From the IMG/VR virus record IMGVR_UViG_3300044678_003135: a stretch of DNA of 20,000 nucleotides. The stretch is one strand, 5' to 3'. The notes beneath the pieces are model-generated. The model worked only from the letters and a program-made list of their open reading frames with translations. It had not been told where the DNA came from and searched no databases. Positions 1-20,000 of this stretch are shown in pieces. Source of the DNA: an uncultured virus (IMG/VR IMGVR_UViG_3300044678_003135). Its lineage: Duplodnaviria; Heunggongvirae; Uroviricota; Caudoviricetes. The translations under genes were made by a program, and so were the position numbers. The stretch's first letter is position 1, and every line of letters begins with the position of its first letter.

Positions 1-373
1 CCAGAGCGTCGAAGTCGCTCCAGTCGATCATTCCCGGCTGCAGGAGCAGCGGTGCTGGAGGGGCCGCCGCCGGCGCCTTGGCCTGCAACCGCCTGAAGTG
101 GGGGGCGTAGGCGTGCCACTGGCCGGCGCCATGGCCCAGCTCCACCAGCTCATGGGCCTGCCCTGGCAGCTCTGTGCTGGCAATCACCGGCATCTTGTGC
201 CCCGCAGGCACCATGACCTTCTGCTCCTCAGGCAGATCGGCCGCAGCAGCCGTGCTTTTCTTCAGCCAGGTGTCCTGCACGGCCTGGAAGGTGAAGATCA
301 CCGGCTTCTGCGGTGTCTCGATCGCTTTGCCTTCAGGAGCGGCCGCGGCGGGCTTGGAGCTGGTTGGCGGCAT
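1..373 (-). CDS. 5' part of probable peptidase M15A-type endolysin / cell-wall hydrolase (cut by window edge)
   Basis: Own translation from ATG 373: MPPTSSKP...FTFQAVQDTWLKKSTAAAADLPEEQKVMVPAG...WHAYAPHF...MIDWSDFDAL. The DTWLKKS..DL...QK domain and IDWxDF motif resemble cyanobacterial peptidase-M15A proteins; the catalytic part is outside the window. Confidence 0.6.
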   Translation of the reverse strand, partial: MPPTSSKPAAAAPEGKAIETPQKPVIFTFQAVQDTWLKKSTAAAADLPEEQKVMVPAGHKMPVIASTELPGQAHELVELGHGAGQWHAYAPHFRRLQAKAPAAAPPAPLLLQPGMIDWSDFDAL

Positions 374-397
374 TGCGAAGCGTGGATGAACCTGGCT

Positions 398-601
398 TCA
401 GTGTGGGCCTGCTTCCCGTGGCTCCCATACCCGTGGCTGATTGCTGAATGGCGGCAGCGATGCGCCACTGCCGTTGCCGGTGATTTCTTGCTCAACAGGC
501 GCGGGCATCGGCAAGCGCGGATACTGCCAGGATCCATCGGAGTTCTGGCGAACCGTTGAGCCCGCTGGGATGTCGGGGCTTAGGGGGGTGTGGGTGGTCA
601 T
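398..601 (-). CDS. Small hypothetical protein (67 aa, MTTHTPLSPDIP...)
   Basis: Internal ATG at 601 of track ORF 398..778, preceded by GGAG; co-oriented with neighbours. Confidence 0.5.
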   Translation of the reverse strand: MTTHTPLSPDIPAGSTVRQNSDGSWQYPRLPMPAPVEQEITGNGSGASLPPFSNQPRVWEPREAGPH

Positions 602-683
602 CGGCGAAGACTCCAAATAAGTAGGCAGGTAGGGACTAGAAAAATCGCGTTCATCGCAACATCGGCCCAGGTGGTGTGTTCCG

Positions 684-1100
684 TCACGACTCCCCCACCG
701 CCGCAGGATCGGGCCGGCTGTAATCAAAGCGCCACCAGCAGACGCCAGTTCGTTGGTCTCTGTTGTGGATATTTTCACGGCAAGCGATGGGCCATCCGTT
801 GCTGTTGAAAAAAATCACCGCCAGCTCATTCATGCCCATATCGAAATAGATGTGCTGCTTGCGGCACCAGCCGCTGCAGGGTGTGGTGGCCACCCGCTCA
901 GGAATCGGCAGGGTGGTGGTGGCGTCGATGATCTGCCGGTCGTGCTGATCAACGATCAGCTGCAGCGACCCCGGCGGGAAGCGCCGGCCCTCTTCGGGGA
1001 TGTAGATGCCTGGAAAGGGTGCGTGGAGAGTGAAATCCCCATCATTGATCGTGATCTGCTGCAGGGCCTCCGGTTCATGTGGAGCACGCATCAGCAGCAC
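684..1100 (-). CDS. Hypothetical phage protein (start uncertain; frame is open to 1556)
   Basis: 3' part of track ORF 684..1556; GTG 1100 / ATG 1091 lie just after the upstream stop at 1105; protein-like composition. Confidence 0.6.
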   Translation of the reverse strand: MLLMRAPHEPEALQQITINDGDFTLHAPFPGIYIPEEGRRFPPGSLQLIVDQHDRQIIDATTTLPIPERVATTPCSGWCRKQHIYFDMGMNELAVIFFNSNGWPIACRENIHNRDQRTGVCWWRFDYSRPDPAAVGES

Positions 1101-1104
1101 CGAA

Positions 1105-1716
1105 CTACCGTTGTAAATCAGTCGCCGCTCCTGGCCCGCTTCGGAGGGATTTGAGTTCCTGACGGAGATCCACTCGATCCCGTTGAGCACGCCTTTCCCG
1201 ACGCGAGGTCTGCCCATGCTGTTTCGATCCAACGGCGAACGGGTCAGCCAGGGTTTGAGGATGTGATGGTTGGGGTCCAGGGCCACACCAGCGAGTTGCA
1301 GCACCGGCGGGGTGTCCGCTGAAACGGTCAGATCTGCCAGATCTGCGACTCTCGATGAGGTCTGCAATGAGCGCGAGCCAGTAGGGGGTGCCATCGAAGA
1401 TGTGTGCGTCGGAGAGGGGGATAAGAACCCAACCGGAGAGCTGGGCGAGCATGGTCTTGGTGATGTCCCTGGTGATGCCACTGCCTGTGGAGTGCCCCCC
1501 GGGCCGCCAGATGCCGCCGTTGACCTCGACGGCCACCTGCGCATCAGGCCAGGCAAAGTCAGCGCGGAAGCGATCTCTACGCGACCTCAGCCCTTCCTGC
1601 TTCTGGTACGAGGCCCAGGTGTCCCACACGGGCAGGATGAACTCTCGCTGGAAAGGCAGGCCGGGGCAAGAGATCAGCCACTGGTTGGCAAAGGCTTCTT
1701 CCAGATGACTTGGCAT
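1105..1716 (-). CDS. DUF559/Vsr-like PD-(D/E)XK endonuclease
   Basis: FQREF...RFRADFAWPDAQVAVEVNGGIW..GGH..G.GI.RDITK...AQLSGW matches the common phage DUF559-like endonuclease pattern; GAGG upstream of ATG. Confidence 0.85.
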   Translation of the reverse strand: MPSHLEEAFANQWLISCPGLPFQREFILPVWDTWASYQKQEGLRSRRDRFRADFAWPDAQVAVEVNGGIWRPGGHSTGSGITRDITKTMLAQLSGWVLIPLSDAHIFDGTPYWLALIADLIESRRSGRSDRFSGHPAGAATRWCGPGPQPSHPQTLADPFAVGSKQHGQTSRRERRAQRDRVDLRQELKSLRSGPGAATDLQR

Positions 1717-2044
1717 TGGCCTCGGTGCAATCGATCGCGAAGGGGAAGGGGCGAATCCAAACCAACACCGCGCCGGTCATCGGGTCACGTGGCCGGTTGG
1801 CGTGGCAAAGGGCCATCACCCGCAGCAATGAATGGATGGAATCAGGTTCGGTCTGCTGGAGCTCGTTGTGGCAGGCGCCGAGGGCGGCCTCGATGACCCA
1901 TAGCAAGCTCTTGAAATCGTTGGCCTGGAGCTGATCAGGGCAGCACGGCTGCATCTGCTGCAGGCCATAGCCGCGCTGCAGGTGGAGGCTGCCATCGGCG
2001 AACAGGGCAAACCCTGTGATGGGTTGATCGTTGGGTGAATCCAT
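1577..2044 (-). CDS. Hypothetical protein
   Basis: 155-aa ORF in operon position with C-rich leader; its last 140 nt overlap the endonuclease gene. Confidence 0.6.
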   Translation of the reverse strand: MDSPNDQPITGFALFADGSLHLQRGYGLQQMQPCCPDQLQANDFKSLLWVIEAALGACHNELQQTEPDSIHSLLRVMALCHANRPRDPMTGAVLVWIRPFPFAIDCTEANAKSSGRSLCQPVADLLPRPAFPARVHPARVGHLGLVPEAGRAEVA

Positions 2045-2077
2045 GGCTGCAATGCAGTGGGGAGGGGTTGATGCAGA

Positions 2078-2482
2078 TCAAGCGCTGGTCTTGTCGGTGC
2101 GATCCGTTGCTATTGCAGGGCCAACCCGTGGGCGCATGGGGATGACGCCCAGTTCCAGCTCCCGCTGGTTGGGGTCTCTGCGGCTGAGGCCTCGCTGGCT
2201 CGCGTTGTAGAACCAGATGCTGGATTCCCTGGGCGGCTTGGGTGCTTTCATGACCACCTCGTCGCGGACGACCAGGCGGTTTTCGTGCCCCAGCTGCGTC
2301 ACGGTCACCTTCAGGGTGATGGTGCCGGTGCCACCGTTGGCCAGCACTGCCTCGCTGACCTTGGAGAGGGCGTCGGACAGCTCGGTGTGGGTGCGTCCGT
2401 CGCGTTGGGAGAAGAGGAACTGTCCGAAGGGCGAGGCCTCCAGGGCTTCTTCCATATCGGTGTCCATGGGCTCGGCGTTCAT
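2078..2482 (-). CDS. YfdP-like prophage protein (usual partner of DUF2303)
   Basis: F..FL...RDG....ELS.AL..V..AV...G..G.ITLKVTV...P..PR..SI.F....GLSRRDPNQ.EL pattern; adjacent to the DUF2303 gene. Confidence 0.75.
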   Translation of the reverse strand: MNAEPMDTDMEEALEASPFGQFLFSQRDGRTHTELSDALSKVSEAVLANGGTGTITLKVTVTQLGHENRLVVRDEVVMKAPKPPRESSIWFYNASQRGLSRRDPNQRELELGVIPMRPRVGPAIATDRTDKTSA

Positions 2483-2561
2483 GGTGAGATGGGGGGGGTG
2501 GATCAGGTTCAGTTCTCCGGAAATCCCGGATGGCTCGATTTGATGGGGTGGTTGGGAGAGT

Positions 2562-3425
2562 TCAGACCTTCCCGTAGAAGACGGGCATCCCCAACAGGTT
2601 GGAGACCTCGTCGACCACTTCCTTAAAGGCGTGCTCGATCGCCATCTCCGGGTCCACCAGCAGGACAGAAAGCCTCACGGCGGCGTCCACAATCCGGTAG
2701 CGGAGGCGAGCCTTCACGGCATAGGCCTTGCCGTACTTGAACAACGGCATGGCGACGGTGAGCACCTCGGGGATGGAAATGTCAGCGCGCTCGCCGGCGG
2801 TGGCGTTGATCTGCTCCTCCCGCTTCAGCTTGATAGCCCCACTGGAAAGCCGAACGGCGCTGCTGAAATCGACGGTGGACTTGGCGTTGAAGGTCTGGGC
2901 GATCTCCAGGATCGTGGCGGCATCTGGGCTGGAGAAGGTCTCCAGGCTCATCTCACAAAACTCGGCGAAATCTTGCTGCGCCATGTACGTGCCGCTGGCC
3001 TCCGCCCACCGCTTCGCCTCGGAACTGACGATCAGCTTCAGGTCGGCGTAGACCATGCCCCATTCTTTAGGCTGTGCGTCGAAGATCAGCCGAATGGTCT
3101 CCCTGGCTTCATCAGCAATGCAAAGGGCCCTGCTGCGCCTGGGCCGGTAGGCATCATCATCGAGGGCGTCGGGGTCGTTGTCGAAGACGCTCAGCACGTA
3201 GGACGTGAAGCTTTGGATGCTGTGGAAGGCGTAATTGGCCTGAGGTCTGAGCCGCTCCCAGCCGGCGGCATTCAGCACCTCAGGCTTGGTCAGGTCGATG
3301 GTTTTGAAACCATCCACGGTGCGGACGACATAGACGCTGCCGGGGTGGAGCTCCACGGGCTCCACACCCAGCAGGGTCTGCTCGATGACGGCGTCAGCCA
3401 CGGTTCTGGTCGTCGGTTCGCTCAT
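2562..3425 (-). CDS. DUF2303 (YfdQ-like) family phage protein
   Basis: 287 aa with FHSIQSFTSYV, S.E.KRW, MAQQDFAEFCE, LEIAQTFNAKSTVDFSSAVRLSSG and IPE......P.F..G..Y.V.ARLRYRI motifs. Confidence 0.9.
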   Translation of the reverse strand: MSEPTTRTVADAVIEQTLLGVEPVELHPGSVYVVRTVDGFKTIDLTKPEVLNAAGWERLRPQANYAFHSIQSFTSYVLSVFDNDPDALDDDAYRPRRSRALCIADEARETIRLIFDAQPKEWGMVYADLKLIVSSEAKRWAEASGTYMAQQDFAEFCEMSLETFSSPDAATILEIAQTFNAKSTVDFSSAVRLSSGAIKLKREEQINATAGERADISIPEVLTVAMPLFKYGKAYAVKARLRYRIVDAAVRLSVLLVDPEMAIEHAFKEVVDEVSNLLGMPVFYGKV

Positions 3426-3686
3426 GGGGATGGGGATGGAAAGGGGAACAAAAGGGAAAACAGGTTGTGTTGCTGCAAATGGCCTTGGTCCGGTCCTGTC
3501 GGGTGCAGTCGCCCTGGAGCCAACCGGATCCCTCGATGGGGCCCGTTACTTGAGAGAGGCCAGGCAGCGTCCACCGCGTGGTCCGAGCAGTGGGCTGGCA
3601 TCACCTGGGAGGCCACAACACGCGCAAGCGCGGCAGCACCAGCAGCAGGGCCTAGGGGCCCCGTGCTGGGGAGAGGCTGGTAGAGG

Positions 3687-4721
3687 TCATGGCGCGTTGC
3701 CTTGTGATGCTGCCGCGGCGTTCTTGGCCAGCTGATCAGCGGCCAGGAGCTTCGCCTCGATCTCCTGGGACCGCTCGGGGGTGATGGCCGGATCCGTCAG
3801 CTCCTGCTCAAGGGCGCGGCGATCGTCCTTGCTGATCCACCCGGGCGGAGGCCCCTGACGAACTGCGGCGGATGGGGCGCGCTGGGTGGCGCCTGCTGGG
3901 CCTGCAGCGGAACGGGAAGGTGTCGTGACCGTACGCACAGGCTGCTGCTGTGGGTCCCTGCTTTGCCTTGCCTGGCGGGGCTGTGTGTCGTTTGCTGCGT
4001 TGAAATCGTCATCCCTTTCAGCGGCAAGGCCTAGGACCATCTGCAGGGCCAACCGGCGGCAGGTGGTGAGCCCAGCGGCATGGGCCTGGCCGCGGCGATC
4101 GATTTCGCCTTCAACAGCCTCCTTGATGAAAAGGGGGACGGGGCCGCTGGAGATGCAGCCGCCGCCGGAGTGGACCAGGTAGCCAGTGACCACTGGAGTG
4201 CCGTTGTCGTCCAGCTCCTGGCGGGTGAGCGGGAACAAACCCATGGCGCCGGCGGTCTGGCCGGTGGCGATCACGCTGGCGAGATCGGCGTAGCCGTAGG
4301 AGATGGTCCCGCCTTTTTTGGTGGTGTACTCCGCCTGGCGGTTTTCGACAAGGCGCGGCTCTGTTGCGTGCCATGCTGCGAGTGCAGCGAACAGCTGCAT
4401 CTGCTGTTCGCATTCCGGTTCGTAGTTGAGGAACTCGATCAACCGCCGCCGCTGGTCGTCCTTAAAAACTTGGTCTTGGCGGCTTGTCTGGTCGTGTTGA
4501 GCCTGAGCCTCGGCCAGCACCTGGATCTCTGAGCGGAGCTGGGCAATCACGGCCGCCTGGTTGCGAATCTGCTGGTCGTGACTGCCGATCTGCTGGTTGG
4601 CGCGGTGGGCGAAGTCCTCCAGGGCCCTGTGGGAGAGCTGTGGACTGGCCGCGGCCGGCGCCCCGGAGGCAGGCGGTGGAGGCTGCGGCGATGGCGCCCC
4701 TGACTGGGTACTGGAATCCAT
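3687..4721 (-). CDS. ERF-family single-strand annealing recombination protein with N-terminal coiled coil
   Basis: LFAALAAW, SYGYADLASVI, V.GYLVHSGG.CISS and QAHAAGLTTCRRLALQMVLGLAAERDDDFN (variant of ERF GSA.TY.RRY.L....G....DDD). ATG 4721 preferred over the track start 4775. Confidence 0.85.
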   Translation of the reverse strand: MDSSTQSGAPSPQPPPPASGAPAAASPQLSHRALEDFAHRANQQIGSHDQQIRNQAAVIAQLRSEIQVLAEAQAQHDQTSRQDQVFKDDQRRRLIEFLNYEPECEQQMQLFAALAAWHATEPRLVENRQAEYTTKKGGTISYGYADLASVIATGQTAGAMGLFPLTRQELDDNGTPVVTGYLVHSGGGCISSGPVPLFIKEAVEGEIDRRGQAHAAGLTTCRRLALQMVLGLAAERDDDFNAANDTQPRQARQSRDPQQQPVRTVTTPSRSAAGPAGATQRAPSAAVRQGPPPGWISKDDRRALEQELTDPAITPERSQEIEAKLLAADQLAKNAAAASQGNAP

Positions 4722-4782
4722 TCGAGCCGTTGCGAGAGAGGTTGGTAGTGCATCGGTTACGCTGCACCGAGTCACTCACCGA

Positions 4783-4791
4783 ACACTAGCA
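4783..4791 (-). promoter_or_regulatory. Candidate extended -10 promoter (TGcTAGTGT) for the leftward operon
   Basis: Minus strand reads TGCTAGTGT about 60 nt upstream of the ERF ATG; nearby dyad TCGGT-N8-ACCGA (4753-4770). Confidence 0.4.
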
Positions 4792-4807
4792 CCATTGTGA
4801 CTTCGTA

Positions 4808-5086
4808 ATGTCGTCGGTTCATGCCGTCGTGAATCAAGTCCCTAACGGCCCTCCTGGCTGCGTCATGGCTACCAGCGAAGGGGTTCTCTCTGTAACAGTT
4901 CTTCATGCTACGGCCGCCGACCTTTTCTGGCGACAGCGGCAGGTGCTGACAGAAGCCTTCAGCTGCAGTGCATTGCGCCTACTGCTGATCAGGCCAGAAA
5001 ACAGCAGCGCTGAGCCGATCCAGATGGAATGGAGCCGCCCGCCGGATCCCAGGCCACTAAACGATCCACCGATCAGTCGACACTGA
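4808..5086 (+). CDS. Hypothetical protein (92 aa)
   Basis: ATG ORF filling the gap between ERF (divergent) and the repressor-like gene (convergent, 14-nt overlap). Confidence 0.55.
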   Translation: MSSVHAVVNQVPNGPPGCVMATSEGVLSVTVLHATAADLFWRQRQVLTEAFSCSALRLLLIRPENSSAEPIQMEWSRPPDPRPLNDPPISRH

Positions 5087-5996
5087 TCGCCGTTTCTGGC
5101 CCCTGCTGCTTGGCTGAGGCCTTTGCAGGCTGCTGCGTCTTTCGATCTTCCAGGCGCTGCAGCAGCACCTGGGTGGCGAGCTGCTCACCTTCTACCTGCT
5201 CAGGCCCCCAGGTTTCCGTGCCAAGCAGCACCTGCCGGAGAAACTTCTGCCGCTCAGGCTCCTTGCCTGGATAGAGCTCGACGATCTGGGCCCAGTCATC
5301 AACGATGTCCAAGCCAGCGGCGCTGGCGGCCTGGCGCAGCGTGCGGCCTGAGATGCACTCTGGAGGCCTCTGTTGCTCTGCTGCGGCCTTCTTTTTGACG
5401 AGCGGCTCTGGGGTGAGGCGACCGATGGCAATGGACAGCAGCTCTTCGGGCCCAAAAATTCCCTGCTGATCGCGCAGCACGTGCGCGCTGGCGACGCAGT
5501 CCCGGAGCCGCTCATCTGTCGGTGCCGCTTGCTTGCCAGCCTGCACGCCCGCGACCCATTCGTTCAGCCGCCCCAGCTCCAGGAAAAACGTGCTGGCCAG
5601 AATGCGGCTCTTGCGCCGCAGGAACAGGTTGAGGCCACTCGAATGCAGGCGGCTGCTCAGGCCTACATCCCGCCAACCGGCGACGTCATCTGCGGGCTCA
5701 GAAGCTGGCGTTCCGATCGCCTCCCAGACATGGCCGCGGTGGTTGACCCATTGGCCGGCTTGCAGAGGCATGCCAGCGACCCACTCCAGGATCGGTTCAG
5801 AGGATCGCGCCAGCAGGGCCAGCTCAGCAAGCCGTGAGGTGACCGCCAGGCTCCAGCCGTTGTGGTCCAGCCACTGCTCGATCAACGAGCGCAAGACCTC
5901 GCGGCCGCTTCCCTCAGTGATCAGCCAATGGCCTCGAGCAGCAGGGGTGAGGGGCTCTGACCCTGACGGCCGCGACAGTTGCTGCTGCTGATCCAT
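5073..5996 (-). CDS. Putative phage repressor-like protein (XRE-type HTH) with inserted CBM5/12-like module
   Basis: GREVLRSLIEQWLDHNGWSLAVTSRLAELA...LHSSGLNLFLRRKSRILASTFFLELGRLN resembles XRE helices 1-4; divergent from the replication operon, in the CI position. ATG 5996 chosen. Confidence 0.55.
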   Translation of the reverse strand: MDQQQQLSRPSGSEPLTPAARGHWLITEGSGREVLRSLIEQWLDHNGWSLAVTSRLAELALLARSSEPILEWVAGMPLQAGQWVNHRGHVWEAIGTPASEPADDVAGWRDVGLSSRLHSSGLNLFLRRKSRILASTFFLELGRLNEWVAGVQAGKQAAPTDERLRDCVASAHVLRDQQGIFGPEELLSIAIGRLTPEPLVKKKAAAEQQRPPECISGRTLRQAASAAGLDIVDDWAQIVELYPGKEPERQKFLRQVLLGTETWGPEQVEGEQLATQVLLQRLEDRKTQQPAKASAKQQGPETAISVD

Positions 5997-6211
5997 GGGT
6001 GCTCTGAGGCGTGAGGGCCGGCTACGGGTCCATCTGGAGCCGAACATAAGTCCTAGGCGAAATCACGCCGCCACCCTACGAAGCGCACTCGCAACAACCA
6101 CATAACGCCATGCAGCAGATGCGCGGCAACGGTGCGGAAGCAGATTTGAGACAGCACTGGTCCATACCATCTCGAATCCGCTACGGTCCAGATCTGTTGG
6201 TCGGTTTCCCG

Positions 6212-6242
6212 CAAACAACAAAGGCCCCGCCGAGGCGGAGCC
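6212..6242 (-). terminator. Intrinsic terminator-like hairpin, minus strand
   Basis: Minus RNA: GGCUCCGC-CUCG-GCGGGGCC (8-bp stem with one U-G pair) followed by UUUGUUGUUUG. Confidence 0.55.
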
Positions 6243-6375
6243 AGTGTTGCCCTTGCGGGCTGCGACCACCGGGCACGCTCCCCAGCAGGACCAATGGCCG
6301 CAACAGGGCAATCCTACTGCAACAGCCGCGATTCGCAGGCTCCAGGGAGTGGAACCATCCACTTCAGATCCTGAC

Positions 6376-7659
6376 ATGCCAACCAAAGATTTCAGCGGTG
6401 AGTTGCACCGCCCTCTGTTTGCACAGATTCCGCTCGACTTGCTGAGCAGCTGTGCACAGATAGGGCGCAGGAGGTTGGTATTCGTCTATGCCTGGCTCTG
6501 GTTTTACGCCGGCCAAGCAGATAACGCATTTCCTTCAGTACCTCGGCTCGCCCTGGAGTGCGGCATGAAGGAACGGGACATCCGCACTGCACTTTCGACC
6601 CTTCTTCATGAGGGTTGGATCATCAAAGCGGGCGCCGGACCGGGCGGGACAAACCGGTATCGGGTCCGGATGGCAACAGGCCGCAAAAAGCGAACCGCGA
6701 AACCCATTGCAGTGCAGCGCAAGTCAGCACACCCCCTCCCCCCAGAGGGGAGTCCCCCCCAGGGGCCCCCCCCTCCCCCTGGAGGGGACTCCCCTGGAAG
6801 GGGACCCCTCCCCCCAGAGGGGACTCCCCCTGGGGGGGACCCAATCAATAAACCTCTAAACGAAGAACAAGAAATCCAAGAAGGGTTAATTGATTACTCC
6901 AGTACATATATCCACCAACGCGAGGCGAAAATCGATGCCACGGCGCCAACGGTCACGACGGCCGAGCCCGTCGCGACAGCGGTCGAGATCGTGATAGCCT
7001 CAGCTCACAACGACGCTCCCCAGCGCCATGCCCAACCGGCAACCCAGCCCCCAGCTACCGCTTCAGCCCTGCCCGACTGCGCCCACCCGCACCGCCAGCT
7101 GCTGCGCGAGTGGTGGCTCAGGCGCCGCAGCAAGCACCCCGCCGCGGCCAACGAGCTCAGCGCCAAAGACATCAGGGCGATCCTCCACGCCGACGCCCTG
7201 GGGATCCTCCAGCCGTTCCTCGAACACGCCGCCGCCAGCGGCTGCAAATCCCTTGCCACCGACTACCGCCGTCGCTGCGAGCAGCTTCGCGCCGGCCCTG
7301 CAGCCGCTGAGGCCTTCGACACCCTCCGCAGCGCCTACCTGGCGGCTCCCCGTCGGGTCACCTGTCAATCTCTGCCCGCTGCCCAGAGAGAGTTTTCTGC
7401 CGTGCTGGCTGAGGGCCACACCGCCGAGCAGCTGGTAGCGGCCCTGGCCGCTGAAATCCGCGCTCAGGACCAGCAGCACGCCTCCACGGGTTTTGCCCCA
7501 TCCCTGCCTGACATGGCTCGCTGGCTGAAGGAGAGGAGGTTCGCCGCCTACCTGCAGCAGAACCAGCCCGTCGCCCCCGCCGCCTTCGAGGCCCCGATCG
7601 ATCCAGAAACCGGCGCCCCTGACCCCTTCGCCTACCACCGTCACATCACAGGCCAATGA
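6376..7659 (+). CDS. Phage replication initiator (N-terminal winged HTH, lambda O-like organisation)
   Basis: VYAWLWFYAG...AFPSVPRLALECGMKERDIRTALSTLLHEGWI...TNRYRV (HTH_36-like); low-complexity linker encoded by iterons; C-terminal F.P....WLKERRF motif. ATG 6376 preferred over 6244. Confidence 0.85.
   Translation: MPTKDFSGELHRPLFAQIPLDLLSSCAQIGRRRLVFVYAWLWFYAGQADNAFPSVPRLALECGMKERDIRTALSTLLHEGWIIKAGAGPGGTNRYRVRMATGRKKRTAKPIAVQRKSAHPLPPEGSPPQGPPPPPGGDSPGRGPLPPEGTPPGGDPINKPLNEEQEIQEGLIDYSSTYIHQREAKIDATAPTVTTAEPVATAVEIVIASAHNDAPQRHAQPATQPPATASALPDCAHPHRQLLREWWLRRRSKHPAAANELSAKDIRAILHADALGILQPFLEHAAASGCKSLATDYRRRCEQLRAGPAAAEAFDTLRSAYLAAPRRVTCQSLPAAQREFSAVLAEGHTAEQLVAALAAEIRAQDQQHASTGFAPSLPDMARWLKERRFAAYLQQNQPVAPAAFEAPIDPETGAPDPFAYHRHITGQ
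6737..6910. repeat. Probable replication origin: six 15-bp palindromic iterons plus AT-rich tract
   Basis: TCCCC-N5-GGGGA at 6737, 6774, 6790, 6809 and 6825, a degenerate copy at 6753, then an A/T-rich stretch at 6843-6910. Confidence 0.8.
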
Positions 7660-8114
7660 CGCTCACGCTCCCCTCAGCTCCAGCACCTGAGCCGCTAGCG
7701 CCGCACAAGCGCCGCCCAGCCGCCGGCCCCGCTTTCGTCCTGCCTGGTTTCGCGTGTTTCGCCTGCTCGGACACCGGCATCGTGGGCAACTCCGACCGGG
7801 CGATCAACGAGTTCATCCCCGACTACGACTCTTGGTCTGATCCGGCGATCATCTGCTGCTGCAATGCGGCCTACCCCAGGGAAGGCCGCGGCGGCTTTCG
7901 CGATTCCGCCGGCCCTCGCCGTCTTGAGACCGCGGCCGGGCCTCGCATGGTGGGCTGTGAGCTGGATCAGCAGGCCATCGAGGCCATTCACCGAAATCGC
8001 CGCCAGCGTGCCTTTGCTGAAGTTCAGTTCACCGCTGAGCAGGCTCGCCAGTTGAAGGCCAACTACCAGGCCGCGGCCGCCGGCCTGTTGCCCTCCATGC
8101 CCGGGAGCCTCTGA
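7656..8114 (+). CDS. Zn-binding hypothetical protein (CxxC...CxC) in helicase-loader position
   Basis: ACFACSDTGIV...IICCCNAA; ATGA-coupled to the initiator gene. Confidence 0.75.
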   Translation: MTLTLPSAPAPEPLAPHKRRPAAGPAFVLPGFACFACSDTGIVGNSDRAINEFIPDYDSWSDPAIICCCNAAYPREGRGGFRDSAGPRRLETAAGPRMVGCELDQQAIEAIHRNRRQRAFAEVQFTAEQARQLKANYQAAAAGLLPSMPGSL

Positions 8115-8449
8115 TGGCCACCCACATCGCCCCCGCCCGCCCGCTGCCCCCTATCGGCGCCGTGCTGCTGTGCCAGGAGCTTGGCTCCACTGCCTATCCC
8201 GTCACGGTCGAGCGGCACCTGGGCCGCTACTTCTTTGCCGGTGGTCACCCCTTCCACGTCTACTACGACTGGAAGGTGGGCACCACCAGCCACACCTGGC
8301 GCACGGCCGCGGCCATGGTCTGGCTTGCCAGCCCTGAAGAGCGGGCTTCTCTGGAGAAGCTCCAGGCAGAGCTGGCCACGGCTTCTGGGGCCCCCTGGCA
8401 GCCCCCCGCGTCACCGGTTGGCCCTCCAGAGCCCCCCGAGAACTGGTAA
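8114..8449 (+). CDS. Hypothetical protein
   Basis: TGATG overlap with upstream gene; 111 aa. Confidence 0.7.
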   Translation: MATHIAPARPLPPIGAVLLCQELGSTAYPVTVERHLGRYFFAGGHPFHVYYDWKVGTTSHTWRTAAAMVWLASPEERASLEKLQAELATASGAPWQPPASPVGPPEPPENW

Positions 8450-8468
8450 CCCCCTGCTCCCCACCCCA

Positions 8469-8624
8469 ATGCTCATTTTCTGCCGAACCCGAGAAGTGCA
8501 CCCCTGCGGTGCCCGTTGGCGCAAGCCGCTCCCCTTTGGGTGGGAGATCCGCTGGCAATGCCCCAACCGCCCCATCGTCGCCGTGCCTCGTCATGGTTGC
8601 TGGAGGCAGACAACGTCATGGTGA
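8469..8624 (+). CDS. Small hypothetical protein (MLIFCRTREVHP..., 51 aa)
   Basis: ATG after a C-rich leader; stop overlaps the next start region. Confidence 0.4.
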   Translation: MLIFCRTREVHPCGARWRKPLPFGWEIRWQCPNRPIVAVPRHGCWRQTTSW

Positions 8625-9295
8625 GCAGCCTGTTCCGACCTGAACCCACCACCTGGCTACCAGCCCAGGAGCTGCCCGTTCAACCGGCCGCGGCCGGTGG
8701 CTACATCACCTCCAGCGGGGAGGAGCTGTTCTCCGCCAGTGGCATTCTCGACCGGGTCTATCCCCATCGTGCCCTGCAGCTGGCCCGCAACCCGGTGGTG
8801 CTGCGCGCCTGCGTTGCCTATGCCAACAGTCTCCACAACCCGGATGTGAGCGCAGCAGGGCCCTGGTCGCCCGCTGTGGCGCCGTTCACCGATCAGCTCA
8901 GCACCATCGCCCCGCTGATCGGTCATCCCTTCTGGGCCAACCTGGAGGCGCTGGCAGCACCGATCCATGTGCGTCACCGTCGCCTGCCCCTGGGCGCCAC
9001 CGCTGAACTGCTGGTCCGTTTTTCCAATGGCGGGGACATCGGTATCGGTCTCTGCCAAAGCGCTGCCAGCGATCAGCTCGACCCGATACGAGTTGCCGCC
9101 GAAGTTGGAGCGGCGATCGCCCTGCTGGGCGACAGCTGCACCTGGTGGCCGCGGCGTGCGTTCGTCTTGTTTTGCAGTCCTGAGCGCACCACGGTGGAAA
9201 TGATCGATGTGGATAAGGCCCTGGCCTGCTGGATCGATGCGATCGACGCCTACCGCTTCATGGCCAGAACCATGAACTGGGAGGTGCGGTTTTGA
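8618..9295 (+). CDS. Degenerate PD-(D/E)XK (RecB/Cas4-like phage exonuclease) homologue, probably inactive
   Basis: YITSSGEELFSASGIL (cf. Y....G...PSVTTIL), LGATAELLVRFSNGGDIGIGLCQS (cf. AGT.D.......I.D.KT), AEVGAAIALL (cf. QL.AY..AL), C-terminal W......Y helix; GGAGG upstream of ATG 8618. Confidence 0.55.
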   Translation: MVSSLFRPEPTTWLPAQELPVQPAAAGGYITSSGEELFSASGILDRVYPHRALQLARNPVVLRACVAYANSLHNPDVSAAGPWSPAVAPFTDQLSTIAPLIGHPFWANLEALAAPIHVRHRRLPLGATAELLVRFSNGGDIGIGLCQSAASDQLDPIRVAAEVGAAIALLGDSCTWWPRRAFVLFCSPERTTVEMIDVDKALACWIDAIDAYRFMARTMNWEVRF

Positions 9296-9546
9296 GCCCC
9301 TCGAAGCCGCGGCCGCCCATGGTGCAGGTGTGGGTCTGGTTTGTGGGCCAGGCTGAGTGGAAGCGGATGCAGATGCAGGAGATCGATCTCCACCTGATCG
9401 GCTCCCCCACGGCGCTGATCACCGTGGAGGGCGATGGATTCCTTGCCACGCCCATGCCGGGCTGGCGAGTGACCCGGGAGCGGCCTGGACATGGTGGCCC
9501 ACCTCCCCTGGCCAGCGCATCGATGGGGAGGCCTGAAGATGGCTGA
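9292..9546 (+). CDS. Hypothetical protein
   Basis: TTGA overlap with upstream stop after GGAGG; alternative ATG at 9319. Confidence 0.6.
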   Translation: MSPSKPRPPMVQVWVWFVGQAEWKRMQMQEIDLHLIGSPTALITVEGDGFLATPMPGWRVTRERPGHGGPPPLASASMGRPEDG

Positions 9547-9814
9547 GGGAATCGTCGCCTGGCCGAGGCTGCAGCAGCCCAATCCGTTGGCCGCGGCCCG
9601 TGAGCAGCTGGACGCAGCTGTCGCCTACCTGCTGGAAGCAGCCACCGCCGAGGTGAGCGGGGATGTCCTGCTCCGCAAGGCCCTGGCCGATGGCCAGCAG
9701 ATGGAGCGCCGGCGCGTGATGGCCCTGTTGCTAGATCGCCTGGAGCAGTACCCCCGGCCCTCTGACACCCGCCGCATGCTTCTGCTCGACCTGCTGGAGG
9801 ACGTGAAGGGATGA
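9539..9814 (+). CDS. Hypothetical helical protein
   Basis: GGGAGG then ATG 9539 overlapping the upstream stop; ATGA-coupled to the next gene. Confidence 0.7.
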   Translation: MAEGIVAWPRLQQPNPLAAAREQLDAAVAYLLEAATAEVSGDVLLRKALADGQQMERRRVMALLLDRLEQYPRPSDTRRMLLLDLLEDVKG

Positions 9815-10194
9815 GATCTGGATCGTTCGATGAGCCCCAGGGTGAAGCACGTAAGTCGGCCGAGTCAGCTCAGAAGCCCCGTCTCGAGCTGGTGCCCTGG
9901 GCCGCCGTGACCGACATCGCTGAAGTGCTGACGTTCGGCGCGGCCAAGTACGAAGCGAACAACTGGTGCAGAGGCGCGCGCTGGGGCCGCTATTTCGCCG
10001 CCCTACTCCGGCATCTGTTCGCCTGGTGGCGCGGCGAAGAGCTGGATCCGGAGAGTGGGCTGAGCCACCTGGCCCATGCCGGCTGCTGCCTGATGTTCCT
10101 AATGGAGTACCGCCGCAACGGCTGGGGCACTGACGATCGCTTCAAGGTCCCTGATGCAGAGCCGTTCCAGAAGCACGATGGGGTGAAGGGATGA
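9811..10194 (+). CDS. DUF5664 family dATP/dGTP diphosphohydrolase domain protein
   Basis: KPRLELVP..A...IAEVLTFGAAKY..NNW.RG..W.RY.AALLRHL.AW..GE..DPESGLSHLAHA.CCL.FL is the family signature. Confidence 0.9.
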   Translation: MRSGSFDEPQGEARKSAESAQKPRLELVPWAAVTDIAEVLTFGAAKYEANNWCRGARWGRYFAALLRHLFAWWRGEELDPESGLSHLAHAGCCLMFLMEYRRNGWGTDDRFKVPDAEPFQKHDGVKG

Positions 10195-10718
10195 GCACCA
10201 CCACCACCCGCCTGCCCCTGGCCACCGCTGATGAAGTGGCCGCCCAGGTGCTGGAGCTGCTGAAGCCTCATTGCGAGCGGATCGACATCGCCGGCAGCAT
10301 CCGCCGCCGGCGGCCCACCATCGGCGACCTGGAGATCGTTTGCATCCCCAAGCCCTACGACCCCTCTCCCCTGTTCTGCTCTGGCATCGCCACCGTGGTG
10401 AACCAGTGGGAGAAGGTGAAAGGCGAGCTGCCCTGCCGCTACACCCAGCGGGTCCTGCCCTGGCACGGGATGAAGCTCGATCTGTTCATGCCTCACCCTG
10501 ACGGCTACGGCCTTCAGCTGGCGATCAGGACCGGTTCGGCCGATTGGTGCCGCACCGTGCTGGCACCGGCTTGGGTTCGTGCCGGCTATCGCTCTGAAGG
10601 TGGGTTGCTGCGCCGGAGCAGCGACGGGGCCATCTGCCCCACACCCACTGAAGAGGCACTGTTCCGGATGATCGGAATACCTTGGGTTGATCCCACCGCA
10701 CGGGAGGTAAGGCCATGA
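10191..10718 (+). CDS. Minimal X-family DNA polymerase / Pol-beta-like nucleotidyltransferase
   Basis: IAGSIRRRRPTIGDLEIV, KLDLF, RTGS and TEEALFRMIGIPWVDP.AR motifs; 175 aa, palm and thumb only. Confidence 0.9.
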   Translation: MSTTTTRLPLATADEVAAQVLELLKPHCERIDIAGSIRRRRPTIGDLEIVCIPKPYDPSPLFCSGIATVVNQWEKVKGELPCRYTQRVLPWHGMKLDLFMPHPDGYGLQLAIRTGSADWCRTVLAPAWVRAGYRSEGGLLRRSSDGAICPTPTEEALFRMIGIPWVDPTAREVRP

Positions 10719-10984
10719 GCCTCTGGCTGGAAAATGAACTGAGACGCCGTGCCTTTTTGACTGCAGGTCGCCGCATGGGCACGGTGCGGGCCATGGCCCT
10801 GCTCAGGCAGGATCTGGAGCGTGTCGACAACTTGGAAGAGATGCGCCGTGCGGAGATCCTGTCCCCGCGGCCTCTCCCGTCCTTCCTGGTGATCGATGAG
10901 GTGGGCCCCCCGCATTCCTCGGCCCCTGGCCCCACCCCTCGCTTTGCGCAATTGTCCTGCCTCCGGCGTCAGCGGTCCCGATGA
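10715..10984 (+). CDS. Hypothetical protein
   Basis: GGAGG plus ATGA coupling to PolX. Confidence 0.6.
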   Translation: MSLWLENELRRRAFLTAGRRMGTVRAMALLRQDLERVDNLEEMRRAEILSPRPLPSFLVIDEVGPPHSSAPGPTPRFAQLSCLRRQRSR

Positions 10985-11844
10985 GCCGGGTGACTCGGGG
11001 GGAGGGAGTGAACTGGCCACAGTCCTCGATCAACTGGGTTTTGCTGGGGATCCATCAGCAGTGGATCAACAAAGCGCCGCCCGAAGAGCTGGACTCTGAC
11101 CCGTTCGCCATCCCAGACGATCTTTCGGCAGAAGTAGACGGCCACCATCCGCCACTGGTGTGAGGTGGCTCCCTCCCAGGCCCCCCAGCTGCTGAACGTC
11201 CTCCCCCAGCAGTTGCGCTCAGGGTCCAACGGCTCCCCAACCTGGTCCCAGACCAGCTGCATTCGGGCTGCCATCGTCGGATAGCCCATCCGTGGCAGGC
11301 CCGCTTCATGGAGCTCCCTCCTCAGCTTCAGGAAGTCCTCCAGCTTTTGCAGCCACTGCTGCTCCCGCTGCCGCTGTATCGGCGTGCGGTGCTCGCATAG
11401 CCGGACCAGCTCCGGCAGCCGCCGCTGCAGGGCCTCAAACACCGCCCGCTTGATGGCCGCGGCCTGCACCCAGCTCCGCTTGCCACTGGGCAGCCGGCAG
11501 ACCGGGCAAGACCAGCGATAGGGTTTGCCACAGGCCCCGCAACGGTCAGGCCGCTTCATCCTGCGCCCGCAGCGGCAAAGCATCAGGCCATCGAACAACT
11601 CTGGCCCGTTGGATTGGTAGTTCGCTTGTATCAGTCGCTGAGCCAGCGCCAGATCAACAGGATCAGCAATGTGCGATCCGATCTGCTTCCACCACCACCT
11701 CATCTGCCATTTGGTGAGCCCAAGTCTTTTACCTGCAGATGACCAGTGAAATCCTGACTTCATCAGGGTTTGCAGCCGTGATGCGGCATCCACGGGTGGT
11801 GTTCCGCCCGGATTGATCTCACCGCAGGATGTGCGGAAAGTCAT
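10969..11844 (-). CDS. Large serine recombinase-like C-terminal module (zinc ribbon and coiled coil) without catalytic domain
   Basis: LFDGLMLCRCGRRM...YRWSCPVC, IKRAVFEAL, a coiled coil and W..AT..QWR.....F..KIVWDG.RVRVQL; no YxRxS resolvase motif upstream. Start 11844 or 11862; the track extension to 12585 is antisense to ParB. Confidence 0.7.
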   Translation of the reverse strand: MTFRTSCGEINPGGTPPVDAASRLQTLMKSGFHWSSAGKRLGLTKWQMRWWWKQIGSHIADPVDLALAQRLIQANYQSNGPELFDGLMLCRCGRRMKRPDRCGACGKPYRWSCPVCRLPSGKRSWVQAAAIKRAVFEALQRRLPELVRLCEHRTPIQRQREQQWLQKLEDFLKLRRELHEAGLPRMGYPTMAARMQLVWDQVGEPLDPERNCWGRTFSSWGAWEGATSHQWRMVAVYFCRKIVWDGERVRVQLFGRRFVDPLLMDPQQNPVDRGLWPVHSLPPSHPAHRDR

Positions 11845-11920
11845 CGCTGTGTGATGCCGCATCAATGACTGAGTATGTACTGGTTCGGCTACGTTGTGCG
11901 ATAGCTCTGCTTCTGCACGC

Positions 11921-12571
11921 ATGGCCAAACGCCGCACCCCTCTGGCAGCAGTCACCGCCCCGACCGAGACCACGCTGGAGGCACTGCTCCAAGACCCCAA
12001 GAACGCCCGGCGCCGCACCCAGCGCAGCACCGGGATGATCGAGCGCTCGCTGCGCGAGTTTGGGGCTGCCCGCTCCCTGGTGGTGGATGAAACCGGCATG
12101 ATCATCGCCGGCAATGGCACCGCCGAGGCAGCCGCCGCCATCGGCATCGAGCGGGTGCTGGTGATCCCGGCCGATGGCCGCACCTTGGTGGCGGTGCAGC
12201 GGACAGATCTTTCCCCAGCACAAAAGGCGGAATATGGAGTGGCGGACAACCGCTCCAGTGACACCTCGGAGTTCAACGGCGCGGCGCTGGCGGCCCTGCT
12301 GGAGGACCATGCGGAGCTGGACCTGAGCCCGTGGTTCACGGACGACGAGTTCAAGGCCCTGGTCGACGGGATCGATGAGCTCCCGGATCCACCAGCGCCC
12401 CCGGAAACTTCTCCGGGCCTGACGGTCCAGCTGGTGTTTCCTGACCAGGAGGCCCTGGTGGAGTTCCAGCAGCTGATGGGCCGCCTGGCGGAGGCGCTGC
12501 CGGAGGAGGAGAGCACCGAAGCCCGCCTGGCCCGTGCTGTGGAGGCCCTGCTGGCCCACCGGGGCCGCTGA
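11921..12571 (+). CDS. ParB/Srx N-terminal domain phage protein
   Basis: DPKNARR....IERSLREFGAARSLVVDE...IIAGNG..EAA...G and Y.VADNR motifs, typical of ParB-like genes upstream of terminases. Confidence 0.85.
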   Translation: MAKRRTPLAAVTAPTETTLEALLQDPKNARRRTQRSTGMIERSLREFGAARSLVVDETGMIIAGNGTAEAAAAIGIERVLVIPADGRTLVAVQRTDLSPAQKAEYGVADNRSSDTSEFNGAALAALLEDHAELDLSPWFTDDEFKALVDGIDELPDPPAPPETSPGLTVQLVFPDQEALVEFQQLMGRLAEALPEEESTEARLARAVEALLAHRGR

Positions 12572-12574
12572 GCC

Positions 12575-13423
12575 GTGGCAGGCACCGCCTACCGCCCTGC
12601 TCTGCCCGCGGCGCCCCCACCAGCTCGCCGCGGCAGCGACATGAGCCTGAAGGAGCATGAGCGGATCTATGCCCTCCACCAGCAGGGTGTCCCAGCCCGT
12701 GAGATCGCGGTCGAGGTGGGGCGGAGCCTTAGCTGCATCTACGCGAGCCTCGCCGATTCGCGCCGGAGCCGTGGGGAGGTGCTTAGGTTTCGGGGTTTCA
12801 CCAACCACCTCCAGGCCGGTGGAGATGGGATCGTCACCCAGAAGCCCCGGCTCCCGGTGGCGGTGGTGGTGCACCGCTACTTGGCCGAGGAGAGCATCGA
12901 GGCCCTGGCCAGCAGCTATGAGGTGAGCCGTGCGGCGATTCGCAGCCTGCTGGTGACGGCCGGCGTCACCATCCGGGCGCAGAGGCGCAGCGTCACCGAC
13001 GGCTACCGGCTATGGACTCCGGAGGAGAGCTCCACCTGCCTGCGGTTGCGGGCGCTGGGCCATGACGCCTCCGTCATCGGGCAGATGATCAATCGCAGCA
13101 CCCTGGCGGTGCGCTCCTGGCTGCAGGAGCACGATCGCCCCAACCATTCGGCCCGGATGGTCGAGAGGGCTCGCCGCCGCCGCGGTGAGCTTCTCCCGGA
13201 GGAGGTGCGATCGGATGAGGTGCTCGAGCAGCTGCGCAAGTGCTGGATCGAGGGCCAGACCGTTGCCGCCATGGCCCGGGAGTTCGCCATCCCAGCCGCC
13301 ATCGTTTCCGGTGCCCTGAAGCGATCTGGGATCCTGGTGAAACGTGGCCCCAAACCCAACCCGATTGCGCCAGGCCGCGGCCGCCCTGCCACCCCGCGGA
13401 ATGCCGTTGTTACAGGTTCCTAA
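12575..13423 (+). CDS. Multi-HTH DNA-binding protein (four HTH-like repeats)
   Basis: LHQQGVPAREIAVEVGRSLSCIY; YLAEESIEALASSYEVSRAAIRSLL..AGV; WTPEE...LRALGHDASVIGQMINRSTLAV; WIEGQTVAAMAREFAIP...V...LKRSGI. Start GTG 12575 or ATG 12641. Confidence 0.8.
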   Translation: MAGTAYRPALPAAPPPARRGSDMSLKEHERIYALHQQGVPAREIAVEVGRSLSCIYASLADSRRSRGEVLRFRGFTNHLQAGGDGIVTQKPRLPVAVVVHRYLAEESIEALASSYEVSRAAIRSLLVTAGVTIRAQRRSVTDGYRLWTPEESSTCLRLRALGHDASVIGQMINRSTLAVRSWLQEHDRPNHSARMVERARRRRGELLPEEVRSDEVLEQLRKCWIEGQTVAAMAREFAIPAAIVSGALKRSGILVKRGPKPNPIAPGRGRPATPRNAVVTGS

Positions 13424-13426
13424 CCT

Positions 13427-13915
13427 TTGAGCAGGAGGAACCCCGGGGTGGCGAAAAAGAAAGCCGGGGCCAGCCCAAAGCCTGCGCGAGATCGCACCCT
13501 CTCCAGGGCGGCAGAACGCAACTACCGGGTGCATGCTCTGTTGGGCATGGCGGTGAAGCAGGGCTTCGGGCCGAAGGATCTGATGGACGTGGCTATTCGG
13601 GGCTGGCGGGTCAGCCCTGCCGTTGCCTCGAAGCTGGTCGGCGAGGCCTATGAACTGGCGATCACCAGCACCAGCCTCTACGACAAGCTGCGCCTGTCTT
13701 CCATCCAGCTTTGCCGGATGGAAGACCTCCTGAAGAAGGCCATCACCAGCAAGCAGCTGGGCGTTGCCCTGGGGGTGAACCGCGAGATCAACCAACTGAT
13801 CCTCACCATCGAGAAGTTCGAGAAGGCGCTGGAGGAGGCTGGCGACGGCGGCGCTGGGGCTGAACCCCTGAGCCCAGAGGAGCAGGAGGCCGAGGACCGG
13901 GCCGGTGATTTCTGA
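13427..13915 (+). CDS. Probable terminase small subunit
   Basis: Helical 162-aa protein with N-terminal HTH-like segment, TGATG-coupled to TerL; call is positional. Confidence 0.6.
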   Translation: MSRRNPGVAKKKAGASPKPARDRTLSRAAERNYRVHALLGMAVKQGFGPKDLMDVAIRGWRVSPAVASKLVGEAYELAITSTSLYDKLRLSSIQLCRMEDLLKKAITSKQLGVALGVNREINQLILTIEKFEKALEEAGDGGAGAEPLSPEEQEAEDRAGDF

Positions 13916-15471
13916 TGGACTGGGACGACGAGGCCTGGGCTGAATACGACGCGCAGCTCCGCACCCAGACCTCCTGCTACAGCTGGCCCCGAACGGGTCC
14001 CGCCGGGCTGCACATCCCTCGGAAGCAGCCGGTTCTTCGGCCTCTGCTGCAATACGCCCCTCGCCGGGGGCTGTTCTCCCAGGCCCAAAGGGTTCAGCCA
14101 TGGGACCAGCTCCCGAAGCGCTGGCCCGACTTCGCCGCCCGAACCTATATCGCCTCCCAGGGCAAGTACCTGCGCTTCAAGCCTTGGGACTACCAGCTGG
14201 ACCTGATCCGCACGATCCGGGGCCACCAGAACACCTACGTCAACAAGAGCCGCCAGACCGGTGTTTCCGAGACGATCATCAGCTACATGCTTCAGCAGGC
14301 CATCCAACGGCCGGCGTGGGTCGGGATCATCTTCTCCAAGACCGGGGAGGACGCAAGCGAGCTGGCGGCACGGATCAAGGGACAGGCCGCCTCCCTGGGC
14401 TCCGCCTGCCCTCCCCTGCCGAAGGACAGCGCCCGGAAGCTGGTCTTTCAGGGCCGCGGCAGCCTGCACTTCCTGCCCCCCACTGAGCGGGCCGCCCGAG
14501 GCATCCCCAGCGCCTCCATGGTGCTCTTCGATGAGGGGGCCTTCATCGAGAAGCTCGCCGGCATCGAGACCGGTGCCATGCCCACCCTTTCCCTGCTGGG
14601 GGCCCGGGCCAGGGCCGTGTGGGTCTCCACTCCCAACGGCCGGAGCGGCCGGTTCTACGAGCACTGGAGCACCGACCACGGCGAGGTGCAGGTTGGCGAT
14701 GCGTTCGTCAACGACATCCCCACGCTGCGCTGTTCCCCCGACGGCCAGTTCGCCAAGGTCGCCATCCACTGGAGCCAGCACCCGATCTATTCGCTGGATC
14801 CGGACTATCCAGAAAACACCCGCCGCAAGTTCCAGCTCACCCAGCAGCGCTACCGGCAGGAGTTCGAGCTCGACTTCGCCGCCACTGACGCGGAGGTCTA
14901 CCCGCATCACTTGATCGAAGCGGCAGAGGCCATCGGCGGCCTGCAGCTGGCCACCAGGGGCCACAGCTACGTGATCGGGATCGACCCGAATGGCAGTGGC
15001 GGCGACGAATGGGTCACCACCGTGCTCGACATCACCTCCAACCCCTGGCAGGTGGTGGCCCGTTTCAACGACGCCCGGCGCAGCCGCGACTACGGCCTGC
15101 AGCGCACCGCCCGCCTGATCGACGAGTACAACCCCGAGATGGTGGCGATCGAGAACAACGGCGTCGGGGCCAACGTGGGTGAGGCCCTGTCGATCCTGCG
15201 GCCCGGGGTGCCGATCGAAGAGTTCGCCACCTCCAAGCCCTCCAAGATCCGCATGACCGATCGGGTCCTGCTGCTGCTGGAGCAAGGCGAGCTGGGAATC
15301 CCCCCCGACGACATCTACGGCAAGCAGATGCGCACCTTCCGCCAGGGGGCCGACGGCACCCGCGAAGCCGCGGCCGGCTGCCACGACGACGCCGTGATGA
15401 GCCTTGCTGCAGCTTGTGAAGCCGGCGCCCGAACCCGGCCGATGATGGCCGAATGGGTCAAGATGGTGTGA
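13915..15471 (+). CDS. terL: Terminase large subunit
   Basis: Adenine-binding PWDYQ, Walker A NKSRQTGVS, Walker B VLFDEGAF, motif III VSTPNG, RQEFE, RNase-H-like nuclease IGIDP...IENNGVG...HDDAVMSLA. Confidence 0.95.
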   Translation: MDWDDEAWAEYDAQLRTQTSCYSWPRTGPAGLHIPRKQPVLRPLLQYAPRRGLFSQAQRVQPWDQLPKRWPDFAARTYIASQGKYLRFKPWDYQLDLIRTIRGHQNTYVNKSRQTGVSETIISYMLQQAIQRPAWVGIIFSKTGEDASELAARIKGQAASLGSACPPLPKDSARKLVFQGRGSLHFLPPTERAARGIPSASMVLFDEGAFIEKLAGIETGAMPTLSLLGARARAVWVSTPNGRSGRFYEHWSTDHGEVQVGDAFVNDIPTLRCSPDGQFAKVAIHWSQHPIYSLDPDYPENTRRKFQLTQQRYRQEFELDFAATDAEVYPHHLIEAAEAIGGLQLATRGHSYVIGIDPNGSGGDEWVTTVLDITSNPWQVVARFNDARRSRDYGLQRTARLIDEYNPEMVAIENNGVGANVGEALSILRPGVPIEEFATSKPSKIRMTDRVLLLLEQGELGIPPDDIYGKQMRTFRQGADGTREAAAGCHDDAVMSLAAACEAGARTRPMMAEWVKMV

Positions 15472-15695
15472 ACCCAGAACATCAGTACCTGATGATGCCC
15501 CTCTTCCGCCCCACAGACTGCGCGGCAGTCGGCGGGCCGACGATCAGCCGTGTCCAAGGCTGCATCAACGACGAGATGAAGGAGTGCGTGGTCTGCGGCA
15601 ATGACGCGGTGCACGATATGACCGAACACTCCTTCTTCGGTTTTCCCGGCTCCTGCCCTTATGGGCCCCCGAAAGAGGAGGAATGCGAGCCATGA
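15468..15695 (+). CDS. Small Cys-rich hypothetical protein
   Basis: GTGA overlap with the TerL stop; CVVC motif; ATGA-coupled downstream. Confidence 0.55.
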   Translation: MNPEHQYLMMPLFRPTDCAAVGGPTISRVQGCINDEMKECVVCGNDAVHDMTEHSFFGFPGSCPYGPPKEEECEP

Positions 15696-15955
15696 CCGTC
15701 ATCGTCGACGCGCCGAACTGCGGCACCGCCAGCAACAACCACTGGAAGGTCACGCGGCTGGATGAGCCCGGCCGGATCCCCGGCCTGATCCGGTTTCACA
15801 TGCAGACGCGCACCGCCACCCGCCTGGATCAGGTCGCGCAATGGCTGCCCGAGGGCCGCTGGGCTGCCGGCCGCTGGAGGCCCGATCCGCCGACCGTGCC
15901 GAAGTGGCTCATCGCCAGGGTCGAGGCCGCCCTGCAGCAGGGGGTGGGGCAGTGA
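15692..15955 (+). CDS. Hypothetical protein
   Basis: GAGGAGG and ATGA coupling; 87 aa. Confidence 0.65.
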   Translation: MTVIVDAPNCGTASNNHWKVTRLDEPGRIPGLIRFHMQTRTATRLDQVAQWLPEGRWAAGRWRPDPPTVPKWLIARVEAALQQGVGQ

Positions 15956-16002
15956 CCACCACCAAGGAGCGCCCGATCCTGTGTAAGGAGTTTTGTGGCT
16001 GA
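15952..16002 (+). pseudogene. 16-codon remnant MTTTKERPILCKEFCG of a 'MKERPILF' phage gene
   Basis: GTGA-coupled mini-ORF whose KERPIL matches the N-terminus of a widespread ASCH/PUA-like phage protein. Confidence 0.4.
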
Positions 16003-16222
16003 ACCCCTCTCCCCTCGCGCCCAGAAAGTGCTTGATGCCATGGGCCGGAGTTACGACCATGAGGAGACTCGACGTGCCCTGGCCGCGGCCGTGATCCGCG
16101 CCCTGGTCGAAGAATGCGCCTACACCACCCGCTACCACTCCGAGAACAGCGAGCTCAACGAGATGGTCATCGATGAAGCCGACGCCCTCGCCATCGCCGC
16201 CGAGTTGGAGGGGCAGCCATGA
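15995..16222 (+). CDS. Small phage hypothetical protein (LSPxAQxVLDA...LAIAAELEG type)
   Basis: AAGGAG RBS before GTG; motif recalled from small cyanophage proteins. Confidence 0.75.
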   Translation: MAEPLSPRAQKVLDAMGRSYDHEETRRALAAAVIRALVEECAYTTRYHSENSELNEMVIDEADALAIAAELEGQP

Positions 16223-16527
16223 CCCTCCTGGACGTTCACCACGGATTGCTGACCGCCAGCGCCGTGGTGCAGGCATTCACCGGAATTGTGGTGCGGCTCT
16301 GGCTGGCCTGCCTTGCCTGGCACATGCTTTTCGGCTCCGGCCTTAAGTGGAGAGGGTTCCGTCGACCCCAGCTTCACGGGAAGCCCGTGATGGCGGTTCG
16401 GGTCTCGGTGTCGTTCTTCCCTGAAGCCGGCAAGTTCAGGAGGTTGCCCTTGATCCCAAGGCGCGAGCCCTACGAGTGGATGTGGTGCTGGATGTGGTTC
16501 CAGGTCAGGTGGGACTGGATCACATGA
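16219..16527 (+). CDS. Hydrophobic, Trp-rich hypothetical protein
   Basis: GGAGG plus ATGA coupling; N-terminal hydrophobic segment. Confidence 0.55.
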   Translation: MTLLDVHHGLLTASAVVQAFTGIVVRLWLACLAWHMLFGSGLKWRGFRRPQLHGKPVMAVRVSVSFFPEAGKFRRLPLIPRREPYEWMWCWMWFQVRWDWIT

Positions 16528-16681
16528 CCTGCCCACACCTCGACGCCGCCCCGCCCGTCCTGCTACTTGTGCGTTACAGTATGGGCATCGGGGAGAGACA
16601 ACCCCGCTAGGCGCCACCCACGCGCCGATCCGCCCCCAGTAGTCCGGGGGCACACAAAGCATTCCCCATCGCTCCCCAGCC

Positions 16682-16978
16682 ATGACTGCCACCCCCGACA
16701 TTGAAGTTCTTTGTTCTGACTATTGCAACAAAGCAACGTTTTGTGGCCTAACGGAAAAAGGCAAAAAAGCAATCAAGGAGGCTAAGTCAGTGTTTGATTT
16801 TGTTTTATGCGCTGATCGTAGTTCAAGATATGGCTTAACCCCGCACGATATTGTTGTTGGCAAGCATTACGAAGCTGAGCTTTGGAACTGGCTTCAAGCC
16901 AGAGCTTGCGTAAGGGGGCCACAGCTTGAGTATTGCTACGACGAAGACGGCAAGCCTCTTACGGCCTTTGCCACCTGA
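16682..16978 (+). CDS. Hypothetical protein, AT-rich cassette
   Basis: ATG ORF visibly lower in GC than its flanks, preceded by a repeated leader. Confidence 0.7.
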   Translation: MTATPDIEVLCSDYCNKATFCGLTEKGKKAIKEAKSVFDFVLCADRSSRYGLTPHDIVVGKHYEAELWNWLQARACVRGPQLEYCYDEDGKPLTAFAT

Positions 16979-17030
16979 CCCCCACGGCCCGCTTAAGCCC
17001 ACCAAGCACCCTTCCCACCGCTCCCCAGCC

Positions 17031-17180
17031 ATGTTCCGCTACGAAATCTCCTTCACTCTCCCTGGATCAACCCGCCTCATAGTTGAGGTCAAGGAATCAA
17101 ACGCACCATGGGAGGCCACCGACCAGGTCCGGGCTGAGTACGGCGCCGACATCAAAATCATGCAAACCCGTTGCCTCTGA
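17031..17180 (+). CDS. Small hypothetical protein (MFRYEISFTL..., 49 aa)
   Basis: Starts at the ATG of the repeated leader. Confidence 0.65.
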   Translation: MFRYEISFTLPGSTRLIVEVKESNAPWEATDQVRAEYGADIKIMQTRCL

Positions 17181-17242
17181 TGCCTGACCCCCCCCGGCCC
17201 GCCGGGGCTTTCCCGGCAACTCATTCCACTACATTCAAACCA

Positions 17243-17497
17243 ATGGACCTTTCCAAGAACATGCAATCCGAAACTGACATGGGCAGGTGGACGCTTGAAA
17301 ATAACCTCGCGGTCTACAGGCATTGGCACGGGAGGGAAGACCGTTACAACCGACCCGGGCTGGAAGCGGCCATCCTAAACGTAAAAAACAATCGTAACTC
17401 TTACGCAACTTATGAAGCCTATGAACGGGATTGGTTTCATTTTGAGAGGGGCCTAGGCCTTTTCAGGGCCGCCGAAGCTGCGCATCAAGCCACCTAG
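17243..17497 (+). CDS. Hypothetical protein, AT-rich cassette
   Basis: Internal ATG of track ORF 17171..17497, after a hairpin and A/C-rich leader. Confidence 0.65.
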   Translation: MDLSKNMQSETDMGRWTLENNLAVYRHWHGREDRYNRPGLEAAILNVKNNRNSYATYEAYERDWFHFERGLGLFRAAEAAHQAT

Positions 17498-17524
17498 CCC
17501 CCACCACCCACCGCACGCACCGTC

Positions 17525-17755
17525 ATGGCAAACCGGCCTGATACTTCAACCGTCTCCGAATGGATCGTTGCAACTGATCTGCATGCCGCGACCGATCAGC
17601 TGGCGGCAGCCTTTCGCCCCGTTGGCATTGCAGCCCGTCGCGCTGCGGCCAGACTTGAGCCGCTGTATCGCCTAATTATTCAAGCCGAGCGAGGTAGCCC
17701 CATCGGCCGCAAACGGCGCGCACGCCGCGCCAGGGGCCGCCGCCGCCATGCCTGA
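17525..17755 (+). CDS. Hypothetical protein with Arg-rich tail
   Basis: ATG ORF overlapping the next start by 8 nt. Confidence 0.55.
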   Translation: MANRPDTSTVSEWIVATDLHAATDQLAAAFRPVGIAARRAAARLEPLYRLIIQAERGSPIGRKRRARRARGRRRHA

Positions 17756-17957
17756 CTCCACCAAATGGGCCCGTTACCGGGCCCGGCTGGTCGGCAACCT
17801 TCCCCCAGTGCCGCTGTGCCCCACGTGCGGCCGAAAGATCCGTGGTGCGGGCCGTGATGGCCTCTGCTCCCGCTGCTGGGCCGCTACGCCTGCCGGTCGA
17901 GAAGACCTCAGGCAGCGAGTTGCTCGCTCTCGTCGGCGAGCTGCAGGGGGGAGCTGA
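17748..17957 (+). CDS. Small zinc-finger protein (CPTC...CSRC)
   Basis: Two CxxC pairs and a basic C-terminal helix. Confidence 0.7.
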   Translation: MPDSTKWARYRARLVGNLPPVPLCPTCGRKIRGAGRDGLCSRCWAATPAGREDLRQRVARSRRRAAGGS

Positions 17958-18390
17958 GCAGTTTCCACCGCTTCGCCAGCAGCGGCCGGTGGCCAGCCAG
18001 AAAGTTGCGCACCGTGTTGAACGGGATCCCCTTGGCTGAAGCGAAGGCCCGCTCCTGGCCGACGATGATCTCCTGCGCCCGCCCACCCGCTTGATCCCTC
18101 AGCCGCCACCTAGGCGCCTCGATGTCGTTGGGCTGGTCATCGGCGGAGCGCTTCACCCACCAGATCCAGGTGCCCCCCCCGTTGCCCCGGGTCACCCGCC
18201 GCAGCAGGCCCTGCCGCTCCAGCCGGGACAAGCAACGGTTCAGGGTCGCCCGCTCGCTGCCCAGCTGTTCCGCCAGATCGGTGAGCGTTGGCCACCACCC
18301 GGGCACCAGCTGCTCGATCTGCACCAGCGTCATTGCCTGCTCCGCCCGCAGCTCGCGCCGCAGCTTCGCCAGGTAGGCGGGTTGCATCAT
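17908..18390 (-). CDS. MarR-like winged-HTH protein with a second small C-terminal HTH-like domain
   Basis: TLTDLAEQLGSERATLNRCLSRLERQGLLRR; C-terminal AFASAKGIPFNTVRNFLAG. ATG 18390 overlaps the upstream stop (ATGA). Confidence 0.8.
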   Translation of the reverse strand: MMQPAYLAKLRRELRAEQAMTLVQIEQLVPGWWPTLTDLAEQLGSERATLNRCLSRLERQGLLRRVTRGNGGGTWIWWVKRSADDQPNDIEAPRWRLRDQAGGRAQEIIVGQERAFASAKGIPFNTVRNFLAGHRPLLAKRWKLLSSPLQLADESEQLAA

Positions 18391-18668
18391 CGCTTCAGAC
18401 AGAACCACCACGGCCGCCAGGCGCGCTTGGCCTGCCCCCCCTCGCTGCGCCCTCCTGCTGGCCCCAGGGCGGCGGCCACCTCCAGCTCCATGATTCGCCG
18501 GTGGGCTTTCTCCACGGTCCGTTGAAGAATTGCCTGCTCTCGGGCCAGCAGCAGTGCCTGGTGCAGCACGGCCTCAGGATTGCGCCTGGTTGCTACGGGG
18601 GAGATCGAGATGGCCGGGCCCTGCTGCTGATCTGCCCGAGCTGTGGCCGCAATGCCCGCGTGCTGCAT
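18387..18668 (-). CDS. Coiled-coil phage protein, possibly 5'-truncated
   Basis: EAVLHQALLLAREQAILQRTVEKAHRRIMELE...RPWW; stop coupled to the HTH gene start; upstream part is antisense to another gene. Confidence 0.45.
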   Translation of the reverse strand: MQHAGIAATARADQQQGPAISISPVATRRNPEAVLHQALLLAREQAILQRTVEKAHRRIMELEVAAALGPAGGRSEGGQAKRAWRPWWFCLKR

Positions 18669-19133
18669 CGCCCTCCGGCAAAGGGCTGGGGTTGCTGGAG
18701 CTGCACCCCCGTTTCGCGTCGTTCCCATCGCCGGCCAGGTGCCCGAGCCGGGCAACCGAAGCCCCACAGCTGGAGGCGCCATCAGATCGCTGCCCAGCAA
18801 CGCCGCTGTGCCGATCTGCTGGGGCTGTACTGGCCACCGCGGGCTTTGTTCTGGTCGACCGCCGACCTATTGGCGATGCCGCGCCGCCCTGGGTCTCCCC
18901 GGATCAGCCGGCCGCGGGCCGTTGCTTTGGCCCTGCGCCTGACCGCGCTGGAGACGTTGCGCTGGTCTATGCCCTGGCCAGCTCTGCTGACCCGCTTCGC
19001 GGAACGACAACTGGGGTATCAATCACCGGAGGAAACGGGAGAGTTTCGGAAGCAGCAGGCCACCGCGAGAGGGCTTCTTGTGGTCACCGCCTGGGCCGTG
19101 CGGAGGCCTTCGCGTGTTCGGCGGGAACCGTAG
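18561..19133 (+). CDS. Zn-finger mobile-element protein (GG...CPxCGR..VL......CxxC), possibly 5'-truncated
   Basis: CYGG....ALLLICPSCGRNARVLHRPP..GWGCWSC...RRSH resembles a widespread prophage/ICE hypothetical family; start uncertain (GTG 18561). Confidence 0.6.
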   Translation: MQHGLRIAPGCYGGDRDGRALLLICPSCGRNARVLHRPPAKGWGCWSCTPVSRRSHRRPGARAGQPKPHSWRRHQIAAQQRRCADLLGLYWPPRALFWSTADLLAMPRRPGSPRISRPRAVALALRLTALETLRWSMPWPALLTRFAERQLGYQSPEETGEFRKQQATARGLLVVTAWAVRRPSRVRREP

Positions 19134-19349
19134 CAACTGAGATCACTTCCCCCACTGCAGGCATCTCACTACATCAGCGTCGATGGCGCCCGAAGCGCCC
19201 TTACCTCCTTCCCTATTTGCAAGGGATCTCGGCGAAGTGAGAGCTTCCCCCCTTCCTGATGTAGCCGTTTTCTGAAGCTGAGCCGTTATCTGTCTGTGGG
19301 GTGTGCTGAAACGACGGACCTAACTTTTTGGCAGCCGCACCGATTGCCC

Positions 19350-19547
19350 ATGCCCACCAGCCCCGCCCCCTCGTTGGTCGTCCCCGACCTTCGCCGCCGG
19401 GGGCAGAGCCAAACGCCTGTCACTCTGCGCCTGTCGAGTGATCTGATTGCCGGTCTCGATCACCAGGCCGACCGCCTGCAAACCACGCGAGCCGGGTTGA
19501 TCCGCGCCCTGCTGGTGAAGGGGGTGGAGCAACTGCGGGGGAGCTGA
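19350..19547 (+). CDS. Ribbon-helix-helix (CopG-like) protein
   Basis: PVTLRLSSDLIAGLDHQADRLQTTRAGLIRALL. Confidence 0.8.
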   Translation: MPTSPAPSLVVPDLRRRGQSQTPVTLRLSSDLIAGLDHQADRLQTTRAGLIRALLVKGVEQLRGS

Positions 19548-19608
19548 GGTCGCCCCATGGCACCCCTTGCGCCCACCGATACCTTTGAGCCGAGCCGTCT
19601 TACAAACG

Positions 19609-19779
19609 ATGCCGGCAACTTCTACCGATCAGTCCGCGGCGCGTCGATCGCTGCTCAACTTCCGGGTTGCCCCTGGGGAGCGCGAGCAGTTGCAGCGAAT
19701 CGCGGCAGAGCAGGGGATCCCCCTCTCCGAATTGATCCGGCGGGGGTTGCAGTCGCAAGGCTTCCAGCCTCAGAGGTAA
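19609..19779 (+). CDS. Ribbon-helix-helix (CopG/MobC-like) protein
   Basis: LLNFRVAPGEREQLQRIAAEQGIPLSELIRRGL. Confidence 0.8.
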   Translation: MPATSTDQSAARRSLLNFRVAPGEREQLQRIAAEQGIPLSELIRRGLQSQGFQPQR

Positions 19780-20000
19780 GCAGTCGCCTCCTGAAAGGCG
19801 AAAGGGGCCCCCGGCGCCAACCGGGAACCCCTCTCGATGCACACACAACCCAGAACCGCGGACTGTTTCGAAGGCAGGGAACGCGGGGTCTGGGGTCAGC
19901 CAAGGAAACCCCCCGAAAAGAGCCCTATGACTTTTAAGCATCCAGGGGAAGCACCCCCTGAAAGCAACGTCCCACAAGGGGACCGCTGCCAGAATTATAG

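Follow-up and report, generated by a model that had tools for sequence, protein, structure and literature searches.

A CBM5/12-fold module inserted in the helix-turn-helix turn of a putative phage repressor

The reverse-strand gene at 5073-5996 of an uncultured caudovirus contig (IMG/VR IMGVR_UViG_3300044678_003135; the 20,000 nucleotides analysed are referred to as the window) encodes a protein, P0001, in which a first-pass annotation had seen a repressor-like helix-turn-helix (HTH) split by a carbohydrate-binding module. The locus raises the questions of whether this split is real and what a chitin-binding fold would do inside a DNA-binding domain. The peptide quoted in that annotation corresponds to P0001 residues 72-112 (5661-5783). 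Coordinates of all features are given in Table 1.

Table 1. Features of the regulator locus and its surroundings (positions in the window).
Feature	Position	Strand	Remarks
ERF-like single-strand annealing protein, downstream of regulator	3687..4775	-	PF04404 E=8.4e-6; likely ATG 4721
Second LexA-box-like 14-mer, between divergent ERF and 92-aa partner genes	4780..4793	-	
Conserved 92-aa convergent gene, overlaps regulator stop	4808..5086	+	may start at 4865
P0001 gene (307-aa XRE-fold regulator with CBM5/12-fold insert)	5073..5996	-	
C-terminal helical domain, residues 212-288, weakly HTH-like, not S24 peptidase	5133..5363	-	
Helix 5, residues 183-193, core of predicted homodimer interface	5418..5450	-	
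Predicted recognition helix (residues 119-126) and helix 4 (135-152)	5541..5651	-	
CBM5/12-fold insert, residues 67-113, helix-2/helix-3 turn	5658..5798	-	
XRE helices 1-2, residues 18-62	5811..5945	-	DSSP H18-46, H50-62; HHalign 99.9% to insert-less family
LexA-box-like 14-mer, 45-58 nt upstream of P0001 start codon	6041..6054	-	1 mismatch to RGTACNNNDGTWCB
Conserved hairpin and intrinsic terminator, antisense to replication-initiator leader	6215..6304	-	-10-like hexamer 6311-6316
Divergent replication initiator (lambda O-like)	6376..7659	+	phrog_270 E=2.4e-12

The P0001 reading frame is a genuine gene, because 83 homologues were retrieved at E<=0.001 among 7531 candidates (identity 31-94%) and purifying selection acts on each of its six segments (dN/dS 0.075-0.166, 6 pairs pooled). 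For the insert the pooled value was 0.136, and for the insert core 0.097. An upstream ATG at 6047 was rejected as start codon, as it is followed by an in-frame stop in locus L015 and is out of frame in L017. Single-sequence searches of Pfam, PHROG, NCBIfam and PDB with full-length P0001 gave nothing useful, and TAL-repeat and Smr rows from the library searches were chance matches. Annotated phage records contained no match to P0001, P0086 or P0143. Atlas matches, all at 0.81, serve as leads only. A search for longer fused forms of the family returned none, which counts as weak evidence.

Protein folds were predicted with AlphaFold2 (P0001: mean pLDDT 84.6, pTM 0.60, residues 31-200 at 88-98 per block). 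In Foldseek searches with this model the top rows were chitin-binding domains, and no match reached E<=0.001. VIA-align returned 50 rows, 39 of which aligned the N-terminal helical domain (mostly XRE, cI, C-protein, HigA, ComR and POU entries; Z 5.2-7.3), while the insert accounted for 9 rows and the C-terminal domain for 2. The program marks Z below 8 as a possibly common arrangement and every structural Z of P0001 is below 8, so the case for an XRE fold rests on the consistency of the rows with one another and on the homologues. The flanks of the insert superposed on a Rhodococcus XRE protein (2ofy; Z 6.7, rmsd 3.2, 80/80 aligned) and on P22 c2 (2R1J; Z 5.2, rmsd 2.4, 66/66 aligned). A family member without the insert was modelled at pLDDT 94.8 and matched XRE entries (best 2ofy, Z 7.9, rmsd 2.7, 80 aligned); here, too, Foldseek gave nothing at E<=0.001. 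Pfam HTH_3 or HTH_31 was above cut-off in none of the 59 + 48 aligned members, nor in gp103 of phage P-SS2 or the host copy described below, and P0001 itself had no HTH Pfam match of any kind. The predicted models contain a lambda-repressor-like bundle that Pfam HTH profiles do not assign. The flanks assemble in the model into a bundle of XRE/POU type, and, as proposed in the first-pass annotation, the CBM5/12 module enters at the turn between helices 2 and 3.

P0001 shares the five-helix HTH bundle with XRE/cI domains (P22 c2 2R1J, TP901-1 CI 6TRI, C.BclI 2B5A, Rhodococcus 2OFY), and likewise shows a helix-5-centred dimer (in the model) and a position between replication and recombination arms. 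Unlike these proteins, it has about 50 extra turn residues that form the CBM fold, a second insertion before helix 5, and a helical C-terminal domain without S24 peptidase, and it falls below the Pfam HTH cut-offs. The top non-CBM match was the eukaryotic POU-specific domain (Oct4 8G87, Oct1 1POU; Z 7.3, rmsd 2.8, 79 aligned), a lambda-repressor-like bundle with a lengthened HTH turn, but without a folded domain in this turn, where P0001 has one. In the region of the recognition helix, R116 is kept in 69/70 and S120 in 70/70 sequences. P0001 very probably binds DNA; a repeat search detected neither an operator array nor clear repeated palindromic operators.

The C-terminal helical domain is common to members with and without the insert. 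It resembled Aca10 in P0001 (Z 5.6) and C.Esp1396I in the insert-less model (Z 5.5), and the HTH-like fold call, read from full-length models, is a weak one. The absence of an S24 autopeptidase noted earlier was confirmed, since this part of the protein has no such Pfam match and is all-helical in the AlphaFold2 model. P0001 accordingly lacks the C-terminal S24 peptidase of autocleavable repressors such as lambda CI and LexA.

The insert alone matched Pfam CBM_5_12 (PF02839) with E=0.0088 and 16.5 bits, short of the cut-off of 26.2, and the same Pfam family was matched at E<=1 by 15/59 aligned family members. A profile built from 14 inserts retrieved the CBMs of a Vibrio chitin deacetylase from the PDB (E=2.5e-6), and chitin enzymes accounted for 25/26 of its PDB matches at E<=10. 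Residues 60-114 of the model superposed on the chitin-binding domains of chitinases (SmChiB 8yug: Z 7.4, rmsd 2.6, 49 aligned; VIA-align), in agreement with the expected CBM5/12 module. In 70 insert-bearing sequences, G81, W91 and W/F108 are invariant, H89 is kept in 67 and W83 in 44. By fold and sequence the insert is a CBM5/12 homologue. The W..G..Y motif by which it had been recognised holds at the core Trp and Gly positions but not at the Tyr, which is Leu78 in P0001 and Tyr in 10/70 relatives. The fold and the core residues W72, G81, W91 and W108 are common to P0001 and the CBM5/CBM12 domains of SmChiB, SgChiC (2D49), BcChiA1 (1ED7) and the Vibrio deacetylase (4NZ1). These domains sit on a secreted enzyme or a virion fibre, whereas the P0001 module lies within a cytoplasmic DNA-binding domain and is without their binding aromatics. 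A CBM5/12-like stretch was also found in a 1300-1640-aa protein of 4/5 related genomes (tail-fibre-like in the two scanned). The tail-fibre CBMs of these phages were not picked up by the insert profile, and no donor was found in four related genomes; the phage tail-fibre pool is a plausible source of the module.

Relatives without the insert were found by a profile search of 1.84 billion representatives, which gave 79 matches, including full-length proteins of 220-300 aa that lack it. HHalign aligned the insert-bearing and insert-less groups at 99.9% across 208 columns, interrupted by a single gap near residues 62-115. The spacing from helix 2 to the recognition helix was 57-70 residues in the 32 sequences with the insert and 5-10 in the 43 without it, all picked by eye with fragments and CBM-repeat matches left out. 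In a tree calculated without the insert columns, 31/32 insert-bearing sequences fell in one clade (support 56) and one formed a long branch outside, so that a single gain is the simplest, if tentative, reading of the tree. P0103, a divergent insert-bearing protein placed outside the insert clade, differs from the family in its recognition helix and C-terminal part. Scanning viral contigs with individual insert-less proteins gave no matches.

Among the insert-less members is gp103 of cyanophage P-SS2 (YP_003084247.1, a hypothetical protein; E=8e-48 against the insert-less profile; L107:6896-7636 = NC_013021.1 92216-92956). It is flanked by bet/integrase and by a divergent arm in which small genes of HTH and RHH type accompany dnaB and primase. 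Like P0001 it lies upstream of an annealing protein and divergent from the replication arm; unlike P0001 this uncharacterised protein has a 7-residue turn, no insert and no convergent partner gene. P-SS2 is stated by Sullivan et al. (PMC2784084) to lack an identifiable repressor, and gp103 is a candidate for it; more widely, the family may represent a lysogeny repressor so far overlooked in viruses of this kind. Other insert-less copies in mobile elements are divergent from primase (L105, L182) or co-directional and mid-operon, just before ERF/RecT (L103, L180, L181, L184, L185); the latter placement tells against a simple cI label. The family profile further matched 271/301 host-family genomes, mostly once, and 8/201 genomes drawn from the phylum, with insert status read from the loci examined individually. 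The core host copy adjoins fatty-acid desaturase gene(s), rplI and dnaB (L100:5250-5957, L106:6850-7704) and is possibly a core regulator or a domesticated phage repressor. Tracing the insert reveals an XRE-fold family, shared by picocyanobacteria and their phages, that had escaped annotation and to which a near-universal host gene belongs, and makes lysogeny control in abundant phototrophs directly testable. Distant proteins with the C-terminal helical domain of the family were seen in L177, L178 and L179 (G392), and two of them pass HTH_31.

The insert is kept across proteins that are only about 30% identical, and a folded domain between HTH helices is an unusual design. No prior description of one within the HTH turn was found in the literature searched, coverage of which took in few subscription journals. 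The forms with and without insert constitute a natural experiment on its contribution.

A homodimer model of residues 18-290 scored 0.76, compared to 0.00 for the best of 3 controls, with contacts agreeing to at least 97% between runs and pLDDT of at least 84. This mark is reached by 20/30 solved homodimers and 1/23 solved monomers, and the score may reflect likeness to solved XRE dimers. The predicted interface has helices 4 and 5 at its core, in line with the helix-5 dimers of XRE/cI-like regulators, and L61, V90 and residues 111-114 pack against W24/L25 of the other chain. In the model, the base of the insert is thus placed on the partner subunit, which supports a structural role of the insert.

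The window consists of phage DNA, with ERF, DUF2303, an O-like initiator and terminase among its genes. The replication initiator is the opposite-strand neighbour of the regulator in 28/28 loci, and ERF lies downstream of it in 26/28. Two relatives were located in contigs of Cyanobium MAGs; a third match there, in L029 (E=1e-3, 65 residues), was left out. An integrase-like gene was present in 5/5 related genomes of 57-71 kb examined, of the tyrosine type in G004 (phrog_1 E=1.5e-12) and G006 (PF00589 E=1.9e-5, under cut-off) and of the serine type in G005, G007 and G008. The phage, a virus of freshwater cyanobacteria, belongs to this integrase-bearing group of Cyanobium phages and is probably temperate, and the probable immunity-region position of the gene agrees with the lysogeny setting assumed at first. 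No cro-like gene was seen between the regulator and the replication gene, and the 29 window proteins scanned included no other cI-like gene.

A second conserved element is the convergent 92-aa gene, which starts just past the 4780-4793 box. With a profile of this gene, 116 loci were searched; it was detected in 27/28 insert-bearing loci (the L016 locus is truncated; the gene is split by a stop in L027) and around none of the insert-less members, 9 mobile-element places included. In L027:6838-7113 a stop codon interrupts the partner gene. The 92-aa protein has 70 homologues and no Pfam, PHROG or PDB assignment. The KilA-N proteins of G005 and G006 contain its domain internally (46.7 bits, compared to 6.4 for the best of 300 shuffles); those of G004 and G007 lack it. 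Antirepressor activity is common among KilA-N proteins. The co-occurrence of insert and partner gene is confined to one clade (support 56, with one insert sequence outside), so that the 92-aa gene is to be taken as a lead, and as a candidate partner or antirepressor of the regulator.

For the SOS question, the window was scanned for the cyanobacterial LexA consensus RGTACNNNDGTWCB, as given in PMC3091678. At <=1 mismatch, 6 matches were obtained (one site counted on both strands) compared to 2.1 expected, and 6/200 shuffles reached 6. The box at 6041-6054 occurs in 14/15 close-clade loci and that at 4780-4793 in 12/15, and neither was seen at an equivalent place in 7 distant loci. The former is identical, but for a single base, to a LexA site predicted for Cyanothece in the same source. 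A host matrix was built from 19 recA/lexA sites (60/67 upstream regions gave a site, 21 of them distinct, 2 off-position sites dropped). With this matrix the boxes scored 0.7 (6041-6054) and -0.6 (4780-4793), ranks 39 and 59 in the window, whereas host sites scored 13.7-18.9. Both boxes may be LexA sites or operators of the protein itself. The KilA-N genes (PF04383) of G004-G006 have, by eye, a LexA-like box flanked by TTGACA and the -10 region, with host-matrix scores below 8.

From the missing S24 domain an SOS-independent switch had been deduced. This does not follow, because repressors that cannot be cleaved are often inactivated by antirepressors under LexA control (PMC3121763), and LexA-box-like sites lie upstream of both regulator and ERF. 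The repressors of Gifsy-1, -2 and -3 described there are, like P0001, without autocleavage. P0001 phages have candidate antirepressor-type genes with LexA-like boxes of low host-matrix score, and LexA control and partner binding are here proposed by analogy with Gifsy phages. The likeness would be one of regulatory design.

As a tentative best reading, P0001 would be a dimeric, non-cleavable, cI-like repressor of XRE fold that occupies the immunity position of a temperate Cyanobium phage. A CBM5/12-fold module would have entered the tolerant HTH turn in a single ancestor; with its hydrophobic core retained and the chitin-stacking aromatics gone, the module would have become a structural and protein-docking element, the base of which extends the dimer interface. 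The surface of the insert would be the likely target of an inactivating partner, either the 92-aa gene product or KilA-N proteins with the same domain, and induction would proceed via host LexA control of the partner genes, as in Gifsy-type phages. The architecture, the insertion point, the selection, the synteny and the loss of the binding aromatics are computational results, and the folds and the dimer come from models. Of the further parts, the repressor role is somewhat favoured, while partner binding and LexA control each come close to an even chance. The reading is weakened by the lack of a cro-like gene, the co-directional insert-less loci, the low host-matrix scores of the boxes and their absence from the distant clade. 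It is weakened further by structural Z values all below 8, co-occurrence in a single clade, and the lack of an identified donor and an integrated copy.

A LexA-like box upstream of the regulator itself would more readily be expected of an SOS-induced gene than of a maintenance repressor. Host LexA would then repress regulator and ERF, and after DNA damage the protein would activate or tune the replication and recombination arms. We consider this rather unlikely. The boxes directly upstream of both genes, the near-identity of one to the Cyanothece site, the insert-less members placed just before ERF/RecT in the same direction and the absence of a visible cro would all be accounted for, but the host-matrix scores are weak and the boxes could be operators of the protein itself. 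Moreover, the window proteins offer no other cI-like candidate, and placement in P-SS2, L105 and L182 is divergent and of repressor type.

The remaining readings concern the insert. CBM5s bind chitin via a consecutive exposed aromatic pair (Y-W or W-W), with two further aromatics in the core, and the affinity of intact CBM5s for soluble chitohexaose is no better than about 2 mM (PMC8449059). The W-Y pair of 1AIW aligns to I94-G95 of P0001; the consecutive pair was present in 0/70 insert-bearing sequences, with a single Trp there in 1/70. For CBM12, Trp687 of ChiA1 presumably maps to the H-T...W-x-P loop ahead of the last strand. The H-T loop was present in 0/70 insert-bearing sequences, and Trp687 is known as the CBM12 binding Trp from a reference title within PMC8449059. 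Loop 94-107, which varies in length and sequence among inserts, has no aromatic in P0001 and some aromatic in 7/70 sequences, all distant relatives. The aromatics that are kept match the positions described as core. The insert is thus homologous to the CBM5/12 fold without having either the aromatic pair of CBM5 or the loop Trp of CBM12. These findings give little support to the proposed sensing of a sugar or muropeptide, and a non-glycan role of the insert is likely.

That the insert binds a GlcNAc oligomer or recycled muropeptide and allosterically switches DNA binding, as an SOS-independent lysis/lysogeny decision, is consequently improbable, although its CBM5/12 homology is genuine, it is as conserved as the HTH and it touches the dimer interface in the model. 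H89 and W83 could form a non-canonical site, and the related fold of CBM73 is able to relocate binding aromatics (PMC8449059). With equally small likelihood, a non-canonical face of W83, H86 and H89 at the dimer interface might bind host cell-wall or other glycan and loosen the dimer, in competition with the 92-aa partner. If so, a lysis/lysogeny repressor of picocyanobacterial phages would re-use a virion-type glycan-binding fold as intracellular sensor, and the phage would read the envelope state directly at the HTH.

Slightly less probable still, the insert would serve as an additional wing or spacer in contact with DNA and alter operator geometry or immunity specificity. The insert adjoins the recognition helix and is followed by the near-invariant R116, and outside the CBMs the best structural match was the POU-specific domain with its long turn. 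Inserts of the distant clade range from neutral to basic (-2 to +4), but those of the close clade are acidic (-2 to -6; P0001: -5). Least probable is a host-takeover mimic that competes with or redirects the homologous picocyanobacterial core regulator beside the desaturase genes, since despite the near-ubiquity of that gene, the phage protein is only about 20-25% identical to the host copy, has a different recognition helix, is on a separate tree branch and is fixed in the phage control region.

Further elements were noted in and around the intergenic regions, in neither of which a sigma-70 scan gave a promoter. The hairpin at 6215-6316(-) has a GNRA-like loop and double-sided changes in 3/35 pairs, and is a candidate small antisense RNA controlling replication; its assignment to a described antisense RNA family was dropped, as no Rfam match was obtained. 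Two more conserved non-coding blocks lie between the genes at 6141-6190, possibly a rightward promoter and a regulator site. Elsewhere in the window, a site identical to the cyanobacterial LexA consensus lies directly behind the terminase stop, at 15476-15489; it scores 10.6 with the host matrix, second in the window, and recurs in G004. Another host-matrix site, at 11619 (score 11.8), lies inside the ORF at 10972-11900(-). This ORF resembles the C-terminal half of a serine integrase (PF13408 E=0.0027) without catalytic domain; it is kept in several relatives, and its G004 copy matches phrog_95 (E=2.4e-5). At 9811-10718(+), a dATP/dGTP diphosphohydrolase gene (PF18909), the family of which occurs in modified-base phages, is located beside a PolX-thumb-like gene (PF14791).
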